Source: Escherichia coli
Lineage (GTDB): Bacteria > Pseudomonadota > Gammaproteobacteria > Enterobacterales > Enterobacteriaceae
Reading direction: 5' to 3' (one strand)
Assembly (NCBI RefSeq): GCF_003334785.1
Contig: NZ_QOWV01000011.1
Length of the DNA stretch: 64,000 nt
Shown: positions 1 to 64,000 of the stretch, piece by piece
Layout: every line of letters begins with the position of its first letter
How positions within the stretch are numbered: position 1 is the stretch's first letter
Notes under the pieces: generated by a model
Told to the model about the DNA's origin: nothing
The model's database searches: none
What the model saw: only the letters and a program-made list of their open reading frames with translations
Program-made: the position numbers and the translations under genes

Positions 1-97
1 TTATCGTGAGAGTAATTCATCGGCACGTTAAATCATATCAGGCGTAATACCACAACCCTTAAGTTAGCGCTTATGGGGTTTTTCCCCACCGTTCAGG

Positions 98-492
98 GTG
101 TTCCCCGCGCCAGCGGGGATAAACCGGTCATCACGATGAATCAAAATTTCGCCCGGCTGTGTTCCCCGCGCCAGCGGGGATAAACCGCTTCTCCACCGTT
201 TGGCGAATCGGTGTGAGGGGTGTTCCCCGCGCCAGCGGGGATAAACCGATTGTTATAATTATTTATTGAAATATCATTCCGTGTTCCCCGCGCCAGCGGG
301 GATAAACCGAATCTATTGTGAATTTGAAATGGTCCAGCACTGTGTTCCCCGCGCCAGCGGGGATAAACCGGGTAAAAACACGGTCTGAACCGACATTCAT
401 GTGTGTTCCCCGCGTCAGCGGGGATAAACCGGGCGCACTGGATGCGATGATGGATATCACTTGGAGTTCCCCCGCCCCTGCGGTAGAACTCC
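98..492 (+). CRISPR. Type I-E CRISPR array: seven 29-bp direct repeats (GTGTTCCCCGCGCCAGCGGGGATAAACCG) starting at 98, 159, 220, 281, 342, 403 (one C>T change) and 464 (degenerate terminal repeat), with six 32-bp spacers
   Basis: Exact 61-bp periodicity read directly. Repeat has the palindromic CCCCGCG/CGCGGGG core and ATAAACCG handle of the E. coli I-E repeat. Degenerate last repeat abuts iap, so crRNA would read left to right on +. Confidence 0.95.
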
Positions 493-513
493 CAGCTCCC
501 ATTTTCAAACCCA

Positions 514-1551
514 TCAAGACGCCTTCGCCAGCTCCTTCACCAACGGTAGCATTATCCGCATAACGTCACGGCAGCGACGTTCTATTCTTCCAGGAAGTGC
601 CTTATCAATATGCTGTTGATTATCCAGTCTTACGTCATGCCAGCTATTTCCCGCAGGGAATGCGGCTGTTTTTGCGCGTTGCTGATAACCATCCTTATTC
701 CCAAGATTCCAGTTAGTCGCTTCCACCGAAAGTACAGCAATGCCCGCTTTGTCGAATATTTCTGCGTCATTACAACACCCAGTGCCTTTCGGATAATTTT
801 TATTCAAACCCGGATTGGTCGTTGCGGCTATTCCGTGACTGCGCGCAATTGCCAGCGCCCTGTCGCGCGTTAATTTCCTTACTGCTTCAGGGGTTTTTAC
901 ACCGCTGTTGAAATACAATTTATCGCCAACAATTAAGTTATCGAGATTAATCACCAGCAGCGTATTTTTCTTTTCGGTGTCACTCATCCGCTTGAGTAAA
1001 TTCTCAGCGCCTAATTTCCCTTCCTCTTCGCCGCTGGTCGCCACAAATCGAATACCATACTCGGTAGGCGTATTTTTCAGGCGTTCTGCCAATTCCAGCA
1101 TGACACCTAAACCTGCGGCGTTATCATCCATTCCTTGTAACGTCAGCCCGCCGAGATTGGCATCGGCGTCAGCATCGCTCAGCGGGGCGTAAGTATCCAG
1201 ATGCGCCATAATGATGATCTGCTGCGGCGCTTTGCCTTCATGAGCGGCAATCACCGTACTTCCTGTCACGTTATGCCAGTTCTTGCGATTATCGCGGGCG
1301 GTATAAATATACCGACTATTAAATGTCCGAATATCACTGCGATAACCCATTTGCTGAAACTGTTGGCGAATATAATCGGCAGATAACATTTCTGCTGGAG
1401 TTCCGGTCATGCGTCCCGGAAAGAAAGTAGCAATATGTCGTGCCTGGGTATTAGCAAAATCGCCAGGTTTAGGTGACGAGGCGTGTACGGGGAGAATAAA
1501 GCATACGCCGAGCGCTAGGGCAGCGGTACGGTGGCGCAATGCGGAAAACAT
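514..1551 (-). CDS. iap: Alkaline phosphatase isozyme conversion aminopeptidase (M28 family), 345 aa
   Basis: ORF begins MFSALRHRTAALALGVCFILPVHASS (signal peptide); classic position next to the CRISPR array and divergent from cysD. Confidence 0.93.
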   Translation of the reverse strand: MFSALRHRTAALALGVCFILPVHASSPKPGDFANTQARHIATFFPGRMTGTPAEMLSADYIRQQFQQMGYRSDIRTFNSRYIYTARDNRKNWHNVTGSTVIAAHEGKAPQQIIIMAHLDTYAPLSDADADANLGGLTLQGMDDNAAGLGVMLELAERLKNTPTEYGIRFVATSGEEEGKLGAENLLKRMSDTEKKNTLLVINLDNLIVGDKLYFNSGVKTPEAVRKLTRDRALAIARSHGIAATTNPGLNKNYPKGTGCCNDAEIFDKAGIAVLSVEATNWNLGNKDGYQQRAKTAAFPAGNSWHDVRLDNQQHIDKALPGRIERRCRDVMRIMLPLVKELAKAS

Positions 1552-1802
1552 AGTGAGTCCTTAAATACCATGCAAATTTTTTTACCGCCATAGTATGAAA
1601 CTGCCGCTGCGCTAAAACAATTTCAAATCTTCCTAAACGCCCGAAATCCGGTGCCTTAAGCACTTTTTGATATTAGCTTTGCCAAATCGTTATTCCGTTA
1701 AGGAACTACTCATTCTAATTGGTAATTTCATTCGTTCTCTTACGCTCCCTATAGTCGAAACATCTGATGGCAAGAAAATAGCGGTATTGCAAAGGAACGG
1801 TT

Positions 1803-2711
1803 ATGGATCAAATACGACTTACTCACCTGCGGCAACTGGAGGCGGAAAGCATCCACATTATTCGCGAGGTGGCGGCAGAATTCTCAAATCCGGTGATGCT
1901 CTACTCTATCGGTAAAGATTCCAGCGTCATGCTGCATCTGGCGCGCAAGGCGTTTTATCCAGGTACGCTGCCTTTCCCGTTGCTGCATGTCGATACCGGC
2001 TGGAAATTCCGCGAGATGTATGAGTTCCGCGATCGTACGGCGAAAGCCTACGGCTGCGAGCTGCTGGTGCATAAAAACCCGGAAGGCGTGGCGATGGGGA
2101 TTAATCCATTCGTGCACGGCAGCGCGAAACATACCGATATTATGAAAACTGAAGGCCTGAAACAGGCGCTGAACAAATACGGTTTTGATGCCGCCTTCGG
2201 TGGTGCGCGCCGTGACGAAGAGAAATCCCGCGCTAAAGAGCGAATCTACTCTTTCCGTGACCGCTTCCATCGCTGGGATCCGAAAAATCAGCGCCCAGAG
2301 CTGTGGCACAACTACAACGGGCAAATTAACAAAGGCGAAAGCATCCGCGTCTTCCCGCTCTCTAACTGGACCGAGCAGGATATCTGGCAATACATCTGGC
2401 TGGAAAATATCGACATTGTGCCGCTGTATCTCGCTGCGGAACGTCCGGTTCTGGAACGCGACGGTATGTTGATGATGATTGATGACAACCGTATCGACCT
2501 GCAACCGGGCGAAGTGATTAAAAAACGGATGGTGCGTTTCCGTACGCTGGGCTGCTGGCCGCTGACCGGTGCGGTGGAGTCAAATGCACAAACACTACCG
2601 GAGATCATCGAAGAGATGCTGGTTTCTACCACCAGTGAACGTCAGGGCCGCGTGATTGACCGCGACCAGGCGGGGTCTATGGAGCTGAAAAAACGTCAGG
2701 GGTATTTTTAA
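1803..2711 (+). CDS. cysD: Sulfate adenylyltransferase subunit 2, 302 aa
   Basis: Translation [27 protein letters not shown]...; PAPS-reductase-like fold; followed directly by cysN. Confidence 0.96.
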
Positions 2712-2712
2712 G

Positions 2713-4140
2713 ATGAACACCGCACTTGCACAACAAATCGCCAATGAAGGCGGCGTCGAAGCCTGGATGATTGCGCAACAACATAAAAGCCTGCTGCGTT
2801 TTCTGACCTGTGGTAGCGTCGATGACGGCAAAAGTACCCTGATTGGTCGCCTGCTGCACGATACCCGCCAAATCTACGAAGATCAGCTCTCATCGCTGCA
2901 TAACGACAGTAAACGTCACGGCACCCAGGGCGAAAAGCTGGATCTGGCACTGCTGGTGGACGGCCTGCAAGCTGAGCGCGAACAGGGCATCACCATTGAC
3001 GTGGCTTACCGCTATTTCTCTACCGAGAAGCGTAAATTTATTATCGCCGACACCCCAGGGCACGAGCAGTACACCCGCAATATGGCGACTGGCGCATCGA
3101 CATGTGAACTGGCGATCTTACTGATCGATGCCCGTAAAGGCGTGCTCGATCAAACCCGTCGTCACAGTTTTATCTCCACACTGTTGGGGATCAAACATCT
3201 GGTCGTGGCGATCAACAAAATGGATCTGGTGGATTACAGTGAAAAGACGTTCACCCGTATTCGTGAAGATTATCTGACCTTTGCCGGGCAGCTGCCGGGT
3301 AATCTGGATATCCGCTTTGTGCCGCTCTCTGCACTGGAAGGCGACAACGTGGCTTCGCAAAGTGAAAGTATGGCGTGGTACAGCGGTCCAACACTGCTCG
3401 AAGTGCTGGAAACCGTGGAGATCCAGCGAGTGGTGGATGCTCAGCCAATGCGCTTCCCGGTGCAGTACGTTAATCGCCCGAATCTCGATTTTCGTGGTTA
3501 CGCCGGAACGCTGGCATCCGGTCGCGTAGAAGTCGGGCAACGAGTCAAAGTGCTGCCCTCTGGTGTGGAATCAAACGTCGCCCGGATCGTGACTTTTGAT
3601 GGCGATCGCGAAGAAGCCTTTGCCGGAGAAGCGATCACCCTGGTGCTGACGGATGAGATCGACATCAGCCGTGGCGATCTGCTGCTGGCGGCAGACGAAG
3701 CGTTACCAGCTGTGCAGAGCGCGTCGGTGGATGTGGTATGGATGGCGGAACAGCCGCTTTCCCCGGGCCAGAGTTATGACATCAAAATTGCCGGTAAGAA
3801 GACGCGTGCTCGTGTTGATGGCATTCGTTATCAGGTTGATATTAATAACCTTACCCAACGCGAAGTTGAAAACCTGCCGCTGAACGGCATCGGCCTGGTG
3901 GATCTCACTTTTGACGAGCCACTGGTGTTAGATCGTTATCAGCAAAACCCGGTTACCGGTGGGCTGATTTTTATCGATCGCCTGAGCAATGTGACCGTAG
4001 GTGCCGGTATGGTGCATGAGCCAGTTAGCCAGGCAACTGCTGCGCCATCTGAATTTAGTGCATTCGAACTGGAATTGAATGCCCTGGTTCGCCGCCACTT
4101 TCCACACTGGGGCGCGCGCGATTTGCTGGGGGATAAATAA
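2713..4140 (+). CDS. cysN: Sulfate adenylyltransferase subunit 1 (GTPase), 475 aa
   Basis: GTP-binding motifs ([18 protein letters not shown]); starts 2 nt after the cysD stop. Confidence 0.96.
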
Positions 4141-4745
4141 TGGCGCTGCATGACGAAAACGTCGTCTGGCATAGCCATCCGGTCACTGTGCAACAACGCG
4201 AGCTACACCACGGTCATCGTGGTGTAGTGCTGTGGTTTACCGGCCTCTCCGGGTCCGGTAAATCAACGGTCGCCGGGGCGCTGGAGGAGGCGTTACATAA
4301 ACTCGGCGTCAGTACGTATCTGCTGGATGGCGATAATGTTCGCCACGGATTATGCAGCGATCTCGGTTTTAGCGATGCCGATCGTAAAGAGAATATCCGT
4401 CGCGTCGGTGAAGTGGCGAATTTGATGGTTGAAGCCGGACTGGTGGTGCTGACCGCATTTATCTCGCCACACCGCGCCGAACGCCAGATGGTTCGTGAAC
4501 GCGTAGGAGAAGGGCGCTTTATCGAAGTGTTTGTCGATACGCCGCTGGCGATTTGCGAAGCCCGCGATCCAAAAGGCTTATATAAGAAAGCGCGTGCCGG
4601 TGAACTGCGCTACTTTACGGGAATAGATTCCGTTTACGAAGCGCCTGAATCGGCAGAAATTCATCTCAATGGTGAACAATTAGTAACAAATTTGGTACAG
4701 CAATTATTAGATCTGTTGAGACAGAACGATATTATCAGATCCTGA
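4140..4745 (+). CDS. cysC: Adenylylsulfate (APS) kinase, 201 aa
   Basis: P-loop GLSGSGKST; start overlaps the cysN stop (TAATG), suggesting translational coupling. Confidence 0.96.
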
Positions 4746-4794
4746 GACACCACCGGGTTTCCATGCCCGGTTCGTCAAAGTAACAGGATCAAAT

Positions 4795-5118
4795 ATGCGT
4801 AATAGCCATAACATTACACTAACAAATAACGACAGCCTTACTGAGGATGAAGAAACCACATGGTCACTGCCTGGTGCCGTGGTCGGTTTTATCTCCTGGT
4901 TATTTGCGCTGGCGATGCCGATGTTGATTTATGGCTCTAACACGCTGTTCTTCTTTATCTACACCTGGCCTTTCTTTCTTGCGCTGATGCCCGTCGCGGT
5001 AGTGGTGGGGATTGCGCTGCATTCATTGATGGACGGAAAGCTACGCTACAGTATTGTTTTCACCCTGGTGACAGTAGGCATTATGTTTGGCGCACTGTTT
5101 ATGTGGCTACTGGGCTAA
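4795..5118 (+). CDS. ygbE: Small inner-membrane protein of unknown function (DUF3561-like), 107 aa
   Basis: Three predicted hydrophobic helices; conserved position between cysC and ftsB. Confidence 0.85.
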   Translation: MRNSHNITLTNNDSLTEDEETTWSLPGAVVGFISWLFALAMPMLIYGSNTLFFFIYTWPFFLALMPVAVVVGIALHSLMDGKLRYSIVFTLVTVGIMFGALFMWLLG

Positions 5119-5311
5119 TTTGTACTTTCCCGTCTCCTCTGTTCATAATTCAAACCGTAACTAATAATGAGATTATGTTCTGCACGCCCTGGGTATACGT
5201 AACAATGGACAAATGTGGTACATTTGCCCGCGTTGTCGCGGTATCCCCAACAGAGGATGTAGAGTCGTCTTCGGATGCATGGGATGATGATGCCGTTTTT
5301 CAGGGGGCAGG

Positions 5312-5623
5312 ATGGGTAAACTAACGCTGCTGTTGCTGGCTATTCTGGTCTGGCTACAGTATTCGCTGTGGTTCGGTAAGAACGGTATACATGACTATAC
5401 CCGCGTCAATGATGATGTGGCGGCACAGCAAGCTACAAACGCGAAACTTAAAGCGCGAAACGATCAACTTTTTGCCGAAATTGACGATCTCAATGGCGGC
5501 CAGGAGGCGCTCGAAGAGCGTGCGCGTAATGAACTCAGCATGACCAGGCCGGGCGAAACTTTTTATCGTCTGGTGCCTGACGCGTCGAAGCGCGCACAGT
5601 CTGCGGGGCAAAACAATCGATAA
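5312..5623 (+). CDS. ftsB: Cell division protein FtsB, 103 aa
   Basis: N-terminal TM helix plus coiled coil ([25 protein letters not shown]...). Confidence 0.95.
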
Positions 5624-5641
5624 ATCAGCCCGGGAATTAAC

Positions 5642-6352
5642 ATGGCAACCACTCATTTGGATGTTTGCGCCGTGGTTCCGGCGGCCGGATTTGGCCGTCG
5701 AATGCAAACGGAATGTCCTAAGCAATATCTCTCAATCGGTAATCAAACCATTCTTGAACACTCGGTGCATGCGCTGCTGGCGCATCCCCGGGTGAAACGA
5801 GTCGTCATTGCCATAAGTCCTGGCGATAGCCGTTTTGCACAACTTCCTCTGGCGAATCATCCGCAAATCACCGTTGTAGATGGCGGTGATGAGCGTGCCG
5901 ATTCCGTGCTGGCAGGTCTGAAAGCCGCTGGCGACGCGCAGTGGGTATTGGTGCATGACGCCGCTCGTCCTTGTTTGCATCAGGATGACCTCGCGCGATT
6001 GTTGGCGTTGAGCGAAACCAGCCGCACGGGGGGGATCCTCGCCGCACCAGTGCGCGATACTATGAAACGTGCCGAACCGGGCAAAAATGCCATTGCTCAT
6101 ACCGTTGATCGCAACGGCTTATGGCACGCGCTGACGCCGCAATTTTTCCCTCGTGAGCTGTTACATGACTGTCTGACGCGCGCTCTAAATGAAGGCGCGA
6201 CTATTACCGACGAAGCCTCGGCGCTGGAATATTGCGGATTCCATCCTCAGTTGGTCGAAGGCCGTGCGGATAACATTAAAGTCACGCGCCCGGAAGATTT
6301 GGCACTGGCCGAGTTTTACCTCACCCGAACCATCCATCAGGAGAATACATAA
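5642..6352 (+). CDS. ispD: 2-C-methyl-D-erythritol 4-phosphate cytidylyltransferase, 236 aa
   Basis: Translation [22 protein letters not shown]...; MEP pathway. Confidence 0.96.
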
Positions 6353-6831
6353 TGCGAATTGGACACGGTTTTGACGTACATGCCTTTGGCGGTGAAGGCC
6401 CAATTATCATTGGTGGCGTACGCATTCCTTACGAAAAAGGATTGCTGGCGCATTCTGATGGCGACGTGGCGCTCCATGCGTTGACCGATGCATTGCTTGG
6501 CGCGGCGGCGCTGGGGGATATCGGCAAGCTGTTCCCGGATACCGATCCGGCATTTAAAGGTGCCGATAGCCGCGAGCTGCTACGCGAAGCCTGGCGTCGT
6601 ATTCAGGCGAAGGGTTATACCCTTGGCAACGTCGATGTCACTATCATCGCTCAGGCACCGAAGATGTTGCCGCACATTCCACAAATGCGCGTGTTTATTG
6701 CCGAAGATCTCGGCTGCCATATGGATGATGTTAACGTGAAAGCCACTACTACGGAAAAACTGGGATTTACCGGACGTGGGGAAGGGATTGCCTGTGAAGC
6801 GGTGGCGCTACTCATTAAGGCAACAAAATGA
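6352..6831 (+). CDS. ispF: 2-C-methyl-D-erythritol 2,4-cyclodiphosphate synthase, 159 aa
   Basis: Translation [39 protein letters not shown]...; start overlaps the ispD stop. Confidence 0.96.
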
Positions 6832-7857
6832 TTGAGTTTGATAATCTCACTTACCTCCACGGTAAACCGCAAGGCACCGGGCTGCTGAAAGCCAATCCGG
6901 AAGACTTTGTGGTGGTGGAAGATTTGGGCTTTGAGCCTGATGGTGAAGGTGAGCATATTCTGGTTAGAATCCTCAAAAACGGCTGCAATACCCGTTTTGT
7001 GGCGGATGCACTGGCGAAATTCCTGAAAATTCATGCCCGTGAAGCCAGCTTCGCTGGGCAAAAAGACAAACATGCTGTTACGGAACAGTGGTTATGCGCT
7101 CGCGTGCCGGGCAAGGAAATGCCCGATCTGAGCGCCTTTCAACTGGAAGGCTGCCAGGTGCTGGAGTATGCGCGGCACAAGCGCAAGCTGCGTTTAGGGG
7201 CGCTGAAAGGAAACGCCTTTACCCTGGTTCTGCGCGAAGTGAGCAATCGCGATGACGTTGAACAACGTCTGAACGATATTTGCGTAAAAGGTGTACCGAA
7301 CTACTTCGGTGCCCAACGTTTTGGGATTGGCGGTAGCAACTTGCAGGGGGCGCAGCGCTGGGCGCAAACCAATACTCCGGTGCGCGATCGCAATAAACGG
7401 AGTTTTTGGTTGTCGGCAGCCCGCAGTGCGTTGTTTAATCAGATTGTTGCTGAGCGCCTCAAAAAAGCAGACGTTAATCAAGTTGTTGACGGCGATGCGC
7501 TACAATTAGCCGGACGTGGTAGCTGGTTTGTCGCAACCACCGAAGAACTGGCGGAATTACAGCGTCGCGTTAACGATAAAGAGCTGATGATAACCGCCGC
7601 ATTGCCGGGCAGTGGCGAATGGGGAACTCAGCGTGAAGCGCTGGCATTCGAACAAGCAGCTGTCGCCGCAGAAACTGAATTACAAGCTTTACTGGTGCGC
7701 GAAAAAGTTGAAGCCGCGCGCAGAGCGATGCTGCTGTATCCGCAACAATTAAGCTGGAATTGGTGGGATGACGTCACCGTAGAGATCCGTTTCTGGCTTC
7801 CGGCGGGTAGTTTTGCAACCAGCGTTGTCAGGGAACTTATCAACACAACAGGTGATT

Positions 7858-7877
<20 letters not shown>
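6828..7877 (+). CDS. truD: tRNA pseudouridine(13) synthase TruD, 349 aa
   Basis: Translation [43 protein letters not shown]...; 4-nt overlap with ispF. Confidence 0.95.
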
Positions 7878-9239
<1,362 letters not shown>

Positions 9240-9378
9240 AACGTGAGGAAATACCTGGATTTTTCCTGGTTATTTTGCCGCAGGTCAGCGTATCGTGAAC
9301 ATCTTTTCCAGTGTTCAGTAGGGTGCCTTGCACGGTAATTATGTCACTGGTTATTAACCAATTTTTCCTGGGGGATAA

Positions 9379-10518
9379 ATGAGCGCGGGAAGCCCAAAAT
9401 TCACCGTTCGCCGCATTGCGGCTTTGTCACTGGTTTCGCTATGGCTGGCAGGCTGTTCTGACACTTCAAATCCACCGGCACCGGTCAGCTCCGTTAATGG
9501 CAATGCGCCTGCAAATACTAATTCTGGTATGTTGATTACGCCGCCGCCGAAAATGGGGACGACGTCTACAGCGCAGCAACCGCAAATTCAGCCGGTACAG
9601 CAGCCACAAATTCAGGCTACTCAACAACCGCAAATCCAGCCAGTGCAGCCAGTAGCTCAGCAGCCGGTACAGATGGAAAACGGACGCATCGTCTATAACC
9701 GTCAGTATGGGAACATTCCGAAAGGCAGTTATAGCGGCAGTACCTATACCGTGAAAAAAGGCGACACACTTTTCTATATCGCCTGGATTACTGGCAACGA
9801 TTTCCGTGACCTTGCTCAGCGCAACAATATTCAGGCACCATACGCGCTGAACGTTGGTCAGACCTTGCAGGTGGGTAATGCTTCCGGTACGCCAATCACT
9901 GGCGGAAATGCCATTACCCAGGCCGACGCAGCAGAGCAAGGAGTTGTGATCAAGCCTGCACAAAATTCCACCGTTGCTGTTGCGTCGCAACCGACAATTA
10001 CGTATTCTGAATCTTCGGGTGAACAGAGTGCTAACAAAATGTTGCCGAACAACAAGCCAGCTGCGACCACGGTCACAGCGCCTGTAACGGTACCAACAGC
10101 AAGCACAACCGAGCCAACTGTCAGCAGTACATCAACCAGTACGCCTATCTCCACCTGGCGCTGGCCGACTGAGGGCAAAGTGATCGAAACCTTTGGCGCT
10201 TCTGAGGGGGGCAACAAGGGGATTGATATCGCAGGCAGCAAAGGACAGGCAATTATCGCGACCGCAGATGGCCGCGTTGTTTATGCTGGTAACGCGCTGC
10301 GCGGCTACGGTAATCTGATTATCATCAAACATAATGATGATTACCTGAGTGCCTACGCCCATAACGACACAATGCTGGTCCGGGAACAACAAGAAGTGAA
10401 GGCGGGGCAAAAAATAGCAACCATGGGTAGCACCGGAACCAGTTCAACACGCTTGCATTTTGAAATTCGTTACAAGGGGAAATCCGTAAACCCGCTGCGT
10501 TATTTGCCGCAGCGATAA
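9379..10518 (+). CDS. nlpD: Lipoprotein NlpD (LysM plus degenerate M23 peptidase domain), 379 aa
   Basis: Lipobox LWLAGCS; Q/P-rich repeat [25 protein letters not shown]; M23-like C-terminal region. Confidence 0.95.
9980..10008 (+). promoter_or_regulatory. Candidate major rpoS promoter inside nlpD (-35 TTGCGT, 17-bp spacer, -10 TATTCT)
   Basis: Hexamers read directly; predicted start is about 566 nt upstream of the rpoS ATG, matching the long rpoS 5' UTR as I recall it. Confidence 0.55.
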
Positions 10519-10580
10519 ATCGGCGGAACCAGGCTTTTGCTTGAATGTTCCGTCAAGGGATCACGGGTAGGAGCCACCTT

Positions 10581-11573
10581 ATGAGTCAGAATACGCTGAA
10601 AGTTCATGATTTAAATGAAGATGCGGAATTTGATGAGAACGGAGTTGAGGTTTTTGACGAAAAGGCCTTAGTAGAAGAGGAACCCAGTGATAACGATTTG
10701 GCCGAAGAGGAACTGTTATCGCAGGGAGCCACACAGCGTGTGTTGGACGCGACTCAGCTTTACCTTGGTGAGATTGGTTATTCACCACTGTTAACGGCCG
10801 AAGAAGAAGTTTATTTTGCGCGTCGCGCACTGCGTGGAGATGTCGCCTCTCGCCGCCGGATGATCGAGAGTAACTTGCGTCTGGTGGTAAAAATTGCCCG
10901 CCGTTATGGCAATCGTGGTCTGGCGTTGCTGGACCTTATCGAAGAGGGCAACCTGGGGCTGATCCGCGCGGTAGAGAAGTTTGACCCGGAACGTGGTTTC
11001 CGCTTCTCAACATACGCAACCTGGTGGATTCGCCAGACGATTGAACGGGCGATTATGAACCAAACCCGTACTATTCGTTTGCCGATTCACATCGTAAAGG
11101 AGCTGAACGTTTACCTGCGAACCGCACGTGAGTTGTCCCATAAGCTGGACCATGAACCAAGTGCGGAAGAGATCGCAGAGCAACTGGATAAGCCAGTTGA
11201 TGACGTCAGCCGTATGCTTCGTCTTAACGAGCGCATTACCTCGGTAGACACCCCGCTGGGTGGTGATTCCGAAAAAGCGTTGCTGGACATCCTGGCCGAT
11301 GAAAAAGAGAACGGTCCGGAAGATACCACGCAAGATGACGATATGAAGCAGAGCATCGTCAAATGGCTGTTCGAGCTGAACGCCAAACAGCGTGAAGTGC
11401 TGGCACGTCGATTCGGTTTGCTGGGGTACGAAGCGGCAACACTGGAAGATGTAGGTCGTGAAATTGGCCTCACCCGTGAACGTGTTCGCCAGATTCAGGT
11501 TGAAGGCCTGCGCCGTTTGCGTGAAATCCTGCAAACGCAGGGGCTGAATATCGAAGCGCTGTTCCGCGAGTAA
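10581..11573 (+). CDS. rpoS: RNA polymerase sigma factor sigma-S (sigma-38), 330 aa, intact
   Basis: Start set at the ATG giving [21 protein letters not shown]... (ORF track starts 36 nt upstream); sigma-70 family regions 2-4; codon 33 is GAG (Glu), no internal stop. Confidence 0.95.
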
Positions 11574-11588
11574 GTAAGCATCTGTCAG

Positions 11589-11620
11589 AAAGGCCAGTCT
11601 CAAGCGAGGCTGGCCTTTTC
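11589..11620 (+). terminator. Rho-independent terminator after rpoS (AGGCCAG...CTGGCCT stem plus T-run)
   Basis: Hairpin followed by TTTTC, read directly. Confidence 0.7.
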
Positions 11621-11629
11621 TGTGCACAA

Positions 11630-11660
11630 TAAAAGGTCCGATGCCCATCGGACCTTTTTA
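11630..11660. terminator. Bidirectional hairpin terminator between convergent rpoS and ygbN
   Basis: Stem GGTCCGATG/CATCGGACC flanked by A-run on one side and T-run on the other. Confidence 0.65.
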
Positions 11661-11666
11661 TTAAGG

Positions 11667-13031
11667 TCAAATTACCGCCCATACGCACCAGGTAATTAAG
11701 AATCCGGTAAAACCGAGAATGGTCGTTAACACTGTCCAGGTTTTCAGACCGTCTGCTACCGATAACCCCAGATATTTGGTCACAATCCAGAACCCTGAGT
11801 CATTAATATGTGACGCACCAAGCCCACCAAAGCAGGCTGCCAGCGTCACCAATACGCACTGAATCGGATTCAATCCCATCACCGCTTCTGAGAGTAACCC
11901 GCCGGTTGTCAGTATTGCTACGGTTGCTGACCCCTGCGATGCACGCAGCGCCAGTGAAATAATAAATGCGGCTGGTAACAGAGGCAGGTCAATCATTTGT
12001 AGCATGTTGGCAAGGGCTTTGCCGACGCCCGATTCCACCAGCACTTTGCCAAATACCCCTCCAGCACCAGTAACCAAAATCACTACCGCCGCAGTAGGAA
12101 GCGCTGAGCCCATAATGTCGCTGGTGTGTTGTAAGCTCCAGCCGCGACGTAAAGCCAATAACCAGAATGCCAGCACCAGCGCAATCATTAGAGCTACCAT
12201 TGGTGAGCCGATCAGCTGTAGCGTACCAAGCAGGGGATGCGAAGGCGGCATCAGTGTTGCGGAAACCGTACCCGCCATGATAATCGCGATAGGAATAACA
12301 ATTAGCGAGGTGACCAGCGCGACGCCCGGTGGATTTATTTTATCGCTTAATTTTGTCGCGCCTTCCTCACTGGCCGGAGCCAGTTGCATCTGTTCCAGTA
12401 CTTCTACTGACATCGCATATTGGCGCTTATTGATTATTTTCGCTGCAAAGTAGCCAACAACCCCTACGGGAATAGAAATCGCAATACCGATGATGGTTAG
12501 CCAGCCGATGTCTGCGTGGAGTAACCCCGCTGCGGCGACAGGGCCTGGATGCGGCGGTACCGCCACGTGAACAGTGAGCATGATCCCAGCGACAGGCAGG
12601 CCAAATTTGAGTGGCGATATTTTGGCAACCTTGGCAAAACCGTAAATGATTGGCGCAAGAATAATAAAGCCGACATCAAAGAAGACGGGAATACCGAGGA
12701 AGAACGCTGCCAGAGTCAGCGCAGCGATAGTTCGTTTGTCACCTAACTTGCGACTGAAATAATTAGCCAGTGACTCTGCACCACCAGAGTGTTCGATCAT
12801 ACGCCCCAGCATAGCGCCCAGACCAATAATAATAGTGACGGAACCAAGCACACCGCCCATCCCGGCGATCATCACTTTACCCACTTCGCCCGCCGGTATA
12901 CCCGCCGCAAGTGCGACTAACAGGCTGACGAGGAGCAGAGCAACGAATGGTTGTACCTTTGCCTTGATGACCAGCAGCAACAGCATGATTACGCCAGTTA
13001 ACGCAATGCATAACAATGTAATTGTGGACAT
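11667..13031 (-). CDS. ygbN: GntP-family (gluconate-type) permease, probable acid-sugar transporter, 454 aa
   Basis: Multi-TM GntP-like sequence; first gene of the convergent ygbNMLKJ block. Confidence 0.9.
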   Translation of the reverse strand: MSTITLLCIALTGVIMLLLLVIKAKVQPFVALLLVSLLVALAAGIPAGEVGKVMIAGMGGVLGSVTIIIGLGAMLGRMIEHSGGAESLANYFSRKLGDKRTIAALTLAAFFLGIPVFFDVGFIILAPIIYGFAKVAKISPLKFGLPVAGIMLTVHVAVPPHPGPVAAAGLLHADIGWLTIIGIAISIPVGVVGYFAAKIINKRQYAMSVEVLEQMQLAPASEEGATKLSDKINPPGVALVTSLIVIPIAIIMAGTVSATLMPPSHPLLGTLQLIGSPMVALMIALVLAFWLLALRRGWSLQHTSDIMGSALPTAAVVILVTGAGGVFGKVLVESGVGKALANMLQMIDLPLLPAAFIISLALRASQGSATVAILTTGGLLSEAVMGLNPIQCVLVTLAACFGGLGASHINDSGFWIVTKYLGLSVADGLKTWTVLTTILGFTGFLITWCVWAVI

Positions 13032-13119
13032 GGGAAACCCTGTCTGAAAGTTATAGTTAACCTACCCCATCCGTAGATGGGGGGATGTATGGGTACGTTG
13101 TAATTAGGGATTTAACGAA

Positions 13120-13896
13120 TTAGCGCCAGGCGTCAAACCAGCCAAGCCCTTCTTCGGTGAGGCCACGAGGTTTATATTCACAACCGATCCAGCCCTGATA
13201 TCCCACCTCATCGAACAGGCGGAACAGCCACGGATAGTTGATTTCTCCATCGTCCGGTTCATGTCGATCAGGTAGTCCGGCAATTTGTACGTGCGCATAT
13301 TTCCCGGCGTAGTCGCGGATTAAATGCGTCAGGTTGCCATCTACTTTTTGCGCATGAAAAGTATCTAGTTGAATAAACACGTTATCTCGCGCAACTTCTT
13401 CAACAATAGCCAGTGCCTGATACTGGCTGGAGAAGAGATAATGAGGCTTAACGCCGGGGCTGAGTGCTTCAACTAATATTCGCTTGCCGTGTGGCGCAAA
13501 GCGGTCGGCAGCGTAGCGGAGATTATCGATAAATACTGCCCGGTACCGTTCAGCATCTTCGCCAGCGGGCACGACGCCTGCCATCACATGGACTTGTTCA
13601 CAATTGAGCGCCAATGCATATTCCAGTGCCAGGTCGATGTCTGCGTGTGCTTCGTGCTCACGTCCGGGAAGGGCGGATAATCCCCATTCCCCCGCATTAA
13701 TATCTCCGGGAGCGGTATTGAACAGCGCCAGTGTCAGATGGTTTTGCTCCAGTTGCTTTTGGATTTGCAGGGTGGAGTAGTCATAGGGAAACAGAAATTC
13801 CACAGCATCGAACCCGGCTTTTCGCGCTGCGGCGAAGCGTTCAATAAAAGGCACTTCGGTGAACATCATGGATAAATTAGCTGCAAAACGAGGCAT
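13120..13896 (-). CDS. ygbM: Hydroxypyruvate-isomerase-like TIM-barrel enzyme (2-oxo-tetronate isomerase), 258 aa
   Basis: Xylose-isomerase-like TIM barrel family; product name from family membership (OtnI). Confidence 0.88.
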
Positions 13897-13900
13897 TGCA

Positions 13901-14539
13901 TTAACTCCTTAATTCCGCAATTTCACCTGCGGTCAGATAACGGATCGGGCGGTCACCGAGAATAAAAATCAGCTTTGCCGTTTCCTCCAGCTCTTCCATA
14001 TTGTTGGCGGCTTCTTGCAGGCTTTCACCGCAAACCACTGGGCCATGATTTGCCAGTAAAAAAGCCTGATTGTCTGCTGCCAGTTCCGCCAGATCCTGTG
14101 CGATGCGTTTATCGCCCGGTCGGTAATAAGGCACCAGCGGGACATTTCCCATCCGCATCACCACGTATGGTGTGAACGGACGAATAACGTTGCTGCTGTC
14201 CAGCCCTTGCAGGCAGGAAAGCGCCGTCGACCATGTGCTGTGCAAATGCACCACCGCTTTACAACGCGGATTGTTGCGATACAGCGCCAGATGAAAGAGC
14301 ACCTCTTTCGAGGGTTTGTCACCACTTAACCATTCGCCATCCGCGGCGACTTTGGAAAGCCGCTGCGGATCGAGATTGCCCAGGCATGAACCTGTCGGTG
14401 TCGCCAGTAAATTCCCGTCAGGTAAAAGCAGCGACAGATTGCCAGCCGAACCGGTTGCATAGCCGCGCTGAAAGAATGAACTGGCAATCCGCGTCATCTC
14501 CTCTCGCAAAGACTGCTCTACTTTTGCGAAATCGCTCAT
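13901..14539 (-). CDS. ygbL: Class II aldolase/adducin-family enzyme (3-oxo-tetronate 4-phosphate decarboxylase), 212 aa
   Basis: Aldolase-II fold; OtnC-type. Confidence 0.88.
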
Positions 14540-15798
14540 GATAAAAACTCTCTTTGGGCTCGTGAAAAAAAGGCGTCATCACCGAAGTTGCCAGATTTAA
14601 GGGCGAGTGAGACAGGCTTATCCAGTGCGTTTACCCACGGCACGCCGGGGGAAATGGTTGGGCCAATATGAAACCCTTTTATTCCCAGGCTCTGTGTGAC
14701 TACGCCGGAGGTCTCACCGCCTGCGACAATAAAGCGTGTCACGCCTTCCGCTGCTAACCGCGCCGCTAGTTGAGAAAACAGTGTTTCTACTGCCTGACTG
14801 GCTTTTTGTGCACCGTATTGCTGTTGAATTGCTGCCAATGCGTCAGTGCTGGCGGTGGCAAAAACCAGTGGAGCAAGTACACTTTCCTGGCCCAGAACCC
14901 ACTCTGCCAGTTCGTGTGCATAAGCGGCCAGAGTTTCAATTGAGAGGCAGCGTGCCACATCAACTTCACGGGCTGGTGCAATTTGACGGTAATGTGCTAC
15001 CTGGCGGTTGGTCATTTGAGAGCATGAACCGGAGAGCACTACGCCGCGCCCAGCGAGCGGACGCCCTGCTTTGCGAGCCTGGTTACCGTTTTCTTGCGCC
15101 CACTGCCGGGCCAGGCCAATCGCCAGACCAGAACCGCCCGTTACCAGTGGGGCATCGCGCAAGGCTTCTCCCTGAATTTCCAGATGGTGTTCGGTCAGCG
15201 CATCAAGCACCGCGTAGCGGTAGCCCTCTTGCTGTAAGCGAGCCAGCTCTTGACGAACGGCATCCACACCTTGTTCGAAAACATGTGCCGAAACGACGCC
15301 GCAGCGCCCTGTGGATTGCGCTTCAACCAGACGGGGAAGATAGCTGTCGGTCATGGGATTTACCGGGTGATGGCGCATCCCGGATTCGGCCAGCAGTTGA
15401 TTCATTACGAACAAATACCCCTGATAAACCGTACGTCCGTTGACCGGCAGGGCCGGAGAGAAGACCGTAAACGGCGTGTCGAGAGCATCCATTAAGGCAT
15501 CGGTAACCGGGCCAATATTACCTTTCGCCGTACTGTCGAAAGTAGAGCAGTATTTGAAATAGATCTGTTTGCAACCTTGCTGTTGCAACCAGCTCAGAGC
15601 CGCCAGCGATTGCTGTGTGGCTTCAACCACTGGACAGGAGCGCGTTTTCAGGCTGATCACCAGTGCGTCGATTGCTTCCGGCATTTTACCTGTTGGAACA
15701 CCGTTAATTTGTACCGTTGGTAGACCGTTTTCCACCAGAAAACTGGCGATATCCGTCGCGCCGGTAAAATCATCGGCGATAACGCCAATCTTGATCAT
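14536..15798 (-). CDS. ygbK: DUF1537-family four-carbon acid-sugar kinase (3-oxo-tetronate kinase), 420 aa
   Basis: N-terminal MIKIGVIADDFTGATD motif typical of the family; 4-nt overlap with ygbL; OtnK-type. Confidence 0.88.
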   Translation of the reverse strand: MIKIGVIADDFTGATDIASFLVENGLPTVQINGVPTGKMPEAIDALVISLKTRSCPVVEATQQSLAALSWLQQQGCKQIYFKYCSTFDSTAKGNIGPVTDALMDALDTPFTVFSPALPVNGRTVYQGYLFVMNQLLAESGMRHHPVNPMTDSYLPRLVEAQSTGRCGVVSAHVFEQGVDAVRQELARLQQEGYRYAVLDALTEHHLEIQGEALRDAPLVTGGSGLAIGLARQWAQENGNQARKAGRPLAGRGVVLSGSCSQMTNRQVAHYRQIAPAREVDVARCLSIETLAAYAHELAEWVLGQESVLAPLVFATASTDALAAIQQQYGAQKASQAVETLFSQLAARLAAEGVTRFIVAGGETSGVVTQSLGIKGFHIGPTISPGVPWVNALDKPVSLALKSGNFGDDAFFSRAQREFLS

Positions 15799-16703
15799 GA
15801 TTTCGCTCCCGGTAGAGTGATGCCAGAGAAAATCTTGATAACTGCGCTATCGTCTTCTTTCCCGTAACCCGCGTTACTGGCGCTGGTGAACATATTCAAT
15901 GCTGTTGAGGCCAATGGCAGCGGGAAGTGCAGGGCTTTGGCTGTATCGGCAACCAGACCAAGATCCTTAACAAAAATATCGACGGCTGAATGCGGGGTGT
16001 AATCGCCATCCACCACATGACGCATCCGGTTTTCGAACATCCAGGAATTTCCGGCGGCATTGGTCACGACGTCATACATCACATCCAGCGGGATCCCCGC
16101 ACGGGCTGCAAGTGCCATCGCTTCGGCTCCGGCAGCAATATGTACGCCCGCTAACAACTGGTGAATAATTTTTACGGTCGAACCTAGTCCCGGTTCTGCA
16201 CCTATGCGATAAACTTTTCCGGCAACGGCTTCCAGCACGGGTGCCAGTCGTTCAAAGGCAATATCGCTACCGGAGGCCATGATAGTCATTTCACCGTTAG
16301 CGGCTTTTACTGCACCACCAGAAACTGGCGCATCCAGCATTTCCAGATCGAATCCAGCCAGAGCGGTAGCAATTTCTTGCGCATCAGCACTAGCGATAGT
16401 GGAAGAAACCATTACTGCCGTACCGGGTTTCAGATGTTGTGCAACGCCTGTTTCACCAAACAGCACCTGTTTAACCTGGGCCGCATTGACCACCAGCACC
16501 AGCAGTGCGTCCAGTTTTTCGGCAAACATCGCGGCGTTATCAGAAACCCCGCAAGCACCTGCCTCTTTCAACGTAGCGCAGGCATTGCTGTTCAGGTCTG
16601 CGCCCCAGGTAGAAAGACCTGCGCGGACACATGACAGTGCTGCTCCCATTCCCATTGACCCTAAGCCAACGATACCGACATGAAACTCAGATCCCGTTTT
16701 CAT
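15795..16703 (-). CDS. ygbJ: 3-hydroxyisobutyrate-dehydrogenase-family NAD-dependent dehydrogenase (L-threonate dehydrogenase), 302 aa
   Basis: Rossmann motif GIVGLGSMGMGAA; overlaps ygbK start; LtnD-type. Confidence 0.9.
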   Translation of the reverse strand: MKTGSEFHVGIVGLGSMGMGAALSCVRAGLSTWGADLNSNACATLKEAGACGVSDNAAMFAEKLDALLVLVVNAAQVKQVLFGETGVAQHLKPGTAVMVSSTIASADAQEIATALAGFDLEMLDAPVSGGAVKAANGEMTIMASGSDIAFERLAPVLEAVAGKVYRIGAEPGLGSTVKIIHQLLAGVHIAAGAEAMALAARAGIPLDVMYDVVTNAAGNSWMFENRMRHVVDGDYTPHSAVDIFVKDLGLVADTAKALHFPLPLASTALNMFTSASNAGYGKEDDSAVIKIFSGITLPGAKS

Positions 16704-16784
16704 CTGCTCTCCTTGTTAATTTAAGTGATATTTTGTTTGATATTGTGAATATAAGCGCTGGAAGATAACGATATGGTGATCTGA

Positions 16785-16821
16785 TTCACATAAATTAACA
16801 TTGTGTGTTATTTTATGTGAA
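16785..16821. promoter_or_regulatory. Perfect 10-bp inverted repeat TTCACATAAA-N17-TTTATGTGAA in the ygbJ/ygbI divergent intergenic region; candidate DeoR-type operator
   Basis: Read directly; a third related half-site TGTGAATATA lies at 16744-16753. Confidence 0.45.
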
Positions 16822-16898
16822 CTAAGCGTTAGTTGCGCCGCGCACGTTTCGCAGGCAAATAGCGTAGAATGTCAGCAGGACAAAGGAAGGAGCAAAAG

Positions 16899-17666
16899 TT
16901 GATACCCGTAGAGCGTCGCCAAATCATCCTTGAGATGGTAGCTGAAAAAGGCATTGTCAGTATTGCTGAACTAACGGACAGAATGAATGTGTCACATATG
17001 ACCATTCGTCGGGATTTACAAAAACTGGAGCAGCAGGGAGCCGTTGTGCTGGTGTCCGGAGGCGTCCAGTCTCCGGGACGCGTGGCGCATGAACCTTCTC
17101 ATCAGGTAAAAACTGCGCTGGCAATGACGCAAAAAGCGGCTATTGGCAAGCTGGCGGCAAGTCTTGTTCAGCCGGGAAGTTGTATCTATCTGGATGCGGG
17201 AACGACCACGTTAGCGATAGCACAGCATCTGATTCACATGGAGTCACTGACTGTGGTCACAAACGATTTCGTTATTGCGGACTACTTGCTCGACAACAGT
17301 AATTGCACAATTATTCACACTGGCGGTGCAGTGTGTCGGGAAAACCGTTCCTGTGTCGGGGAAGCCGCTGCGACCATGCTGCGCAGCCTGATGATTGATC
17401 AGGCTTTTATTTCTGCATCGTCATGGAGTGTGCGGGGGATTTCTACGCCAGCGGAAGATAAAGTCACGGTGAAACGGGCGATTGCCAGTGCCAGCCGCCA
17501 GCGAGTTTTGGTCTGTGATGCGACGAAATATGGTCAGGTGGCGACATGGCTGGCGTTACCATTAAGCGAGTTTGATCAGATTATTACAGACGACGGTTTG
17601 CCGGAGAGTGCCAGTCGCGCGCTGGTGAAGCAGGATCTCTCTTTGCTGGTAGCGAAAAATGAATAA
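16899..17666 (+). CDS. ygbI: DeoR-family transcriptional regulator, about 255 aa, probable TTG start
   Basis: HTH plus sugar-binding DeoR domain. TTG at 16899 has a strong GGAG Shine-Dalgarno 6 nt upstream; the ORF-track ATG at 16869 has none. Confidence 0.85.
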   Translation: MIPVERRQIILEMVAEKGIVSIAELTDRMNVSHMTIRRDLQKLEQQGAVVLVSGGVQSPGRVAHEPSHQVKTALAMTQKAAIGKLAASLVQPGSCIYLDAGTTTLAIAQHLIHMESLTVVTNDFVIADYLLDNSNCTIIHTGGAVCRENRSCVGEAAATMLRSLMIDQAFISASSWSVRGISTPAEDKVTVKRAIASASRQRVLVCDATKYGQVATWLALPLSEFDQIITDDGLPESASRALVKQDLSLLVAKNE

Positions 17667-17688
17667 TGGCCTGCAATAACACCGGGTT

Positions 17689-17716
17689 ACTCATGCTTCA
17701 CAGAAGAAGCATGAGA
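17689..17716. terminator. Bidirectional hairpin between convergent ygbI and pphB
   Basis: Stem TCATGCTTC/GAAGCATGA with flanking A/T-rich tracts. Confidence 0.55.
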
Positions 17717-18373
17717 CTACTTTATTTTATAAAATGACAGCCGCCCGCTGTTCGGCGATCCGGTATCAATATAAATCTGGTTAGCGAACGTCTGAATGTT
17801 ATCAAACATCATATGTCCAAATATAAAATAATCAGCGCCGTTTATTTGTTGTAACTCGCCATTAAGCGATTTCTGCACACGATCAACAGGCCAGAGTAAT
17901 TCGCTCTCCGCTATTTCTTTACCAAAGAGATATTCACTCCCCGGATAATCTGCATGTGCGATGGCATATTTTATGTTGTCGTTAGTGATTTCAATAATAT
18001 GTGGAAGGTGATGGAATTTCAGCAACAGATCTATTGCCTCTTGTTGCTCTGAATCATTTAAATCGAAAAACCAGTCACCACCGCTGGCAAGCCACATATT
18101 GCCATCGCCAGTTTCGAATGCCTCAAGCGCCATCGCTTCGTGGTTGCCTTTAACCGACGTAAACCAGGGTTGGTTTAGCAGGCGCAGGACGTCAAGACTC
18201 TCCGGTCCACGATCAATATTATCGCCGACAGAAATAAGTAAGTCGATTTCGGGGAAAAAAGAGAGTTGATGTAAGCGGGATTGTAATAACTGATATTCAC
18301 CATGAATATCACCAACGACCCATATATGGCGATAGTGATGGGCATTGATTTTTTGATAGCGTGTAGATGGCAT
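17717..18373 (-). CDS. pphB: Serine/threonine protein phosphatase 2 (calcineurin-like metallophosphatase), 218 aa
   Basis: Metallophosphatase motifs GDIHG, GDNIDRG, GNHE. Confidence 0.93.
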   Translation of the reverse strand: MPSTRYQKINAHHYRHIWVVGDIHGEYQLLQSRLHQLSFFPEIDLLISVGDNIDRGPESLDVLRLLNQPWFTSVKGNHEAMALEAFETGDGNMWLASGGDWFFDLNDSEQQEAIDLLLKFHHLPHIIEITNDNIKYAIAHADYPGSEYLFGKEIAESELLWPVDRVQKSLNGELQQINGADYFIFGHMMFDNIQTFANQIYIDTGSPNSGRLSFYKIK

Positions 18374-18478
18374 GGTTTTACCCTGTAAAATAAGCTTTCC
18401 TATTATACAGGGTGTTTTTATTTTATTCGTCAGTTGTCGTTAATATTCCCGATAGCAAAAGACTATCGGGAATTGTTA

Positions 18479-21040
18479 TTACACCAGGCTCTTCAAGCGA
18501 TAAATCCACTCCAGCGCCTGACGCGGGGTGAGTGAATCCGGATCAAGATTTTCCAGAGCTTCGACCGCAGGCGAAGTTTCTTCTGGTACTGACAGCAAAG
18601 ACATTTGCGTACCATCCACTTGCGTAGCGGCGGCGTTCGGCGAAATGCTTTCCAGCTCACGCAGCTTTTGCCGTGCGCGCTTAATAACCTCTTTTGGCAC
18701 GCCTGCCAGAGCTGCAACCGCCAGGCCGTAGCTTTTGCTCGCCGCGCCATCCTGCACGCTGTGCATAAAGGCAATGGTGTCGCCGTGCTCCAGTGCATCG
18801 AGATGCACGTTAGCGACGCCTTCCATTTTCTCCGGTAACTGGGTCAGCTCGAAATAGTGGGTAGCAAATAACGTCAATGCCTTAATCTTATTCGCCAGAT
18901 TTTCCGCGCACGCCCACGCCAGCGACAGACCATCGTAGGTGGACGTTCCACGCCCGATCTCATCCATTAACACCAGACTGTATTCGGTGGCGTTATGTAA
19001 AATATTGGCGGTTTCAGTCATCTCCACCATAAAGGTTGAGCGCCCGGACGCCAGGTCATCTGCCGCGCCTACGCGGGTAAAGATGCGATCGATAGGTCCA
19101 ATCTCGACTTTTTGTGCCGGTACATAGCTGCCGATGTAGGCCATCAGCGCAATCAGTGCGGTCTGGCGCATATAGGTACTTTTACCGCCCATGTTCGGAC
19201 CGGTGATGATCAACATGCGGCGCTGCGGCGACAGATTCAGCGGGTTGGCGATAAATGGCTCATTCAGTACTTGTTCAACTACCGGATGGCGACCTTCGGT
19301 AATGCGAATGCCCGGTTTATCAATGAAGGTCGGGCAGGTGTAGTTCAGGGTATAGGCCCGTTCCGCCAGGTTAACCAGCACGTCGAGTTCCGCCAGCGCG
19401 CTCGCGCTCTGTTGCAACGCTTCCAGATGCGGCAACAGCAGGTCGAACAGCTCTTCATAAAGCTGTTTTTCCAGTGCCAGTGCTTTGCCTTTTGAGGTGA
19501 GAACTTTATCTTCGTACTCTTTTAGCTCTGGAATGATGTAGCGCTCGGCGTTTTTCAGCGTCTGGCGACGCATGTAGTTGATGGGTGCCAGATGGCTTTG
19601 CCCACGGCTGATTTGAATGTAGTAGCCGTGCACCGCATTAAAGCCAACTTTCAGCGTGTCCAGGCCGGTACGTTCACGCTCGCGGACTTCCAGACGCTCC
19701 AGATAATCGGTCGCGCCGTCAGCCAGCGCGCGCCACTCATCCAGCTCTTCGTTATAGCCCGATGCGATAACACCACCGTCGCGTACCAGCACCGGCGGTG
19801 TGTCGATGATTGCTCGCTCCAGCAGATCGCGCAGCTCGGCAAACTCGCCCATCTTCTCACGTAGCGCCTGTACCGGTGCACTATCGACAGTTTCTAACTG
19901 CGCACGCAGCTCCGGCAGTTGCTGGAAAGCGTGGCGCATACGGGCCAGATCGCGTGGGCGAGCAGTTCGTAAAGCCAGACGTGCCAGAATACGTTCCAGG
20001 TCGCCGACCTGACGCAGTACCGGCTGTAGCCCGGCGGTGAAATCCTGCAATGCGCCAATAGTTTGCTGGCGCTCAAGCAACACGCGGGTATCGCGCACTG
20101 GCATATGCAGCCAGCGTTTCAGCATACGGCTGCCCATCGGCGTGACGGTGCAGTCGAGCACAGAAGCCAGCGTATTTTCCGCACCACCCGCCAGGTTCTG
20201 GGTGATTTCCAGATTACGACGCGTCGCGGCATCCATAATGATGCTGTCCTGCTCACGTTCCATGGTGATGGAACGAATATGCGGCAGAGTCGTACGTTGG
20301 GTATCTTTCGCATACTGCAACAGACAACCGGCAGCACAAAGTCCGCGCGGCGCGTTCTCGACGCCAAAACCGACCAGATCGCGGGTCCCAAATTGCAGAT
20401 TCAACTGCTGGCGCGCGGTGTCGATTTCAAACTCCCACAGCGGGCGACGGCGCAGGCCGCGACGGCCTTCAATTAACGACATTTCAGCAAAATCTTCTGC
20501 ATACAGCAGTTCCGCAGGATTAGTGCGTTGCAGTTCTGCCGCCATCGTTTCGCGGTCAGCCGGTTCGCTCAGGCGAAAACGCCCGGAACTGATATCCAGC
20601 GTCGCGTAGCCGAAACCTTTGCTGTCCTGCCAGATAGCCGCCAGCAGGTTGTCCTGACGCTCCTGCAACAGGGCTTCATCGCTGATGGTGCCTGGCGTAA
20701 CGATACGCACAACTTTGCGCTCAACCGGACCTTTGCTGGTCGCCGGATCGCCAATTTGTTCGCAGATGGCAACGGACTCTCCCTGATTCACCAGTTTGGC
20801 GAGATAGTTTTCCACCGCATGGTAGGGAATCCCCGCCATCGGGATCGGCTCTCCCGCCGAAGCACCGCGTTTGGTCAGTGAAATATCCAGCAGTTGCGAC
20901 GCGCGTTTTGCGTCGTCATAAAACAGTTCATAAAAATCACCCATCCGGTAAAACAGCAGGATCTCGGGATGCTGGGCTTTCAGCCTGAGATACTGCTGCA
21001 TCATGGGCGTATGGGCGTCGAAATTTTCTATTGCACTCAT
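18479..21040 (-). CDS. mutS: DNA mismatch repair protein MutS, 853 aa
   Basis: Full-length ORF with Walker [10 protein letters not shown] and C-terminal domain; begins [40 protein letters not shown]. Confidence 0.97.
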
Positions 21041-21286
21041 GGGGTTATGTCCGGTTCCCTGATATTAAATGGGGTGTGATGGTTTTTATTTTCGTTGTAA
21101 TCACATAAGGCGCACATGATACCGGAGTTAATCATTTCAGGGGAAGAAGCGAACGGCGAGTTCTTGATGCTGGTTCCGGGAAAGATGCTGTTTTGCAGCT
21201 TTTGCGTGATGCTTATGAAGCAAGTACGCAAAATTGTATCGGTTGGCTAACCCTTCTTCTTTGGAGTCATAGTGCCCTTTAAGATT

Positions 21287-21309
21287 AAGATGTAATATAA
21301 ATACATCTT
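21287..21309 (+). promoter_or_regulatory. NsrR-type operator AAGATGTAATATAAATACATCTT overlapping the ygbA promoter
   Basis: 11-1-11 inverted repeat matching the NsrR consensus (AAGATGCATTT-N-AAATGCATCTT) as I recall it; ends 18 nt upstream of the ygbA ATG. Confidence 0.7.
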
Positions 21310-21326
21310 AATGAGGTGGAGGCAGC

Positions 21327-21680
21327 ATGTCCGGCAAGCGTATCTCTCGTGAAAAACTGACGATTAAAAAAATGATCGATCTTTATCAAGCGAAATGCCC
21401 GCAGGCGTCAGCGGAGCCGGAGCATTACGAGGCGTTGTTTGTTTACGCGCAAAAGCGGCTGGATAAATGTGTGTTCGGCGAAGAGAAACCAGCCTGTAAG
21501 CAGTGTCCGGTGCACTGTTACCAGCCTGCAAAGCGTGAAGAGATGAAACAGATTATGCGTTGGGCCGGGCCGAGAATGCTGTGGCGTCATCCGATCTTAA
21601 CCGTGCGTCATCTCATCGATGACAAGCGTCCGGTGCCAGAACTGCCGGAAAAATATCGTCCGAAAAAACCTCATGAATAG
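21327..21680 (+). CDS. ygbA: Small Cys-rich protein of unknown function, 117 aa
   Basis: ORF MSGKRISREKLTIKKMIDLYQAKCPQ...; good RBS GGAGG. Confidence 0.85.
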   Translation: MSGKRISREKLTIKKMIDLYQAKCPQASAEPEHYEALFVYAQKRLDKCVFGEEKPACKQCPVHCYQPAKREEMKQIMRWAGPRMLWRHPILTVRHLIDDKRPVPELPEKYRPKKPHE

Positions 21681-21716
21681 TATGCCGGACAGGCAGATCT
21701 GTCCGGCAATTTGCAG

Positions 21717-23795
21717 TTAAATCAATGCCGATTTATCAATTCCCAGCCGCTTCATCCGTGACAGCAGGGTCGTGCGTTTCAGCCCCAGACGTTGCGCAGC
21801 GCCTTTAGGCCCGGCAACCACGCCGTTGGTTTCTTTCAGCACGCGCACAATCAACTGATATTCATCTTCGCCCTCCAGGGCGACAACCGTTGCGGCAGGC
21901 GGCGTTTCAGGTTCCGGTAAAACAATATCTGGCAATGACAGCTGCAGCACGTTACCGCGTGTTAGCAATACCGCGCGCTCAATGACGTTTTCCAGTTCGC
22001 GTACGTTACCCGGCCACTCCATGTTGCTCAAGGTGCGCAGCGTCTCGGCAGGAATGCTGTCGATATTGCGCCCCAGACGACGGGCAATTTTGAAGGTAAA
22101 GGCTTTCGCCAGCAGCGGAATATCTTCCGGACGCTCGCGTAGTGGCGGCAGGTGAATCGGGAATACGTTCAGGCGGTAATAGAGATCGCTACGGAACTCA
22201 CGGTCGGCGACCATTTTTTTCAGATCGCGGTTAGTCGCGGCGATTAGACGCACGTCCGTCTGAATGATTTTGTTGCTGCCGAGACGTTCAAACTCCTGTT
22301 CCTGCAATACACGCAGCAACTTCGGCTGTAACTCCAGTGGCATATCGCCCACTTCGTCGAGGAACAGGGAGCTTTTATCCGCCAGTTCAAAACGACCGAT
22401 ACGCTGGGCGCTGGCACCGGTAAAAGCCCCACGCTCATGACCAAACAGATCGCTTTCCAGCAATCCGGCAGGCATCGCCGCGCAGTTCATTTTGACCATG
22501 CGGCGATTATTACGCCCACTGAGATTATGGATCGCACGGGCAATCAGCTCTTTACCCGTGCCAGTTTCACCGAGGATCAGCACGGTACTGTCACTTTGCG
22601 CCACCATTTCAACTTGTTTAAGCACGCTGTACATGGCTTCGCTGCGGCCAATAATCTCGCCAAATTCACTATCAACATTGTTGAGCTGCTCGGTCAGGGC
22701 GAGGTTTTCATCAACCAGCCGTTCTTTCAGACGATGGATTTCCTGATAGGCGAGGGCGTTATCGACAGCGATTGCCACACGTTCGGCAATCTGGCGCAGT
22801 AAATTCAGATTGGTAGTGGTAAACACTTTCTCTTCGCATTGCGCCAGTTTCAGCACGCCCAGCATGGTGTCGCCAGACATCAGCGGTAACAGGCACAAGG
22901 TTTGAATCTGGTTGCCCCAGGTGTCGAACAACATGCGTTCATAGGGGGCTAAATCGTCCCGCTCGTGGAGATTGATCAGCAGCATCTCTTTACTTTTGAA
23001 CACGCGTTCGGTGAGGGTTCCGGCTTCATCGACTTCGCTCTGTTCGTGGGCGGGATGCTGTTTATCAAGATAGTGAGTGGAGTAGATGTTGAGTTTGTTT
23101 TTACGGTGGCTGCGTAAGACGATACTGATATCGTCAATGTCGAAATAGTAATGGATTTCTTTGGCGACTTCGCTGACCAGTTCGTCCATATCCAGGCGGG
23201 AAAGCACCGCGTTGGTGATGGCGACCAGGATGCGGAAGTTATCGCGTTCCCGGCATAACAACTCATAGTCGACATTGTTAACGACGCGGCTCTGGATTTG
23301 TTCGGTGACGACAGAAACGATCTGCGTAAATGTTTGCAGACGATTGAACTCTTTTTCGCTCCAGGGGCGATCGTCATAACGAATAAATTCACAGCCACCA
23401 AAAATATGCCCTTCCGCCGCCAGTGGCATCAGGCAATAGTGACCAAATTTTGGGTATAGCCCACCTGCGTCCAGCTGCGGCCAGGTTTCACAAAATTCTT
23501 CGTAACTGCAATGCAGCGTATCAGGGCGCGACAAAATGCTGCGTACCGGACCGTGTGCCAGAACAGTTTCGTCTTCATATTTAATGGGGGTGTCTTTTTC
23601 ACGCGACGCGTAATAAGACGCACGTTGAGTCTGCGCTTGCCACAACACAATAGCCGCGTTGTCGGCGAGCGCAGAACGCTTTACCAGTTGCGAAAGAGCC
23701 TCACACAGCGAGGCCAGATCGGGCTGCTGCAATAGTGTCCGAGTGATGTCGAACAACCCTTGTTGTCCGAGATCACTCATCGGTGTATATGACAT
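21717..23795 (-). CDS. fhlA: Formate hydrogenlyase transcriptional activator FhlA (sigma54-dependent enhancer-binding protein), 692 aa
   Basis: Start at the ATG giving MSYTPMSDLGQQ... (ORF track extends 12 codons upstream); AAA+ sigma54-interaction domain GETGTGKE...GAFTGA; C-terminal HTH. Confidence 0.93.
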   Translation of the reverse strand: MSYTPMSDLGQQGLFDITRTLLQQPDLASLCEALSQLVKRSALADNAAIVLWQAQTQRASYYASREKDTPIKYEDETVLAHGPVRSILSRPDTLHCSYEEFCETWPQLDAGGLYPKFGHYCLMPLAAEGHIFGGCEFIRYDDRPWSEKEFNRLQTFTQIVSVVTEQIQSRVVNNVDYELLCRERDNFRILVAITNAVLSRLDMDELVSEVAKEIHYYFDIDDISIVLRSHRKNKLNIYSTHYLDKQHPAHEQSEVDEAGTLTERVFKSKEMLLINLHERDDLAPYERMLFDTWGNQIQTLCLLPLMSGDTMLGVLKLAQCEEKVFTTTNLNLLRQIAERVAIAVDNALAYQEIHRLKERLVDENLALTEQLNNVDSEFGEIIGRSEAMYSVLKQVEMVAQSDSTVLILGETGTGKELIARAIHNLSGRNNRRMVKMNCAAMPAGLLESDLFGHERGAFTGASAQRIGRFELADKSSLFLDEVGDMPLELQPKLLRVLQEQEFERLGSNKIIQTDVRLIAATNRDLKKMVADREFRSDLYYRLNVFPIHLPPLRERPEDIPLLAKAFTFKIARRLGRNIDSIPAETLRTLSNMEWPGNVRELENVIERAVLLTRGNVLQLSLPDIVLPEPETPPAATVVALEGEDEYQLIVRVLKETNGVVAGPKGAAQRLGLKRTTLLSRMKRLGIDKSALI

Positions 23796-23868
23796 TTTGT
23801 TCTTCCAGGAAAGCACCGCAAAGCGGTGCAAAAGGTCATTGACTAACTATAGGAGATTTAGAATTTTA

Positions 23869-24879
23869 TTAGCATATACGCGGAAGCGGTTCGGCGTGTG
23901 GTAAATCGAGGGTTCGTTTCACGCCATACAGACCGGCAAGACGAACACCTTTACGTTCCACCACTTCACCAATCAGCGCCGCGTCTTTCCCCAGTGGATG
24001 GGAATGTAACGCTGCCAGCACTTGCTCTGCCGCGTTGCGTTCAACAGCTATTACTAGTTTGCCTTCGTTGGCAAAGTTCAGGGCGTCCAGTCCCAGCAAT
24101 TCGCAAACGCCACGCACGGCAGGTTTAACAGGCAGTGCCGCTTCTGAAAGTTCAATACCACAACCGCAGGCTGCCGCGAACTCATGAACCACCGCGTTTA
24201 CACCACCACGGGTGGCATCACGCAGCGCTTTCACGCCGGGAATGTCACGCAGCGTCTGAATAAGCGGCGTCAGCACCGCGCAGTCGCTGACCAGTTCGCC
24301 ATCCAGCCCCAGCTGCTCACGCAGGTTAAGGATAGTCGCCCCGTGGTCGCCGAGTGTACCGCTCACCAGCAATACATCGCCTGCGGTTAGCGTCTGTGCG
24401 CCCCAGTGAATATTCGCCGGAATTGCGCCCATGCCAGCGGTGTTGATAAACAGTTTATCTACCGCGCCGCGCTGCACCACTTTAGTATCGCCAGTAACGA
24501 TGGCAATGCCTGCCGCGCGGGCGGTTTCTGCCATGCTGGTCACTACGGCTTTCAGTGTCTCCATCGGCAATCCTTCTTCGAGGATAAAGCCACAGGAGAG
24601 ATAGCGCGGAATAGCGCCACTGACCGCAACGTCATTGGCTGTGCCGCAAATCGCCAGCTTGCCGATATTACCGCCAGGGAAGAACAGCGGGTCAATAACG
24701 TAACTGTCGGTGGAGAACGCCAGACGGTCGCCTTCCGCTACCAGCTGCGCCAGATCAAGACGTGCCTGATCTTCCTGCTCTGCCAGCCACGGGTTGGCAA
24801 AGGCTTCCATAAACAGGCTGTTGATTAATTGCTGCATCGCCTGGCCGCCGCTACCGTGGGCGAGTTGGATATTATTCAC
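23869..24879 (-). CDS. hypE: [NiFe]-hydrogenase maturation protein HypE, 336 aa
   Basis: AIR-synthase-like fold; C-terminal PRIC motif. Confidence 0.95.
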   Translation of the reverse strand: MNNIQLAHGSGGQAMQQLINSLFMEAFANPWLAEQEDQARLDLAQLVAEGDRLAFSTDSYVIDPLFFPGGNIGKLAICGTANDVAVSGAIPRYLSCGFILEEGLPMETLKAVVTSMAETARAAGIAIVTGDTKVVQRGAVDKLFINTAGMGAIPANIHWGAQTLTAGDVLLVSGTLGDHGATILNLREQLGLDGELVSDCAVLTPLIQTLRDIPGVKALRDATRGGVNAVVHEFAAACGCGIELSEAALPVKPAVRGVCELLGLDALNFANEGKLVIAVERNAAEQVLAALHSHPLGKDAALIGEVVERKGVRLAGLYGVKRTLDLPHAEPLPRIC

Positions 24880-25997
24880 GCTTCACTCTCCTGCTGACGA
24901 TACTGATACCACGCGGCGCACGCTCCTTCGGAGGAAACCATCAGCGCACCAAACGCGGTTTGAGGATTACAGGTGTTACCAAACAGCGGGCATTGATGCG
25001 GCTTACATTTGCCCGTTAATACCTCACCACAACGCGCGCGCGGGTCATCGCAGACCTGCTGCGGTGCCGGGCGGAAATGTGCTTCGGCATCGAATCGTTG
25101 ATAATCCGGCGTCAGGTGCACGCCAGAAGATTCAATCACGCCTAAGCCGCGCCATTCGCTGTCGCCGTTGACACAGAACACATCGGCAATCGCCTGTTGC
25201 GCCAGCAGGTTACCGGCATCCGGTACCACTCGACGATACTGATTCTCTACCTTGCTGTGGGCCGCTATTTTCTGCTGCACCAGCATGACCACGCCTTGTA
25301 GTAGATCAAGGGGTTCGAATCCAGCAACCACCAGCGGACGATGAAAATCGCTGGCGATAAAATTATAGGCGTCGGTGCCGATAACCATACTGACGTGACC
25401 CGGCGCGAGGAACGCATCGATACCGTTATCCGGCTGTTCCAGCAAACTGCGCAACGTCGGGATAAGCGTAATGTGCTGGCAGAAGAAGTAAAAATTCTGC
25501 ACATCACGCGCTTTCGCCTGTTGCAGAGTGATAGCGGTGGTCGGCATAGTGGTTTCAAAACCTAAGCCGAAGAACACCACTTTGCGGGTTGGATTCTCCT
25601 GCGCCAGTTTCAACGCATCCATCGGCGAGTAAACGATGCGCACATCGGCACCGCGTGCTTTTGCCTGCAACAGCGATCCCTGTTTCCCCGGCACGCGCAT
25701 GGCGTCGCCAAAGGTACAGAAGATGACTTCCGGATGGCTGGCAATCTCCACGCAGGTGTCGATTCTACCCATCGGCAGTACGCACACCGGGCACCCCGGA
25801 CCGTGGATAAACTCAACGTTTTCCGGCAGTAACTGGTCGAGGCCGAATTTAAAGATAGCGTGGGTATGACCGCCACACACTTCCATAATCCGCAGAGGGC
25901 GTTCGGCGGTGTAAGAGAGATGTGAAGCACGTTCGCGCAGATGCTCAATTAACTGCATCACCTGTTCCGGCGCGCGATATTCATCAACAAAACGCAT
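24876..25997 (-). CDS. hypD: [NiFe]-hydrogenase maturation protein HypD, 373 aa
   Basis: Conserved CGxH and CPVC motifs; overlaps hypE. Confidence 0.95.
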   Translation of the reverse strand: MRFVDEYRAPEQVMQLIEHLRERASHLSYTAERPLRIMEVCGGHTHAIFKFGLDQLLPENVEFIHGPGCPVCVLPMGRIDTCVEIASHPEVIFCTFGDAMRVPGKQGSLLQAKARGADVRIVYSPMDALKLAQENPTRKVVFFGLGFETTMPTTAITLQQAKARDVQNFYFFCQHITLIPTLRSLLEQPDNGIDAFLAPGHVSMVIGTDAYNFIASDFHRPLVVAGFEPLDLLQGVVMLVQQKIAAHSKVENQYRRVVPDAGNLLAQQAIADVFCVNGDSEWRGLGVIESSGVHLTPDYQRFDAEAHFRPAPQQVCDDPRARCGEVLTGKCKPHQCPLFGNTCNPQTAFGALMVSSEGACAAWYQYRQQESEA

Positions 25998-26269
25998 TAT
26001 TTTTCCTCGCCATACAACAGCGCGCCGACATCCGGCTCAACGTCAAACATGTTTTGTAAGGCGTCGAGAGTGTCGCGTGCTTCGGCTTCATTAATTACGC
26101 TCATGGCAAAGCCAACGTGTACCAGTACCCACTGGCCCACGCGCGGCTGACCGTTTTCATCGCAGCTGCCGACTAACGTTAAATCGACATCGCGCTGAAT
26201 GCCGCAGACGTCGACTTTCGCCTGGTTGCCGTCAATGGTGCGGATCTGGCCGGGAACGCCTATGCACAT
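25997..26269 (-). CDS. hypC: [NiFe]-hydrogenase maturation chaperone HypC, 90 aa
   Basis: Start set at the ATG giving [14 protein letters not shown]... (conserved N-terminal Met-Cys); ORF track is extended by 9 codons. Confidence 0.9.
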
Positions 26270-27132
26270 CGCTGTGTCTCCAGCCAGTTCAGCCACTGGT
26301 CCATCCCTTCGCCGCTGGTGGCGGAAATAAGGATGATTTCAATTTCTGGATTGACTTCGCGGGCGCAGGCGATGCACTTTTCAACGTCAAAGTTGAGATA
26401 CGGCAACAGGTCAACTTTGTTGAGCAGCATCAGCGAGGCGGCGGCAAACATATGCGGATATTTCAGCGGTTTGTCTTCACCTTCGGTAACGGAAAGCACC
26501 GCCACTTTGTGTTTTTCACCGAGATCGAAGCTGGCCGGGCATACGAGGTTGCCAACGTTTTCGATAAACAGAATACCGTTATCGTCCAGTGGCAGACGCG
26601 GTGCGGCGTCGGCAATCATCTGTGCGTCAAGATGGCAGCCTTTACCGGTGTTCACCTGAATCGCTGGTGTGCCGGTAGCGCGAATGCGTGCGGCATCGTT
26701 CACGGTTTGCTGGTCGCCTTCAATAACTGCGCACGGAACGCTGTCTTTCAGGCGCATTAGGGTTTCCGTCAGCAGGGTGGTTTTACCGGAACCAGGGCTG
26801 GAAACCAGGTTGAGCACCAGTTGCTTGCGGGCAGCAAAGCGCGCGCGGTTGCGTTCAGCCAGACGGTTATTTTTGTCCAGCACGTCAATTTCGACTTCCA
26901 GCATCCGACGCTGGCTCATGCCCGGTGCGTGAGTGCCCGCTTCGCCATGACCGTAATGCAGGTCGCCTTCTTCAGTCTGGCTGGGGGTAAATTCAGGCGC
27001 TTTAATGCCGGTGATTTTCATCTTCGGGCGTGCCGCCGGGGCAAATGGCGCGCTACGAAACGCGGAATGAGGGTTATGTTCATCACCCTCGATATACAGG
27101 TTGCCTTCACCGCAACCGCATGTTGTACACAT
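26260..27132 (-). CDS. hypB: [NiFe]-hydrogenase nickel-incorporation GTPase HypB, 290 aa
   Basis: N-terminal [10 protein letters not shown] metal-binding motif; P-loop GSGKTT. Confidence 0.95.
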
Positions 27133-27135
27133 CGC

Positions 27136-27486
27136 TCACTCCTGGTCTATTTCTATCCGCCGAATCTGTAAACCGTCGTCTGCCACAATCTGCAGCATGT
27201 CACCATGACACTGTGGACAGCGGCGGACGCGCTGGGTCAGTAGCGTCACATACTGTTGGCATGTTTCACACCAGCATTCGGCCTCTTGTTCTTCGAGGTG
27301 CAGTTTACAACCTTCCGCCACGCTGCCGCGGCAAACCAGATCAAAACAAAAGGCAAGAGAGCTGGTTTCGACACAAGAAAATGCGCCAATTTTGAGCCAG
27401 ACCCCAGTTACGCGTTTTGCGCCGTGTTTTGCGGCCTGCTGTTCGATCAATTCCAGTGCCCGTTGGCAGAGGGTTATTTCGTGCAT
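27136..27486 (-). CDS. hypA: [NiFe]-hydrogenase nickel-insertion protein HypA, 116 aa
   Basis: Start at the ATG giving MHEITLCQRALELIE...; zinc-binding CxxC...CxxC. Confidence 0.92.
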   Translation of the reverse strand: MHEITLCQRALELIEQQAAKHGAKRVTGVWLKIGAFSCVETSSLAFCFDLVCRGSVAEGCKLHLEEQEAECWCETCQQYVTLLTQRVRRCPQCHGDMLQIVADDGLQIRRIEIDQE

Positions 27487-27517
27487 ATCGCCTCCCATTA
27501 ACTATTGCCAGCTACAA

Positions 27518-27533
27518 GCAATAATTGTGCCAG
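27518..27533 (-). promoter_or_regulatory. sigma54 (-24/-12) promoter for the hyp operon: CTGGCACAATTATTGC on the minus strand
   Basis: GG-N10-GC with TGGCAC and TTGC elements, about 32 nt upstream of the hypA ATG. Confidence 0.7.
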
Positions 27534-27554
27534 TGTTGATTATCCCTGCGGTGA

Positions 27555-27606
27555 ATAATGTCGATGATGTCGAAATGACACGTCGACACGGCGACGAAAT
27601 TCATCT
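27555..27606. promoter_or_regulatory. Candidate FhlA upstream activating sequence between the divergent hyp and hyc promoters
   Basis: Cluster of repeated TGTCGA / CGACGAAAT motifs (ATGTCGATGATGTCGAAATGACACGTCGACACGGCGACGAAATTCA) between the two sigma54 promoters. Confidence 0.4.
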
Positions 27607-27645
27607 TTAGCTTAAAAATCTCTTTAATAACAATAAATTAAAAGT

Positions 27646-27661
27646 TGGCACAAAAAATGCT
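27646..27661 (+). promoter_or_regulatory. sigma54 (-24/-12) promoter for the hyc operon: TGGCACAAAAAATGCT
   Basis: GG-N10-GC with a TGGCAC -24 element, about 40 nt upstream of the hycA ATG. Confidence 0.7.
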
Positions 27662-27697
27662 TAAAGCTGGCATCTCTGTTAAACGGGTAACCTGACA

Positions 27698-28159
27698 ATG
27701 ACTATTTGGGAAATAAGCGAGAAAGCCGATTACATCGCACAGCGGCATCGTCGCCTACAGGACCAGTGGCACATCTACTGCAATTCGCTGGTTCAGGGGA
27801 TCACGTTATCGAAAGCGCGCCTGCATCACGCCATGAGCTGCGCGCCGGACAAAGAACTCTGTTTCGTCCTTTTTGAACATTTTCGCATTTACGTCACCCT
27901 GGCGGATGGCTTTAACAGCCACACCATCGAGTATTACGTCGAAACAAAAGATGGCGAAGACAAACAGCGGATTGCGCAGGCGCAACTGAGCATTGACGGC
28001 ATGATTGATGGCAAGGTCAACATCCGCGATCGCGAACAGGTTCTGGAACACTATCTCGAAAAAATCGCTGGCGTTTACGACAGCTTATACACCGCTATTG
28101 AAAACAATGTGCCGGTGAATTTAAGCCAACTGGTAAAGGGACAAAGCCCGGCAGCATGA
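27698..28159 (+). CDS. hycA: Formate hydrogenlyase regulatory protein HycA, 153 aa
   Basis: Translation MTIWEISEKADYIAQRHRRLQDQWHIYCNSL... Confidence 0.93.
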   Translation: MTIWEISEKADYIAQRHRRLQDQWHIYCNSLVQGITLSKARLHHAMSCAPDKELCFVLFEHFRIYVTLADGFNSHTIEYYVETKDGEDKQRIAQAQLSIDGMIDGKVNIRDREQVLEHYLEKIAGVYDSLYTAIENNVPVNLSQLVKGQSPAA

Positions 28160-28283
28160 GCTGAGGCTTTGCCCGTTTTGCAGGCGTTACGCCTGTTTGG
28201 GGATGGGCGTGTCGATGAGTGTCGAAAATGACATTTCATCGGCATGTTTTCGTCAAAAATGACAATCACCTGAGGAATGCCTG

Positions 28284-28895
28284 GTGAATCGTTTTGTAAT
28301 TGCTGACTCCACGCTCTGTATCGGCTGCCACACTTGTGAGGCCGCCTGTTCAGAGACGCATCGCCAGCACGGCCTGCAATCAATGCCGCGCCTGAGAGTG
28401 ATGCTGAATGAAAAAGAATCTGCGCCGCAGCTCTGTCACCACTGTGAAGATGCACCCTGCGCGGTGGTCTGCCCGGTTAACGCCATCACCCGCGTCGATG
28501 GGGCCGTGCAGTTGAATGAAAGCCTGTGCGTAAGCTGCAAGCTGTGCGGCATCGCCTGCCCGTTTGGCGCAATTGAATTTTCCGGCAGCCGTCCGCTGGA
28601 TATTCCGGCAAACGCCAATACCCCGAAAGCGCCACCGGCACCGCCTGCTCCGGCGCGTGTCAGCACATTGCTTGACTGGGTGCCAGGTATTCGCGCGATC
28701 GCCGTCAAATGTGACCTTTGTAGCTTTGATGAACAAGGTCCGGCCTGCGTGCGGATGTGCCCGACTAAAGCCCTGCATCTGGTGGATAACACCGATATCG
28801 CCCGCGTCAGCAAACGTAAGCGTGAGCTGACCTTTAACACGGACTTTGGCGATCTCACCTTGTTTCAGCAGGCTCAAAGTGGAGAGGCTAAATGA
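28284..28895 (+). CDS. hycB: Formate hydrogenlyase subunit 2 (4Fe-4S ferredoxin-type), 203 aa, GTG start
   Basis: Multiple CxxCxxCxxxCP motifs; GAGGA RBS. Confidence 0.93.
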   Translation: MNRFVIADSTLCIGCHTCEAACSETHRQHGLQSMPRLRVMLNEKESAPQLCHHCEDAPCAVVCPVNAITRVDGAVQLNESLCVSCKLCGIACPFGAIEFSGSRPLDIPANANTPKAPPAPPAPARVSTLLDWVPGIRAIAVKCDLCSFDEQGPACVRMCPTKALHLVDNTDIARVSKRKRELTFNTDFGDLTLFQQAQSGEAK

Positions 28896-30718
28896 GCGCA
28901 ATTTCCCTGATCAATAGCGGCGTGGCGTGGTTTGTCGCCGCCGCTGTTCTGGCATTTCTCTTTTCTTTTCAAAAAGCGTTAAGTGGCTGGATAGCTGGAA
29001 TTGGCGGCGCGGTTGGTAGTCTGTATACGGCAGCCGCGGGCTTCACTGTACTGACTGGCGCGGTTGGCGTGAGCGGTGCGCTGTCGCTGGTAAGCTACGA
29101 TGTGCAAATCTCTCCGCTTAACGCGATTTGGCTGATTACGCTCGGTCTGTGCGGTCTGTTTGTCAGCCTCTACAACATTGACTGGCATCGCCACGCGCAG
29201 GTGAAGTGCAACGGCTTGCAGATCAATATGTTGATGGCTGCCGCCGTCTGCGCCGTCATTGCCAGCAACCTCGGCATGTTCGTGGTAATGGCCGAAATCA
29301 TGGCCCTGTGCGCGGTGTTCCTCACCAGCAACAGCAAAGAGGGCAAACTGTGGTTTGCGCTGGGGCGTCTTGGCACTCTGCTGCTGGCGATTGCTTGCTG
29401 GCTGCTGTGGCAGCGTTACGGCACGCTGGATCTGCGCCTGCTGGATATGCGTATGCAACAGCTGCCGCTCGGTTCCGATATCTGGCTGCTCGGAGTGATT
29501 GGCTTTGGCCTGCTGGCCGGGATTATTCCGCTGCACGGCTGGGTGCCGCAGGCACATGCGAACGCCTCTGCGCCAGCTGCCGCGTTGTTTTCTACGGTAG
29601 TCATGAAAATTGGCCTGCTGGGCATTTTAACCCTGTCACTGCTGGGCGGTAATGCACCGCTGTGGTGGGGGATCGCGCTGCTGGTGCTCGGCATGATCAC
29701 CGCGTTTGTCGGTGGTCTGTATGCGCTGGTGGAGCACAACATCCAGCGCCTGCTGGCTTACCACACCCTGGAAAATATCGGCATCATCCTGCTGGGGCTG
29801 GGCGCTGGCGTAACGGGTATCGCGCTCGAACAACCGGCGCTGATTGCTCTTGGCCTGGTCGGTGGTCTGTACCATCTGCTTAACCATAGCCTGTTCAAAA
29901 GCGTACTGTTCCTCGGGGCGGGGAGCGTCTGGTTCCGTACCGGTCATCGCGATATCGAAAAACTCGGTGGTATTGGCAAGAAAATGCCGGTTATCTCCAT
30001 CGCCATGTTAGTCGGGCTGATGGCAATGGCTGCGCTGCCGCCGCTGAATGGTTTTGCCGGGGAATGGGTTATCTATCAATCATTTTTCAAACTGAGCAAT
30101 AGTGGCGCGTTTGTTGCCCGTCTGCTGGGGCCGCTGCTCGCTGTGGGGCTGGCAATTACCGGTGCGCTGGCGGTGATGTGTATGGCGAAAGTCTATGGCG
30201 TCACGTTCCTCGGCGCGCCGCGCACCAAAGAAGCCGAAAACGCCACCTGTGCGCCGCTCCTGATGAGCGTAAGCGTAGTGGCACTGGCGATTTGCTGCGT
30301 AATTGGCGGTGTTGCTGCGCCGTGGCTACTGCCGATGCTCTCTGCTGCTGTACCTCTGCCGCTGGAGCCTGCTAACACCACCGTTTCTCAACCGATGATC
30401 ACGTTGCTGCTGATTGCCTGCCCGCTGCTGCCATTCATCATTATGGCGATTTGCAAAGGCGATCGTTTGCCATCGCGTTCCCGCGGTGCGGCCTGGGTGT
30501 GCGGTTACGACCACGAAAAATCAATGGTGATTACCGCTCACGGTTTTGCCATGCCGGTGAAACAGGCGTTTGCGCCGGTGCTGAAACTACGCAAATGGCT
30601 GAATCCGGTGTCTCTGGTGCCGGGCTGGCAGTGCGAGGGGAGTGCGTTGCTGTTCCGCCGGATGGCGCTGGTTGAACTGGCGGTACTGGTGGTGATTATT
30701 GTTTCACGAGGAGCCTGA
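28892..30718 (+). CDS. hycC: Formate hydrogenlyase subunit 3 (NuoL/MrpA-like membrane antiporter subunit), 608 aa
   Basis: Polytopic membrane protein; 4-nt overlap with hycB. Confidence 0.93.
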   Translation: MSAISLINSGVAWFVAAAVLAFLFSFQKALSGWIAGIGGAVGSLYTAAAGFTVLTGAVGVSGALSLVSYDVQISPLNAIWLITLGLCGLFVSLYNIDWHRHAQVKCNGLQINMLMAAAVCAVIASNLGMFVVMAEIMALCAVFLTSNSKEGKLWFALGRLGTLLLAIACWLLWQRYGTLDLRLLDMRMQQLPLGSDIWLLGVIGFGLLAGIIPLHGWVPQAHANASAPAAALFSTVVMKIGLLGILTLSLLGGNAPLWWGIALLVLGMITAFVGGLYALVEHNIQRLLAYHTLENIGIILLGLGAGVTGIALEQPALIALGLVGGLYHLLNHSLFKSVLFLGAGSVWFRTGHRDIEKLGGIGKKMPVISIAMLVGLMAMAALPPLNGFAGEWVIYQSFFKLSNSGAFVARLLGPLLAVGLAITGALAVMCMAKVYGVTFLGAPRTKEAENATCAPLLMSVSVVALAICCVIGGVAAPWLLPMLSAAVPLPLEPANTTVSQPMITLLLIACPLLPFIIMAICKGDRLPSRSRGAAWVCGYDHEKSMVITAHGFAMPVKQAFAPVLKLRKWLNPVSLVPGWQCEGSALLFRRMALVELAVLVVIIVSRGA

Positions 30719-30720
30719 GA

Positions 30721-31644
30721 ATGAGTGTTTTATATCCGTTAATTCAGGCGCTGGTGTTATTTGCCGTTGCGCCGCTGCTCTCCGGTATAACCCGCGTGGC
30801 GCGCGCCCGCTTGCATAACCGTCGCGGGCCGGGCGTGTTGCAGGAGTATCGCGACATTATCAAACTGCTGGGGCGTCAGAGCGTCGGCCCGGATGCCTCC
30901 GGCTGGGTGTTCCGCCTGACGCCGTATGTGATGGTGGGCGTCATGCTGACTATCGCTACTGCGCTGCCGGTGGTGACCGTCGGTTCTCCGCTGCCGCAAC
31001 TGGGTGATTTGATCACCTTACTGTATCTCTTTGCCATCGCGCGTTTCTTCTTTGCCATTTCTGGTCTGGATACCGGTAGCCCGTTTACCGCTATCGGCGC
31101 GAGCCGTGAAGCGATGCTTGGCGTGCTGGTCGAACCGATGCTGCTGCTTGGTCTGTGGGTTGCCGCACAGGTTGCCGGTTCCACCAACATCAGCAACATC
31201 ACCGACACCGTTTATCACTGGCCGCAGAGCCAGAGCATCCCGCTGGTACTGGCGCTTTGTGCCTGTGCGTTCGCCACCTTTATCGAAATGGGCAAACTGC
31301 CGTTCGACCTGGCGGAAGCCGAGCAGGAGCTGCAGGAAGGCCCGCTCTCTGAATACAGCGGCAGCGGCTTTGGCGTCATGAAATGGGGTATCAGCCTGAA
31401 ACAGCTGGTGGTGTTGCAGATGTTCGTCGGGGTGTTTATTCCGTGGGGACAAATGGAAACCTTCACCGCCGGTGGACTGCTGCTGGCGCTGGTGATTGCC
31501 ATCGTAAAACTGGTGGTCGGCGTCCTGGTTATCGCGCTGTTCGAAAACAGCATGGCCCGTCTGCGTCTTGATATTACTCCGCGCATTACCTGGGCTGGGT
31601 TTGGCTTTGCATTTTTAGCGTTCGTCTCCTTGCTGGCGGCGTGA
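30721..31644 (+). CDS. hycD: Formate hydrogenlyase subunit 4 (NuoH-like membrane subunit), 307 aa
   Basis: Translation MSVLYPLIQALVLFAVAPLLSG... Confidence 0.93.
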   Translation: MSVLYPLIQALVLFAVAPLLSGITRVARARLHNRRGPGVLQEYRDIIKLLGRQSVGPDASGWVFRLTPYVMVGVMLTIATALPVVTVGSPLPQLGDLITLLYLFAIARFFFAISGLDTGSPFTAIGASREAMLGVLVEPMLLLGLWVAAQVAGSTNISNITDTVYHWPQSQSIPLVLALCACAFATFIEMGKLPFDLAEAEQELQEGPLSEYSGSGFGVMKWGISLKQLVVLQMFVGVFIPWGQMETFTAGGLLLALVIAIVKLVVGVLVIALFENSMARLRLDITPRITWAGFGFAFLAFVSLLAA

Positions 31645-31661
31645 TTAAAGAGAGTTTGAGC

Positions 31662-33371
31662 ATGTCTGAAGAAAAATTAGGTCAACATTATCTCGCCGCG
31701 CTGAATGAGGCATTTCCGGGCGTCGTGCTGGACCACGCCTGGCAGACCAAAGATCAGCTGACTGTCACCGTAAAGGTGAACTACCTGCCGGAAGTGGTGG
31801 AGTTTCTTTACTACAAACAGGGTGGCTGGCTGTCGGTGCTGTTTGGTAACGACGAACGCAAACTGAATGGTCATTACGCCGTTTACTACGTGCTGTCGAT
31901 GGAGAAGGGCACTAAGTGTTGGATTACGGTTCGCGTCGAAGTTGACGCCAACAAACCGGAATATCCGTCCGTGACGCCGCGCGTTCCGGCGGCGGTGTGG
32001 GGCGAGCGTGAAGTGCGCGATATGTACGGTTTGATTCCGGTTGGTCTGCCGGATGAACGTCGTCTGGTGCTGCCGGATGACTGGCCGGATGAACTTTATC
32101 CGCTGCGTAAAGACAGCATGGATTATCGTCAGCGTCCGGCACCGACCACCGATGCTGAAACCTACGAGTTCATCAACGAACTGGGCGACAAGAAAAACAA
32201 CGTCGTGCCGATTGGTCCGCTGCACGTCACTTCTGATGAACCGGGCCACTTCCGTCTGTTCGTCGATGGCGAAAACATTATCGACGCCGACTACCGTCTG
32301 TTCTACGTCCATCGCGGCATGGAAAAACTGGCGGAAACCCGTATGGGTTATAACGAAGTGACCTTCCTCTCTGACCGTGTGTGCGGGATCTGCGGCTTTG
32401 CCCACAGCAACGCCTACACCACGTCGGTGGAAAACGCGATGGGTATTCAGGTGCCAGAACGTGCGCAGATGATCCGCGCCATTCTGCTGGAGGTAGAACG
32501 CTTGCACTCGCATCTGCTCAACCTTGGCCTGGCCTGTCACTTTACCGGCTTCGACTCCGGCTTTATGCAGTTCTTCCGCGTGCGTGAAACCTCCATGAAA
32601 ATGGCAGAGATCCTTACCGGTGCGCGTAAAACCTACGGCCTGAACTTGATCGGCGGGATTCGTCGCGATCTGCTGAAAGACGACATGATCCAGACCCGCC
32701 AGCTGGCACAACAGATGCGTCGTGAAGTGCAGGAGCTGGTGGATGTGCTGCTGAGCACTCCGAACATGGAACAGCGCACTGTCGGCATTGGTCGTCTGGA
32801 CCCGGAAATCGCTCGCGACTTCAGTAACGTCGGCCCGATGGTCCGTGCCAGCGGTCACGCCCGTGATACCCGCGCCGATCACCCGTTTGTCGGCTATGGC
32901 CTGCTGCCAATGGAAGTCCACAGCGAGCAGGGCTGCGACGTTATTTCCCGTCTGAAAGTGCGTATCAACGAAGTCTATACCGCGCTGAACATGATCGACT
33001 ACGGTCTGGATAACCTGCCGGGTGGCCCACTGATGGTGGAAGGCTTTACCTACATTCCGCACCGCTTTGCGCTGGGCTTTGCCGAAGCGCCGCGCGGCGA
33101 TGATATCCACTGGAGCATGACCGGCGACAACCAGAAGCTGTACCGCTGGCGCTGCCGTGCCGCGACCTACGCGAACTGGCCGACCCTGCGCTACATGCTG
33201 CGCGGCAACACCGTTTCCGATGCGCCGCTGATTATCGGTAGCCTCGACCCTTGCTACTCCTGTACCGACCGCATGACCGTGGTCGATGTGCGTAAGAAGA
33301 AGAGCAAAGTGGTGCCGTACAAAGAACTCGAGCGTTACAGCATTGAGCGTAAAAACTCGCCGCTGAAATAA
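31662..33371 (+). CDS. hycE: Hydrogenase 3 large subunit ([NiFe] catalytic subunit), 569 aa
   Basis: Start at the ATG giving MSEEKLGQHYLAAL...; N-terminal RxCGxC and C-terminal DPCxxC Ni-Fe ligand motifs. Confidence 0.93.
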   Translation: MSEEKLGQHYLAALNEAFPGVVLDHAWQTKDQLTVTVKVNYLPEVVEFLYYKQGGWLSVLFGNDERKLNGHYAVYYVLSMEKGTKCWITVRVEVDANKPEYPSVTPRVPAAVWGEREVRDMYGLIPVGLPDERRLVLPDDWPDELYPLRKDSMDYRQRPAPTTDAETYEFINELGDKKNNVVPIGPLHVTSDEPGHFRLFVDGENIIDADYRLFYVHRGMEKLAETRMGYNEVTFLSDRVCGICGFAHSNAYTTSVENAMGIQVPERAQMIRAILLEVERLHSHLLNLGLACHFTGFDSGFMQFFRVRETSMKMAEILTGARKTYGLNLIGGIRRDLLKDDMIQTRQLAQQMRREVQELVDVLLSTPNMEQRTVGIGRLDPEIARDFSNVGPMVRASGHARDTRADHPFVGYGLLPMEVHSEQGCDVISRLKVRINEVYTALNMIDYGLDNLPGGPLMVEGFTYIPHRFALGFAEAPRGDDIHWSMTGDNQKLYRWRCRAATYANWPTLRYMLRGNTVSDAPLIIGSLDPCYSCTDRMTVVDVRKKKSKVVPYKELERYSIERKNSPLK

Positions 33372-33380
33372 GGAATCGCC

Positions 33381-33923
33381 ATGTTTACCTTTATCAAAAA
33401 AGTCATCAAAACCGGCACGGCGACCTCGTCTTATCCGCTGGAGCCGATTGCGGTTGATAAAAACTTCCGTGGTAAGCCAGAGCAGAACCCGCAGCAGTGC
33501 ATCGGCTGCGCGGCCTGCGTCAATGCCTGCCCGTCAAACGCCTTAACGGTTGAAACTGACCTCGCCACAGGAGAGCTTGCCTGGGAGTTTAATCTTGGGC
33601 ACTGCATCTTCTGTGGACGCTGCGAAGAAGTCTGCCCGACGGCGGCGATCAAACTGTCGCAAGAGTACGAACTGGCGGTGTGGAAGAAAGAAGACTTCCT
33701 GCAACAGTCCCGCTTCGCGCTGTGCAACTGCCGCGTCTGCAATCGTCCTTTCGCCGTCCAGAAAGAGATCGACTACGCCATTGCGCTGCTTAAGCACAAC
33801 GGCGACAGCCGCGCGGAAAACCACCGCGAAAGCTTTGAGACTTGCCCGGAATGTAAGCGCCAGAAATGCCTGGTGCCGTCCGACCGTATTGAACTGACTC
33901 GCCATATGAAAGAGGCCATCTGA
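33381..33923 (+). CDS. hycF: Formate hydrogenlyase subunit 6 (2x 4Fe-4S ferredoxin), 180 aa
   Basis: Two CxxCxxCxxxCP motifs. Confidence 0.93.
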
Positions 33924-34690
33924 TGAGCAATTTATTAGGCCCCCGTGACGCCAACGGCATTCCGGTCCCCATGACGGTGGATGAATCCATCGCCAGCATG
34001 AAGGCGTCGTTACTGAAAAAAATCAAACGTTCTGCCTATGTTTACCGCGTGGACTGCGGCGGCTGCAACGGTTGCGAAATCGAAATTTTCGCCACGCTTT
34101 CGCCGCTGTTTGATGCAGAACGCTTCGGCATTAAAGTCGTTCCTTCACCGCGTCATGCGGATATTTTACTGTTTACCGGCGCGGTCACCCGTGCAATGCG
34201 ATCCCCTGCGCTGCGTGCGTGGCAGTCCGCGCCGGACCCGAAAATTTGTATCTCCTACGGTGCCTGCGGTAACAGTGGCGGGATCTTCCACGATCTCTAC
34301 TGCGTGTGGGGCGGTACGGATAAAATTGTCCCTGTGGATGTTTATATCCCTGGCTGCCCGCCAACGCCTGCCGCCACGCTGTACGGCTTTGCAATGGCGC
34401 TCGGCCTGCTGGAGCAGAAAATTCACGCCCGTGGGCCGGGTGAACTGGATGAACAACCGGCGGAGATCCTGCATGGTGATATGGTGCAGCCGCTGCGCGT
34501 GAAAGTGGATCGCGAAGCACGTCGCCTGGCGGGTTATCGTTACGGTCGTCAGATTGCCGATGATTACCTTACACAGTTAGGGCAGGGCGAAGAACAGGTT
34601 GCACGCTGGCTGGAAGCGGAAAACGATCCGCGTCTGAACGAGATTGTCAGCCATCTGAATCATGTTGTTGAAGAGGCGCGTATCCGATGA
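33923..34690 (+). CDS. hycG: Hydrogenase 3 small subunit (NuoB-like), 255 aa
   Basis: NuoB-type Fe-S cysteine motifs (CGGCNGC ... GCPP). Confidence 0.93.
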
Positions 34691-35097
34691 GTGAAAAGGT
34701 GGTGTTCAGTCAACTGAGCCGTAAATTTATTGATGAGAACGATGCCACGCCCGCCGAGGCGCAGCAGGTGGTCTATTACAGCCTGGCGATTGGTCACCAC
34801 CTTGGGGTTATCGATTGCCTGGAAGCGGCGCTCACCTGCCCGTGGGATGAATATCTGGCATGGATTGCCACTCTGGAGGCAGGCAGTGAAGCCCGCCGCA
34901 AAATGGAAGGCGTGCCGAAATATGGTGAGATCGTCATCGACATTAACCATGTGCCGATGCTGGCCAACGCATTCGATAAAGCCCGGGCAGCGCAAACTTC
35001 GCAGCAGCAGGAATGGAGTACAATGCTGTTAAGTATGCTGCATGATATTCATCAGGAAAACGCCATCTATTTGATGGTGAGGAGACTGCGTGACTGA
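34687..35097 (+). CDS. hycH: Formate hydrogenlyase maturation protein HycH, 136 aa
   Basis: Translation [40 protein letters not shown]... Confidence 0.92.
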
Positions 35098-35560
35098 CGT
35101 TTTACTCTGTGTTGGCAATAGCATGATGGGCGATGATGGCGCAGGTCCGCTGCTGGCGGAAAAGTGCGCCGCCGCGCCGAAAGGTAACTGGGTGGTGATT
35201 GACGGCGGTAGCGCACCGGAAAACGACATCGTCGCTATCCGTGAACTGCGCCCGACACGACTGCTGATTGTCGACGCCACGGATATGGGGCTAAACCCCG
35301 GCGAGATCCGCATCATCGACCCGGATGATATCGCCGAGATGTTTATGATGACTACCCATAACATGCCGTTGAATTACCTTATCGACCAGTTGAAAGAAGA
35401 TATTGGCGAAGTGATTTTCCTCGGCATTCAGCCGGATATCGTCGGCTTTTACTACCCGATGACCCAGCCGATTAAAGATGCGGTAGAAACCGTTTATCAA
35501 CGACTGGAAGGCTGGGAAGGAAATGGCGGCTTCGCGCAGTTAGCGGTGGAAGAAGAGTAG
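35090..35560 (+). CDS. hycI: Hydrogenase 3 maturation endopeptidase HycI, 156 aa, GTG start
   Basis: Translation [25 protein letters not shown]...; overlaps the hycH end. Confidence 0.92.
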   Translation: MTDVLLCVGNSMMGDDGAGPLLAEKCAAAPKGNWVVIDGGSAPENDIVAIRELRPTRLLIVDATDMGLNPGEIRIIDPDDIAEMFMMTTHNMPLNYLIDQLKEDIGEVIFLGIQPDIVGFYYPMTQPIKDAVETVYQRLEGWEGNGGFAQLAVEEE

Positions 35561-35630
35561 TTTTTCATTAAGGAATCAGGACAGGGATGTTCTTGATGGG
35601 GTGAACCAGCTCTGATGCCAAATGCTAAAT

Positions 35631-35710
35631 TGCCCGATGCGCTGCGCTTATCGGGCCTTCATGGTTCGTGCGACATGTAGGCCGGATAAGGCGTTCACGC
35701 CGCATCCGGC
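35631..35710. repeat. REP/BIME-type palindromic units between convergent hycI and ascB
   Basis: TGCCCGATGCGCTGCGCTTATCGGGCC and GCCGGATAAGGCGTTCACGCCGCATCCGGC, typical enterobacterial REP palindromes. Confidence 0.75.
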
Positions 35711-35718
35711 ACTGTTAC

Positions 35719-38609
<2,891 letters not shown>

Positions 38610-38865
38610 CGGATTTTATCCTGTTATCAGTAGGGTAGATGTAGTTGTTATCAGTCGACGTGACGGAAAAATGCCGATGCTGAAACGGAATTAAGAAACC
38701 GGTTTCACAAAATCATGAATAGTTGTCACTAAATAAGCAAGAGAGTGAATTGTTCATTTTTTATATTTGTGAAACCGGTCACCTGAATATTTTTCCCGCC
38801 GATTGTGCAAGGACAATCGGCAAACGGTGCAGTACACTGCGTTGATTGCGTGTAAAGGGATGAAA

Positions 38866-39879
38866 ATGATGACGACGATGCTGGAAGTGGCGAAGCGCGC
38901 CGGGGTTTCAAAAGCGACCGTTTCCCGCGTGCTTTCAGGTAATGGCTACGTCAGCCAGGAGACTAAAGATCGCGTGTTTCAGGCGGTAGAAGAGAGCGGT
39001 TACCGTCCAAACTTGCTGGCGCGCAATCTGTCGGCGAAGAGTACTCAGACGCTGGGGCTGGTAGTGACCAACACGCTTTACCACGGCATTTATTTTAGTG
39101 AATTACTCTTTCATGCCGCGCGAATGGCGGAAGAGAAAGGGCGGCAGTTGCTATTGGCAGATGGTAAACACAGCGCAGAAGAAGAGCGCCAGGCGATTCA
39201 GTATCTGCTGGATCTGCGCTGCGACGCGATCATGATTTACCCGCGTTTTTTAAGCGTGGATGAGATCGATGACATCATTGACGCGCACAGTCAGCCGATA
39301 ATGGTGCTTAATCGCCGCCTGCGCAAAAACAGCAGCCATAGCGTCTGGTGCGATCATAAACAGACCAGTTTTAACGCCGTGGCAGAGTTGATAAACGCCG
39401 GGCATCAGGAGATTGCTTTCCTTACCGGCTCGATGGATTCCCCCACCAGCATTGAACGTCTTGCCGGGTATAAAGACGCGCTGGCGCAGCATGGTATTGC
39501 GCTCAATGAAAAACTTATCGCTAACGGTAAATGGACGCCTGCCAGCGGGGCCGAAGGGGTAGAAATGTTGCTCGAACGTGGGGCTAAATTTAGCGCGTTA
39601 GTTGCCAGTAACGACGATATGGCGATAGGTGCGATGAAAGCGTTACACGAGCGCGGCGTAGCGGTGCCAGAGCAGGTGTCAGTTATCGGATTCGATGATA
39701 TCGCTATTGCCCCCTACACCGTTCCGGCGCTCTCCAGCGTAAAAATTCCGGTGACTGAGATGATTCAGGAAATTATTGGACGGCTGATTTTTATGCTCGA
39801 TGGCGGGGATTTCTCACCGCCGAAAACCTTCAGCGGAAAACTGATCCGCCGCGACTCACTCATTGCTCCTTCGCGATAA
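38866..39879 (+). CDS. ascG: LacI/GalR-family repressor of the asc operon, about 337 aa (start approximate: 38860, 38866 or 38869)
   Basis: HTH MTTMLEVAKRAGVSKATVSRVLSG plus periplasmic-binding-like domain; ORF-track start at 38803 lacks an RBS. Confidence 0.88.
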   Translation: MMTTMLEVAKRAGVSKATVSRVLSGNGYVSQETKDRVFQAVEESGYRPNLLARNLSAKSTQTLGLVVTNTLYHGIYFSELLFHAARMAEEKGRQLLLADGKHSAEEERQAIQYLLDLRCDAIMIYPRFLSVDEIDDIIDAHSQPIMVLNRRLRKNSSHSVWCDHKQTSFNAVAELINAGHQEIAFLTGSMDSPTSIERLAGYKDALAQHGIALNEKLIANGKWTPASGAEGVEMLLERGAKFSALVASNDDMAIGAMKALHERGVAVPEQVSVIGFDDIAIAPYTVPALSSVKIPVTEMIQEIIGRLIFMLDGGDFSPPKTFSGKLIRRDSLIAPSR

Positions 39880-40027
39880 ACATTGTCATCACATGTCATC
39901 GTCACTAGTGTCGATGACATCGTTTTTCCTGCATTACAGAAATTAATTTCCTTAAATAACAGTAAATTAAAAACTGGCATGATTTGTGAATGTATCGGCG
40001 CATTAACTGTCATTGCTGGAGAATTTG

Positions 40028-40555
40028 ATGAACCGTTTCATCATTGCTGACGCGAGTAAATGTATTGGTTGCCGTACCTGTGAAGTAGCGTGCGTGGTTT
40101 CTCATCAGGAAAATCAGGACTGTGCATCGCTGACCCCGGAAACTTTTTTACCGCGTATCCATGTCATTAAAGGTGTGAACATTTCCACGGCGACAGTTTG
40201 CCGTCAGTGTGAAGATGCACCGTGCGCTAACGTCTGCCCGAATGGTGCTATCAGCCGTGATAAAGGGTTTGTTCATGTGATGCAGGAACGTTGCATTGGT
40301 TGCAAAACCTGCGTTGTGGCTTGCCCGTATGGTGCGATGGAAGTGGTGGTACGTCCGGTGATCCGCAACAGCGGCGCGGGTCTGAATGTACGGGCTGACA
40401 AAGCCGAAGCCAATAAATGCGACCTGTGCAACCATCGTGAAGACGGCCCGGCGTGTATGGCGGCTTGCCCGACTCATGCGCTGATTTGTGTCGATCGTAA
40501 TAAACTTGAACAACTGAGCGCAGAAAAACGCCGCCGTACGGCGCTGATGTTCTAA
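40028..40555 (+). CDS. hydN: Electron transport protein HydN (4Fe-4S ferredoxin-type), 175 aa
   Basis: Start at the ATG giving [22 protein letters not shown]...; four Fe-S cluster motifs. Confidence 0.92.
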
Positions 40556-40707
40556 AAATCTTACAGAACTGTTCTGGCATCAAAGGAATTCCCGGAAATA
40601 TTCGTAGAATACGGAGCGGGCGGTATCGCCGACCTGTGACTGCCGGATGCGACGCTGTCGTGTCCGGCAGGGCGGGTTACGCAATTCATGATGGCGGGAA
40701 TAACTCA

Positions 40708-42960
40708 ATGGCAAAAAACACATCTTGCGGTGTCCAACTGCGTATTCGTGGCAAAGTGCAGGGCGTCGGTTTTCGTCCGTTTGTCTGGCAGCTGGCACAG
40801 CAATTAAATCTTCACGGCGATGTCTGTAATGACGGCGATGGCGTAGAAGTCCGGCTGCGGGAAGACCCGGAAACGTTTCTTGTTCAATTGTATCAGCACT
40901 GCCCGCCGCTGGCGCGTATTGATAGCGTCGAGCGTGAGCCGTTTATCTGGTCACAACTGCCCACCGAGTTCACTATACGCCAGAGCACAGGCGGCACCAT
41001 GAATACGCAAATTGTTCCCGATGCCGCTACTTGCCCTGCTTGCCTTGCCGAAATGAATACCCCAGGCGAACGGCGTTATCGTTATCCGTTTATCAACTGT
41101 ACCCACTGCGGCCCGCGTTTCACCATTATTCGCGCCATGCCTTACGACCGCCCGTTTACCGTGATGGCGGCGTTTCCGCTATGTCCGGCCTGTGACAAAG
41201 AGTACCGTGACCCGCTCGATCGTCGCTTCCACGCCCAGCCGGTGGCCTGCCCGGAGTGTGGCCCGCATCTTGAATGGGTAAGTCATGGTGAACATGCGGA
41301 ACAAGAGGCGGCATTACAGGCAGCTATCGCACAGTTAAAAATGGGCAAAATTGTCGCCATCAAAGGGATTGGCGGATTTCATCTTGCCTGCGATGCACGT
41401 AACAGTAACGCGGTGGCGACACTTCGGGCGCGCAAACATCGCCCGGCGAAACCGCTGGCGGTCATGTTGCCAGTGGCTGACGGTTTACCAGACGCTGCGC
41501 GCCAGTTGCTTACCACGCCCGCCGCGCCGATTGTGCTGGTGGATAAAAAATACGTTCCTGAGCTTTGTGATGATATCGCCCCTGACCTTAACGAAGTCGG
41601 GGTAATGTTGCCTGCGAACCCGCTCCAGCATTTGCTGTTACAGGAACTGCAATGCCCGCTGGTGATGACCTCCGGCAACCTGAGCGGTAAACCACCAGCT
41701 ATCAGCAACGAACAGGCGCTGGCGGATTTGCAGGGCATTGCCGACGGATTCTTGATACATAACCGCGACATCGTGCAGCGGATGGATGATTCGGTGGTGC
41801 GCGAAAGCGGCGAAATGCTGCGCCGTTCGCGGGGGTATGTGCCGGATGCGCTGGCTTTGCCTCCGGGCTTTAAAAATGTTCCGCCTGTGCTGTGTCTCGG
41901 CGCGGATCTGAAAAATACCTTCTGCCTGGTGCGCGGTGAACAAGCGGTGTTGAGTCAGCATCTGGGCGATTTAAGTGACGATGGCATCCAGATGCAGTGG
42001 CGCGAAGCGTTACGCCTGATGCAAAACATCTACGATTTTACCCCGCAATACGTTGTGCATGACGCGCATCCGGGCTATGTCTCCAGCCAGTGGGCGCGTG
42101 AAATGAATCTGCCGACGCAAACGGTACTGCATCATCATGCCCATGCAGCGGCGTGTCTGGCAGAGCATCAGTGGCCGCTGGATGGCGGTGATGTCATTGC
42201 TTTGACGCTCGACGGTATCGGTATGGGGGAGAACGGCGCTTTGTGGGGCGGCGAGTGCCTGCGGGTGAACTATCGCGAATGTGAGCACCTGGGCGGCTTG
42301 CCTGCAGTGGCGCTTCCGGGTGGCGATTTGGCAGCGAAGCAGCCGTGGCGAAACCTGCTGGCGCAGTGCCTGCGCTTTGTGCCGGAGTGGCAGAATTACT
42401 CTGAAACAGCAAGTGTGCAACAGCAAAACTGGAGCGTGCTGGCGCGGGCCATTGAGCGTGGAATTAACGCGCCGCTGGCGTCATCGTGTGGGCGTTTTTT
42501 CGATGCAGTGGCGGCGGCACTGGGCTGTGCGCCAGCCACGTTAAGTTATGAAGGTGAAGCGGCTTGTGCTCTGGAGGCGCTCGCAGCCTCATGCCACGGA
42601 GTGACGCATCCGGTGACAATGCCGCGGGTGGACAATCAACTGGATCTCGCCACTTTCTGGCAGCAGTGGCTGAACTGGCAGGCACCGGTTAATCAACGCG
42701 CGTGGGCGTTTCATGATGCGCTGGCGCAGGGTTTTGCCGCGTTGATGCGTGAGCAGGCCACGATGCGTGGTATCACTACGCTGGTATTTAGCGGCGGGGT
42801 TATTCATAACCGTTTGCTGCGTGCACGTCTGGCGCATTATCTCGCTGATTTCACATTGCTCTTTCCACAGAGTTTACCGGCGGGTGATGGCGGTTTGTCT
42901 CTGGGGCAGGGGGTTATTGCTGCGGCGCGTTGGTTAGCGGGTGAAGTCCAGAACGGATAA
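40708..42960 (+). CDS. hypF: Carbamoyltransferase HypF ([NiFe]-hydrogenase maturation), 750 aa
   Basis: Start at the ATG giving [24 protein letters not shown]... (acylphosphatase domain); two Zn-finger CxxC pairs; YrdC and Kae1-like domains. Confidence 0.93.
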
Positions 42961-42984
42961 AACGTGTTGCATTTGGACACCATT

Positions 42985-43067
<83 letters not shown>

Positions 43068-43087
43068 TTTTAGGCACAGTAGCCCAC

Positions 43088-44221
43088 CTACATCGGCAAT
43101 GTTTTCAACAATCCAAATGCCTCTTTCATCCGATCCTCACTGACCACAAAGGCGCGAAGCTGGTCAGCATCGTCAACGCCGCGCGCCACCATTCCCTGGC
43201 GTTCGGTATTAATTTGCCAGCGTAAATCCTGACGCTGGGTTTCGCCTGCCAGATGCAGCGGTAATTCCGGCGTTTTGATTTTCACCAGCATCGCCGGGAG
43301 TTTCAGCGGCGTGTTATTGCCGAGAAGATTTTTTGCCAGCACCATCGCGCTAAGTTGAATCGGCTGGAGGAACGGCAATACCTGACCGTTAATTTCCGCG
43401 CAATCGCCCAGCGCGTAAATATCGGTATTACTGGTTTGCAGATAACTATCGACGCAAACGCCGCGATTAATCGTCAGCCCGGCGCGTCGTGCCAGGGCGG
43501 TTTCCGGGCGCAGTCCGGTGGCGGCAATTACCGCATCCACTTCGATGCTACGCTGGCGGTCCAGCGTTGCCAGAATGCCAGAATCCGTTTTTTCCAGCCC
43601 CTGCAACTGAGATTTCAACAGCAGATGAACACCCATCTCCGTCAACCGATGCTGCAAGCGGCTGCTTACTTCCGGTGGCATTAACGACGCCAGAATACTG
43701 GCAGCGTTGTCGATTAGCGTGACCGCTTTGCCTGCACGACAAAAATCCATCGCCAGTTCGCTACCAATCAAACCACCGCCAACAATCAACACGCGTCGGG
43801 CATCCCGCAGTTGCGTTTCACAGGCGCGATACTCTTGCTGACTATTTAACGTCAGCATTAACTCACGCCCAGGCACAGGCGGGACAAAGGCGCTGGCACC
43901 GGTTGCCAGCACTAACTTGTCGTATTGCCACTGATTATTCTGGCTTTTCACCACATGGGCTTCGGCATCGATATCCGTCACCCAGGTGTGCGGAAACAGG
44001 CGCAGATTAAACTGCTCGGCAAATTCACCCGCCGTCTGGCGGGTAAGGTCGTCGGCACGTTGCCCCTGACTGATAACATGGCTGAGGTCAGGTTTGTTGT
44101 ACTCATCTATGCTGTCGGCGGCAATCAAGGTTAATGGAATAGTGGCGTCCTGTTTGCGAATATTTTTCACCAGTTGTCGGGCGGCGAAGCCCGAACCAAT
44201 GATCACAATGCCGTTGCTCAT
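43088..44221 (-). CDS. norW: NADH:flavorubredoxin oxidoreductase, 377 aa
   Basis: FAD/NAD Rossmann motifs GSGFAA and GGGLIG. Confidence 0.93.
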
Positions 44222-45657
44222 TTTGCCTCCGATGCCAGTTCGTCAAAGACGTCTTTGCCGAGGGAGCATTCCGGGCACAGGAAGTTATCCGGGACTTCAC
44301 TCCACGGCGTTCCTGGTGCAACGTCCTGCATTGGCTCGCCTTTTGCCGGATCGTAAATCCACCGGCAGACGCTGCACTGCATCCGTGGGCCGAGGTCAGC
44401 CGTCGTGGCGGCAGAGGTTTCTTCTTTAACTACCGTATTCACCGTGCTCTGCGGCAGCGGCGCGAGCGCCCACTGACGGGCGATTTCGCGACCGTGTTCA
44501 CGGCATAACTCCAGAGCGTCCTGGTCTGGTCGCCATTTGGCTTTCAGGCTGAGCGACATTTCGAAACCCGCATCCTGCAGGCGCGTGGAAAGACGATCCA
44601 CCGCACCGCCGCTCCAGCCGTGAGAGCCGAAAGCACTGGCGCGTTTGTTACGGAAGCGTAAACCAGTCATCTCCTCCACCAGCCCGGCGATTTTCGGCAT
44701 CATCACGTTATTCATCGTCGAAGTGCCGACCAGCACGCCTTTTGAGCGGAAGACATTGGTCAGGATTTCGTTTTTATCGCTTCGGGCGACGTTGAAAATT
44801 TTCACCGCCACGCGTGGGTCGGTTTCCGCAATCCCCTGGGCGATAGCGTCAGCCATCATGCGGGTGTTATTCGACATGGTGTCGTAGAAAATGGTGATTC
44901 TGTCTTCCTGATAATCAGCCGCCCATTTCAGGTACAGCTCGACAATTTGCGTCGGGTTATCGCGCCAGACCACGCCGTGGGAGGTCGCTATCATATCGAC
45001 TGGTAAGTTAAAGCCCAGGATCTCGGTAATTTTCGGCGTTACCAGGCGGCTGAACGGCGTCAGGATATTGGCGTAGTAACGCTGGCACTGCTCGAAAAGC
45101 TCCGTCTGATCCACTTCATCGTTGAACAGATGCTCGTCACAGTAGTGCTGACCGAAAGCATCGTTACTGAACAGCACCGCGTCGCCTGTCAGGTAAGTCA
45201 TCATGCTGTCCGGCCAGTGCAGCATTGGTGTTTCGACAAAAATGAGCTGTTTGCCGTTGCCGATATCCAGCGTGTCGCCAGTTTTCACCACATTAAAATT
45301 CCACTCCGGATGATGGTGATGACCATTTATCGAGTCGATAGCGTTGGCAGTACAGTAGATCGGCGTATCGGGAATTTGTGCCATCAGTTCGGTCAGCGCC
45401 CCAGCGTGGTCCTCTTCTGCATGGTTAATCACGATGTAATCGATATCCGCCAGATCGATTTCATTACGCAGGTTCTGCACAAATTCGCGGCTGAATTTAT
45501 GGTCGACGGTGTCGATCAGCACGTTTTTTTCTTCGCGGATGAGGTAGCTATTGTAGCTGCTGCCGCGCAGCGTTTTATATTCCGTGCCGTGAAAATCACG
45601 CACTTCCCAGTCACGTTGACCAACCCAATGAATGTTATTTTTCACCACAATAGACAT
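44218..45657 (-). CDS. norV: Anaerobic nitric oxide reductase flavorubredoxin, 479 aa
   Basis: Metallo-beta-lactamase, flavodoxin and C-terminal rubredoxin (CSVCRW...CPEC) domains. Confidence 0.94.
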
Positions 45658-45703
45658 AGCAACCTCAATTTATTCAGCGTGTTCTAAAAAGATGTCTTGC
45701 TAA

Positions 45704-45719
45704 TTGCAGATTGCGTGCC
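45704..45719 (-). promoter_or_regulatory. sigma54 promoter for norVW: TGGCACGCAATCTGCA on the minus strand
   Basis: GG-N10-GC with TGGCAC and CTGCA elements, about 45 nt upstream of the norV start. Confidence 0.75.
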
Positions 45720-45775
45720 AGTTTTTTATCTGATTGTTTTTACTCTATAAATAAAATTATGCCCATTAATGAGTA

Positions 45776-45831
45776 GTCAAAATGACTATCAATCAAATGG
45801 TCGATATGACAATATCTATAGTCAAATTGAC
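45776..45831. promoter_or_regulatory. Three NorR enhancer sites, GT-N7-AC inverted repeats (GTCAAAATGAC, GTCGATATGAC, GTCAAATTGAC)
   Basis: Three evenly spaced GT-N7-AC palindromes at 45776, 45800 and 45821, upstream of norV and immediately upstream of the norR start. Confidence 0.75.
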
Positions 45832-45843
45832 AGTGAGGCAAAG

Positions 45844-47358
45844 ATGAGTTTTTCCGTTGATGTGCTGGCGAATATCGCCATCGAATTGCAGCGTGGGATT
45901 GGTCACCAGGATCGTTTTCAGCGCCTGATCACCACGCTACGTCAGGTGCTGGAGTGCGATGCGTCTGCGTTGCTACGTTACGATTCGCGGCAGTTTATTC
46001 CGCTTGCCATCGACGGTCTGGCAAAGGATGTACTCGGTAGACGCTTTGCGCTGGAAGGGCATCCACGGCTGGAAGCGATTGCCCGCGCCGGGGATGTGGT
46101 GCGCTTTCCCGCAGACAGCGAATTGCCCGATCCCTATGACGGTTTGATTCCTGGGCAGGAGAGTCTGAAGGTTCACGCCTGCGTTGGTCTGCCATTGTTT
46201 GCCGGGCAAAACCTGATCGGCGCACTGACGCTCGACGGGATGCAGCCCGATCAGTTCGATGTTTTCAGCGACGAAGAGCTACGGCTGATTGCTGCGCTGG
46301 CGGCGGGAGCGTTAAGCAATGCGTTGCTGATTGAACAACTGGAAAGCCAGAATATGCTGCCAGGCGATGCCACGCCGTTTGAAGCGGTGAAACAGACGCA
46401 GATGATTGGCTTGTCCCCTGGCATGACGCAACTGAAAAAAGAGATTGAGATTGTGGCGGCGTCCGATCTCAACGTCCTGATCAGCGGTGAGACTGGAACC
46501 GGTAAGGAGCTGGTGGCGAAAGCGATTCATGAAGCCTCGCCACGGGCGGTGAATCCGCTGGTCTATCTCAACTGTGCTGCACTGCCGGAAAGTGTGGCGG
46601 AAAGTGAGTTGTTCGGGCATGTGAAAGGAGCGTTTACTGGCGCTATCAGTAATCGCAGCGGGAAGTTTGAAATGGCGGATAACGGCACGCTGTTTCTGGA
46701 TGAGATCGGCGAGTTGTCGTTGGCATTGCAGGCCAAGCTGCTGAGGGTGTTGCAGTATGGCGATATTCAGCGCGTTGGCGATGACCGTTGTTTGCGGGTC
46801 GATGTGCGCGTGCTGGCGGCGACTAACCGCGATTTACGCGAAGAGGTGCTGGCAGGGCGATTCCGCGCCGATTTGTTTCATCGCCTGAGCGTGTTTCCAC
46901 TTTCGGTGCCGCCGCTGCGTGAGCGGGGCGATGATGTCATTCTGCTGGCGGGGTATTTCTGCGAGCAGTGTCGTTTGCGGCAGGGGCTCTCCCGCGTGGT
47001 ATTAAGTGCCGGAGCGCGAAATTTACTGCAACACTACAGTTTTCCGGGAAACGTGCGCGAACTGGAACATGCTATTCATCGGGCGGTAGTTCTGGCGAGA
47101 GCCACCCGCAGCGGCGATGAAGTGATTCTTGAGGCGCAACATTTTGCTTTTCCTGAGGTGACGTTGCCGACGCCAGAAGTGGCGGCGGTGCCCGTTGTTA
47201 AGCAAAACCTGCGTGAAGCGACAGAAGCGTTCCAGCGTGAAACTATTCGTCAGGCACTGGCACAAAATCATCACAACTGGGCTGCCTGCGCGCGGATGCT
47301 GGAAACCGACGTCGCCAACCTGCATCGGCTGGCGAAACGTCTGGGATTGAAGGATTAA
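45844..47358 (+). CDS. norR: NO-responsive sigma54-dependent activator NorR, 504 aa
   Basis: Start at the ATG giving [18 protein letters not shown] (ORF track starts 25 codons upstream, across the NorR sites); GAF, AAA+ (GETGTGKE) and HTH domains. Confidence 0.92.
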
Positions 47359-48320
47359 ATAATCCCGGCCTGATAGAAATCCTGCAGGTTTATTGCGCCG
47401 GTGAGTTTGCCGTTTTCATCCACCACCGGTGCGGCAGTGATTTTGCGCTTCATCAGGATCTCTTTGGCGTCGATGGCGCGACTTTGCGATTGCAACGTGG
47501 TGCCGCCGACCGTCATCGCTTCATTGACTGGCGTGGTGAGTGCGCCGCCGCCAACCAGCCAGCGACGTAAATCGCCGTCGGTAAAGACGCCTTGTACCTG
47601 TTGTTGAGCGTCACATACCGCCACCAGCCCCAGACCGGTGCGGCTGAGTTCCAGCATCGCATCCATCACGCTGGCGGTTAACGCCACCTGTGGGATGGCA
47701 TCGTCACGGCGCATCAGATGATGCACTTTATTCAGCAAGCGAGCGCCCAGTGCCCCGGCTGGGTGGGAGCGGGCAAAATCTTCTTCATTAAATCCGCGCG
47801 CCTGCATGACCGCCATCGCCAGCGCGTCACCCATCATCAGGGTATTGACGGTGCTGGAGGTCGGCGCAAGGTGCATCGGGCAGGCTTCGCGTTCTACGGA
47901 GATATCCAGCACCGCTTTTGCCGCCAGGCCCAGCGGTGACGTCGGTTTGCCGGTCATCGCCAGCAGCGCGATAGATTTATCTTCCAGACGCGGAATAATC
48001 AGATCCAGTTCCTTCGCGCCACCGGAGTAAGAGATAAACAGCATCACATCGCGGCTTTCGATCATCCCCAGATCGCCGTGCAGCGCTTCTGCCGGATGGA
48101 CAAAAAAAGCCGGAGTGCCGGTACTGGCAAGCGTTGCGGCGATTTTCTTACCAATGTGGCCCGATTTGCCAATTCCCGAAACCACCACTTTGCCTTCACA
48201 GTGCAGGATGATATTGGCGGCGCGAACAAAATCATCGCCCAGACGTTCCGGTAAACGGCTTGCTTCCTGCAACTCCAGCATTAACGTCTGACGTCCCGCG
48301 TTCAGTAGTGCTTCACTCAT
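47355..48320 (-). CDS. gutQ: D-arabinose 5-phosphate isomerase (SIS plus tandem CBS), 321 aa
   Basis: SIS-domain motif [14 protein letters not shown]; stop codon overlaps the norR stop. Confidence 0.93.
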
Positions 48321-49086
48321 TGCTCTCTCCGGTTATGATCACATCGATCCCTTTCTCTTCCAGCGCCTGACGAAACGCCGGATCGATACCTGCGTCGGTA
48401 ATCAGCTTATCGACGCTTTCAAGACTGCAAACTACGTTGGGGCTTTTACGGCCAAACTTTGATGAGTCCGCCATCAAAATCACTTCGCGCGCGGCATTGC
48501 ACATTGCCTTACTGACGGTATAAACCTCGTTAAAGGTGGTTACGCCCGCATTGAGATCGATGCCGTCGGTGCCCATAAACAATTTATCGAAGGTGAAATG
48601 CTCGAAGGCATTCTCTGCCAGTTGCCCGTGAAATGAGGCCGATTTTTTGCGAAACGTTCCGCCTGGCATCAGGATAGTTTGTTCGTTATCCAGTTCGGAT
48701 AGCGCATTGACGATATGCAGGCTGTTGGTCATCACCGTGATGTTATTAAAGCGCGAGAGCAGGGGAACCATCTGCAAAACGGTACTGCCAGCATCAAGAA
48801 TGATCGAATCGCCATCATGGATAAAACTAACGGCAGCTTCTGCAATCAGCTCTTTCTTGTGGGTGTTGATGAGTGTTTTATGATCGATAGGCGGATCGGA
48901 TTCCTCTTTATTCAACACCACTCCGCCATAAGTACGAATGACGGTTCCGGCATGTTCCAGAATGACCAGATCTTTGCGAATGGTTGTGCCTGTGGTGTCA
49001 AAGTATTGCGCCAATTCTTCAACCGAGCATTTACCCTGCTTTTGCAGATACTCCAGAATGGCGGCCTGACGCTGACGAGGTTTCAT
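48313..49086 (-). CDS. srlR: Glucitol operon DeoR-family repressor, 257 aa
   Basis: DeoR HTH; overlaps gutQ start. Confidence 0.93.
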
Positions 49087-49152
49087 GGGCGTGATTACCT
49101 GATTTAGGTTTCAAAATGATAACTTCGCAAGCAAGTAACATTCACAACGAAA

Positions 49153-49512
49153 TTATCCACGTTTCAGTTTAAGCGCCAATGATAGAGCATTCTGTGATAG
49201 TGGATCATGGGGAAAGATCACATCGGGCTGTAAATCACCCGCATGCATACCGGTAATTGCGGGAATTTTTTGCGGTCGGGCGAAGACGGTCAGTCCTTTC
49301 ATAAACAAGGTGTCGACGATGCGCTGCTGATCGTCCAGCGCGATGGCGACCACGACCCGCGGTTTAAAGCGCCCGCTGGAACGGCCCACGCCAACCCGCC
49401 CTTGCTGGCATAGTGTGTCGAAGGCACGGTTAAAACGAGAAATTTGCCAGCCGCCTAAGGCCAGTTGCGCACACCAGGCGATAACGGCGACGGTGATGAG
49501 TGCGGATACCAT
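49153..49512 (-). CDS. gutM: Glucitol operon activator GutM, 119 aa
   Basis: Translation MVSALITVAVIAWCAQLALGGWQISRFNRAFD... Confidence 0.92.
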   Translation of the reverse strand: MVSALITVAVIAWCAQLALGGWQISRFNRAFDTLCQQGRVGVGRSSGRFKPRVVVAIALDDQQRIVDTLFMKGLTVFARPQKIPAITGMHAGDLQPDVIFPHDPLSQNALSLALKLKRG

Positions 49513-49547
49513 AACTTTTCCTTAATGTAGTGGCGGAAGTCCTGTAT

Positions 49548-49609
49548 GCCTGATGAGCGTAGCGCATCAGGCATTCTATAGTCTCACGGAGATCCTTAAT
49601 GGATCTCCG
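49548..49609. repeat. REP-like palindrome plus a perfect hairpin in the srlD-gutM intercistronic region
   Basis: TGCCTGATGAGCGTAGCGCATCAGGCA (REP-like) and CGGAGATCCTTAATGGATCTCCG, read directly. Confidence 0.6.
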
Positions 49610-49616
49610 CTGTTGA

Positions 49617-50771
<1,155 letters not shown>

Positions 50772-50781
50772 GTTTCAGCCT

Positions 50782-52319
<1,538 letters not shown>

Positions 52320-52556
52320 TTATTGTTTTATTACCAAACGGCAACCTAATCTAATCAGATTGAAAGATTTAAAAGTGTTATTTTGATCGCAAAATGAAAG
52401 ATAAATATTTTAATTTGAAAGTTTGAATAAAAGGATAGCGAGGGGAATGAGTTGAGTTATGTAAAGTCCGTATCGGGCAGTGACTACCGCTTCCTTGTGC
52501 GGGGCGTGATGCTTTACCATACTTGCCCCTGGTTGAATCTGTTAAATGGACCCCTC

Positions 52557-53642
52557 ATGTTCAAGCGTCGTTATGTAACATTGCTTCCCCTTTTTGTGTT
52601 GCTTGCCGCCTGTAGCAGCAAGCCAAAACCTACTGAGACTGATACGACCACCGGAACGCCGTCTGGCGGCTTCCTGCTTGAGCCGCAGCACAATGTGATG
52701 CAGATGGGCGGCGATTTCGCTAATAACCCGAATGCCCAGCAGTTCATCGACAAAATGGTGAACAAACACGGTTTCGATCGTCAGCAGTTGCAGGAAATTC
52801 TCTCCCAGGCGAAGCGTCTGGATTCGGTACTGCGGCTGATGGATAACCAGGCACCAACCACATCGGTGAAACCGCCATCAGGTCCGAACGGCGCATGGCT
52901 CCGTTATCGCAAAAAATTTATTACGCCGGACAACGTGCAGAACGGTGTGGTTTTCTGGAATCAGTATGAAGATGCGTTGAATCGCGCGTGGCAGGTGTAT
53001 GGAGTACCGCCGGAAATTATCGTCGGGATTATCGGCGTTGAAACCCGCTGGGGGCGCGTGATGGGGAAAACTCGCATCCTCGATGCGCTGGCAACGCTGT
53101 CATTTAACTACCCACGCCGCGCGGAGTATTTCTCTGGCGAGCTGGAAACCTTCCTGTTGATGGCGCGCGACGAGCAGGACGATCCGCTCAATCTGAAAGG
53201 TTCCTTTGCCGGGGCGATGGGCTACGGACAGTTTATGCCGTCGTCTTACAAACAATATGCGGTAGATTTCAGCGGCGACGGGCATATCAACCTGTGGGAT
53301 CCGGTTGATGCGATCGGTAGCGTGGCGAACTATTTCAAAGCGCACGGCTGGGTGAAAGGCGATCAGGTCGCGGTAATGGCAAACGGTCAGGCTCCAGGCT
53401 TGCCAAATGGCTTCAAAACTAAGTACAGCATTTCGCAGCTTGCCGCCGCAGGTTTAACGCCACAGCAGCCGCTGGGCAACCATCAACAAGCCAGCCTGCT
53501 GCGTCTGGATGTTGGCACCGGCTACCAGTACTGGTACGGTCTGCCGAACTTCTACACCATCACCCGTTACAACCACAGCACCCATTACGCAATGGCGGTC
53601 TGGCAGTTAGGACAAGCCGTGGCGCTGGCGCGAGTACAGTAG
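52557..53642 (+). CDS. mltB: Membrane-bound lytic murein transglycosylase B, 361 aa
   Basis: Start at the ATG giving MFKRRYVTLLPLFVLLAACSS (lipobox LAAC); ORF track extends 35 codons upstream. Confidence 0.92.
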   Translation: MFKRRYVTLLPLFVLLAACSSKPKPTETDTTTGTPSGGFLLEPQHNVMQMGGDFANNPNAQQFIDKMVNKHGFDRQQLQEILSQAKRLDSVLRLMDNQAPTTSVKPPSGPNGAWLRYRKKFITPDNVQNGVVFWNQYEDALNRAWQVYGVPPEIIVGIIGVETRWGRVMGKTRILDALATLSFNYPRRAEYFSGELETFLLMARDEQDDPLNLKGSFAGAMGYGQFMPSSYKQYAVDFSGDGHINLWDPVDAIGSVANYFKAHGWVKGDQVAVMANGQAPGLPNGFKTKYSISQLAAAGLTPQQPLGNHQQASLLRLDVGTGYQYWYGLPNFYTITRYNHSTHYAMAVWQLGQAVALARVQ

Positions 53643-53786
53643 CTATTTACAAGAGGGGGGCGTGAGCTTCCCTCTGGCTAATCAGCTTTTTTCTGAATCC
53701 TCCTCGTAAAATTGCAACGCCAACACCATCTTCCTGACGAAAGTGCTATCTTGTCCGGCATAAATTTTTGACTGACAGAGGTTGTG

Positions 53787-54280
53787 ATGACTGACAGTGA
53801 ACTGATGCAGTTAAGTGAACAGGTTGGGCAGGCGCTGAAAGCCCGTGGCGCAACCGTAACAACTGCCGAGTCTTGTACCGGTGGTTGGGTAGCGAAAGTG
53901 ATTACCGATATTGCCGGTAGCTCCGCCTGGTTTGAACGCGGATTTGTCACCTACAGTAACGAAGCCAAAGCGCAGATGATCGGCGTACGCGAAGAGACGC
54001 TGGCGCAGCATGGCGCGGTGAGTGAACCCGTCGTGGTGGAAATGGCGATAGGCGCACTGAAAGCGGCTCGTGCTGATTATGCCGTGTCTATTAGTGGTAT
54101 CGCCGGGCCGGATGGCGGCAGTGAAGAGAAGCCTGTCGGCACCGTCTGGTTTGCTTTTGCCACTGCCCGCGGTGAAGGCATTACCCGGCGGGAATGCTTC
54201 AGCGGCGACCGTGATGCGGTGCGTCGTCAGGCTACTGCGTATGCATTGCAGACCTTGTGGCAACAATTTCTACAAAACAC

Positions 54281-54284
<4 letters not shown>
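53787..54284 (+). CDS. pncC: NMN amidohydrolase PncC (CinA C-terminal domain), 165 aa
   Basis: Start at the ATG giving MTDSELMQLSEQVG...; ORF track starts one codon earlier at GTG. Confidence 0.92.
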
Positions 54285-55425
<1,141 letters not shown>

Positions 55426-55443
55426 TCGTCTTGTTTGATACAC

Positions 55444-55476
55444 AAGGGTCGCATCTGCGGCCCTTTTGCTTTTTTA
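55444..55476 (+). terminator. Rho-independent terminator between recA and recX
   Basis: AGGGTCGCATCTGCGGCCCT hairpin followed by TTTGCTTTTTT. Confidence 0.7.
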
Positions 55477-55493
55477 AGTTGTAAGGATATGCC

Positions 55494-55994
55494 ATGACAG
55501 AATCAACATCCCGTCGCCCGGCATATGCTCGCCTGTTGGATCGTGCGGTACGCATTCTGGCGGTGCGCGATCACAGTGAGCAAGAACTGCGACGTAAACT
55601 CGCGGCACCGATTATGGGCAAAAATGGCCCAGAAGAGATTGATGCTACGGCAGAAGATTACGAGCGCGTTATTGCCTGGTGCCATGAACATGGCTATCTC
55701 GATGACAGCCGATTTGTTGCGCGCTTTATCGCCAGCCGTAGCCGCAAAGGTTATGGACCTGCGCGTATTCGCCAGGAACTGAATCAGAAAGGTATTTCCC
55801 GCGAAGCGACAGAAAAAGCGATGCGTGAATGTGACATCGACTGGTGCGCACTGGCGCGCGATCAGGCGACGCGAAAATATGGCGAACCTTTGCCAACTGT
55901 CTTTTCAGAAAAAGTTAAGATCCAGCGTTTTCTGCTCTATCGTGGCTATCTGATGGAAGATATCCAGGAGATTTGGCGAAATTTTGCCGACTGA
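55494..55994 (+). CDS. recX: RecA regulator RecX, 166 aa
   Basis: Translation [36 protein letters not shown]... Confidence 0.94.
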
Positions 55995-56121
55995 ACGCAT
56001 ACGGTATTTTACTTCCCAGTCAAGAAAACTTATCTTATTCCCACTTTTCAGTTACCAGCCCGGCGGTTAAGACACGCTGGAGCTGGTGGCGATATTTCGT
56101 TAGCTTGATTTCAGGATAATT

Positions 56122-58752
56122 ATGAGCAAGAGCACCGCTGAGATCCGTCAGGCGTTTCTCGACTTTTTCCATAGTAAGGGACATCAGGTAGTTGCCAGCA
56201 GCTCCCTGGTACCCCATAACGACCCAACTTTGTTGTTTACCAACGCCGGGATGAACCAGTTCAAGGATGTGTTCCTTGGGCTCGACAAGCGTAATTATTC
56301 CCGCGCTACCACTTCCCAACGCTGCGTGCGTGCGGGTGGTAAACACAACGACCTGGAAAACGTCGGTTACACCGCGCGTCACCATACCTTCTTCGAAATG
56401 CTGGGCAACTTCAGCTTCGGCGACTATTTCAAACACGATGCCATTCAGTTTGCATGGGAACTGCTGACCAGCGAAAAATGGTTTGCCCTGCCGAAAGAGC
56501 GTCTGTGGGTTACCGTCTATGAAAGCGACGACGAAGCCTACGAAATCTGGGAAAAAGAAGTAGGGATCCCGCGCGAACGTATTATTCGCATCGGCGATAA
56601 CAAAGGTGCGCCATACGCATCTGACAACTTCTGGCAGATGGGTGACACTGGTCCGTGCGGCCCGTGCACCGAAATCTTCTACGATCACGGCGACCACATT
56701 TGGGGGGGCCCTCCGGGAAGCCCGGAAGAAGACGGCGACCGCTACATTGAGATCTGGAACATCGTCTTCATGCAGTTCAACCGCCAGGCCGATGGCACGA
56801 TGGAACCGCTGCCGAAGCCGTCTGTAGATACCGGTATGGGTCTGGAGCGTATTGCTGCGGTGCTGCAACACGTTAACTCTAACTATGACATCGACCTGTT
56901 CCGCACGCTGATCCAGGCGGTAGCGAAAGTCACTGGCGCAACCGATCTGAGCAATAAATCGCTGCGCGTAATCGCTGACCACATTCGTTCTTGTGCGTTC
57001 CTGATCGCGGATGGCGTAATGCCGTCCAATGAAAACCGTGGTTATGTACTGCGTCGTATCATTCGTCGCGCAGTGCGTCACGGTAATATGCTCGGCGCGA
57101 AAGAAACCTTCTTCTACAAACTGGTTGGTCCGCTGATCGACGTTATGGGCTCTGCGGGTGAAGACCTGAAACGCCAGCAGGCGCAGGTTGAGCAGGTGCT
57201 GAAGACTGAAGAAGAGCAGTTTGCTCGTACTCTGGAGCGCGGTCTGGCGTTGCTGGATGAAGAGCTGGCAAAACTTTCTGGTGATACGCTGGATGGTGAA
57301 ACTGCTTTCCGTCTGTACGACACCTATGGCTTCCCGGTTGACCTGACGGCTGATGTTTGTCGTGAGCGCAACATCAAAGTTGACGAAGCTGGTTTTGAAG
57401 CTGCAATGGAAGAGCAGCGTCGTCGCGCGCGCGAAGCCAGCGGCTTTGGTGCCGATTACAACGCAATGATCCGTGTTGACAGTGCATCTGAATTTAAAGG
57501 CTATGACCATCTGGAACTGAACGGCAAAGTGACTGCGCTGTTTGTTGATGGTAAAGCGGTTGATGCCATCAATGCAGGCCAGGAAGCTGTGGTCGTGCTG
57601 GATCAAACGCCATTCTATGCGGAATCCGGCGGTCAGGTTGGCGATAAAGGCGAACTGAAAGGCGCTAACTTCTCCTTTGCGGTGGAAGATACGCAGAAAT
57701 ACGGCCAGGCGATTGGTCACATCGGTAAACTTGCTGCGGGTTCTCTGAAAGTGGGCGACGCGGTGCAGGCTGATGTTGATGAGGCTCGTCGCGCCCGTAT
57801 TCGTCTGAATCACTCCGCAACGCACCTGATGCACGCTGCGCTGCGCCAGGTTCTGGGTACTCATGTATCGCAGAAAGGTTCACTGGTTAACGACAAGGTG
57901 CTGCGCTTCGACTTCTCACACAACGAAGCGATGAAACCAGAAGAGATTCGTGCGGTCGAAGACCTGGTGAACACACAGATTCGTCGCAATTTGCCGATCG
58001 AAACCAACATCATGGATCTCGAAGCGGCGAAAGCGAAAGGTGCGATGGCGCTGTTCGGCGAGAAGTATGATGAGCGCGTACGCGTGCTGAGCATGGGCGA
58101 TTTCTCTACCGAGTTGTGTGGCGGTACTCACGCCAGCCGCACTGGTGATATTGGTCTGTTCCGCATCATCTCTGAATCGGGTACTGCTGCAGGCGTTCGT
58201 CGTATCGAAGCGGTAACCGGAGAAGGTGCTATCGCCACCGTTCATGCAGACAGCGATCGCTTAAGCGAAGTCGCGCATCTGCTGAAAGGCGATAGCAATA
58301 ATCTGGCTGATAAAGTGCGCTCAGTACTGGAACGTACGCGTCAGCTGGAAAAAGAGTTACAACAGCTTAAAGAACAAGCTGCCGCACAGGAGAGCGCAAA
58401 TCTTTCCAGTAAGGCAATTGATGTTAATGGTGTTAAGCTGTTGGTTAGCGAGCTTAGCGGTGTTGAGCCGAAAATGTTGCGTACCATGGTTGACGATTTA
58501 AAAAATCAGCTGGGGTCGACAATTATCGTGCTGGCAACGGTAGTCGAAGGTAAGGTTTCTCTGATTGCAGGCGTATCTAAGGACGTCACAGATCGTGTGA
58601 AAGCAGGGGAACTGATTGGTATGGTCGCTCAGCAGGTGGGCGGCAAGGGTGGTGGACGTCCTGACATGGCGCAAGCCGGTGGTACGGATGCTGCGGCCTT
58701 ACCTGCAGCGTTAGCCAGTGTGAAAGGCTGGGTCAGCGCGAAATTGCAATAA
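56122..58752 (+). CDS. alaS: Alanine--tRNA ligase, 876 aa
   Basis: Class II aaRS beginning [24 protein letters not shown]...; editing-domain HxxxH motif. Confidence 0.97.
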
Positions 58753-58986
58753 TATAAGCGTCAGGCAATGCCGTGGACTCGCTTCACGGCATTCGCATTA
58801 ACGCTATCGACAACGATAAAGTCAGGTTGAAGTTGTGTATATCGGCTAAACTTAGGTTTAACAGAATGTAATGCCATGACTGCTTAGATGTAATGTGTTT
58901 GTCATTGCTTACTTTTTGGCGTTATATGATGGATAATGCCGGGATACAGAGAGACCCGACTCTTTTAATCTTTCAAGGAGCAAAGA

Positions 58987-59172
58987 ATGCTGATTCTGAC
59001 TCGTCGAGTTGGTGAGACCCTCATGATTGGGGATGAGGTCACCGTGACAGTTTTAGGGGTAAAGGGCAACCAGGTACGTATTGGCGTAAATGCCCCGAAG
59101 GAAGTTTCTGTTCACCGTGAAGAGATCTACCAGCGTATCCAGGCTGAAAAATCCCAGCAGTCCAGTTACTAA
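58987..59172 (+). CDS. csrA: Carbon storage regulator CsrA, 61 aa
   Basis: Translation [61 protein letters not shown]. Confidence 0.97.
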
Positions 59173-59397
59173 TCTTTCCGCGTCTCATCTTTATCGGTGA
59201 GACGCACCCTCAAAATTTCTCCTTCACTCTATAGTCTTTTCGCTTTACTCCCGTTCATTCAACTTAAGTCTCCATTTTTTTGCATTACTACTATCTGTCA
59301 GACCTCCATTCTTCTGTTGATAAAACACTCTTTTTGACGTTTTTACAGACTAATTGAACGTGAAGTGTGCAAACGATAAAAGTGTAGGAAAAATTGT

Positions 59398-59425
59398 TTG
59401 ACTTATAAGTCTCAGAAAGTAATAT
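59398..59425 (+). promoter_or_regulatory. Candidate sigma70 promoter of the tRNA operon (-35 TTGACT, 16-bp spacer, -10 TAATAT, GC-rich discriminator)
   Basis: Hexamers read directly about 60 nt upstream of tRNA-Ser; AT-rich UP-like region upstream. Confidence 0.5.
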
Positions 59426-59488
59426 GTGCGCCACGCAGCGACGATGAGCGATAAACAAGTTCTTCGAAGCACTCGTAAGAGGCGTGTG

Positions 59489-59581
59489 GTGAGGTGGCCG
59501 AGAGGCTGAAGGCGCTCCCCTGCTAAGGGAGTATGCGGTCAAAAGCTGCATCCGGGGTTCGAATCCCCGCCTCACCGCCAT
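59489..59581 (+). tRNA. serV: tRNA-Ser (anticodon GCU), 93 nt with CCA end
   Basis: GGTGAGGTGGCCGAGAGG...GGTTCGAATCCCCGCCTCACCGCCA; long variable arm; anticodon loop CTGCTAA. Confidence 0.95.
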
Positions 59582-59584
59582 TTG

Positions 59585-59661
59585 CATCCGTAGCTCAGCT
59601 GGATAGAGTACTCGGCTACGAACCGAGCGGTCGGAGGTTCGAATCCTCCCGGATGCACCAT
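59585..59661 (+). tRNA. argV: tRNA-Arg (anticodon ACG), 77 nt with CCA end
   Basis: GCATCCGTAGCTCAGCTGGATAGAGTACTCGGCTACGAACCGAGCGGTCGGAGGTTCGAATCCTCCCGGATGCACCA; gene symbol is positional. Confidence 0.95.
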
Positions 59662-59777
59662 ATTCTCCGAAATCTTCAGCAATGAAGGTATCGAAGAGGT
59701 AGCGGAATTAACCGCAGGCACTAGGGATGATAACGTTGCTTTAGCAACGGCCCGAAGGGCGAGCCGCAAGGCGAGTA

Positions 59778-59796
59778 ATCCTCCCGGATGCACCAT
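59778..59796 (+). repeat. Truncated pseudo-copy of the tRNA-Arg 3' end (AATCCTCCCGGATGCACCA) inside the inter-tRNA spacer
   Basis: 19-nt exact match to the tRNA-Arg 3' end, preceded by a CGTTGC-TTTA-GCAACG hairpin. Confidence 0.8.
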
Positions 59797-59859
59797 CTCT
59801 TAATTGATATGGCTTTAGTAGCGGTATCAATATCAGCAGTAGAATAAGTTTTCCCGATG

Positions 59860-59936
59860 CATCCGTAGCTCAGCTGGATAGAGTACTCGGCTACGAACCG
59901 AGCGGTCGGAGGTTCGAATCCTCCCGGATGCACCAT
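59860..59936 (+). tRNA. tRNA-Arg (anticodon ACG), second identical copy
   Basis: Identical 77-nt sequence, 275 bp after the first copy. Confidence 0.95.
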
Positions 59937-60051
59937 ATTCTCCGTAACCTTCAGCAATGAAGGTATCGAAGAGATAGCGGTATTAACCGCAGGCACCAGG
60001 AAGGATAACGTTGCGCCAGCAACGGCCCGAAGGGCGAACGTCAGTGAGTCA

Positions 60052-60069
60052 TCCTCCCGGATGCACCAT
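60052..60069 (+). repeat. Second truncated pseudo-copy of the tRNA-Arg 3' end (ATCCTCCCGGATGCACCA)
   Basis: 18-nt exact match, 274 bp after the first pseudo-copy, again preceded by a GTTGCGCCAGCAAC hairpin. Confidence 0.8.
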
Positions 60070-60215
60070 CTTCTCCAAAAAATTTCCTTCAAAAATATCT
60101 CATTTCTAAATAAGTCCTTTATCCATTTCCTGAATTTTCTTCTCCTTCGCCATCAGCGACAAAATCAAGCAATTACGCTAAAGTAGCGTCATATTTTTCG
60201 ACTTGCGAGAAGACC

Positions 60216-60782
60216 ATGTACGAGCGTTATGCAGGTTTAATTTTTGATATGGATGGCACAATCCTGGATACGGAGCCTACGCACCGTAAAGCGTGGCGCG
60301 AAGTATTAGGGCACTACGGTCTTCAGTACGATATTCAGGCGATGATTGCGCTTAATGGATCGCCCACCTGGCGTATTGCTCAGGCAATTATTGAGCTGAA
60401 TCAGGCCGATCTCGACCCGCATGCGTTAGCGCGTGAAAAAACAGAAGCAGTAAGAAGTATGCTGCTGGATAGCGTCGAACCGCTTCCTCTTGTTGATGTG
60501 GTGAAAAGTTGGCATGGTCGTCGCCCAATGGCTGTAGGAACGGGGAGTGAAAGCGCCATCGCTGAGGCATTGCTGGCGCACCTGGGATTACGCCATTATT
60601 TTGACGCCGTCGTCGCTGCCGATCACGTCAAACACCATAAACCCGCGCCAGACACATTTTTGTTGTGCGCGCAGCGTATGGGCGTGCAACCGACGCAGTG
60701 TGTGGTCTTTGAAGATGCCGATTTCGGTATTCAGGCGGCCCGTGCAGCAGGCATGGACGCCGTGGATGTTCGCTTGCTGTGA
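60216..60782 (+). CDS. yqaB: HAD-superfamily sugar phosphatase, 188 aa
   Basis: HAD motif I FDMDGTILDTE. Confidence 0.92.
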   Translation: MYERYAGLIFDMDGTILDTEPTHRKAWREVLGHYGLQYDIQAMIALNGSPTWRIAQAIIELNQADLDPHALAREKTEAVRSMLLDSVEPLPLVDVVKSWHGRRPMAVGTGSESAIAEALLAHLGLRHYFDAVVAADHVKHHKPAPDTFLLCAQRMGVQPTQCVVFEDADFGIQAARAAGMDAVDVRLL

Positions 60783-61207
60783 GTGAAGCGTTATCGCTTT
60801 TCTCGTTGTTTGCCAGTAGTTTTCTCAGCGCTACACTATTACCCGGCAACTCCGAAGTCGTGCTGGTGGCAATGTTGCTTTCCGGGATCAGTCATCCCTG
60901 GGTTTTAGTTTTAACAGCAACAATGGGTAATAGCCTTGGAGGGTTAACTAACGTTATCCTTGGGCGTTTCTTTCCATTGCGTAAAACATCGCGCTGGCAA
61001 GAGAAAGCTACCGGCTGGCTGAAACGCTATGGTGCAGTCACGCTATTATTAAGCTGGATGCCCGTGGTTGGCGATTTACTGTGTCTGTTAGCGGGATGGA
61101 TGCGCATCTCGTGGGGACCGGTAATCTTTTTTTTGTGCCTTGGTAAAGCGTTACGCTATGTTGCAGTTGCAGCAGCGACCGTTCAGGGCATGATGTGGTG
61201 GCACTAA
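60779..61207 (+). CDS. yqaA: DedA/SNARE-associated-family inner-membrane protein, 142 aa, GTG start
   Basis: Hydrophobic polytopic ORF; 4-nt overlap with yqaB. Confidence 0.88.
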   Translation: MSEALSLFSLFASSFLSATLLPGNSEVVLVAMLLSGISHPWVLVLTATMGNSLGGLTNVILGRFFPLRKTSRWQEKATGWLKRYGAVTLLLSWMPVVGDLLCLLAGWMRISWGPVIFFLCLGKALRYVAVAAATVQGMMWWH

Positions 61208-61252
61208 TTGTAGGCCTGCACATATGGTCACCATTACAGTTATGCTAATTAA

Positions 61253-62836
<1,584 letters not shown>

Positions 62837-62844
62837 CAGAAAAG

Positions 62845-62917
62845 AAAAAGGCCACTCGTGAGTGGCCAAAATTTCATCTCTGAATTCAGGGATGATGATA
62901 ACAAATGCGCGTCTTTC
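62845..62917 (-). ncRNA. micA: MicA (SraD) small regulatory RNA, about 73 nt
   Basis: Minus strand reads GAAAGACGCGCATTTGTTATCATCATCCCTGAATTCAGAGATGAAATTTTGGCCACTCACGAGTGGCCTTTTT, matching MicA including its terminator hairpin and U-run. Confidence 0.92.
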
Positions 62918-62985
62918 ATATACTCAGACTCGCCTGGGAAGAAAGAGTTCAGAAAATTTTTAAAAAAATTACCGGAGGTGGCTAA

Positions 62986-63501
62986 ATGCCGTTGTTAGAT
63001 AGCTTCACAGTCGATCATACCCGGATGGAAGCGCCTGCAGTTCGGGTGGCGAAAACAATGAACACCCCGCATGGCGACGCAATCACCGTGTTCGATCTGC
63101 GCTTCTGCGTGCCGAACAAAGAAGTGATGCCAGAAAGAGGGATCCATACCCTGGAGCACCTGTTTGCTGGTTTTATGCGTAACCATCTTAACGGTAATGG
63201 TGTAGAGATTATCGATATCTCGCCAATGGGCTGCCGCACCGGTTTTTATATGAGTCTGATTGGTACGCCAGATGAGCAGCGTGTTGCTGATGCCTGGAAA
63301 GCGGCAATGGAAGACGTGCTGAAAGTGCAGGATCAGAATCAGATCCCGGAACTGAACGTCTACCAGTGTGGCACTTACCAGATGCACTCGTTGCAGGAAG
63401 CGCAGGATATTGCGCGTAGCATTCTGGAACGTGACGTACGCATCAACAGCAACGAAGAACTGGCACTGCCGAAAGAGAAGTTGCAGGAACTGCACATCTA
63501 G
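62986..63501 (+). CDS. luxS: S-ribosylhomocysteine lyase (autoinducer-2 synthase), 171 aa
   Basis: Translation [31 protein letters not shown]...; metal-binding HTLEH motif. Confidence 0.97.
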
Positions 63502-63526
63502 TCAGTAAACTATCTTCACAATTAAT

Positions 63527-63556
63527 TGAAAAAAGCCAGTTCAAATGAACTGGCTT
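63527..63556 (-). terminator. Rho-independent terminator of emrB; hairpin shared with the luxS 3' end
   Basis: AGCCAGTT-loop-AACTGGCT stem followed by a T-run on the minus strand. Confidence 0.65.
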
Positions 63557-63564
63557 AGTTGTAC

Positions 63565-64000
63565 TTAGTGCGCACCGCCTCCGCCGCCACCTGCGCCAAA
63601 TGGCGGTTTAGCAAACCACACCAGCCCCAGCAGGACGAGGAATATCCCGGCTGACATCCAGAAGATCTCATTGGCGGAAATAATCAGCCCCTGATTGGTG
63701 ATCTGCTGGGCAATCCAGCCTGATGCCTGCTGTTGCGTCATCCCAAGCCCTTCCAGTTGACTGTACATCGCCTGGGCATTCGGGTTGAACGGGTTTACCG
63801 ACTCAGTCAACTGCGCATGGTGCATCGACTCGCGGTTGGTCCACATGGTCGTGGTTATCGACGTGCCGATAGACCCCGCCAGCGTTCGCGTAAAGTTAGA
63901 GAGGCTCGATGCCGCCGCCAGTCGTTCCGGTGGCAAACCAGACAGCGTAATGGTGGTCAGCGGCATAAAGAAGCAGGCCACCGCAAACCCCTGGATAAAC
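63565..64000 (-). CDS. emrB: 3' part of multidrug efflux MFS transporter EmrB (C-terminal about 145 aa; truncated by window edge)
   Basis: C-terminal TM segments ending ...WFAKPPFGAGGGGGGAH; ORF continues beyond position 64000. Confidence 0.9.
   Translation of the reverse strand, partial: FIQGFAVACFFMPLTTITLSGLPPERLAAASSLSNFTRTLAGSIGTSITTTMWTNRESMHHAQLTESVNPFNPNAQAMYSQLEGLGMTQQQASGWIAQQITNQGLIISANEIFWMSAGIFLVLLGLVWFAKPPFGAGGGGGGAH

Follow-up and report, generated by a model that had tools for sequence, protein, structure and literature searches.

Almendros et al. (2014; mBio 5:e00767-13, PMC3903273) classified the arrangements of the CRISPR-I locus. They proposed that IS186 inserted at the GC-rich IG2/IG3 boundary and also in the array, and that these "equivalent IS elements" recombined. 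Recombination removes cas-E1 together with the L1 leader and shortens the array, and the product is their arrangement G, which also lacks IG3. The stage with two IS elements was a hypothetical intermediate (AH1/AH2). Yosef et al. (2012; PMC3384332) found that an array of BL21-AI without a conserved leader gained 0 spacers when Cas1 and Cas2 were overexpressed, and that acquisition needs at least 60 bp of leader. In E. coli B, the 14 repeats that they gave for "array I" are found at queE-ygcE, so we identify their leaderless "array II" with the array on the iap side.

We analysed a stretch of 64,000 nucleotides from Escherichia coli contig NZ_QOWV01000011.1 (RefSeq assembly GCF_003334785.1), which we will call the window. 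At its left end (Table 1), positions 76-492 are very probably (roughly 93%, by our estimate) a non-functional remnant of the CRISPR-I (CRISPR2.1) array, whose leader and cas genes were lost by an IS186-mediated deletion. The locus is common and already known, as it matches the published E. coli B/BL21 locus and arrangement G. It is a textbook case of the loss of CRISPR-Cas via insertion sequences, and it holds little new biology. What we can add is that, for the route of Almendros et al., the RefSeq complete genomes now hold both the one-IS stage (in A14) and the two-IS stage (in HSP425).

Table 1. Features at the left end of the window, by position in the window.
Feature	Position	Strand	Remark
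IS186 right end (IS186/IS421 family), cut by window edge	1-75	-	exact match to FORC 064
Spacer remnant, last 22 nt of the 32-nt ancestral spacer AGTTAAGAGGGGGTTTTTCCCCACCGTTCAGG	76-97	+	intact in A14, NCTC9041, C11
Repeat 1	98-126	+	exact consensus
Spacer 1	127-158	+	= A14 spacer 16
Repeat 2	159-187	+	
Spacer 2	188-219	+	IncF-type plasmid protospacer
Repeat 3	220-248	+	
Spacer 3	249-280	+	AT-rich; also in strain 774 (cas-E1)
Repeat 4	281-309	+	
Spacer 4	310-341	+	
Repeat 5	342-370	+	
Spacer 5	371-402	+	P1/P7-like phage-plasmid protospacer
Repeat 6	403-431	+	C>T at 415
Spacer 6	432-463	+	oldest spacer
Degenerate terminal repeat	464-492	+	
iap (alkaline phosphatase isozyme conversion aminopeptidase gene)	514-1551	-	convergent with array

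The first-pass annotation, which was made from the window's sequence, described a type I-E array with six 32-nt spacers, and the array is real. The 29-nt repeat GTGTTCCCCGCGCCAGCGGGGATAAACCG is found exactly in repeats 1 to 5 and with one mismatch in repeat 6, at a constant period of 61 nt. There were 0 matches to the repeat in 100 dinucleotide-preserving shuffles and 0 further copies elsewhere in the 64-kb window. The repeats fit the type I-E (E. coli CRISPR2) consensus, G(A/T)GTTCCCCGCGCCAGCGGGGATAAACCG, and the six spacers are unique and have the expected length (32–33 nt). The degenerate terminal repeat, GAGTTCCCCCGCCCCTGCGGTAGAACTCC, differs from the consensus at 13 of 29 positions (ungapped) and is the same as the terminal repeat of the K-12 array except for 1 base. 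It was said to abut the stop codon of iap (514-516, minus strand), but 21 nt lie between them. The trailer side of the CRISPR-I locus is fixed, and iap marks it. We set the identity of the repeat by direct comparison with K-12. (Rfam was uninformative: over positions 1–2000, with E ≤ 1, it returned only a chance match to HgcF and no CRISPR repeat family.) Open reading frames of 40–84 amino acids within 263-563, on both strands (minus-strand 263-517 and plus-strand 318-563, for instance), are artefacts of the repeat frame and not genes.

The C>T change in repeat 6 had been placed in the stem of the repeat, with the suggestion that it might weaken recognition by Cas6e. The first point fails, and the predicted fold speaks against the second. 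In that fold, the repeat is a 7-bp stem capped by a GCCA tetraloop, which is the hairpin that Cas6e recognises, and position 415 is the second base of the tetraloop (GCCA → GUCA). The 415T variant and the consensus have an identical predicted 7-bp stem, and both are at −15.2 kcal/mol. The 415T variant is also found in A14, NCTC9041, and HSP425, and the trailing repeats of K-12 have comparable loop changes. It is a harmless change in the loop, which the intact array of the ancestor already had.

Upstream of the first repeat, there is no leader. The 97 bp there consist of the end of an IS186 element (1-75) and the remnant of a spacer (76-97). The 23-bp terminal inverted repeat of IS186 lies at 53-75, and the start codon of the transposase lies at 18-20 on the minus strand (product MNYSHD...). 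The full element can be seen in FORC 064, which is the closest genome that we examined. It has the hallmarks of IS186: a 1.34-kb element, 23-bp inverted repeats starting with CATAAGCGCTAAC, and the InsL transposase. It is 1339 bp long, is identical to IS186A of K-12 at 1339/1339 positions, and is annotated with an IS421-family transposase. The K-12 element, which lies between dnaJ and hokC, also resembles ours in having a hairpin-like target of the form GGGG(N5-6)CCCC; but it has an 11-bp duplication, while the flanks at this locus are unrelated. (The 18 nt at 76-93 resemble the sequence that flanks IS186A at hokC, which reflects the target preference of the IS and not a common origin.) The window edge thus truncates IS186 and not the array, which the first-pass annotation had called edge-truncated; the array ends at the IS186 junction (75/76), inside the window.

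We also considered that 76-97 might be the repeat-proximal end of a leader. However, it matches neither L2 (...CTTTTAGA, from K-12) nor L1 (...ATGCTTAGT, from cas-E1 strains). No AT-rich leader with a promoter and an integration site precedes repeat 1, and no sigma-70-like promoter was predicted on the plus strand before it (a consensus scan, which is weak evidence of absence). No cas3-casABCDE-cas1-cas2 operon is present in the window, as had been noted.

The spacer that 76-97 derives from was found with a 40-nt query across the junction, which we searched against the complete genomes of E. coli. (Its intact form was not found in two metagenome scans.) In A14 and NCTC9041, the window's six spacers are the last six of 21–22, in the same order, and the preceding spacer is intact. 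Positions 76–2075 of the window match A14 with 0 mismatches, and the match begins within spacer 15 of A14. So the first-pass suggestion that this was the distal end of a longer array was right, in the historical sense. Its other suggestion, that the array is an orphan remnant, is the right reading too. The comparison of spacer order with typed arrays, which it had asked for, identified the distal six of A14/NCTC9041, and spacer 6 is shared with K-12 as well.

Besides spacer 6, A14 and NCTC9041 (with cas-E1) and K-12 (with cas-E2) share with the window the repeat, the 61-nt period, the terminal repeat, and the adjacency to iap. They differ in having an L1 or L2 leader and cas genes immediately upstream and 12–22 spacers, while the window has no leader or cas genes and six spacers.

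Three genomes show how the window's locus could have formed. In A14, the order is cysH, hok, IS186, cas3...cas2 (the E1 variant), the L1 leader, 21 spacers, and iap, and the IS186 sits in the hok terminator with a 10-bp duplication, GGGTAAAACC. HSP425 has two co-oriented copies of IS186: copy 1 sits at hok and is flanked by the GGGTAAAACC duplication, and copy 2 is in spacer 15 with the duplication GGGTTTTTCC. The two copies enclose the cas genes together with the leader and 15 repeats. In FORC 064, a single 1339-bp IS has GGGTAAAACC on its left (the flank of copy 1) and GGGTTTTTCC on its right (the flank of copy 2), with no target duplication. Positions 76-85 of the window are GGGTTTTTCC, the surviving copy of the target-site duplication; in HSP425 and in ES4, this sequence flanks the IS on each side. 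Simple insertions of IS186 leave duplications of 10–11 bp (11 bp at hokC and 10 bp in A14, for example). The targets at both flanks of this locus are GC-rich and of the GGGG(N)CCCC type, and the duplications are present in A14 and HSP425 and absent from the recombinant. The lack of a target duplication, together with unrelated flanks, is the signature of a deletion. The span that is missing from the window's type of locus is 8,653 bp, in A14 coordinates.

Because the single IS combines the left flank of copy 1 with the right flank of copy 2, without a duplication, we propose that two copies of IS186 recombined. The ancestor would have had the order cysH, hok/sok, cas3-casABCDE-cas1-cas2 (E1), L1 leader, about 21 spacers, and iap. 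A first IS186 would have inserted into the GC-rich terminator of hok. A second, in the same orientation, would then have entered the spacer that is number seven counting from the trailer, at its GGGGGTTTTTCCCC motif. Homologous recombination of one copy with the other would have deleted the 8,653 bp, and with them every cas gene, the leader, and 14 spacers plus 10 nt. This would leave one IS186 abutting the 22-nt remnant of a spacer, followed by the six oldest spacers.

Could a single event have produced the locus instead? A copy on the hok side might have transposed within the molecule into spacer 15 and deleted the adjacent DNA, so that two copies never coexisted. A14-type genomes carry the IS on the hok side only, and the retained left junction with a new right junction at a GGGG(N)CCCC target is the product expected of an adjacent deletion. 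However, two co-oriented copies with their own 10-bp duplications do exist, so the substrate for recombination is real. Furthermore, elements of the IS4 family move by cut-and-paste transposition, and adjacent deletions are not readily produced from a single such element. The preference of Almendros et al. (PMC3903273) is also for recombination. The two routes would give the same product and would be indistinguishable by sequence; we consider the one-step deletion to be the less likely of them, and unlikely in its own right.

The window stops 75 bp into the IS, so what lies to the left of the element is outside it. The first-pass annotation had proposed to look there for a leader and a cas operon, but the relatives point the other way. 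FORC 064, E. coli B ATCC 11303, and strain 300709 all have the order cysH, hok, IS186, array, iap, with no leader or cas gene, and the left side of the window's locus is probably the same (IS186, hok, and cysH). JMF1 has the core of this arrangement (hok-IS186-array-iap), without cas genes there, and with other IS elements in place of cysH. In the reverse-complement view, the sequence to the left of the IS would be GGTTTTACCCCCGCGTGGTGG and then hok (whose 3' end is ...GGTTTTACCCCCGCGTGGTGGCTACTTCTTCG) in the deletion type, and it would be GGAAAAACCCCCTCTTAACT and then a repeat if IS186 had simply inserted.

A simple insertion would leave the locus complete: to the left of the IS would come what remains of spacer 15, another 14 spacers, the leader, and cas-E1. 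Three complete genomes that share the right junction are built in just this way. In these genomes (HSP425, ES4, and NZ_OZ547038.1), the array, the leader, and the cas genes persist upstream of the IS. But the predicted left junction of an IS186 in spacer 15 (87 nt) has a full-length 100% match in only these 3 genomes, against 299 with the right junction, or about 1%. The window also has just 1 mismatch in 14,560 bp (99.99% identity) to FORC 064, which is of the deletion type, and is collinear with it over the whole ~64 kb. However, HSP425 is almost as close to the window, with 2 differences in 11,707 compared bases. Identity of sequence therefore cannot tell simple insertion from deletion, and the argument is one of frequency. 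And even with a simple insertion, 1.3 kb of IS would still separate the distal six spacers from the promoter in the leader. We consider a simple insertion to be very improbable.

The 40-nt query across the junction matched 308 of 5,426 complete E. coli genomes, of which 299 have the IS junction and 9, A14 and NCTC9041 among them, do not have the IS there. (Earlier junction queries gave 280 versus 328 genomes. The shorter one admitted partial matches, so we replaced them with the 40-nt query and a 93-nt query.) The junction is thus in about 5.5% of complete genomes, and its carriers include BL21(DE3), B, C, and ATCC 8739. The 1-560 segment is 100% identical in many complete genomes (FORC 064 is one), where it is annotated with an IS421-family transposase, a CRISPR, and iap, so the spacers are not strain-specific, although they had been called the most strain-specific information in the window. 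In practice, the locus is useful as a strain marker: it places the genome with a lineage that lacks cas-E, shares this junction, and includes B, C, and ATCC 8739.

With the 93-nt query, which covers the junction, repeat 1, and spacer 1, we found spacer 1 directly after the first repeat in 274 of 312 genomes. The exceptions that we examined had only lost spacers. We also compared eight arrays that have the junction and lack cas genes (from the window, FORC 064, E. coli B, 300709, JMF1, ETEC4090, ET846, and NT1N31). These have 1–6 canonical repeats (with at most 6 mismatches to the consensus), and all eight are ordered subsets of spacers 16–21 of A14. None of the eight has a new spacer.

The closest of the described loci are nearly the same as ours. 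The iap-side array of E. coli B, BL21(DE3), and BL21-AI has the identical junction of IS186, spacer remnant, and first repeat, and has spacers 1–4 and 6. The array of E. coli B differs by the loss of spacer 5, by one SNP in spacer 1, and by one in repeat 4; on this comparison, the window keeps the fuller version, with six spacers. The likeness to arrangement G is that hok/sok is kept (in the window's genome, presumably to the left of the window), that IS186 is at the IG2/IG3 boundary on the hok side, that IG3, cas-E1, and L1 are gone, and that CRISPR2.1 is shortened. There is no substantive difference in the features stated in the text of that paper, and its proposed origin, by recombination of two IS186 copies, is also the one that we favour.

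What can such a stump do? Since it lacks a leader, an integration site, and Cas1-2, it cannot acquire spacers. Since an array promoter, Cas6e, Cascade, and Cas3 are also absent, it should make no crRNA and cause no interference; that is, we expect the array to be silent. Native type I-E immunity is not expected in the window's genome. The stump can change only by decay, through deletions between repeats.

We also considered that the stump might be maintained as a functional orphan array, either because of read-through from IS186 or hok with cas genes that act in trans from elsewhere or were acquired later, or because of some regulatory role outside of immunity. It is kept in about 5% of complete genomes, present-day IncF plasmids and P1/P7-like phage-plasmids hold targets of two of its spacers (2 and 5), and Almendros et al. 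(PMC3903273) documented the exchange of cas modules in E. coli. However, the sampled copies have shed spacers in varied combinations (with 1, 3, 4, or 5 canonical repeats remaining), which argues against selection on the content. Also, no gain of a spacer is seen in the sampled copies, the locus is devoid of cas-E genes, and the equivalent array of BL21-AI acquired no spacers. This explanation seems extremely unlikely to us.

On the side of the hok gene, IS186 splits a terminator-like hairpin, GCGGGGGTAAAACCCCGC, at the left junction of the IS (12716-12745 of the extracted region, which is outside the window). Transcription of hok might therefore enter IS186, where it would be antisense to the transposase gene, and proceed in the direction of the array. 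If the stump were transcribed, then a horizontally re-acquired cas module could, in principle, process its RNA.

To identify the targets of the spacers, we compared them to phages and plasmids and to the window itself. The search that the first-pass annotation had recommended was productive for two of the six. Spacer 2 matches a gene for a TIR-domain protein on conjugative, IncF-type plasmids. The match is 32/32 in plasmids from E. coli, and the alignment covers 37 nt of the concatenated query; over the same 37 nt, there are two mismatches in plasmids from Klebsiella and Enterobacter. The 5' flank of this protospacer is AAG (...ACAAG|CTTCTCC). The target gene (3575-4279 of the IncFIB/FIC plasmid region from E. 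coli 2014C-3075) is conserved on over 100 large plasmids of Klebsiella, Enterobacter, and E. coli. The target of spacer 5 is in lxr/upf94.2, a gene of P1/P7-like phage-plasmids; P7 (1489-1533 of the extract), SJ46, and IncY plasmids match at 33/33 positions and have CTG as the flank. In P1, there are 4 mismatches, and the flank is ATG.

The acquisition motif for the I-E variant that is not of the K12 type is CWT, or AWG on the spacer strand (PMC3737337). AAG (for spacer 2) and ATG (for spacer 5 in P1) fit this motif, but CTG (in P7 and the IncY plasmids) does not. The pattern for spacer 5 is compatible with escape by mutation of the PAM or with acquisition from a variant that is not in our sample.

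Spacer 6 is the last spacer of the CRISPR-I array of K-12, and at E ≤ 1 it matched only copies of the array itself in chromosome-sized records. Spacers 1, 3, and 4 and the 22-nt remnant had no phage or plasmid match at E ≤ 1. Spacers 3–6 are common to strain 774, which has cas-E1. In the 64-kb window, no spacer has a second match with up to 30% mismatches.

The matches of spacers 2 and 5 raise the idea of a dormant immune memory, which could be used if cas-E were re-acquired or if Cascade and Cas3 were supplied in trans. It would need read-through of the array from hok or IS186, and it would be directed at IncF plasmids and P1/P7-like phage-plasmids. Then the CTG at the target of spacer 5 in P7 and IncY plasmids, versus the ATG in P1, would be the fossil of a past escape at the PAM. 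We give this a very small chance of being correct.

Several of the other genomes have variations of their own. FORC 064 keeps a second I-E array, at queE-ygcE, despite having no cas-E genes at the iap locus. That array has a leader and 7 repeats (18,103–18,497 of the extracted region from FORC 064, 18 kb left of the window's start). In ETEC4090 and ET846 (1-932), the IS186 at the junction with the spacer remnant is reversed, with the opposite inverted-repeat end abutting GGGTTTTTCC, and its transposase is annotated as frameshifted. This orientation suggests an inversion between copies of IS186 after the deletion.

The cas-E1 genes have decayed in genomes of the precursor type. A14 and NCTC9041 have a deletion of the cas3 3' end and the casA 5' end (A14 3532-6814), and HSP425 has a deletion from casA to cas2e (11398-12042). 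Loss of function may precede the loss of the complete locus. NCTC9041 (1-3470) also has ygcE, instead of hok, on the other side of the IS186 that is upstream of cas3. This is a further rearrangement associated with IS186, which removed or relocated the interval from ygcE to cysH, including cysJIH.

In strain 774 (10600-11939) and ES4 (11060-12268), the IS10-like element ISVsa5 is in the L1 leader, just before the first repeat, and the loci are otherwise cas-positive; this is another route by which an IS silences the array. In C11 (84-1613), the sole cas annotation upstream of the array is a truncated cas3'' fragment, and spacer 15 is intact. The first repeat is at 1280, the 110 nt preceding it are not the L1 leader, and no IS is annotated in the stretch that we examined. 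This looks like an independent deletion.

At the other end of the window (59488-59932), a tRNA-Ser gene is followed by only two tandem tRNA-Arg genes. FORC 064 has four at this position, downstream of csrA; the difference is one of tandem copy number.

Follow-up and report, generated by a model that had tools for sequence, protein, structure and literature searches.

The ygbE-ftsB gap of Escherichia coli probably holds the promoter and translation-initiation signals of the ftsB operon

The division protein FtsB is essential, and its amount must match that of FtsL and FtsQ. Its gene is situated downstream of the sulfur-regulated cysDNC genes and of ygbE, which raises the question how ftsB is expressed from this place and which part of the sequence between ygbE and ftsB could be responsible. 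We analysed the gap within a window of 64,000 nt of E. coli DNA (contig NZ_QOWV01000011.1), in which the gene order is cysN-cysC-ygbE-ftsB-ispDF-truD. The locus was found in 5426 of 5426 genomes, and the annotation of the gap contains no RNA gene. Among 81 species the length of the gap ranges from 77 to 292 nt. An initial annotation of the window had described a 193-bp gap with a long-range inverted repeat, a short GC hairpin and a 73-aa open reading frame, and had suggested a regulated ftsB leader. All of the described features are present at the places given for them (Table 1).

It has previously been reported in an operon table that ftsB is the first gene of its operon (PMC11731830). Upon 6-fold amplification ftsB mRNA scaled with the copy number (5.5x), and in the same experiment the cysDNC transcripts were damped by limiting CysB (PMC12107188). 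As ftsB mRNA follows the copy number and cysDNC is damped, the two are separately regulated.

Table 1. Positions of the features in and around the ygbE-ftsB gap (numbering of the window)
Feature	Position	Strand	Remarks
ygbE	4795-5118	+	107 aa, DUF3561 inner-membrane protein, three hydrophobic segments; RefSeq-annotated
73-aa ORF	5103-5324	+	GTG start; not a gene
ygbE-ftsB gap	5119-5311	+	193 nt; read as probable promoter and leader region of the ftsB operon
Inverted repeat, left arm TCCTCTGTT	5135-5143	+	judged incidental
Distal conserved block CATAATTCAAACCGTAAC...	5144-5181	+	possible third promoter: CATAAT (5144-5149), TTGTAC (5120-5125) 18 nt upstream
Candidate promoter P2, extended -10 TG-g-TACATT, TGGTACATT	5216-5224	+	predicted start about 5230-5232
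GC hairpin CCGCG-TTGT-CGCGG	5228-5241	+	in the discriminator/start region of P2
Leader stem, 5' arm GCGGUAUCCCC	5238-5248	+	pairs with 5286-5296
Inverted repeat, right arm AACAGAGGA	5249-5257	+	shares bases with the 5' arm of the local hairpin
Local hairpin, stem GAGGAUG / CGUCUUC, loop motif (G)UAGAGU(C)	5253-5272	+	pair probability 0.95
Two-part motif: GTAGAGTC (5259-5266), variable spacer, TGGGATGAT (5280-5288)	5259-5288	+	candidate compact promoter P1
11-codon upstream ORF	5284-5319	+	TAA stop overlaps ftsB codons 2-3
Leader stem, 3' arm GAUGAUGCCGU	5286-5300	+	followed directly by UUUUU (5296-5300); terminator-like geometry
ftsB Shine-Dalgarno AGGGGG (5302-5307) and start codon (5312-5314)	5302-5314	+	anti-SD duplex -9.4 kcal/mol
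ftsB	5312-5623	+	first gene of the ftsB-ispD-ispF-truD-umpG-pcm unit

The gene upstream of the gap had been taken for that of a small membrane protein of no known function, and this description was borne out. YgbE matches Pfam PF12084 (DUF3561) with all of its 107 residues (E = 1.8e-53) as well as the NCBIfam equivalog NF008001 (159.7 bits, cut-off 114), and a 19-residue Kyte-Doolittle scan gave hydrophobic segments at residues 23-48, 50-81 and 83-107 approximately, the topology being a prediction. The protein is 100% identical to b2749, i.e., it is the K-12 protein itself. Overexpression of ygbE lowers ompC, raises arnBCADT and confers resistance to phage T4 (PMC7553319), and in Salmonella U288 the gene is disrupted with no obvious cost (PMC8065163). 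We regard ygbE as an ordinary, dispensable DUF3561 membrane-protein gene. It was found directly 5' of ftsB in 80 of 80 Enterobacteriaceae loci and also in Pantoea, and was absent from the Xenorhabdus and Serratia ftsB loci examined.

We considered two alternatives for the inverted repeat in the gap. Either it folds the leader into a regulatory structure controlling ftsB or it is coincidental. The repeat is perfect over 9 bp, one more than had been quoted, and of 2000 shuffles that preserved the dinucleotides of the 193-nt gap only 4.75% contained a perfect repeat of at least 9 bp (18% for at least 8 bp), a figure that holds for a single gap, one among many in the 64-kb window. Against a regulatory fold, each of the nine pairs has a probability of only 0.02-0.05 when the transcript 5119-5330 is folded, the repeat is absent from the minimum-energy fold of the gap, and its right arm is taken by the local hairpin instead. 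The whole gap folds no better than its shuffles (z = +0.40), and neither does the leader 5230-5340 (z = -0.34). Furthermore, conservation is lacking, since the left arm varies among Escherichia lineages and no compensating change accompanies it: this arm reads TATTCTGTT, TACTCTGTT, TCCGCTGTT or CATTCTGTC in other lineages and is altered in E. albertii, the cryptic clades and about 1050 E. coli genomes, the right arm being constant throughout. Both arms are located in stretches that are not alignable outside Escherichia. The left arm is also situated 5' of every conserved promoter candidate save the weakest and, lying 5' of the best candidate, would therefore be missing from that transcript. 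With shuffles, pair probabilities and conservation all speaking against it, the structure was rejected; a regulatory fold made by these arms is highly improbable, and the repeat is a coincidence that has no part in ftsB control. As evidence for a structured leader, for which the initial annotation had used it, it stays at chance level with a pairing probability of about 0.05 and fails the conservation criterion that the annotation itself had named. The 73-aa open reading frame had already been suspected not to be real. Its frame is open in the window, in E. albertii and in two other Escherichia, but is cut to 6-21 codons in one Escherichia lineage, in Citrobacter and in Salmonella; its Shine-Dalgarno sequence is very weak (-1.5 kcal/mol), and a protein-family profile search gave no family match. 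The comparative data thus refute it as a gene, and there is practically no chance that it encodes a small protein overlapping the end of ygbE and the start of ftsB.

With these two false leads removed, the suggestion of a regulated ftsB leader can be kept in part: ftsB appears to have a control region of its own, but the inverted repeat is no evidence for it. What is conserved, in place of the repeat, is a promoter motif, a local hairpin and the stretch of 50 nt that adjoins the start codon. Conservation across 80 Enterobacteriaceae species is seen for three features: an extended -10 motif, the GC hairpin that comes after it and a proximal element. The identity is 0.92 over positions -32 to -1 relative to ftsB, 0.36 over -52 to -33 and 0.63 at the third codon positions of ftsB; for positions -16 to -4 it lies at 96-100% in 76 species outside Escherichia. 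Throughout the order the last 50 nt or so before ftsB are as conserved as amino-acid-changing positions.

This proximal element (5259-5311) consists of GTAGAGTC, a variable spacer of 16-18 nt, TGGGATGAT, a U-run and a strong Shine-Dalgarno sequence, a duplex of -8 kcal/mol with the anti-Shine-Dalgarno being reached by only 1.3% of random positions. Among 71 distinct sequences the spacer between the two blocks is 17 nt long in 61, 18 nt in seven and 16 nt in three, and a TGn precedes the second block in 65. If the motif is read as a promoter (P1), the hexamers agree with the consensus in three (TAGAGT, -35-like) and four (GATGAT, -10-like) of six positions. The -35-like block agrees poorly with TTGACA and is itself variable, and the T that ends GATGAT is exchanged in some lineages, among them about 1050 E. 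coli genomes. The geometry of the motif is the same in Xenorhabdus, Serratia, Pantoea and two further outgroups, in one of which GATGAT is changed to GAAGAT; here the upstream ATG is lost, and the A at position 2 and the T at position 6 of the hexamer are kept. The first three genera have retained the proximal element, also where ygbE or cysC is missing. Its upstream neighbours are cysC without ygbE in Xenorhabdus, ygbE in Pantoea and an unrelated divergent gene in Serratia. Since the Serratia gene is divergent, a promoter must lie in that gap. These gene orders indicate that ygbE was inserted between cysC and an already existing ftsB control element.

A further candidate promoter, P2, carries the TG at -15/-14 and the T-12, A-11 and T-7 that characterize a sigma-70 extended -10 promoter. 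The pattern TGnTAnAnT, expected by chance about once in 4096 positions, occurs in 68 of 81 Enterobacteriaceae gaps, and the start predicted from it lies 78-82 nt from the ATG with four exceptions at 94-100 nt, so the distance is nearly fixed though the intervening sequence is variable. Its variants TACATT, TAAATT and TACAGT all retain T-12, A-11, A-9 and T-7; in 13 species the motif is lost altogether. P2 is embedded in a 15-bp palindrome, AAATGTggtACATTT, which is no promoter feature and could be an operator. The short GC hairpin of the initial annotation is indeed present and conserved: a GC stem of -5.6 to -9.9 kcal/mol is found at this place in about 45 of 61 distinct leaders, with varying loops (UUGU, AUA, AUGA, UUUA, AGUA, GUUAC, AUGU). 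Growth-rate-controlled promoters have G+C-rich discriminators, and that of P2 resembles them.

The distal block is kept in Escherichia, Citrobacter, Salmonella and the E. asburiae group, and its part CAAACCGTAAC also in Buttiauxella and Cedecea; CATAATT is kept in the species with a 78-nt gap. By rough consensus scoring the distal CATAAT candidate reaches 8.5 bits. The promoter candidates score 6.0-8.5 bits, and about 0.3-0.8% of the window positions score as high; consensus scoring therefore cannot tell the candidates from chance. A stricter promoter scan found none on the + strand. The only ftsB start found comes from K. pneumoniae (2 reads, 3 nt before the ATG) and fits neither P1 nor P2. 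That the motifs act as promoters, and where their transcripts would start, we infer from conservation and geometry.

As regards the RNA, the loop motif of the local hairpin is enclosed by stems of different sequence in Salmonella, Citrobacter, Klebsiella, Trabulsiella, Pantoea and Serratia. At least five pairs span the motif in 63% of 76 sequences (mean z -0.98). The hairpin was not found in Buttiauxella, Cedecea, Atlantibacter and Lelliottia, in a fixed register around GTAGAGT only 52-57% of the cells are paired, and an RNAalifold consensus of -66 to +21 contained invariant pairs only and no covariation. Many genera do have a real hairpin around GTAGAGT, but its register is not constant, and about a third of them lack it. 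As GTAGAGT is flanked by different stems in many genera, a role at the RNA level is suggested, which a -35 element would not need.

A longer stem could form in the leader, and we considered whether it might act as an attenuator or insulator. In transcripts from the promoter at 5216-5224, or in read-through from cysDNC-ygbE, the leader stem enclosing the local hairpin and followed by the U5 tract would cause termination or pausing 12-16 nt before the ftsB start or release an RNA of about 70 nt, and an alternative pairing (5241-5246 with 5273-5278 in E. coli) would let the RNA polymerase pass. The stem is found in the minimum-energy folds of most 'core' genera. At least five of the six bases before the U-run are paired in these folds in 73% of 63 leaders (mean z -1.28), and 78% of the cells of the 11-pair helix are standard pairs compared with 31-42% for non-periodic slides. 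At its base, which directly borders on the U-run, the stem is rich in G+C (CGGUAUC at 5239-5245 with GAUGCCG at 5289-5295), the element lies at a constant distance from the promoter, and double changes occur in two lineages, C. amalonaticus L018 (T-A to C-G) and the C. freundii group (C-G to T-A). Because of the GAU repeat, the covariation score (0.194) nevertheless does not exceed that for the partner shifted by -3 (0.201). In E. coli the probability of the stem is only 0.22, since GUAUCC (5241-5246) prefers GGAUGC (5273-5278; 0.71). The stem encloses about 40-43 nt, which is outside the compact hairpin usual for intrinsic terminators, and a terminator scan of 4600-5700 gave 0 terminator-like sites. 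Buttiauxella, Cedecea, Atlantibacter, the species with a 78-nt gap, Serratia and Xenorhabdus lack its 5' arm, although they still conserve the 3' arm. In the available part of the E. coli Term-seq tables (Adams et al. 2021) no 3' end was found at the U-run and none for ygbE; the sole end associated with ftsB there is internal to the reading frame (K-12 2872693, corresponding to 5439; the K-12 coordinate equals 2878132 minus the position in the window). If expression is low, a weak 3' end at the U-run could have been masked. In the amplification experiment FtsB protein rose less than ftsB mRNA, as attenuation would allow, though the authors attribute this to proteolysis (PMC12107188). On balance attenuation in this leader appears unlikely.

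Translational control by the upstream reading frame was weighed as well. Starting at the AUG at 5284 (or 5287/5290), its 11 codons run across the ftsB Shine-Dalgarno sequence to the UAA at 5317-5319, so that its translation would couple to ftsB initiation or compete with it. An ATG is present at -28 in 79 of 81 Enterobacteriaceae species and at -25 in the other two, and a short ATG-initiated frame ending at +8 or +13 in all 81. In an ungapped comparison the ATG at -28 is 91% identical, the following six bases being variable, and conservation reaches 93-100%, compared with 63% on average, at the third positions of ftsB codons 2-6, which supply the stops of both shifted frames. On the other side, the Shine-Dalgarno sequences of the upstream ATGs are weak (-3.3 to -4.0 kcal/mol, reached by 20% of random positions), a 1-nt insertion in the T-run (6-T variants) shifts the frame in seven species, and CCG TTT TTC AGG GGG shows no synonymous variation; the constraint is therefore on the nucleotides and not on the peptide. 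In the outgroups the upstream ATG is in frame with ftsB (Xenorhabdus), lost (GAAGAT) or, with GGC as ftsB codon 2, without an early stop, and a literature search found no paper linking ftsB to an upstream reading frame. We regard this kind of control as quite unlikely. A broader proposal would assign to the whole element of about 55 nt before ftsB a dedicated function in post-transcriptional control, as a so far undescribed cis-regulatory RNA of the divisome comprising the hairpin with its GURGAGU loop, UGGGAUGAU, the U-run, the Shine-Dalgarno sequence and the first codons. It might act as a protein- or RNA-binding leader or as a switch between upstream reading frame and stem, and would adjust the synthesis of FtsB to that of FtsL and FtsQ, its partners at 1:1:1. 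The element persists from Escherichia to Xenorhabdus and Serratia irrespective of its upstream neighbours. We consider the proposal doubtful. Repression by CsrA was the last alternative: dimers on the four GGAUG motifs of the leader (5255, 5273, 5282 and 5310), the last of which overlaps the ftsB start codon, would block translation. AGAGGAUGU and CAGGAUGG resemble the CsrA SELEX consensus (RUACARGGAUGU), and UGGGA is conserved order-wide, but of the four motifs only a single one is kept outside Escherichia. In the table of Potts et al. (2017) ftsB is entered with No/No/No/No for CsrA crosslinks and with values of 0.33 (RPF) and 0.04 (RNA), NS, i.e., neither a crosslink nor a significant change was seen by CLIP-seq, ribosome profiling and RNA-seq. 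CsrA binding to the repeats was rejected on these published CLIP and profiling data, and repression of this kind is extremely improbable.

We also looked for other known elements. Rfam gave no match at E <= 10 in window positions 4000-6500, and in 8 other loci (E <= 1) only a chance match far 5' of the gap (L010, 1450-1523). Binding sites were compared by eye with consensus sequences. For sigma-54 the GG-GC spacing is wrong, the sigma-28-like GAAAGTTA-N12-GCCGTTTT is close in some genera and not in E. coli, the half-sites for CRP are too close, and none of sigma-E, sigma-32, DnaA box and MraZ repeats fits. Our literature searches yielded nothing on the regulation of the ftsB gene: they found no paper for ygbE and ftsB together, one general review only for ftsB with UTR, sRNA or Hfq, and nothing on the leader for ftsB with ppGpp.

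Our preferred reading is that the gap probably serves the essential ftsB-ispDF(-truD-umpG-pcm) operon as promoter and translation-initiation region and that two conserved modules in it do the work. Its purpose would be to express ftsB independently of the sulfur-regulated cysDNC(-ygbE) transcript upstream. Module 1, specific to the Enterobacteriaceae, would comprise the sigma-70-type extended -10 element TGgTACATT and the G+C-rich palindromic discriminator at 5228-5241, with a predicted start at about 5231 and a leader of about 80 nt. Module 2, common to the Enterobacterales, would be the proximal element including the AGGGGG Shine-Dalgarno sequence and the AUG, that is, a second, compact TG-extended promoter, starting at about 5295 and giving a leader of some 16 nt, joined to a ribosome-binding region under strong constraint. 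In transcripts starting further upstream module 2 would be partly folded into the hairpin at 5253-5272, and in many genera the longer transcripts would form the additional stem of 5238-5248 with 5286-5296. The terminator-like leader stem and the 11-codon upstream reading frame are possible extras. Promoters and ribosome-binding regions are expected at this place, and nothing found here is surprising in kind. The comparison locates the control of ftsB in the last 50 nt or so and in a promoter motif at a fixed distance, which offers precise targets for mutagenesis.

Several features of the gap can be compared with known systems. As in intrinsic terminators and attenuators such as the pyrBI and trp leaders, the G+C-rich base of the ftsB stem abuts a U5 tract, the stem is located just 5' of the ribosome-binding site and there are alternative pairings. 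In contrast to these leaders, the ftsB stem encloses about 40 nt with a hairpin of its own and is not universal, there is no leader peptide bearing regulatory codons, and the available part of the E. coli Term-seq tables shows no 3' end. Upstream reading frames overlapping start codons are known from translational coupling and from leader peptides such as mgtL and pheL. The ftsB upstream frame is likewise short and ends a few bases past the main AUG in all Enterobacteriaceae examined, but it has a weak Shine-Dalgarno sequence, its peptide is not conserved across the frame-shift variants and it is not kept separate in the outgroups.

The candidate P2 is closest to the extended -10 sigma-70 promoters such as galP1: the TG is placed one base 5' of TAnAnT, there is no good -35 element, and conservation falls exactly on the positions that matter (T-12, A-11, T-7). 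It differs in that it sits in a 15-bp palindrome. Among division genes, ftsB is located outside the dcw cluster, in an operon with isoprenoid, tRNA-modification and stationary-phase genes, and the TGGGN repeats at 10-bp spacing of the MraZ type are not present before it. Control regions with multiple promoters typify other E. coli division genes, e.g., ftsQAZ and mraZ/Pmra of the dcw cluster. Like these, ftsB is an essential divisome gene that lies behind several candidate promoters and downstream of an unrelated, differently regulated unit.

The stretch 4700-5400 of this Escherichia coli window, which was found in 5426 of 5426 complete genomes, is annotated with cysC, ygbE (DUF3561 family protein) and ftsB, corresponding to b2750, b2749 and b2748 on the minus strand of K-12. 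The 193-nt gap between ygbE and ftsB described in the initial annotation was confirmed, and the K-12 annotation contains neither an RNA gene nor any other feature in it. This gap is most likely a compound promoter and translation-initiation region. Further upstream, a hairpin is situated 7 nt past the cysC stop codon in the 49-nt cysC–ygbE spacer; it lacks a U-tract and was not called a terminator.

Positions of genes and sequence features in the window
Feature	Position	Sequence	Source
cysN	2713-4140		ORF table
cysC	4140-4745		ORF table
Spacer hairpin	4752-4771	ACCGGG-TTTCCATG-CCCGGT	
ygbE	4795-5118		ORF table
Antisense promoter site (minus strand)	5080-5109	TAGCCA-N18-CATAAT	
73-aa ORF	5103-5324		
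ygbE–ftsB gap	5119-5311		
Inverted repeat, left arm	5135-5143	TCCTCTGTT	
Distal block	5144-5181	CATAATTCAAACCGTAAC...	
Direct repeat	5156-5161, 5198-5203	CGTAAC	
15-bp palindrome	within 5207-5229	AAATGTggtACATTT	
Extended -10 motif	5216-5224	TGGTACATT	
GC hairpin	5228-5241	CCGCG-TTGT-CGCGG	
Long leader stem, 5' arm	5238-5248	GCGGCAUC(G)UCC	
Inverted repeat, right arm	5249-5257	AACAGAGGA	
Long leader stem, 3' arm	5286-5296	GGGAUGAUGAUGCCG(U)	
ftsB	5312-5623		ORF table
ispD	5642-6352		ORF table
ispF	6352-6831		ORF table
truD	from 6828		ORF table

Directly upstream of ftsB, positions -32 to -1 show a mean identity to E. coli of 0.92 in 76 non-Escherichia species. In the same species the identity is 0.95, 0.98 and 0.63 at the first, second and third codon positions of ftsB, and 0.36 at -52 to -33. 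The consensus of this proximal element reads GT(A/G)GAGTC, a variable spacer, TGGGATGATGATGCCGTTTTTCAGGGGGCAGG and the ATG. Of the 71 distinct sequences, 61 have a spacer of 17 nt, 7 one of 18 nt and 3 one of 16 nt, and 65 have TGn ahead of the GATGAT-like hexamers. The same arrangement with 17-nt spacing is found in Pantoea, Xenorhabdus (GTGGCGTC...TGGGATGAT), Serratia (GTGGAGTC...TGGGATGAT) and two outgroup contigs (GTAGCGTC...TGGGATGAT and GTAGCATC...TGGGAAGAT); the element hence belongs to ftsB, is older than ygbE and is common to several families of the Enterobacterales. The ftsB Shine-Dalgarno sequence is strong (-9.4 kcal/mol; -8 is reached by just 1.3% of random positions). Four copies of GGATG fall within the final 60 nt of the gap (5255, 5273, 5282, 5310), only the one at 5282 being widely conserved. 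In Xenorhabdus vietnamensis three tandem units of about 13 nt, GGCCTTATAAATG-like, adjoin the upstream side of the element within the A+T-rich cysC–ftsB spacer (positions 1880-1935 of the comparison locus L084).

Between 77 and 292 nt long in the Enterobacteriaceae loci, the gap contains an extended -10 motif, TGnTAnAnT, in 68 of 81 cases. Apart from four species, 78-82 nt separate the predicted start from the ATG, and the sequence in between is highly variable. The hexamer variants TACATT, TAAATT and TACAGT differ solely where a -10 hexamer tolerates change. Just 3' of the motif lies a G+C-rich palindrome, the short GC hairpin of the initial annotation; about 45 of 61 leaders retain its GC stem, with loops that vary. 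The motif itself lies within a 15-bp palindrome (extended form GGACAAATGT/ACATTTGCCC, 90% complementary), which is conserved in most genera, though not in Buttiauxella or Cedecea, and could be an operator for a dimeric regulator overlapping the promoter. The distal block is common to Escherichia, Citrobacter, Salmonella and part of Enterobacter, with a shorter version in Buttiauxella and Cedecea. Both copies of the CGTAAC direct repeat, 42 nt apart, are kept in Citrobacter and Salmonella.

The 13 species without the extended -10 motif have a gap of 77-79 nt (loci L032, L034, L037, L039, L048, L049, L053, L058, L062, L063, L067, L078 and one more). They belong to Lelliottia, the Enterobacter hormaechei group, Pseudenterobacter and Huaxiibacter. 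About 78 nt before ftsB, CATAATT is joined to ACCCCG in what looks like a clean deletion. Neither the extended -10 block nor the leader stem's 5' arm is left, and this natural deletion shows that both are dispensable.

Rich medium switches the CysB regulon off, yet ftsB is essential there, so that a promoter downstream of the cysD promoter should be required. In Serratia the ftsB promoter must be in the gap since the upstream gene, a different one from ygbE, is divergent; the proximal element is the sole sequence shared there. In the published operon string ftsB is the first gene of ftsB-ispD-ispF-truD-umpG-pcm (PMC11731830). When the region was amplified six-fold, ftsB mRNA increased 5.5-fold, whereas limiting CysB damped the cysDNC transcripts (PMC12107188); the two are thus under separate control. 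FtsB protein rose just 1.9-fold at six copies compared with the 5.5-fold rise of the mRNA; the authors ascribe this to degradation of unpartnered FtsB (PMC12107188), and the ftsB leader may make a translational contribution. For Klebsiella pneumoniae a start 3 nt upstream of the ftsB ATG (NC_009648, position 3406588; 2 reads) is listed in a table of very short leaders (PMC3415461 supplement). This sole ftsB start found matches neither candidate promoter and may be a processed end.

The initial annotation had proposed a regulated ftsB leader on account of a long-range inverted repeat. The conserved control region of ftsB bears out the first part, but the structural evidence fails. A 9-bp repeat exists; however, among 2000 dinucleotide-preserving shuffles of the gap, itself one of many across 64 kb, perfect inverted repeats reached 9 bp or more in 4.75% and 8 bp or more in 18%, which is within chance expectation. 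The region folds no better than shuffled sequences (z = +0.40 for 5119-5340, z = -0.34 for 5230-5340). In the ensemble of the 5119-5330 transcript the nine repeat pairs have a probability of 0.02-0.05, and a local hairpin at 5253-5272 takes the right arm with a probability of 0.95. Nor is the repeat conserved, an outcome that the initial annotation itself had listed as refuting its proposal: across Escherichia the right arm is constant and the left arm occurs as TATTCTGTT, TACTCTGTT, TCCGCTGTT or CATTCTGTC, one of these variants representing about 1050 of 5426 E. coli genomes, and outside the genus neither arm can be aligned. The repeat is a coincidence. The 73-aa ORF, already suspected not to be real, is not a gene. 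Its frame is open in four Escherichia and cut to 6-21 codons in another Escherichia lineage, Citrobacter and Salmonella, its GTG start has nearly no Shine-Dalgarno sequence (-1.5 kcal/mol), and no family match was obtained.

The ATG at 5284 starts an 11-codon ORF ending at TAA 5317-5319 within ftsB codons 2-3, and such an ORF is present in 81 of 81 Enterobacteriaceae. Against a role of the peptide or the ORF stand its invariant codons with zero synonymous variation, a frame-shifting additional T in seven species, the weak Shine-Dalgarno sequence and the ATG of Xenorhabdus, which shares the ftsB frame. In one outgroup the ATG is gone (GAAGAT), and the promoter-critical A and T are retained. The GTAGAGT block lies in the loop of a predicted hairpin whose stem changes from genus to genus (E. 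coli GAGGAUG/CGUCUUC, Salmonella GUCCUC.GUG/CAC.GAGGAC, a Citrobacter CCUCUGAG/CUCAGAGG, Trabulsiella CCGGG/CCCGG, Pantoea CACCGG/CCGGUG, Serratia GCCGUU/AACGGC). At least five pairs span the block in 63% of 76 sequences (mean z = -0.98), only 52-57% of cells are paired in a fixed-register count, and no hairpin surrounds it in Buttiauxella, Cedecea, Atlantibacter and Lelliottia. In most 'core' genera a long leader stem is followed directly by the U-run, a geometry that is terminator-like in the predicted fold. In 73% of 63 leaders, five or all of the six bases preceding the U-run are paired (mean z = -1.28). The 11-pair helix has standard pairs in 78% of cells against 31-42% in non-periodic slid controls; slid by -3 it still reaches 70% with an equal covariation score owing to a GAU repeat, and double changes occur in just two or three lineages. 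In E. coli its probability is 0.22, since GUAUCC (5241-5246) pairs preferentially with the E. coli-specific GGAUGC (5273-5278; probability 0.71). Both hairpin and long stem are lineage-variable. Rfam gave no family match for the gap in E. coli or eight other species. The Term-seq tables (Adams et al. 2021) have no 3' end at the leader U-run and one ftsB 3' end, inside the ORF at 5439 (K-12 2872693, minus strand). This end is strong, not Rho-dependent, 127 nt into the ORF and between two CGCGAAAC direct repeats. CsrA control of the leader is excluded by published data, and our literature search found nothing on an ftsB leader.

We favour two promoters: the putative extended -10 promoter, specific to the Enterobacteriaceae, and an older, compact, TG-extended one built from the two-part proximal motif. 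The latter would give a leader of about 16 nt consisting of U-run and Shine-Dalgarno sequence. In longer transcripts the proximal sequence would also be read as RNA, as suggested by the stems flanking GTAGAGT and by the pairing potential between the 3' block and the early leader; there it might work as a partial terminator or as an insulator, or mask the upstream AUGs.

The ygbE gene itself is already known. Its product matches DUF3561 over the full length (Pfam, E = 1.8e-53) and the NCBIfam equivalog NF008001, and three hydrophobic segments agree with the annotated three-helix membrane protein. Its overexpression causes a strong drop in ompC, a rise in arnBCADT and a block of phage T4 (PMC7553319). 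Salmonella of the U288 clade carry a disrupted ygbE, and pig-colon colonisation was unaffected by transposon insertions in the gene (PMC8065163). It lies directly upstream of ftsB in all 80 Enterobacteriaceae loci collected around FtsB (one per species) and is present in Pantoea, it is missing between cysC and ftsB in Xenorhabdus vietnamensis, and ftsB has another neighbour in Serratia; ygbE is thus a lineage-specific insertion upstream of ftsB. Within E. coli, ygbE is a divergence hot spot (4795-5154 against E. coli SCU-116, L001), about 1050 of 5426 genomes carrying an allele 90-95% identical over 4700-5400. The L001 allele has about 31 differences within ygbE and another 6 over the gap's first 36 nt, then none at 5155-5287, one at 5288 and the next at 5401. 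This points either to an old recombinant allele or to a relaxation of constraint on ygbE beside a strongly constrained ftsB control region. A strict promoter scan of 4600-5700 returned a single site, antisense at the ygbE 3' end, below the shuffle expectation of 1.6.

The sole notable point is that about 50 nt are conserved across the order at nonsynonymous-like levels. The gap is a new, well-delimited example of elements whose kinds are all known: promoters, ribosome-binding regions, leader stems and short upstream ORFs.

Follow-up and report, generated by a model that had tools for sequence, protein, structure and literature searches.

The window, the whole stretch of 64 000 nucleotides that was analysed, is a segment of the Escherichia coli chromosome with the same gene order as K-12 and an orientation opposite to that of the K-12 map. 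On the plus strand it carries truD, surE/umpG, pcm, nlpD and rpoS in this order, followed by ygbN on the minus strand. The products of the two genes examined here were identified by comparison with NCBIfam profiles. NlpD matched the equivalog NF008123 with 678.7 bits (cutoff 311), and RpoS matched the equivalog NF004207 with 604.6 bits (cutoff 394), residues 1-329 aligning with profile positions 1-329, as well as TIGR02394 with 480.7 bits (cutoff 378.7). The rpoS reading frame consists of 330 uninterrupted codons, with neither a premature stop nor a frameshift, and at least 1000 contigs encode exactly the same RpoS protein, under the name 'MULTISPECIES RpoS [Enterobacteriaceae]'. The features of the region are collected in Table 1. 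All coordinates of the original description were confirmed: its first position, 9980, opens the hexamer TTGCGT, and its last, 10679, closes codon 33 of rpoS.

Table 1. Features of the nlpD-rpoS region, in coordinates of the window
Feature	Position	Strand	Basis and remarks
nlpD CDS, 379 aa	9379-10518	+	ORF list; contains PrpoS and the larger part of the rpoS leader
PrpoS -35 hexamer TTGCGT	9980-9985	+	Sequence and conservation; 3/6 to TTGACA
PrpoS -10 hexamer TATTCT	10003-10008	+	Conservation; 4/6 to TATAAT; encodes NlpD Tyr-Ser
Main rpoS mRNA start (inferred)	10014	+	10581 - 567; published site transferred by coordinate
rpoS 5' untranslated leader, 567 nt	10014-10580	+	From the literature start; first 505 nt overlap the nlpD CDS
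(AAN)4 motif AACAACAAGAAG, upstream Hfq distal-face site	10385-10396	+	Direct read; role from PMC3458560
A6 tract (AAAAAA), second upstream Hfq site	10409-10414	+	Direct read; role from PMC3458560
sRNA pairing hub, also cis antisense arm of the inhibitory stem (predicted)	10454-10502 (-127 to -79 from ATG)	+	Duplexes
Hairpin between nlpD and rpoS, inside the inhibitory stem (predicted)	10522-10554	+	MFE fold and compensatory changes
Ribosome-binding region, 3' arm of the inhibitory stem (predicted)	10563-10592	+	SD AGGAG 10569-10573, AUG 10581-10583
rpoS CDS, 330 aa and stop, intact	10581-11573	+	ORF; ATG at 10581, stop ends at 11573
rpoS codon 33, GAG (Glu), natural-isolate state	10677-10679	+	Sequence; MG1655 has C at 10677; census

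The start of the PrpoS transcript has been placed within nlpD, 567 nt upstream of the rpoS ATG (PMC10948607, PMC8545128 and PMC6582626, all secondary sources), and the intragenic promoter is described as the main promoter of rpoS (PMC10948607, PMC8545128). The original prediction, which put the promoter inside nlpD, the start at about 10015 and the leader at about 566 nt, agrees with the position obtained by transferring the published distance to the window. The hexamers TTGCGT and TATTCT, separated by a spacer of 17 nt, match the sigma-70 consensus at 7/12 positions. A consensus scanner detected no promoter site at the 9/12 threshold between 9200 and 11 700, and sites at 7/12 were not enriched on the plus strand of nlpD, where 6 were seen compared with 7.7 ± 2.8 in shuffled sequences. 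The real rpoS promoter is known to be weak, and for this reason a match at chance level does not exclude that the hexamers belong to PrpoS. It does mean, however, that the promoter is not 'predictable' from the consensus, and that its placement comes from the literature and from conservation. The word 'predicted' in the earlier description could therefore not be upheld: it restates where the promoter has been published to lie and does not predict it from the sequence.

For the cross-species comparison, one genome per species was scanned with a degenerate pattern for the rpoS N-terminus and the 750 nt upstream of it were extracted. The resulting alignment, anchored on the rpoS N-terminus only, contained the window and 98 species of Enterobacterales (99 sequences), ranging from Escherichia to Photorhabdus, Yersinia, Serratia, Erwinia, Pantoea and Dickeya. 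Five positions of the -10 hexamer were invariant in all 99 sequences and the remaining one was kept in 91, the synonymous positions 10005 and 10008 included. The GTTG of the -35 region (9979-9982) was kept in 96-98 of the 99, again including a synonymous site, the third position of a Val codon (9981), and the segment CGTATTCTGA (10001-10010) was essentially invariant. Altogether the degenerate third positions of the codons for Val (9981), Thr (10002), Tyr (10005) and Ser (10008) were invariant or nearly so, and those of Val, Thr and Ser are fourfold degenerate. These sites lie in the low-complexity linker of NlpD, where the conservation of other third codon positions was 0.3-0.48, and 0.36-0.48 for those flanking the hexamers. 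Among five candidates with equal consensus scores in the aligned region, invariant synonymous -10 positions were observed only at TTGCGT/TATTCT. In the column of 10011, at -3, the base varied freely among species (G 43, A 33, T 22). Judged by this alignment, PrpoS is conserved beyond coding constraint, and cross-species conservation singles out the site independently of the consensus.

A second island of conservation, AAAATGTTGCC, was seen at 10036-10046, corresponding to +23 to +33 of the leader, where it encodes K-M-L-P in the NlpD linker. Its synonymous positions vary by 15-25%, and its conservation may, at least in part, act at the protein level. The island resembles a half-site for ArcA (TGTTA), and ArcA is reported to bind PrpoS.

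Two other explanations of the promoter data have to be weighed. Most rpoS transcription could come from promoters upstream of nlpD, giving a bicistronic nlpD-rpoS mRNA, with TTGCGT/TATTCT a chance match. The chance-level consensus score of the internal site would agree with this, and such a bicistronic transcript has indeed been reported, at a low level, in exponential growth (PMC10948607). The same published work, together with PMC8545128, nevertheless gives the intragenic site the role of main rpoS promoter, and a chance match does not account for synonymous -10 and GTTG positions that are invariant in 99 sequences within a poorly conserved linker, so that we consider this explanation very improbable. 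To a constraint of some other kind acting on 9979-10010, such as one on a conserved NlpD peptide or on an RNA element within the nlpD mRNA, we give still less credit. Conservation alone does not reveal whether an element acts as DNA or as RNA, and the nearby K-M-L-P island does look at least partly protein-driven. Constraint on the peptide, however, cannot explain the invariance of the fourfold-degenerate positions of Val, Thr and Ser, and the hexamers with their spacing fit a sigma-70 promoter whose start falls where experiments put it (PMC10948607, PMC8545128). An intragenic PrpoS thus remains the preferred reading. As a point of method, this promoter is invisible to a consensus scan, yet evident from the invariance of synonymous sites across Enterobacterales.

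The leader downstream of this start contains the elements expected from the published rpoS system. The (AAN)4 motif and the A6 tract, both read directly in the window, are the Hfq sites reported to be required for the action of DsrA and RprA (PMC3458560), and, as in that system, the leader would be the target region for sRNA/Hfq control, as had been claimed for it originally. Pairing was computed with the sequences of DsrA, RprA, ArcZ and OxyS taken from the MG1655 record. When whole sRNAs were paired with the whole leader, or full sRNAs were scanned in windows, the energies were the same as those of shuffled sequences; the matches in the full-sRNA duplex scans fell on the terminator stems of the sRNAs, and these scans were set aside. 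With the terminators removed, the top predicted sites of DsrA, RprA and ArcZ all fell on one hub. The best site of DsrA, 10454-10482, had an energy of -26.7 kcal/mol compared with -17.4 kcal/mol for the next best. The best sites of RprA (10463-10486, -20.9 kcal/mol) and ArcZ (10472-10502, -24.6 kcal/mol) were followed by next sites only 0.2-1.2 kcal/mol behind. The pairing analysis that had been suggested as a check therefore gave a clear answer for DsrA, and for RprA and ArcZ a preference for the hub by slim margins. Conservation at third codon positions rose to 0.97 within 10461-10488, which, read from the alignment, marks a function at the RNA level that overlaps the 3' end of the nlpD coding sequence. 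A search of Rfam returned no family for the leader; its matches in the window were limited to three tRNAs and the sRNA MicA (RF00078, 83.9 bits), whose gene at 62846-62917 on the minus strand is flanked by luxS and gshA, the arrangement of K-12.

Folding of the segment 10431-10610 gave a minimum free energy of -54.3 kcal/mol (z = -2.2), and in this model the sRNA hub pairs with the ribosome-binding site and the AUG. The positions 10563-10568, 10574-10580 and 10581-10592 are predicted to pair with 10457-10487. The folding energy of the full leader, taken over 597 nt, was ordinary (z = -1.2). RNAalifold applied to fixed windows from -170 to +30 missed the long-range stem owing to intergenic insertions of 60-130 nt in several genera, and the pairs were instead counted on a specified structure. 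In 69 species 88% of the cells for the pairs of this structure held standard pairs, compared with at most 41% when the partners were slid, a control that favours the structure since it was derived from the window sequence. The stem in the ribosome-binding region was paired in 92-99% of cells in the 69 species and its columns were almost invariant; since the arms of this core stem hardly vary, covariation neither supports nor refutes the core pairs. The enclosed hairpin (helix 11), on the other hand, showed compensatory changes at 7/7 pairs across the same species. About 20 of these 69 species of Enterobacterales have the additional 60-130 nt, located in the hairpin region between nlpD and rpoS (about 10535-10540) and absent in E. 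coli. The insertions occupy columns 147-245 of alignment A1, in loci that include L008, L019, L028, L056, L063, L079 and L108, and the hub and the ribosome-binding site beside them stay invariant.

The intact rpoS frame and the GAG at codon 33 were read directly, in accordance with the claim that the gene is full length and has Glu33, neither the amber codon nor Gln. GAG has been described as the usual codon 33 in natural isolates, and TAG, CAG and other variants in K-12 stocks; Glu33 was reported in VTEC and other non-K-12 strains and also in some K-12 stocks (PMC2700278). We carried out a census of 5426 complete E. coli genomes by exact matching of 57-mers that have the first base of codon 33 at their centre. 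Of these genomes 4832 (about 89%) carried the GAG 57-mer, 173 the CAG 57-mer and 121 the TAG 57-mer, where only exact matches are classified and a genome with a further SNP within this segment falls outside all classes. Among the strains listed, all carriers of CAG were K-12 derivatives of the MG1655, BW25113, MC4100 or DH10B type, the carriers of TAG were W3110, EMG2, WG1, J53, NCM3722, HMS174 and similar strains, and the two groups together consisted almost entirely of K-12 laboratory derivatives. Glu33 was also found in other genera of Enterobacterales. GAG is the majority state and common to other genera, and can therefore only exclude particular K-12 lineages. The suggestion that the allele is useful for provenance holds as far as the Q33 and amber lineages of K-12 are ruled out by it, and has little value otherwise. 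One strain in the census stood apart: E. coli BLR(DE3) (NZ_CP020368.1, match H138), an expression strain of the B lineage, carries the K-12 amber (TAG) 57-mer. This fits an import of K-12 DNA along with srl-recA, a neighbouring region some 40 kb away from rpoS.

Comparison of the entire window with MG1655 demonstrated collinearity from 403 to 64 000, with 99.7% identity and 159 mismatches over 59.5 kb (403-59 936). The segment at the luxS-gshA-yqaAB end (59 583-64 000) has one mismatch in 4418 nt, compared with 159 in 59.5 kb elsewhere, and this uneven divergence suggests a mosaic of recombination segments. Positions 98-431 hold a type I-E CRISPR array with six repeats GTGTTCCCCGCGCCAGCGGGGATAAACCG and a period of 61 nt, in which the repeat next to iap has one mismatch. 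Its length and spacers differ from those of the K-12 array at the same position; the difference in spacers follows from the fact that positions 1-402 did not align with MG1655. The serV-arg tRNA cluster (59 488-59 935) contains one tRNA-Ser(GCU) and two tRNA-Arg(ACG), whereas MG1655 has four tRNA-Arg genes (argV, argY, argZ and argQ), and BLAST showed the tandem-unit difference between the two clusters to be ~414 bp.

These observations bear on the possibility of an origin from a K-12 laboratory stock whose amber codon 33 had reverted to GAG, so that the allele would mark a K-12 sub-lineage. The Glu33 reported in some K-12 stocks (PMC2700278) would be compatible with such an origin. The window, however, departs from the K-12 laboratory lineage not only in its GAG codon but also in its 159 mismatches with MG1655, in the length and spacers of its CRISPR array and in having two instead of four tRNA-Arg copies. 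K-12 records were moreover absent among the top matches listed for an adjacent 24.5-kb segment, several natural isolates matching it perfectly, and many natural isolates matched at 100%. A revertant origin, to which we attach practically no credence, was rejected on the SNP comparison with MG1655. The strain is non-K-12, though very similar to K-12 in the window.

The genes and their coordinates, the allele, the identity of the regulatory elements with those of K-12, the conservation of synonymous sites, the predicted fold and the predicted complementarity to the sRNAs, above all to DsrA, are directly supported in the window, and together they outline how rpoS expression could be controlled here. 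RNA polymerase with sigma-70 would start the main rpoS transcript at the weak TTGCGT-17-TATTCT promoter, at about 10014 in the linker-coding part of nlpD, and the transcript would carry the 567-nt leader. The distal part of the leader would fold onto the region of the SD sequence and the AUG and limit translation. Hfq bound to the upstream (AAN)4 and A6 sites would help DsrA, RprA or ArcZ to pair with the distal arm, by which the ribosome-binding site would be freed. According to the literature such pairing also counters Rho-dependent termination in the rpoS leader (PMC6582626), and it would counteract premature termination here in the same way. For the start site, the dependence on sigma-70, the binding of Hfq, activation in vivo and Rho antitermination this outline follows published work on rpoS. 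Since the 330-aa Glu33 frame is intact, the strain is expected to be RpoS-proficient and to belong to neither the Q33 nor the amber lineage of K-12.

We hold with near certainty that the window contains the canonical nlpD-rpoS region, with a weak intragenic promoter, a 567-nt leader that would be controlled by sRNAs and Hfq, and an intact Glu33 allele. The arrangement is the canonical one of E. coli, and its promoter, leader and allele are all already known. The value of the analysis lies in annotation and quality control only, and the textbook paradigm of a promoter within a gene and of a leader regulated by sRNAs is unchanged. For users of the strain it indicates that the general stress response should be functional and that the strain is not a derivative of the MG1655 type (Q33) or the W3110 type (amber). 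A reported consequence of the same nlpD-rpoS arrangement is found in another genus: nlpD of Pseudomonas fluorescens SBW25 is reported to contain an extreme mutational hotspot that is dependent on rpoS being transcriptionally induced (PMC11838912).

The locus was compared in detail with that of known strains. MG1655 (b2742-b2741, rpoSp) has the same gene order, the same gene lengths and the same 567-nt leader length as the window, and between 8000 and 13 000 the two differ by 14 substitutions and no indels. In rpoS, where an alignment with reference alleles had been suggested, the MG1655 frame differs only at 10677, with C for G (CAG, Gln, in place of GAG, Glu, at codon 33), and at 11522, a synonymous SNP (CGT/CGC). 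From 9598 to 10010 the sequences are the same, so the promoter hexamers and the spacer are identical, and from 10420 to 10676 they are again the same, with identical hub, hairpins and ribosome-binding site; the A6 tract is likewise unchanged. Five SNPs lie in the leader or adjoin it: 10011 (-3), 10060 (+47), 10116 (+103), 10398 (+385, adjoining the (AAN)4 motif) and 10419 (+406). Position 10011, which precedes the published start by three bases, is A in the window and G in K-12. The SNP at 10060 falls in the NlpD linker and is the sole non-synonymous difference in nlpD between 8000 and 13 000, the window having GCT (Ala228) and MG1655 ACT (Thr); the others from 10011 to 10419 are synonymous in nlpD. 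Nearly all rpoS regulation was worked out in K-12 strains. The substitution at 10011 and the four leader SNPs, together with Glu33, could shift the set-point of RpoS measurably from that of K-12 strains, but we regard such a shift as unlikely.

No difference was detected from HS, ATCC 8739, ETEC H10407 and many others, which are 100% identical over the 2272-nt nlpD-rpoS segment. W3110, EMG2, WG1, J53 and NCM3722 have the same locus with the same flanks and a stop (TAG) at codon 33, where the window has a sense codon. The elements of the anti-antisense paradigm described for DsrA, RprA and ArcZ on rpoS, namely a distal segment predicted to occlude the ribosome-binding site, predicted complementarity to the sRNAs, which is clear for DsrA and has slim margins for RprA and ArcZ, and the upstream A-rich Hfq sites, are present in the window, and its rpoS leader is itself the type example of anti-antisense activation by sRNAs.

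Follow-up and report, generated by a model that had tools for sequence, protein, structure and literature searches.

The NlpD repeat has been known since 1994, when an 'unusual amino acid repeat' in this protein was described by Ichikawa, Li, Fu and Clarke (J Bacteriol 1994; PMC205248, cited in PMC2736372). The repeat that we analyze here lies in the same gene, occupies the same position between pcm and rpoS and forms the same Q/P-rich N-terminal repeat; the feature itself shows no difference from it. Changes in the length of the region have also been described outside E. coli. In Salmonella Typhimurium UK-1, nlpD carries a 12-bp in-frame deletion outside the rpoS promoter, which was reported as a strain-specific variant (PMC3391293). 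This deletion resembles the alleles described below, given that it is an in-frame nlpD indel and that the deleted sequence (reverse complement CGCCGCAACAAG) falls in a P/Q-rich segment, but it differs from them in its step of 12 bp and in that Salmonella does not carry a clean 8-residue tandem array. Yersinia NlpD was described as being devoid of the P/Q-rich repeat region (PMC2736372).

On the protein side, the closest comparison is with the disordered linkers of the outer-membrane lipoproteins RcsF, Pal and NlpD studied by El Rayes et al., where length and disorder outweighed sequence and NlpD was one of the three proteins tested (bioRxiv 10.1101/2021.01.05.425367). As in these linkers, the linker that holds the repeat comes directly after the lipidated Cys and is of low complexity; unlike them, the repeat peptide is more conserved than a pure spacer needs to be. 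A further proline-rich spacer that spans the periplasm is the (Glu-Pro)n/(Lys-Pro)n region of TonB. The NlpD segment may be likened to it as a Pro-rich, repetitive and extended stretch that leads from a membrane anchor across the periplasm to a functional domain, although the protein, the membrane and the repeat chemistry are different and the analogy would concern the role only. The NlpD repeat was reportedly also described by Lange and Hengge-Aronis in 1994. The repeat is an ordinary and long-known feature, and it is only the census of its length alleles, of which we found no earlier report in the literature searched, that constitutes a small and descriptive addition.

Structure of the NlpD repeat

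The repeat was identified in a 64,000-nucleotide stretch of E. coli DNA (hereafter, the window; features are listed in Table 1). The nlpD reading frame is preceded by pcm (8613-9239) and followed by rpoS (ATG 10581), and it is annotated as 'murein hydrolase activator NlpD' in RefSeq E. coli genomes whose DNA is identical to the window. The neighboring reading frames follow the order surE-pcm-nlpD-rpoS, with pcm and nlpD being annotated in the matching RefSeq records, and the SurE, PCMT and sigma-70 Pfam families were detected at the corresponding locus of a divergent Escherichia (L009, see below). The encoded protein shows the NlpD architecture, namely a LysM domain followed by a Peptidase_M23 domain, and starts with a lipoprotein signal peptide in which LWLAGC follows the basic n-region KFTVRR. 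By the established lipobox rule, Cys26 is the lipidated residue. The original prediction, which had assigned the repeat to the Q/P-rich linker of NlpD, is therefore borne out by the reading frame, the domains, the lipobox and the pcm/rpoS neighbors.

With regard to the start codon, RefSeq/PGAP places it at TTG 9424 (9424-9426), resulting in a protein of 364 aa, instead of at ATG 9379 (9379-9381), which yields 379 aa. The TTG-started form would have only ten residues in front of the lipidated Cys and would not contain KFTVRR. Because it would thereby be deprived of a normal lipoprotein n-region, ATG 9379 appears to be the more plausible start.

Table 1. Coordinates of the features in and around the nlpD repeat (positions in the window).
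Feature	Position	Strand	Description
nlpD coding sequence	9379..10518	+	379 aa from ATG 9379; ORF list, Pfam, RefSeq annotation of identical DNA
Lipobox L-A-G-C	9445..9456	+	Residues 23-26, lipidated residue Cys26; from the translation
Repeat unit 1	9574..9597	+	CAGCAACCGCAAATTCAGCCGGTA, QQPQIQPV
Repeat unit 2	9598..9621	+	CAGCAGCCACAAATTCAGGCTACT, QQPQIQAT; 17/24 identical to unit 1
Repeat unit 3	9622..9645	+	CAACAACCGCAAATCCAGCCAGTG, QQPQIQPV; 20/24 identical to unit 1
Degenerate tail, 27 bp	9646..9672	+	QPVAQQPVQ; final 12-mer is an exact copy of the 12-mer closing unit 1
11-bp exact repeat CAACCGCAAAT	9577..9587 (copy 9625-9635, 48 bp away)	+	Crossover of the common -48 allele and of the +48 allele
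12-bp exact repeat CAGCCGGTACAG	9589..9600 (copy 9661-9672, 72 bp away)	+	Crossover of the -72 and +72 alleles
Two tandem copies of 9-bp CAGCCAGTR (QPV QPV)	9637..9654	+	Site of the +9 and -9 alleles
LysM domain	9745..9873	+	Residues 123-165; Pfam PF01476, E = 4.2e-12; first folded domain after the linker
Peptidase_M23 (degenerate LytM) domain	10213..10494	+	Residues 279-372; Pfam PF01551, E = 4.6e-33
Inferred transcription start of the main rpoS promoter within nlpD	10014	+	rpoS ATG 10581 minus 567 nt

The repeat (9574-9672) is in frame on the plus strand and encodes NlpD residues 66-98, of which 48% are Q and 21% are P. These residues belong to the N-terminal linker, with Cys26 before them and the LysM domain after them. 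The motif quoted in the prediction, CAGCAACCGCAAATTCAGCCGGTACAG, begins precisely at 9574, which corresponds to codon 66 of the 379-aa reading frame. While about four imperfect units of 24-27 bp had been proposed, and the units are indeed imperfect and arranged in tandem, the array consists of three clear 24-bp units plus a degenerate 27-bp remnant. Pairwise, the units are identical at 17/24, 20/24 and 15/24 positions, with units 1 and 3 being most alike and adjacent units matching at 15-17/24, and the tail compared in register with the units gives 9-14 matches per 24 positions. Tandem Repeats Finder (TRF) reported positions 9577-9641 with a period of 24, 2.7 copies, 70% matches and a score of 67, and a separate repeat search returned three copies spaced 24 bp apart, the later two of which were 71% and 86% identical to the first, together with copies of the CAGCCGGTACAG family at 9589, 9637 and 9661. 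The remaining long exact repeats of the array are CAAATTCAG (9 bp, 24 bp apart) and CAGCCAGT (8 bp, 9 bp apart).

The repeat exceeds what is expected by chance, also beyond its Q/P-rich composition. None of 500 whole-gene codon shuffles reached the observed tandem score, and neither did the vast majority of shuffles that kept the local composition (26/2,000 reached it when the 33 local codons were shuffled and 10/20,000 when the 33-residue peptide was shuffled). Compared with the variable-number tandem repeats (VNTRs) used for typing, the array shares the head-to-tail copies (three at 24-bp spacing) and a copy number that differs between strains, the latter at low frequency and without any one-unit step, but it does not share their high inter-unit identity (15-20/24; 70% according to TRF).

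Length alleles among E. coli and related genomes

We searched 5,426 complete E. coli genomes with junction probes, that is, 80-mers representing all in-frame deletions and duplications that could arise between exact repeats with a minimum length of 4-5 bp and a spacing of 9-110 bp. These probes were set apart by 100-nt random spacers, used with an E-value cut-off that reference-length alleles fail, and validated on known alleles; indels of 3-6 bp inside the repeat lie outside this count. Length variants were found in 75 of the 5,426 genomes (1.4%), while 98.6% keep the reference length. The most frequent variant was the -48 bp allele, which leaves one unit, occurs in at least four SNP backgrounds and was present in about 61 genomes, including many O157:H7 genomes (EC4115, TW14359, SS17, SS52 and JEONG-1266). 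Without the -48 probes, 13 variant genomes were left, namely seven with the -9 bp allele (one QPV fewer), four with the +9 bp allele (one QPV more, in two backgrounds) and two with the -72 bp allele, and a single genome carried the +48 bp allele with five units. The -48 count is the difference between the 75 variant genomes and those with other junctions (13) or with +48 (1). It agrees with alignment coverage, for which 5,357 of 5,420 records reached 80%, the 63 below equalling the sum of the 61 genomes with -48 and the two with -72. Ranking the hits by identity undercounts this allele (2 versus ~61), as alleles with large indels align as two pieces of high identity. Among the 5,426 complete genomes, the junction probes revealed no change of ±24, 12, 15, 27, 36 or 60 bp and no +72 junction. 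Each variant changes the length by a multiple of 3 bp, and its nlpD is annotated as intact.

We also considered whether 21 records with 90-95% identity were hidden indels: 11 of them were the ±9 alleles and the rest were mainly SNP-rich alleles of native length, with 9 and 10 SNPs in the two that were checked.

Other assemblies added further alleles. The -48 allele was also seen in proteins of Shigella dysenteriae, S. flexneri and S. boydii, and -57, +72 and -72 alleles were found as well, the last on 38 contigs. In a divergent Escherichia, whose nlpD is ~93% identical outside of the repeat, seven units result from an exact duplication of a 72-bp three-unit block. The proposal that linker length may vary between strains thus holds to the extent that, with 75 of 5,426 complete genomes carrying in-frame length variants and more alleles present in Shigella and in draft assemblies, the repeat number is not invariant; however, the locus is not hypervariable, given that one length prevails in 98.6% of the genomes and that no change by a single 24-bp unit was found.

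Two further polymorphisms were observed in the same linker. Just upstream of the repeat, the CCGCCGCCG run (PPP; 9541-9549) is 3 bp shorter (PP) in at least two genomes, A30 and G47-1, and represents a second small in-frame length polymorphism. Moreover, the last two codons of unit 2 (9615-9621) encode AT in the window, whereas SA is encoded by a minority of alleles within E. coli (E200086, EC42405), by an E. fergusonii-like orthologue and by the seven-unit Escherichia. SA could be the ancestral state; alternatively, recombination may have brought in these alleles.

Larger changes at the locus were also noted. This part of nlpD had no match in five or six of the 5,426 complete genomes, and the locus therefore seems to be deleted or disrupted in a few strains. 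In some assemblies, the N-terminal ~80-85% of NlpD was fused to sigma-70 region 4 (NlpD-RpoS) or to UbiD-like domains (P0091, P0044 and P0094), and deletions or rearrangements across nlpD-rpoS are therefore likely in those strains.

Breakpoints of the length changes

The step sizes observed in complete genomes (9, 48 and 72 bp) lie between the best-matching short exact repeats of the array. According to the allele sequences, the -48 change in loci L015-L018 and the +48 change in locus L005 crossed over within the 11-mer, and the 12-mer breakpoint of the ±72 alleles was evident from the alignment of L002 and from L011. Most of the breakpoints fall within the longest exact repeats (8-12 bp). Not every event occurred at the longest repeat, as the -48 allele of PEC145 breaks a few bases further 3', outside of the 11-mer. 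The pattern is that expected from misalignment at short homologies and hence points to slippage as the probable mechanism. The missing one-unit steps fit with units 1 and 3, and not adjacent units, being the most similar pair.

Conservation of the repeat peptide

Unit 1 and unit 3 specify identical octapeptides and differ by four synonymous and no non-synonymous codon changes. Likewise, the E. fergusonii-like orthologue (P0008 locus) has the same three-unit layout, with 18 of the 33 codons differing from the window, 14 of them synonymously. Selection appears to act on the repeat peptide and not on the DNA, because units 1 and 3 differ at four synonymous sites only. That the peptide is strongly conserved within Escherichia despite these synonymous changes fits poorly with a segment for which any flexible spacer would do, and hints at a sequence-specific role.

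Across genera, the protein is 80-90% identical except in the stretch from PPPKMG to MENGR, where its length varies most: Citrobacter freundii has ~15 residues here and the seven-unit Escherichia has ~66. In this comparison, only Escherichia showed the clean 8-residue array.

Position relative to the rpoS promoter

Transcription from the main rpoS promoter begins 567 nt ahead of the rpoS start codon (PMC10948607), which places this promoter start 342 bp past the repeat and within nlpD, in agreement with the prediction that this promoter would be found a few hundred bp downstream in the same gene. The position derived here (Table 1) relies on the published distance, because a consensus promoter scan flagged no sigma-70-like site in the region, the known rpoS promoter being likewise unflagged. 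An Rfam search of the region gave no match.

One database protein of 340 aa (P0032) does not contain residues 204-242 of the second linker, corresponding to a 117-bp deletion at window positions 9988-10104 that is flanked by two GCAnCnACCGA-like short repeats. This strain may have lost its main rpoS promoter, because the deletion removes the stretch that holds position 10014.

The rpoS gene of the window itself carries Glu33 (VEEEPSD) at codon 33 (10677-10679), a position at which K-12 laboratory strains have Gln or an amber codon. Over 299 bp, the window was 100% identical to strain 504239 and 99.7% identical to W3110, which marks it as E. coli DNA from outside K-12. The gene that follows rpoS is a GntP-like permease in the window (11667-13031), and in the seven-unit Escherichia it is a MarR-family regulator encoded on the other strand (L009:3891-4218); the stretch downstream of rpoS is a known variable region.

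Linker function and alternative explanations

Both linkers of NlpD were predicted to be disordered by DISOPRED (PMC5533458). Deleting linker residues 29-64, a deletion that ends one residue before the repeat (66-98), caused ~60% of NlpD to remain in the inner membrane and impaired complementation (bioRxiv 10.1101/2021.01.05.425367), and E. coli NlpD is known from the literature to activate the amidase AmiC (PMC5533458; bioRxiv 10.1101/2021.01.05.425367). Solved structures of the NlpD relatives DipM and EnvC comprise the Peptidase_M23 part only. An AlphaFold2 model built from a 20-sequence alignment had a mean pLDDT of 34.7, with even the Peptidase_M23 domain remaining below 50, and at this poor overall quality the model carries no information on disorder.

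The explanation that we favor, with a probability of roughly 0.8, is that an old, diverged in-frame triplication plus remnant serves as a flexible spacer under selection at the peptide level, in which occasional misalignment gives rise to tolerated length variants. The repeat would have originated as a tandem triplication of a 24-bp unit and would now read (QQPQIQxx)3-QPVAQQPVQ. It would form part of an unstructured tether that runs from Cys26, which is held in the outer membrane by its lipid, to LysM, the domain that binds peptidoglycan, and this flexible spacer would most likely enable the LysM and degenerate LytM domains to reach the cell wall and AmiC. In addition, the repeat would contribute to the N-terminal disorder on which efficient sorting of outer-membrane lipoproteins by the Lol system depends. 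Synonymous drift probably lowered the DNA identity between units to 63-83%, and with the unit DNA having drifted while the peptide was conserved, the array should be fairly stable. Where the longest exact repeats that are left (7-12 bp, at distances of 9, 48 or 72 bp) occasionally misalign as the DNA is replicated or recombined, this would generate in-frame deletions and duplications, which we infer to be nearly neutral and which could thus be tolerated and persist in lineages.

Alternatively, the length alleles could be adaptive, with linker length acting as a molecular ruler for the reach of NlpD from the outer membrane and the short one-unit allele of the O157:H7 sublineage and of Shigella altering cell separation, envelope behavior or sorting. 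The recurrence of -48 in at least four SNP backgrounds, in many O157:H7 genomes and in proteins of the three Shigella species would be in line with this idea, as would the conservation of the repeat peptide against synonymous drift. Linker length has also been found to matter for RcsF (bioRxiv 10.1101/2021.01.05.425367) and reportedly matters for Pal (PMC12826056). Nevertheless, we consider adaptive length unlikely: one length is shared by 98.6% of the genomes, the natural range within Escherichia extends from 9 to ~60 repeat residues, C. freundii manages with a very short stretch and Yersinia without the repeat region, and the association with lineages may reflect plain inheritance by descent. 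A more far-reaching version, which is less probable still, would have the repeat act as a natural length dial, whereby the allele with one unit (-16 aa) would have arisen several times and been retained in the O157:H7 sublineage (EC4115, TW14359, SS17) and in Shigella through altered NlpD sorting or AmiC activation, and hence envelope behavior, and whereby QQPQIQPV would bind a specific partner instead of being a passive spacer.

It is highly improbable that the length variants are assembly or sequencing artifacts in a repetitive stretch. Although short-read assemblies can collapse repeats, and some of the variant proteins come from draft or metagenome assemblies, the array spans only 99 bp with units that are 63-83% identical and is therefore easily spanned by reads. 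Moreover, identical alleles are seen in many complete genomes that different laboratories obtained independently (-48 in EC4115, TW14359, SS17 and SS52; -9 in seven genomes), and all variants are in frame.

Even less credence can be given to a DNA-level element with an incidental coding capacity, such as spaced protein-binding sites that affect the transcription of nlpD or rpoS. The repeat does lie inside the nlpD-rpoS operon and upstream of the rpoS promoter start. Yet the variation between units and between species is synonymous and keeps the amino acids, whereas a DNA motif would be expected to show the reverse; a peptide that is conserved while its DNA drifts therefore argues against a function at the DNA level, and we rejected this reading based on the synonymous-site pattern. 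Furthermore, the region yielded neither a promoter-like site nor an Rfam family, and deletions of 48-72 bp persist in healthy lineages. Lastly, we dismissed a phase-variable contingency locus that turns NlpD on and off, as might be suspected for a tandem repeat within the gene of a surface-associated protein, because the unit is 24 bp long, all changes are multiples of 3 bp that leave the coding sequence intact, and no sequenced length variant of the repeat shifts the frame.

With the peptide-selected spacer as the preferred explanation, the practical value of the finding is small: a coding tandem repeat near the rpoS promoter would be a stable, peptide-constrained linker and not a switch. The -48 bp allele could serve as a simple lineage marker within O157:H7 and Shigella. 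Beyond that, the natural allele series, with one, three, five or seven units and with one QPV more or fewer, could be used to examine how tether length affects sorting and amidase activation, a question about outer-membrane lipoproteins that is currently being asked for Pal and RcsF.

Follow-up and report, generated by a model that had tools for sequence, protein, structure and literature searches.

A ygbIJKLMN locus of Escherichia coli and its likely membership in the L-threonate catabolic operon family

The closest described systems are the four-step L-threonate pathways of P. atrosepticum SCRI1043 and Cupriavidus necator (Ralstonia eutropha) H16 (LtnD, OtnI, OtnK, and OtnC; Zhang et al. 2016), whose content we took as relayed by PMC12540250, PMC10580937, and PMC12994016. 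As that study is cited in PMC12994016, otnK knockouts of both species lost growth on L-threonate. So far as these accounts describe the pathway, the same four enzyme families are encoded, at the level of NCBIfam equivalogs, by a cluster in the 64-kb stretch of E. coli DNA analyzed here (the window). The locus itself brings nothing new, given its RefSeq annotation and the earlier work that assigned its pathway (2016) and mapped its repressor (2021); the value of the present analysis lies in two caveats for follow-up tests, the otnK allele and the operator element. We conclude that the cluster likely represents, in its Enterobacterales form, the operon for four-step L-threonate catabolism controlled by a DeoR-type repressor.

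Gene families and layout of the cluster

We called families using NCBIfam equivalog models, comparing each score with the curated cut-off, and also recorded Pfam domains and PDB matches. All six products, from the five-gene block and the DeoR regulator, scored above their NCBIfam cut-offs with end-to-end matches, in agreement with the families named in the initial annotation. OtnK reached 598 bits (cut-off, 350; model positions 1 to 417 of 418) but only 132 bits with the D-threonate kinase model (cut-off, 450). Its Pfam domains span residues 4 to 228 (SBD_N) and 253 to 411 (NBD_C), and 3DQQ, 1YZY, and 5DMH are close homologues in the PDB. OtnC scored 335 bits (cut-off, 250) and at most 103 bits with FucA-type models, and it matched PDB 6VOP, from E. 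coli or a near-identical protein, with 466 bits across all 212 residues. OtnI scored 396 bits (cut-off, 325), and PDB 1K77 is the structure of E. coli YgbM itself. LtnD scored 473 bits (cut-off, 350) and matched a close homologue, PDB 3G0O, with 498 bits; its score with the HIBADH model was 155 bits, below the cut-off of 292. The permease YgbN reached 827 bits (cut-off, 524), and YgbI, which comprises an N-terminal winged-helix domain and a C-terminal DeoR sugar-binding domain (supplement of PMC8464067), reached 482 bits (cut-off, 400). Searches for the DUF1537/OtnK, OtnC, OtnI, and LtnD families therefore returned these families and not unrelated ones, and the four equivalog-level matches bear out the proposed tie to the acid-sugar pathway of DUF1537 kinases, with catalytic activities that are predicted from the assignments.

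Several complete E. coli chromosomes match positions 11667 to 17666 at 100% identity, and there RefSeq annotates ygbN/ygbM/ygbL(otnC)/otnK/ltnD/ygbI. The positions and strands of the five minus-strand genes and the divergent ygbI were as initially given (Table 1). The ATG at 16869, implied for ygbI by those coordinates, is probably not the true start. Based on the RefSeq start, alignment of the NCBIfam YgbI model from residue 11 of the longer open reading frame, and a Shine-Dalgarno sequence, we place the start at the TTG, giving a protein of 255 aa. The genes are tightly packed, with 4-nt overlaps at ygbJ/ygbK and ygbK/ygbL and a 4-nt gap at ygbL/ygbM. The 88-nt gap between ygbM and ygbN contains a 7-bp hairpin, which we rejected as a terminator or attenuator because it lacks a U-tract and has a folding z-score of only -1.8. 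An Rfam scan of positions 9000 to 19000 (E ≤ 1) returned only a chance-level match to a Streptococcus sRNA (27.7 bits versus a gathering score of 50).

Table 1. Features of the ygb locus and its surroundings (window coordinates)
Feature	Position	Strand	Description
rpoS	10581-11573	+	neighbor, convergent with ygbN
Hairpin H1	11586-11622	+	rpoS intrinsic terminator; stem GGCCAG..CUGGCC, then UUUUCU
Hairpin H2	11631-11658	-	ygbN terminator; GGUCCGAUG..CAUCGGACC
ygbN	11667-13031	-	GntP-family permease, presumed L-threonate:H+ symporter; NF007332
ygbM (otnI)	13120-13896	-	predicted 2-oxo-tetronate isomerase, TIM barrel; NF043033
ygbL (otnC)	13901-14539	-	predicted decarboxylase, class II aldolase fold; NF043034
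ygbK (otnK)	14536-15798	-	predicted 3-oxo-tetronate kinase, DUF1537 (SBD_N + NBD_C), full-length at 420 aa; NF043035
C5 homopolymer in otnK	14647-14651	-	C4 in K-12
ygbJ (ltnD)	15795-16703	-	predicted L-threonate 2-dehydrogenase, beta-hydroxyacid dehydrogenase family; NF043037
ygbJ/ygbI divergent control region	16704-16898	.	195 nt
Candidate YgbI operator site A	16714-16728	+	TGTTAATTTAAGTGA; adjoins ygbJ ribosome-binding site
Candidate YgbI operator site B	16726-16740		weaker copy
CRP site	16772-16792	.	tatGGTGAtctgatTCACAta
Inverted repeat of candidate operator sites C and D	16785-16821	.	C, 16786-16800 (-); D, 16806-16820 (+)
Sigma-70-like ygbI promoter			-35 TTCACA, -10 TATTTT; overlapped by C/D inverted repeat
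YgbI ChIP-exo interval	16821-16851	.	mapped from K-12 NC_000913.2 2859304-2859334; abuts site D
ygbI	16899-17666	+	DeoR-family repressor of ygbJKLMN, TTG start; NF040890
Hairpin, single, 10-bp	17690-17715		between convergent ygbI and pphB

The four enzymes and the transporter are co-located, co-oriented, and syntenic with a genetically validated cluster. The order of a divergent ygbI and ltnD-otnK-otnC-otnI-gntP is kept in most of 80 loci from other genera, including those of four Pectobacterium species. Given these assignments, YgbN would import the acid sugar and YgbJ would oxidize L-threonate at C2 to 2-oxo-tetronate, which YgbM would isomerize to 3-oxo-tetronate. Phosphorylation by YgbK with ATP would then yield 3-oxo-tetronate 4-phosphate, which YgbL would decarboxylate to DHAP and CO2. 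Within the species, 4,577 of 5,426 complete E. coli genomes carry the cluster, and it is absent from O157:H7-type strains. Because 15% of complete genomes lack it and the K-12 kinase is frameshifted, selection on the cluster in E. coli is not universal.

The ygbI-ygbJ spacer and its regulators

Others have shown in K-12 that both YgbI and CRP bind the spacer and that YgbI represses all five genes. ChIP-exo placed a single YgbI site in the K-12 spacer, and RNA-seq found ygbJKLMN derepressed upon ygbI deletion (PMC8464067). A Footprint-seq study (PMC12871828) lists a CRP site at ygbI/ygbJ whose sequence is the reverse complement of the CRP sequence in the spacer. We infer that ygbJKLMN would be transcribed as one unit from a promoter in the spacer that depends on CRP. 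A transcript spanning ygbK-ygbL was found in an RNA-seq study, and the K-12 otnK frameshift is the simplest account of the ygbJK/ygbLM split of the operon in RegulonDB.

The spacer holds three perfect copies of TGTTAWTTWAWGTGA, a motif with no perfect copy elsewhere within the 64 kb. Among 64 loci from other genera, 60 have the 15-nt element TGTKA-N5-TGTKA between ygbI and ltnD; its conservation extends to at least five gammaproteobacterial orders, with G2, T3, and G12 invariant. We built the motif from the E. coli sites, and its end, GTGA, resembles a CRP half-site. We could reject mere AT-richness, given 96 matches in the spacers of the 64 loci compared to 1.4 ± 1.2 expected from composition-matched resampling, as well as CRP half-sites, given that the invariant positions form direct TGTKA repeats and not the CRP palindrome. 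The element is a strong operator candidate, and YgbI may repress both the ygbJ promoter and its own through series of TGTKA pentamers at 10-bp spacing. By our own coordinate mapping from K-12, the published ChIP-exo interval falls beside, not onto, the candidate operator repeat. The conserved, repeated element offers a specific target for reporter and footprint work. Induction probably depends on an intermediate of the pathway and not on L-threonate itself, with 3-oxo-tetronate 4-phosphate the most likely inducer.

Substrate of the cluster and the K-12 kinase allele

The initial annotation called the E. coli substrate and inducer poorly defined, and we agree: K-12 RefSeq still labels the enzymes "putative," and the only E. 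coli experiments concern YgbI as a repressor and growth on tartrate upon its loss. The derepression phenotypes described for E. coli in the parts of the literature available to us are only growth on L-tartrate, meso-tartrate, and 2,4-dihydroxybutyrate, the last through a citing review. Our literature search, which covered Zhang 2016 as relayed by later papers, found no assay of the E. coli cluster enzymes and no E. coli growth on L-threonate.

In K-12, the C4 allele shifts the otnK frame at codon 385 and yields a 388-aa product, whereas the C5 allele of the window is intact. This 1-base deletion is specific to the K-12 lineage, and at least 3,802 E. coli genomes have an intact otnK. The frameshift removes from K-12 MG1655 OtnK a C-terminal segment (PGVPW ... 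LALKSGNFG) that the window protein retains and that is conserved in 3DQQ, 1YZY, 5DMH, and 77 orthologues. Our literature search found no paper tying ygbK to the K-12 frameshift. L-threonate is a breakdown product of ascorbate. As every published experiment was done in K-12, we tentatively propose that the native function of the operon in E. coli has been masked by the truncated OtnK. Isolates with the intact allele might then grow on, and be induced by, L-threonate, K-12 would do neither unless the frameshift were repaired, and the growth of K-12 ygbI mutants on tartrate and dihydroxybutyrate would reflect side activities that do not depend on the kinase. Without otnK repair, K-12 is unsuitable for growth and induction tests on L-threonate, because its kinase is truncated and otnK knockouts abolish such growth in two other species.

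In the proposal of Gao et al. 2021, the cluster has tartrate catabolism as its physiological role in E. coli. By this route, YgbN would import tartrate, YgbJ would form oxaloglycolate, decarboxylation would give hydroxypyruvate or tartronate semialdehyde, and Hyi-like YgbM together with GarR/GlxR-like dehydrogenases would channel the products into glycerate. Supporting this idea, deleting ygbI lets K-12 grow on 20 mM L-tartrate, and lines evolved on meso-tartrate independently acquired loss-of-function mutations in ygbI. Matches were also obtained for YgbM to hydroxypyruvate isomerase (TIGR03234, 298 bits) and for YgbJ to 2-hydroxy-3-oxopropionate (tartronate semialdehyde) reductase (PRK11559, 197 bits), although both scores fall below the cut-offs of 353 and 397, respectively, and each enzyme scores far higher on tetronate-pathway models than on glyoxylate/tartronate models. 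The phenotype is seen in K-12 despite the truncated kinase, with no ygbK reversion recorded in the evolved lines, so it does not require the kinase. However, tartrate does not support growth of the wild type, indicating that tartrate does not induce the operon, and the authors of the evolution study class the activity as a promiscuous side activity. The route also has no place for the phospho-decarboxylase or for the kinase so widely intact in E. coli, both of which are in strict synteny across Gammaproteobacteria. We therefore consider tartrate catabolism an unlikely physiological role.

The cluster had further been described as of L-threonate/D-erythronate type, and the L-threonate half of that description stands. 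The D-erythronate branch requires a dedicated D-erythronate dehydrogenase, DenD (NF043036, SDR/epimerase type). It is absent from the cluster, whose six open reading frames all have other assignments, and a tblastn search of the 64-kb window with a DenD query validated at 480 bits gave no match; without DenD, only the L-threonate branch is encoded. Degradation of D-erythronate along with, or in place of, L-threonate would be consistent with a published scheme in which OtnI, OtnK, and OtnC are common to both branches and with the promiscuity of some LtnD homologues, such as the A. radiobacter enzyme, which also uses L-idonate (PMC12994016). Against this, DenD is readily recognized where it occurs (480 and 471 bits in the Rodentibacter and Aeromonas clusters), and the 25 of 80 related clusters that contain it include none of Escherichia, Pantoea, Pectobacterium, or Serratia type. 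Moreover, loss of LtnD in Brucella abolishes the use of L-threonate but not of D-erythronate (PMC10580937), which shows that specificity is set by the first step. Based on these observations, we judge D-erythronate degradation very improbable and retain L-threonate as the inferred substrate.

The rpoS junction and comparison with known systems

Convergence of the cluster with rpoS, noted at the outset, is true of the window, but it is one of four known layouts and occurred in no other genus sampled: the direct rpoS-ygbN junction is found in 1,944 of 5,426 complete E. coli genomes (36%), and none of 80 loci from other genera has rpoS within 7 kb of ltnD. The rpoS allele in the window encodes Glu33, compared to Gln33 in K-12 MG1655. 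The initial annotation also posited a bidirectional terminator shared with rpoS, which we did not recover. Direct folding of the 93-nt convergent gap instead revealed two independent, stable hairpins (H1 and H2). Both had been overlooked by a consensus terminator scan, probably because stem extension consumed the T-run. H1 (-25.9 kcal/mol; z, -5.7) follows rpoS in all four strain layouts and remains attached to it despite island insertions of 2.1 or 2.9 kb or absence of the ygb cluster; in O157-type genomes, the match to the cluster query ends at window position 11619. B2 strains lack H2, which accompanies ygbN in layouts II and IV. The hairpins are thus separable in natural variants. It is highly improbable that this tail-to-tail junction is a functional unit in which one bidirectional terminator couples both transcript ends, given the two hairpins, their separate distribution, and the restricted occurrence of the junction, even though the gap is short, both hairpins have A-rich and T-rich flanks that could permit termination either way (an A-run on one side of H2 and a T-run on the other), and layout IV has H2 alone between a decarboxylase D subunit gene and ygbN. 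The layouts correspond to patterns I to IV of the polymorphic mutS-rpoS (o454-nlpD) region described by Ewers et al. 2014 (PMC4209514). We recovered all four among complete genomes, now counted in 5,426, and the window represents pattern II, the K-12/ECOR-A type.

Compared to the validated L-threonate pathways, the E. coli assignment comes from sequence and not from biochemistry or growth. Unlike E. coli, R. eutropha also encodes DenD in its cluster, according to the comparison in the Brucella paper (PMC10580937). The same paper describes VdtR, which like YgbI is a DeoR-type repressor at the ltnD promoter and whose deletion likewise leads to derepression. VdtR has several binding sites, and its gene lies inside the operon, whereas ygbI is divergent. 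Induction of the Brucella erythronate/threonate operon requires acid-sugar metabolism (LtnD), and in EMSA VdtR stayed bound in the presence of either acid sugar. That cluster encodes DenD and an MFS transporter, in contrast to the GntP permease and lack of DenD in E. coli, and has a virulence role in the placenta (PMC10580937). The Pasteurellaceae/Haemophilus-type cluster (ltnD-otnK-otnC-otnI-denD-gntP), to which PDB 1YZY belongs as HI1011 per its PDB label, shares with E. coli the core order, a divergent ygbI-like regulator, and the TGTKA-N5-TGTKA element in the spacer. It differs in its GntP permease, which is only 31 to 34% identical to YgbN, and in carrying DenD (copies 75 to 92% identical). 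In Pectobacterium species, the gene order and divergent DeoR regulator are as in E. coli, with 62 to 74% identity, and DenD is absent from both.

Gene content and substrate range

The cluster is an already known, annotated locus, and the RefSeq gene order of the stretch is nlpD, rpoS, ygbN, ygbM, ygbL (otnC), otnK, ltnD, ygbI, pphB, mutS. ORF calls agreed with the gene positions of the initial annotation, whose interpretation was correct for the most part. The region at 10500-18500 was 100% identical to several complete E. coli genomes and was matched at least in part in 5,422 of 5,426. Translation of ygbI likely starts at TTG 16899, based on the RefSeq start, an NCBIfam YgbI model alignment beginning at residue 11 of the longer ORF, and an AGGAG before the TTG; an ATG at 16869 was disfavored.

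Features of the ygb cluster and flanking spacers (window coordinates; scores are bits/model cut-off)
Feature	Position	Strand	NCBIfam model	Score	Description
H1	11586-11622				hairpin, -25.9 kcal/mol; stem GGCCAG..CUGGCC then UUUUCU
H2	11631-11658				hairpin, about -17 kcal/mol; stem GGUCCGAUG..CAUCGGACC, A- and T-runs at its two sides
ygbN	11667-13031	-	NF007332	827/524	GntP transporter
ygbM	13120-13896	-	NF043033	396/325	OtnI
ygbL	13901-14539	-	NF043034	335/250	OtnC
ygbK	14536-15798	-	NF043035	598/350	OtnK
C-run in ygbK	14647-14651				C5
ygbJ	15795-16703	-	NF043037	473/350	LtnD
15-nt element	16714-16728				perfect copy of TGTTAWTTWAWGTGA
15-nt element	16726-16740				weak fourth copy
CRP site	16772-16792				same sequence, as reverse complement, as the ygbI/ygbJ site in a Footprint-seq preprint (PMC12871828)
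ygbI promoter					sigma-70-like; -35 hexamer overlaps the CRP site
15-nt element	16786-16800	-			perfect copy
15-nt element	16806-16820				perfect copy
ygbI	16899-17666	+	NF040890	482/400	255 aa from the likely TTG start

All six products scored above the cut-offs of curated NCBIfam equivalog models, end to end, and paralogue models, among them those for hydroxypyruvate isomerase, tartronate semialdehyde reductase, FucA, and D-threonate kinase, stayed under their own cut-offs. YgbK carries both Pfam DUF1537 domains (SBD_N, residues 4-228; NBD_C, residues 253-411). PDB 1K77 is the E. coli YgbM structure, 6VOP is a YgbL structure from E. coli or a near-identical protein, and close homologues have been solved for YgbK (3DQQ, 1YZY, and 5DMH) and YgbJ (3G0O). 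Domain searches, curated models, and structures thus placed none of the ORFs in unrelated families, and the HMM searches confirmed the family composition first read from the sequence. Some database labels differ: NF007441 (PRK09989) names YgbM an “HPr family phosphocarrier protein,” a label that RefSeq carries to thousands of genomes and that is at odds with the OtnI model, the hydroxypyruvate isomerase homology, and 1K77. The Salmonella OtnK structure 3DQQ is labeled “Putative tRNA synthase.”

The four-step L-threonate route was reportedly assigned by Zhang et al. in 2016. It runs from L-threonate to 2-oxo-tetronate (LtnD), 3-oxo-tetronate (OtnI), 3-oxo-tetronate 4-phosphate (OtnK), and DHAP (OtnC), as restated in PMC12540250, PMC10580937, and PMC12994016, the last of which cites Zhang 2016 for the loss of L-threonate growth in otnK knockouts of Pectobacterium atrosepticum and Ralstonia eutropha. 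RefSeq still calls the K-12 proteins “putative” L-threonate dehydrogenase, 3-oxo-tetronate kinase, decarboxylase, and isomerase. It was fair to note initially that neither substrate nor inducer is well defined for E. coli.

Use of D-erythronate depends on a dehydrogenase of its own, DenD. Against the DenD model NF043036, ORFs located between otnI and gntP scored 480 bits (Rodentibacter) and 471 bits (Aeromonas), and a DenD-like gene was present in 25 of 80 related clusters; among these 80, none was found in the Escherichia, Pantoea, Pectobacterium, and Serratia type clusters, and tblastn with DenD found no match anywhere in the 64-kb window. In Brucella, the first dehydrogenase sets which acid sugar can be used (PMC10580937). 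Based on this precedent and the lack of DenD, we conclude from gene content that the E. coli cluster is predicted to encode the L-threonate branch only. The proposed “L-threonate/D-erythronate type” therefore holds for its first half, which the NCBIfam models support, but not for its second.

Terminators and variable surroundings of the cluster

Folding of the 93-nt rpoS-ygbN gap yielded two hairpins, H1 and H2. H1 lies downstream of rpoS in each of the four strain layouts. H2 lies at the end of ygbN in two of them, the K-12-type layout and the one with the decarboxylase island, and B2 strains lack it. In O157:H7-type genomes, the cluster query matched through its first 46 nt only, ending inside the T-tract 3' of the H1 stem. 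H1 and H2 are thus separated by natural variation, and the bidirectional terminator once proposed to be common to rpoS and the cluster is not supported. Where the 2.9-kb hydroxyarylic acid decarboxylase island is present (L003, 4440-4485), H2 sits 3 nt beyond the decarboxylase subunit D stop codon and just before the ygbN end; in such strains, H2 alone serves two convergent genes.

Complete genomes showed all four layouts published for the mutS-rpoS region (PMC4209514): the direct rpoS-ygbN junction of the present window, the 2.9-kb island (MarR plus the decarboxylase) between rpoS and ygbN, a 2.1-kb flavodoxin and MBL-hydrolase island in B2 strains, and, in O157:H7, the decarboxylase island without the ygb cluster. 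Coverage of the cluster reached 80% or more in 4,577 of the 5,426 complete genomes. The convergent rpoS neighbor is real in this window, but its implied significance is not borne out, as the direct junction occurs in 1,944/5,426 genomes and rpoS lay within 7 kb of ltnD in none of 80 loci from other genera. RpoS itself has Glu33 here (10677-10679) versus Gln33 in K-12 MG1655, the sole RpoS difference between the two.

Parts of the cluster also occur on plasmids. An ltnD-ygbI query matched 1,387 plasmid records, mostly from Klebsiella, Enterobacter, Escherichia, and Citrobacter, with some rhizobial replicons. Klebsiella pneumoniae plasmid NZ_CP011982.1 (1852-5794) holds a Klebsiella chromosomal fragment with partial otnK, ltnD, and a ygbI-like DeoR gene adjoining a LEN/SHV-type beta-lactamase, so that part of the catabolic cluster hitchhikes with a resistance gene.

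The otnK frameshift of K-12

Adjacent genes are tightly spaced in the window: ygbJ/ygbK and ygbK/ygbL each share 4 nt, and 4 nt separate ygbL from ygbM, an arrangement that argues for one translationally coupled unit. The K-12 MG1655 annotation instead shows a YgbK of 388 aa followed by a 91-nt gap. The sole intragenic difference in ygbK is a run of C5 in the window, the intact allele, versus C4 in K-12 (NC_000913.3 near 2863481); this 1-base deletion throws codon 385 out of frame, brings in a stop at codon 389, and shortens YgbK from 420 to 388 aa. We typed both alleles in 5,426 complete genomes using allele-specific 33-mers, with each 28-nt seed word spanning the C-run, and found C5 in 3,802 and C4 in 370. 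Among the 370, the 60 listed were overwhelmingly K-12 laboratory derivatives (e.g., MG1655, W3110, DH10B, MC4100, BW25113, J53, and HB101).

The tail missing from the K-12 protein forms the end of NBD_C and includes PGVPW and LALKSGNFG, motifs shared with three solved homologues. Among 77 orthologues, conservation reaches 90% or more at 47% of the positions in this tail, versus 36% for the remaining protein. Judging from this conservation, the K-12 kinase is probably inactive. Deletion of ygbI in K-12 derepresses ygbJKLMN and enables growth on L-tartrate (PMC8464067), evolution on meso-tartrate selected ygbI loss-of-function mutations, and evolution on 2,4-dihydroxybutyrate did so too, according to a review. 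If the kinase is indeed inactive, these tartrate and dihydroxybutyrate phenotypes would be kinase independent, and the frameshift would account for RegulonDB treating ygbJK and ygbLM as separate operons, a division already at odds with an RNA-seq study. A literature search of incomplete coverage, made without databases such as EcoCyc, found no paper tying ygbK to a frameshift. Inside ygbJ, TAAGGATCTTGGTCTGGTTGCCGATACA (15942-15969, minus strand) is identical to a weak FliA (sigma-28) site that K-12 ChIP-seq reportedly placed within a gene, upstream of ygbK.

A candidate YgbI operator and a likely effector

The 195-nt ygbI-ygbJ spacer contains three elements: the CRP site, a ygbI promoter, and a repeated 15-nt element that, in the rest of the 64 kb, had no match closer than three mismatches. 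The CRP site may lie at -41.5 relative to both divergent promoters. One base beyond it, position 16771 is A here versus G in K-12, the sole difference in the control region. A FlhDC genomic-SELEX peak has also been reported in this spacer.

The 15-nt pattern was derived from E. coli sites and was therefore tested on independent sequence. A Klebsiella-derived ltnD-deoR fragment gave three matches, all three in the spacer, versus 0.43 expected. In 64 loci from outside Escherichia that have ygbI and ltnD in divergent orientation, the spacers held 96 matches at no more than 2 mismatches (at least one in 60/64 loci) versus 1.4 ± 1.2 expected from composition-matched resamples; the remainder of these loci had 0.029 matches per kb. 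The consensus is a direct repeat of the TGTKA pentamer at 10-bp spacing (TGTKA-N5-TGTKA), in some cases extended into longer 10-bp-phased arrays, with preferred positions about 40 and about 90 to 110 nt upstream of ltnD. Conservation extends over Enterobacterales, Pasteurellales, Vibrionales, Aeromonas, and Marinomonas (spacers of comparison loci L009-L086), making this element a strong candidate for the YgbI operator.

ChIP-exo in K-12 found one YgbI site, between ygbI and ygbJ (PMC8464067); as a caveat to the operator candidate, the interval maps to 16821-16851 and adjoins the last element without overlap. An iModulon study arrived at the same hypothesis of YgbI as a repressor. In a Reg-Seq preprint (PMC12132413), YgbI and ArcA were enriched on the dicC promoter by DNA-affinity mass spectrometry, which hints at YgbI binding beyond its own locus that was not seen by ChIP-exo.

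The K-12 frameshift and the conserved operator candidate are modest additions; with them, the role of the operon in E. coli can be tested directly in a suitable strain. Repressors of the DeoR family generally respond to phosphorylated intermediates. The Brucella DeoR-type regulator VdtR acts as a repressor of the ltnD promoter; there, induction by L-threonate depends on a functional LtnD, and neither acid sugar released VdtR in EMSAs (PMC10580937). By analogy with VdtR and other DeoR-family repressors, the most likely effector of YgbI would be 3-oxo-tetronate 4-phosphate, in which case K-12, with its probably inactive kinase, would be wholly unable to switch on the operon.

Follow-up and report, generated by a model that had tools for sequence, protein, structure and literature searches.

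A candidate multi-site YgbI operator around the predicted CRP-dependent promoter of the ltnD-otnK-ygbLMN operon in Escherichia coli

An inverted repeat located in the divergent spacer between the ltnD (ygbJ) and ygbI genes of Escherichia coli is probably a part of a candidate multi-site operator of the repressor YgbI, arranged around the predicted CRP-dependent promoter of the L-threonate/tetronate operon (ltnD-otnK-ygbLMN). The unit repeated there is a 15-16 bp site composed of two TGTKAA-like hexamers 10 bp apart, and not a 10-bp half-site. From the sequence we infer that YgbI would be the protein reading this motif, and a DeoR-type multi-site operator, which has not been delineated here before, is a plausible candidate. 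Our result adds detail on a repressor and a target that were both known already, and brings no new mechanism. All positions given below are those of the window, i.e. of the whole 64-kb stretch of E. coli DNA which was analysed.

The spacer that is home to the repeat belongs to a region 98-100% identical in 4,588 complete E. coli genomes, and within the spacer K-12 differs by a single base, at 16771. According to RefSeq, ltnD, which encodes L-threonate dehydrogenase (15795-16703, minus strand), is the first gene of the repressed ltnD-otnK-ygbL-ygbM-ygbN cluster, whose five genes overlap or are closely spaced. On the plus strand, ygbI (16899-17666), named in RefSeq as 'DNA-binding transcriptional repressor YgbI', is translated from a TTG codon into a protein of 255 aa with HTH_DeoR and DeoRC domains, and the corresponding Pfam families PF08220 and PF00455 are found on its orthologues as well. 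The length of 195 bp that was originally given for the divergent region is confirmed, counting from the ltnD ATG (16703, minus strand) to the ygbI TTG (16899).

The original prediction also took TTG 16899 as the true ygbI start and placed the ATG at 16869 within promoter sequence, and both the published transcription start and RefSeq back it in this. Mendoza-Vargas et al. 2009 (PMC2760140) mapped the ygbI transcription start 21 nt 5' of the TTG, at about 16877/16878, with TAGAAT (16865-16870) as the -10 hexamer, and called the older ATG start wrong. The ATG at 16869 falls within this hexamer, the TTG is preceded by the Shine-Dalgarno sequence AAGGAAGGAG (16883-16892), and RefSeq and MG1655 annotations both start the gene at window position 16899. 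Orthologues of ygbI keep a TTG or GTG start together with a Shine-Dalgarno sequence, and AAATAGCGTAGAAT at the ygbI promoter is kept in close relatives. The TTG start is correct, yet it has been known since 2009 and stands in RefSeq.

Annotation of the same cluster in the RefSeq genome of strain 720632 deserves a separate remark. There (L001 2521-3940, about 13120-14539 of the window) ygbM is named 'HPr family phosphocarrier protein', which looks like a mis-annotation of tetronate isomerase, and ygbL is given as a pseudogene with an internal stop; the ygbM and ygbL reading frames of the window are intact (258 and 212 aa, respectively).

The perfect 10-bp inverted repeat with a 17-nt spacer which drew attention to this region is present exactly, as TTCACATAAA (16785-16794) and TTTATGTGAA (16812-16821). 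The pattern TTCACATAAA-N17-TTTATGTGAA occurs once in the window and in 0/100 dinucleotide-preserving shuffles with up to three mismatches allowed; the inverted repeat at 16785-16821 is not a product of chance. It takes rank 2 among the 12 listed close inverted repeats of the window. Another inverted repeat of the window, with 17-nt arms CGCCTTATCCGGCCTAC and GTAGGTCGGATAAGACG at 43002-43047, looks like a REP element. The full arms of the repeat in the spacer are 16 nt each, TTCACATAAATTAACA at 16785-16800 and TGTTATTTTATGTGAA at 16806-16821, complementary at 15 of 16 positions and separated by a gap of 5 nt.

A 15-nt motif, TGTTAWTTTWWGTGA, unites these arms with a third copy at 16714-16728 and a weaker one at 16734-16749. 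The best third copy, TGTTAATTTAAGTGA (16714-16728), has the orientation of the right arm; it was missed by the original prediction and came from the repeat finder. Four sites can be described accordingly. Site A (16714-16729, plus strand, TGTTAATTTAAGTGAT) is composed of hexamers TGTTAA and AGTGAT and abuts the ltnD Shine-Dalgarno sequence. Site D (16734-16749, plus strand, TGTTTGATATTGTGAA), with hexamers TGTTTG and TGTGAA, begins 20 bp past the start of site A and spans the predicted ltnD +1. The additional TGTGAA pointed out originally is indeed present, at 16744-16749, and is the fourth hexamer of this A/D array. Site B, the left arm (16785-16800), reads on the minus strand as TGTTAATTTATGTGAA, with TGTTAA and TGTGAA 10 bp apart, and site C, the right arm (16806-16821), reads on the plus strand as TGTTATTTTATGTGAA.

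We trained a position weight matrix (PWM) solely on sites A and B of 12 loci. It finds three matches of at least 12 bits in the window, which are sites A (23.3 bits), B (23.4 bits) and C (20.7 bits), the last of them scored by a matrix built without any site C and at a level reached by 0/5000 shuffles of the spacer; site D is a weak match of 8.5 bits. Across the fetched loci, the ygbI-upstream spacers (3.1 kb) hold 31 matches of at least 14 bits, and the remaining 55 kb contain 3; 24 of the 31 are the training sites themselves and 7 are independent. Upstream of ygbL, ygbM and ygbN the scan gave no extra matches in the cluster.

Orthologous spacers were gathered through homologues of the YgbI protein and then the contigs encoding them, and a contig scan with YgbI gave 4 loci. 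The ygbI-upstream spacers compared come from E. albertii, Entomohabitans, Salmonella, a Citrobacter, two further enterobacteria, Serratia, Yersinia, Pectobacterium, Dickeya, Pantoea, Erwinia and Brenneria, 14 genera overall, whose YgbI proteins are 60-96% identical to that of E. coli (96% in E. albertii, 87% in Salmonella). One retrieved contig, RKCM01000024.1 (L003, 'MAG: Oscillospiraceae bacterium', a Firmicute), codes for a YgbI with 100% identity to that of E. coli; mis-binning of, or contamination with, E. coli DNA is almost certainly the explanation.

The original prediction held that absence of the repeat from orthologous spacers would speak against an operator, and phylogenetic footprinting found the opposite for sites A, D and B, which are conserved in 14 genera. 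Their sequence, orientation and the distance of 72-73 bp between the starts of A and B are kept, whereas the sequence between them diverges. Every genus has both site A (TGTTAATTTWAGTGA), which adjoins the ltnD ribosome-binding site, and the oppositely oriented site B. Read by hexamer, the array is TGTTAA, AGTGAT, TGTTyt and TGTKAA at +0, +10, +20 and +30 in every genus, and site B is TGTTAA and TGTGAw on the opposite strand, also in every genus. The multiple alignment leaves invariant T-G-T at 16714-16716, G-T at 16725-16726, T-G-T-T at 16734-16737 and T-G-T at 16744-16746, which means one (T)GT per 10 bp; within site A the invariant bases are T14, G15, T16, A18, G25 and T26, and within site B TCACA (16786-16790) and T..AC (16796-16799). 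In site D, which overlaps the -10/+1 region of the promoter, TGTT (16734-16737) and TGT.A (16744-16748) are invariant in 13 genera. E. coli strains which diverge from the window by 1.5-1.7% carry substitutions at 16742, 16759, 16761, 16780 and 16791, none of which touches an invariant base; owing to the one at 16791, the 10-bp repeat is imperfect in those strains. Site C has a narrower distribution: at +19/+20 from site B it is found in 6 of the 14 genera only, those closest to Escherichia (the Escherichia-Salmonella clade).

At the ygbI side of the spacer the distant genera (L010-L014, L024) possess a B-like sequence, TCACAATWWTTATCA, directly after the ygbI -10 hexamer (GTAAAAT), in the last ~60 bp before ygbI. 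No such site follows the ygbI -10 in the Escherichia clade, which possesses site C in its stead, so autoregulation of ygbI seems to have been rewired between the two groups. In Yersinia pseudotuberculosis (L025 1860-1960) the ygbI orthologue has no adjacent otn/ltn genes, and an A-like TGTTAATTTTGGTGA stands there beside a CTCTCC remnant, with a B-like site directly after the gene's own TATAAT; this locus looks like a deletion remnant in which autoregulation would have been retained.

Site B also overlaps a CRP site (16772-16793, tatGGTGAtctgatTCACAtaa), whose half-sites occupy 16775-16779 and 16786-16790. The sequence GGTGA-tctgat-TCACA (16775-16790) matches TGTGA-N6-TCACA at 9 of 10 core bases, and its TCACA is common to site B. 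A 2026 Footprint-seq preprint (PMC12871828, Table 1) lists taTGTGAatcagaTCACCata for ygbI/ygbJ among its new CRP sites, the in vitro Kd being estimated at 8.4 nM, and we located this sequence in the window exactly at the CRP site. The GGTGA-N6-TCACA arrangement, with a variable N6, is kept in 8/14 genera. In one strain, E. coli KFu019 (NZ_CP091700.1, L020 1-2500), the ltnD-ygbI spacer is broken at the CRP site, near window position 16773, by an inserted, possibly Mu-like element with genes for a transposase-domain, a small HTH and a MerR-family protein, and the ltnD promoter is thereby cut off from ygbI and from sites B and C.

On the minus strand a single -10-like hexamer is well conserved, TATATT (16748-16753), a predicted ltnD -10 where TAnnnT is kept in 13/14 genera. 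With it the ltnD +1 would fall near 16741 and CRP would be centred (16782.5) at -41.5, in the class II geometry. In the genera where the A-to-B distance is 73 and not 72 bp, the -10 hexamer is one base further from hexamer D2, and the distance of 41.5 bp is thus kept. On this predicted map the hexamers of site D cover -8 to -3 and +2 to +7, those of site A +12 to +17 and +22 to +27, and sites B and C lie at -59 to -44 and -80 to -65, respectively.

That YgbI represses the neighbouring operon has been demonstrated by others. Gao et al. 2021 reported one YgbI ChIP-exo site, between ygbI and ygbJ, and found ygbJKLMN up by 4.0-5.6 log2 (about 15- to 47-fold) upon ygbI deletion, from 4.0 log2 for ygbN to 5.6 for ygbJ, the ~47-fold derepression of the latter being measured in aerobic glucose medium. 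The same deletion mutant grows on L-tartrate, and from a single site these authors could derive no motif. Mutations in ygbI were tied to overexpression of ygbI-ygbN by Sastry 2019 and Guzman 2019, and in RegulonDB the status of YgbI as a transcription factor comes from high-throughput data only. The literature on YgbI binding and regulation yielded neither an EMSA nor a footprint for YgbI at these positions. The original remark that no defined operator was known of here holds in the sense that neither the published ChIP-exo peak nor the derepression defines a motif.

The ChIP-exo interval deserves particular attention. It corresponds to 16821-16851 of the window, where it abuts the right arm and, being offset from the motif sites, overlaps only the last base of site C. 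Its published coordinates, 2859304-2859334, make sense in NC_000913.2 only, and they were brought to the window with the MG1655 annotation and an NC_000913.2 offset of +1978. It could be argued that the YgbI site is this interval itself, with its 6-bp palindrome AACTAAgcgTTAGTT at 16820-16834, and that the repeat is merely a CRP site plus AT-rich promoter sequence; such a reading would agree with the coordinates of the published peak, and we nevertheless find it unlikely. The helix-turn-helix of YgbI, V31-E44, is invariant or conservatively substituted (I/V at 36, L/V at 40) in 12 orthologues, therefore a conserved operator is to be expected, and therefore the poorly conserved 16821-16851 stretch is an unlikely specific site. 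It is not conserved even in E. albertii or Salmonella despite the invariant helix-turn-helix, for which reason we rejected the palindrome as the operator; the interval is devoid of any repeated motif, and a CRP site alone would leave sites A, D and C unexplained.

The arms might also serve mainly as core elements of two divergent sigma-70 promoters that overlap each other, with TTCACA-18-TATTTT facing ygbI and TTCACA-16-GTTAAT facing ltnD, and the symmetry would then be a by-product. Shimada pattern predictions within an RpoD-holoenzyme SELEX fragment do use the arms as -35 boxes, and the plus-strand match was recovered in our promoter scan too. We give this explanation a low probability, as the mapped ygbI transcription start uses TAGAAT about 60 bp downstream, GTTAAT and its Salmonella counterpart GTTATT have no A at position 2 of the -10, and it would leave unexplained both the identical motif in the leader at 16714 and the recurrence of TGT every 10 bp.

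Conservation does not separate YgbI from another conserved regulator reading TGTTA-type repeats, and ArcA-P would be the first to think of, with the operon under redox control. ArcA boxes are made up of TGTTA-like sequences in direct repeat, and a dicC promoter probe that looks like such a box enriched ArcA together with YgbI. The chances of this reading are nonetheless slim: ArcA repeats are 11 bp apart centre to centre as opposed to 10 bp here, where at +11 one meets GTGAA or GTGAT, the alternate hexamers are of the GTGA type, ygbI and ygbJ are not among the entries of the ArcA ChIP supplement tables examined, and loss of YgbI alone derepresses ygbJ ~47-fold under aerobic conditions.

We also looked for the motif at other promoters associated with YgbI. 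Pull-downs of YgbI by Reg-Seq mass spectrometry on idnK and leuABCD run against an assignment of the motif to YgbI, since it is absent from both, with a best score of 4.3 bits for idnK (-48 to -27) and below 0 for leuABCD (-18 to +1). At dicC, TGTTA elements are present, yet no match exceeds 6.3 bits, and the region of the dgcZ 'YgbI box' reaches 7.5 bits only, the published test of that box having been negative. In the MG1655 idnD-idnK spacer (L017 4460-4485), outside the Reg-Seq 'YgbI' interval, we observed TGTCATTATTTGTGAtgaagaTCACG, a YgbI-like match of 13.8 bits fused to a CRP-type site in the arrangement seen with site B and CRP at ltnD; we rejected it as a YgbI site, the match being mostly a CRP half-site.

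The two arms of the repeat evolve together. Arms B and C co-vary to form a perfect 16/16 palindrome in Salmonella (L007 1887-1922), and in L009 (1883-1916) both are TGTGAATATTTGTGA-like, while site A of these genomes does not follow the concerted change. Selection of the repeat for its folding in DNA or RNA (hairpin or cruciform), and not as a protein site, would agree with this concerted change and with a predicted DNA hairpin of -10.9 kcal/mol (z = -5.3), but it is very improbable, given that the repeat lies between the mapped ygbI and the predicted ltnD transcription starts and is probably untranscribed, that neither a T-run nor a terminator-like site follows it, that no Rfam match was obtained at E <= 1, and that the motif also occurs singly, as site A or as site B in genera without C, where a hairpin is impossible. 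Template-switch correction of quasi-palindromes is a possible cause of homogenisation of arms, and the behaviour of B and C suggests such a correction and not an altered binding specificity.

Taking all this together, we propose the following scheme for a multi-site YgbI operator. The recognised unit would be a TGTKAA-like hexamer with a period of 10 bp. Sites A and D, as four direct hexamers (16714, 16724, 16734 and 16744), would span the DNA from just past the -10 hexamer to the ribosome-binding site, while 72 bp upstream site B (16785-16800) would offer two reversed hexamers and have TCACA in common with the CRP site. Site C (16806-16821) would add two more in the Escherichia/Salmonella clade, turning site B into a 16-bp palindrome. 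Oligomers of YgbI on A/D may block RNA polymerase and promoter escape, and YgbI on B/C may compete with CRP at about -41.5. Binding to A/D and B/C would probably be cooperative, possibly by looping of the intervening 72 bp, and a ligand derived from the pathway may release YgbI through its DeoRC domain. The reported number of YgbI copies per cell, 2-6, is low for eight hexamers, and we counted this against a multi-site operator; cooperation or looping would, on the other hand, suit a very scarce repressor. The scheme in its full extent, an eight-hexamer phased operator at which RNA polymerase would be occluded, CRP displaced and a tight loop of ~72 bp formed, with arms kept alike by template-switch correction and not by selection for binding, is a tentative one and rather less likely than not.

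The five genes are close or overlapping, and the cluster has no further motif matches. A single promoter under YgbI control probably accounts also for the effects on ygbLM and ygbN of the kind classified by Gao et al. as 'indirect'. The original assignment of the repeat to YgbI can be upheld as to its locus, the DeoR-family repressor, the in-vivo peak in the spacer and the conserved motif, unique to the spacer within the window. It has to be amended in that the unit is 15-16 bp long, the core consists of A, D and B, the right arm is limited to one clade, the left arm doubles as a CRP half-site, and the ChIP-exo interval only abuts the repeat.

YgbI has been confirmed as a transcription factor only recently, with one known target region and no consensus. 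The finding is incremental and the regulation of a standard kind; still, a motif and a map of sites would enable operator mutants, reporter fusions and genome-wide prediction of sites, and would help to explain how a loss of ygbI function leads to growth on tartrate. The promoter itself would be a testable case of CRP versus a local repressor in the metabolism of ascorbate-derived four-carbon acids.

The arrangement proposed here has parallels in well-studied systems. Class II CRP promoters may carry a local repressor overlapping the CRP site, such as CytR with CRP at deoP2; here, likewise, 41.5 bp separate the CRP centre from the predicted +1, and the candidate repressor site has bases in common with the CRP site. 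GlpR, a tetrameric repressor, has 20-bp palindromes with half-sites ~10 bp apart in its glp operators. The candidate YgbI operator resembles them in the DeoR/GlpR family of the regulator and in phased 10-bp arrays of TGT half-sites over the -10/+1 of a promoter that is, here by prediction, CRP-activated, and it is unlike those palindromes in that the promoter-proximal hexamers all point in the same direction.

The deo operators O1, O2 and O3 of E. coli DeoR are 16-bp palindromes, TGTTAGAA.TTCTAACA, and repression there proceeds via multiple operators and DNA loops. Common to both cases are the HTH_DeoR and DeoRC family, a half-site starting with TGTTA and several operators, here candidates, round a sugar-catabolic promoter whose CRP dependence is here a prediction, and cooperative or looping repression is plausible here as well. 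Unlike the deo operators, the sites described here are asymmetric (TGTTAA and GTGAA, 10 bp apart) and form a direct array of four hexamers and an inverted pair, at distances of 20 and 72 bp as compared with hundreds of bp. For DeoR, the study of Brucella VdtR cites Amouyal et al. 1989.

For ArcA-P (PMC3798270), groups of 2-5 direct repeats of the TGTTA-like kind, spaced by roughly a turn of the helix, are described as overlapping promoters. The ltnD array resembles them in having such repeats over a promoter; it differs in the period (10 versus 11 bp), in the GTGA-type alternate hexamers and in the candidate regulator, a DeoR-family protein and not a response regulator. A further parallel is found in Brucella, where the DeoR-family VdtR represses a homologous ltnD-otnK erythronate/threonate cluster from several sites in its promoter; free L-threonate and D-erythronate fail to release it in vitro (PMC10580937). 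The two systems share the pathway, the family and a regulator gene within the cluster, whereas no motif was defined for VdtR (PMC10580937). Since VdtR does not respond to free threonate or erythronate, this analogy suggests that the effector of YgbI may be a downstream, probably phosphorylated intermediate.

Follow-up and report, generated by a model that had tools for sequence, protein, structure and literature searches.

The 23-bp palindrome upstream of ygbA in the analyzed stretch of E. coli DNA (64,000 nucleotides, referred to as the window) is, with a probability that we place at about 93%, the operator at which NsrR represses this gene until nitric oxide relieves the repression, and it would act by occluding the -10 element and the +1 position. 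The operator and the control of ygbA by NsrR are already known, as both were published about twenty years ago and ygbA has been counted as a member of the regulon since 2005-2006. The features of the locus are as follows:

21267..21272, + strand: alternative candidate -10 CATAGT, whose use would put the operator into the 5' leader (hexamer-pair scan)
21284..21312, unstranded: extended perfect inverted repeat ATTAAGATGTA-N7-TACATCTTAAT containing the operator (repeat search, 100% complementary arms)
21287..21309, unstranded: probable NsrR operator, 11-1-11 inverted repeat AAGATGTAATATAAATACATCTT (exact sequence, matrix score, conserved position)
21293..21298, + strand: candidate -10 TAATAT within the operator, at its positions 7-12, read as TATTAT in most other genera (hexamer-pair scan)
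21318..21322, + strand: Shine-Dalgarno sequence GGAGG of ygbA (direct reading of the sequence; 4 nt separate it from the ATG)
21327..21680, + strand: ygbA coding sequence, 117 aa, PF11756 YgbA_NO (ORF, RefSeq annotation, Pfam and NCBIfam matches)

The first-pass annotation had described a 23-bp near-perfect inverted repeat at this position, ending 18 nt before the ygbA start codon. The repeat is real, and its sequence and coordinates were confirmed exactly: the 23-mer lies on the + strand at 21287-21309 and is the sole match in the 64-kb window, even when three mismatches are permitted. Its nearness to the gene also stands, with a small correction to the distance, as 18 nt is the value obtained by subtraction and 17 nt actually lie between the repeat and the ATG. 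When the operator is read in its 11-1-11 frame, 9 of the 11 arm positions are complementary and the mismatches fall at two inner positions, 9 and 11. Shifting the frame outward yields a perfect inverted repeat, in which the 11-nt arms ATTAAGATGTA (21284-21294) and TACATCTTAAT (21302-21312) are separated by a 7-nt gap. Loose palindromy of the 9/11 kind is by itself not unusual for this window, which contains 13 repeats of the 11-1-11 form with at least 9/11 complementary positions, as compared to 10.7 +/- 2.7 in Markov simulations. Perfect repeats with 11-nt arms and a short loop are rare, as the simulations lead one to expect 0.2 per window.

The match of the site to the NsrR motif was scored with a symmetrised weight matrix built from 24 published NsrR 11-1-11 sites of E. 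coli CFT073 (PMC5320621, Table 4), and the ygbA and hycB entries were left out of the matrix to avoid circularity. The ygbA site reaches 23.5 bits, which is the best score in the 64-kb window by 9 bits (the next match has 14.5), lies above the maximum of 20.05 bits found in 200 shuffles, and exceeds the scores of most of the ChIP-confirmed sites on which the matrix was trained. The runner-up, AAATGACATTTCATCGGCATGTT, is located in the gap between hycA and hycB (28226-28248) and is identical to the ‘hycB’ site from NsrR ChIP-seq in CFT073 (PMC5320621); the matrix thus finds real sites. Position by position, the ygbA site matches 18 of the 22 letters of the strict consensus AAGATGCATTT-n-AAATGCATCTT, or 20 if Y and R are permitted at positions 7 and 17, respectively, and 13 of the 14 in the motif gATGyAT-N5-ATrCATc, derived by Rodionov et al. 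in 2005 (PMC1274295). In its right half, AAATACATCTT, the site follows the consensus perfectly, whereas the left half-site departs from the consensus at its inner positions (…GTAATA as compared to …GCATTT).

Published work places ygbA firmly under NsrR. PMC1274295 reports a communication from Spiro that names hmp, ytfE and ygbA as genes repressed by E. coli NsrR, and PMC5320621, which lists the ygbA site in its CFT073 variant, cites Bodenmiller & Spiro 2006 for the regulation of ygbA by NsrR and Partridge 2009 for the binding of NsrR at ygbA in K-12 ChIP-chip experiments. In nitrate-grown CFT073, ygbA is among the most induced genes (PMC5320621), and in a Salmonella nsrR mutant its expression is 31.8-fold up (PMC2884951). 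The gene is also needed for growth of Salmonella under nitrosative stress, according to Karlinsey 2012 as cited in PMC8432900. In CFT073, which carries the variant operator, NsrR ChIP-seq gave no peak at ygbA, a result that its authors consider to be a probable false negative (PMC5320621). The two regulatory claims of the first-pass annotation are well founded in light of these data: tight control of ygbA by nitrosative stress is supported by the published regulation by NsrR and nitric oxide (PMC1274295, PMC5320621, PMC2884951), and an NsrR-like operator upstream of the gene is supported by the motif match, by its top score in the window, by its placement across genera and by the literature.

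The placement across genera emerged from 80 loci that encode YgbA homologues. In 15 of the 18 loci from Enterobacterales, the best match to the NsrR matrix within the ~6-kb locus precedes the ygbA homologue by 15-45 nt; the loci are from E. albertii, Citrobacter, Enterobacter, Lelliottia, Pluralibacter, Pseudescherichia, Kosakonia, Moellerella and Dickeya. Two Vibrio species likewise have the best NsrR-like site of their locus 42-50 nt upstream of the homologue. The upstream DNA cannot be aligned between genera apart from the operator, which forms the sole conserved island, and the position of the operator is conserved across about 12 genera, whereas its flanks are not. The cross-genus consensus is AAGATGTATTATAAATGCATCTT. 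When sequences are anchored on the site, the operator columns carry 1.37 bits of information on average, as compared to 0.28 upstream and 0.42 downstream, a contrast that is partly circular and inflated, as the anchor is itself the best matrix match.

Matrix scans of the Mixta, Morganella and Edwardsiella loci revealed no nearby NsrR-like site. In Morganella psychrotolerans, a 20.1-bit site (AAGATGCATAATATTTACATCTT, 2246-2268 of locus L022) is located about 700 nt upstream of the ygbA homologue and 21 nt before a gene for a YecH-family metal-binding protein (TIGR03853, 2290-2538). The E. coli NsrR matrix found no match at homologue loci from beta-proteobacteria, Bacteroidales, Verrucomicrobia and other taxa, with the exception of one Rhodoferax locus, and this absence outside the enterics may only mean that a different regulator or motif is used in those taxa. 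The exception is a Rhodoferax MAG (locus L048), in which an 18.7-bit NsrR-like site (AAGATTCATTTTAAATACTGCTT, 2514-2536) lies in the ~600-nt gap between the ygbA homologue and a divergent 86-aa gene; three other Rhodoferax loci contain no such NsrR-like site. The MAG sequence hints that the link between NsrR and ygbA may reach some beta-proteobacteria.

Within E. coli, the locus in the window is of the K-12 type and is 100% identical to MG1655 over 21041-21716. The mutS gene (18479-21040, - strand) is followed by a 286-bp intergenic region, by ygbA (21327-21680, + strand) and by fhlA (- strand). The spacer between mutS and ygbA is unusually polymorphic, with 1047 genomes falling between 80 and 90% identity. 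Variation in the operator is confined to positions 4 (A/T), 17 (A/G) and 20 (T/C), and all five of its E. coli variants still score 21.8-24.1 bits, while the flanks diverge by up to 11%; the GGAGG Shine-Dalgarno sequence is unchanged in all strains aligned. The B2-type variant is AAGTTGTAATATAAATGCACCTT, and its reverse complement is identical, letter for letter, to the ygbA site printed for CFT073 (PMC5320621). Natural variants of the K-12 and B2 types may cause NsrR occupancy and basal ygbA expression to differ between E. coli lineages.

Several other features of this junction were observed. In strain A2 (locus L007, 1-571), an IS3 element replaces the mutS side of the spacer and the operator is kept. 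The mutS-ygbA-fhlA junction is itself polymorphic, as some lineages contain a TOBE-domain gene directly after ygbA in place of fhlA; junctions of this type occur in E. coli AR_0015, 2017.09.02CC and THO-003 (loci L004, L005 and L006, at about 1069-1160), in which ygbA encodes 114 aa. The spacer also contains a 44-aa ORF (21116-21250, + strand) that RefSeq annotates as hypothetical protein WP_000611932.1. This protein has no NCBIfam match, its ORF is frameshifted or unannotated in B2-type strains, and its DNA is not conserved between genera, so that the ORF is unlikely to be a real gene. A stem-loop that resembles a terminator, with GCTGTTTTGCAGC and then TTTTGCGTGA, is located at 21187-21199 on the + strand, inside both the spacer and this doubtful ORF.

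At the ygbA promoter, a simple sigma-70 scan gave no match at its threshold. Among hexamer pairs that resemble sigma-70 elements, the best one of the upstream region has a -10 element beginning at operator position 7 in 11 of the 15 species compared. We infer an overlap of operator and promoter, which the first-pass annotation had put as an operator directly over the promoter, from this -10-like TAATAT/TATTAT within the operator. Most likely the -10 element and the start of transcription both lie under the operator, so that RNA polymerase would be blocked. With TAATAT as the -10 element, transcription would start near 21305 and the operator would extend from -10 to +1, an arrangement of the classical occlusion type. 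The bases that take the left half-site off consensus are exactly those that create the TAATAT hexamer, which suggests that this half-site is a compromise between operator and promoter. The competing candidate, CATAGT, scores as well as or better than the operator -10 in Escherichia: it forms a TTGAGA-N18-CATAGT pair that matches at 9 of 12 positions in E. albertii and a TGGCTA-N18-CATAGT pair that matches at 7 of 12 in K-12, and CATAG is conserved among E. coli strains. With CATAGT as the -10 element, the operator would be located in the leader, and NsrR would act as a roadblock instead of by occlusion. The CATAGT element is not conserved outside of Escherichia and one Enterobacter.

NsrR belongs to the Rrf2 family of [Fe-S] repressors, and in its established model the protein comes off the DNA once nitric oxide nitrosylates the cluster; this model fits the ygbA site without modification. 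In the mechanism that we propose, the [Fe-S]-containing repressor would bind the palindrome as a dimer and keep ygbA switched off, and nitric oxide would damage its cluster, causing NsrR to leave the DNA and ygbA to be transcribed.

An upstream promoter at CATAGT (21267-21272) would also permit a different role for the palindrome, namely that its chief function is that of an RNA hairpin, formed in the leader of ygbA and affecting translation or stability. The RNA from 21278 to 21330 does fold well, with an 11-bp stem, an energy of -12 kcal/mol and a z-score of -3.5, and a fold this good is reached by only 1 of 200 shuffles. The perfect arms reach 3 bp past the 23-bp operator, and the 9/12 pair of E. 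albertii supplies the promoter-like element that ends in CATAGT. However, the bases that would form the loop, TATTATAAATG, are among the best conserved across genera, as expected of protein recognition and a -10 element and not of a loop, the AU-rich stem contains 2 G-C pairs, and no Rfam match is found at 20800-21900. The restricted distribution of CATAGT noted above also argues against a hairpin, as does the position-by-position fit of the sequence to the NsrR matrix, and we consider a primary role in RNA structure to be improbable.

It is more improbable still that the site is bound not by NsrR but by another regulator, for example IscR or a further member of the Rrf2 family, or NarL/NarP, which would recognize the TACATCT heptamers of the palindrome. 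The NarL/NarP heptamer is TACYYMT, and NarP sites have a 7-2-7 arrangement. TACATCT agrees with this heptamer at 6 of 7 positions, and the negative NsrR ChIP-seq result at ygbA in CFT073 (PMC5320621) would also be accounted for by another protein. However, the heptamers face outward and are spaced 7-9-7, unlike the NarP arrangement, the NsrR matrix score exceeds that of most ChIP-confirmed NsrR sites, and the literature, in part as cited in later papers, documents both NsrR dependence and binding by ChIP-chip in K-12. The reading of the palindrome as chance AT-rich sequence around the -10 region, devoid of operator function, draws on the ordinary frequency of loose repeats in the window but conflicts with a matrix score above all 200 shuffles, and it is effectively refuted by the conservation of position across about 12 genera amid unconserved flanks and by the published expression data from nsrR mutants.

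The product of the gene is a member of a large and broadly distributed family. YgbA matches Pfam family PF11756 over residues 4-106 with an E-value of 1.4e-40, and scores 274 bits against NCBIfam NF007713 (cut-off 234). The family comprises 1195 cluster representatives at 50% identity with E <= 0.001, and it spans proteobacteria, Bacteroidales, Verrucomicrobia, Planctomycetes, Chloroflexi and an archaeon. In an alignment of 88 diverse members, residues C48, C57, C60, C64 and M77 are invariant, H63 is conserved in 87 of 88 sequences, and H95 and H88 are nearly invariant; the resulting C-X8-C-X2-C-X2-H-C motif (C48, C57, C60, H63 and C64) is present in the E. coli protein. Most members contain in addition an N-terminal C…H…C-X2-C motif (C in 81, H in 72, C in 78 and C in 78 of the 88 sequences), whereas E. 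coli YgbA has Q21, P25, P31 and Y34 at these positions. The missing C-H-C-C residues are a clade-specific loss and no ground for excluding the protein from the YgbA_NO family.

The AlphaFold2 model of YgbA is confident (pLDDT 93.6, pTM 0.83) and all-helical, with five helices, and the invariant cysteine and histidine residues reside in a non-helical stretch that spans residues 47-66. The model has no solved structural relative. The conservation of C48, C57, C60 and C64 together with H63 suggests a metal or Fe-S site, and a putative metal or Fe-S centre on this Cys4(His) knuckle is the most reasonable hypothesis for the protein. A more complete proposal, which we advance tentatively and hold to be rather doubtful as a whole, is that YgbA would found a widespread family, of about 1,200 clusters at 50% identity, whose helical fold has no structural representative. 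In this proposal, a metal or Fe-S centre on C48/C57/C60/(H63)/C64 would react with nitric oxide or buffer or repair the damage it causes, and a second site, the N-terminal C-H-C-C, has disappeared from the enterobacterial lineage. The anaerobic NO-scavenging activity of CFT073 persists in a ygbA mutant (PMC5320621). That YgbA has no assigned biochemical role, as stated in the first-pass annotation, agrees with all of the literature found and is well known, not new.

Genomic context was also searched for clues. ORF clustering across the 80 loci revealed no conserved gene neighbour of ygbA outside of Enterobacteriaceae, and a cluster of ORFs from 31 loci that appeared to be a neighbour was rejected, as it is the antisense shadow ORF over ygbA itself. 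On a contig of JGI metagenome 3300075153 (P0139), hypA and a hypB/CobW-type gene are immediately succeeded, in the same orientation, by a gene of the YgbA family, and E. coli ygbA likewise adjoins the fhlA-hyp cluster. The metagenome contig is a single, anecdotal case that has no support from the 80 genome loci.

These results show that a real regulatory site can be recognized from sequence alone, as was done in the first-pass annotation. Interest now lies in the biochemistry of YgbA, whose gene is among those under the tightest NO control in enteric bacteria, and to a lesser degree in the natural operator variants of E. coli lineages. The question of its function is made more testable by the four invariant cysteines and the near-invariant histidine in a confidently modelled loop, and also by the enteric proteins, which are without the second Cys/His site found in most family members.

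Both the protein and its operator can be compared to known systems. The WhiB-like (Wbl) family consists of small Cys4 [4Fe-4S] proteins with a C-Xn-C-X2-C-Xm-C arrangement that are linked to the NO response, and YgbA resembles them, by analogy only, in being small and helical, in its four invariant cysteines and in its association with the NO response. Operators of Rrf2-family proteins, such as the type-1 sites of IscR, are AT-rich inverted repeats that overlap the promoter and are bound by a dimeric winged-helix [Fe-S] repressor. As compared to IscR type-1 sites, the sequence of the ygbA operator follows the NsrR motif and not the IscR motif, a comparison made at the level of motifs. The closest counterparts are the NsrR operators of E. 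coli ytfE, hmp and hcp, with which the ygbA site shares its length, its symmetry and the outer AAGATG…CATCTT arms, and like them it is located just upstream of a gene that is induced by nitric oxide and in nsrR mutants. On the same matrix, its 23.5 bits compare with 32.3 bits at ytfE, 27.3 at hcp and 21.6 at hmp, all three of which are training sites. The ygbA site differs from the ytfE/hmp/hcp type in its left half-site, where an A at both positions 9 and 11 (…TAATA, not …CATTT) costs about 4 bits, and this deviation coincides with the -10-like hexamer.
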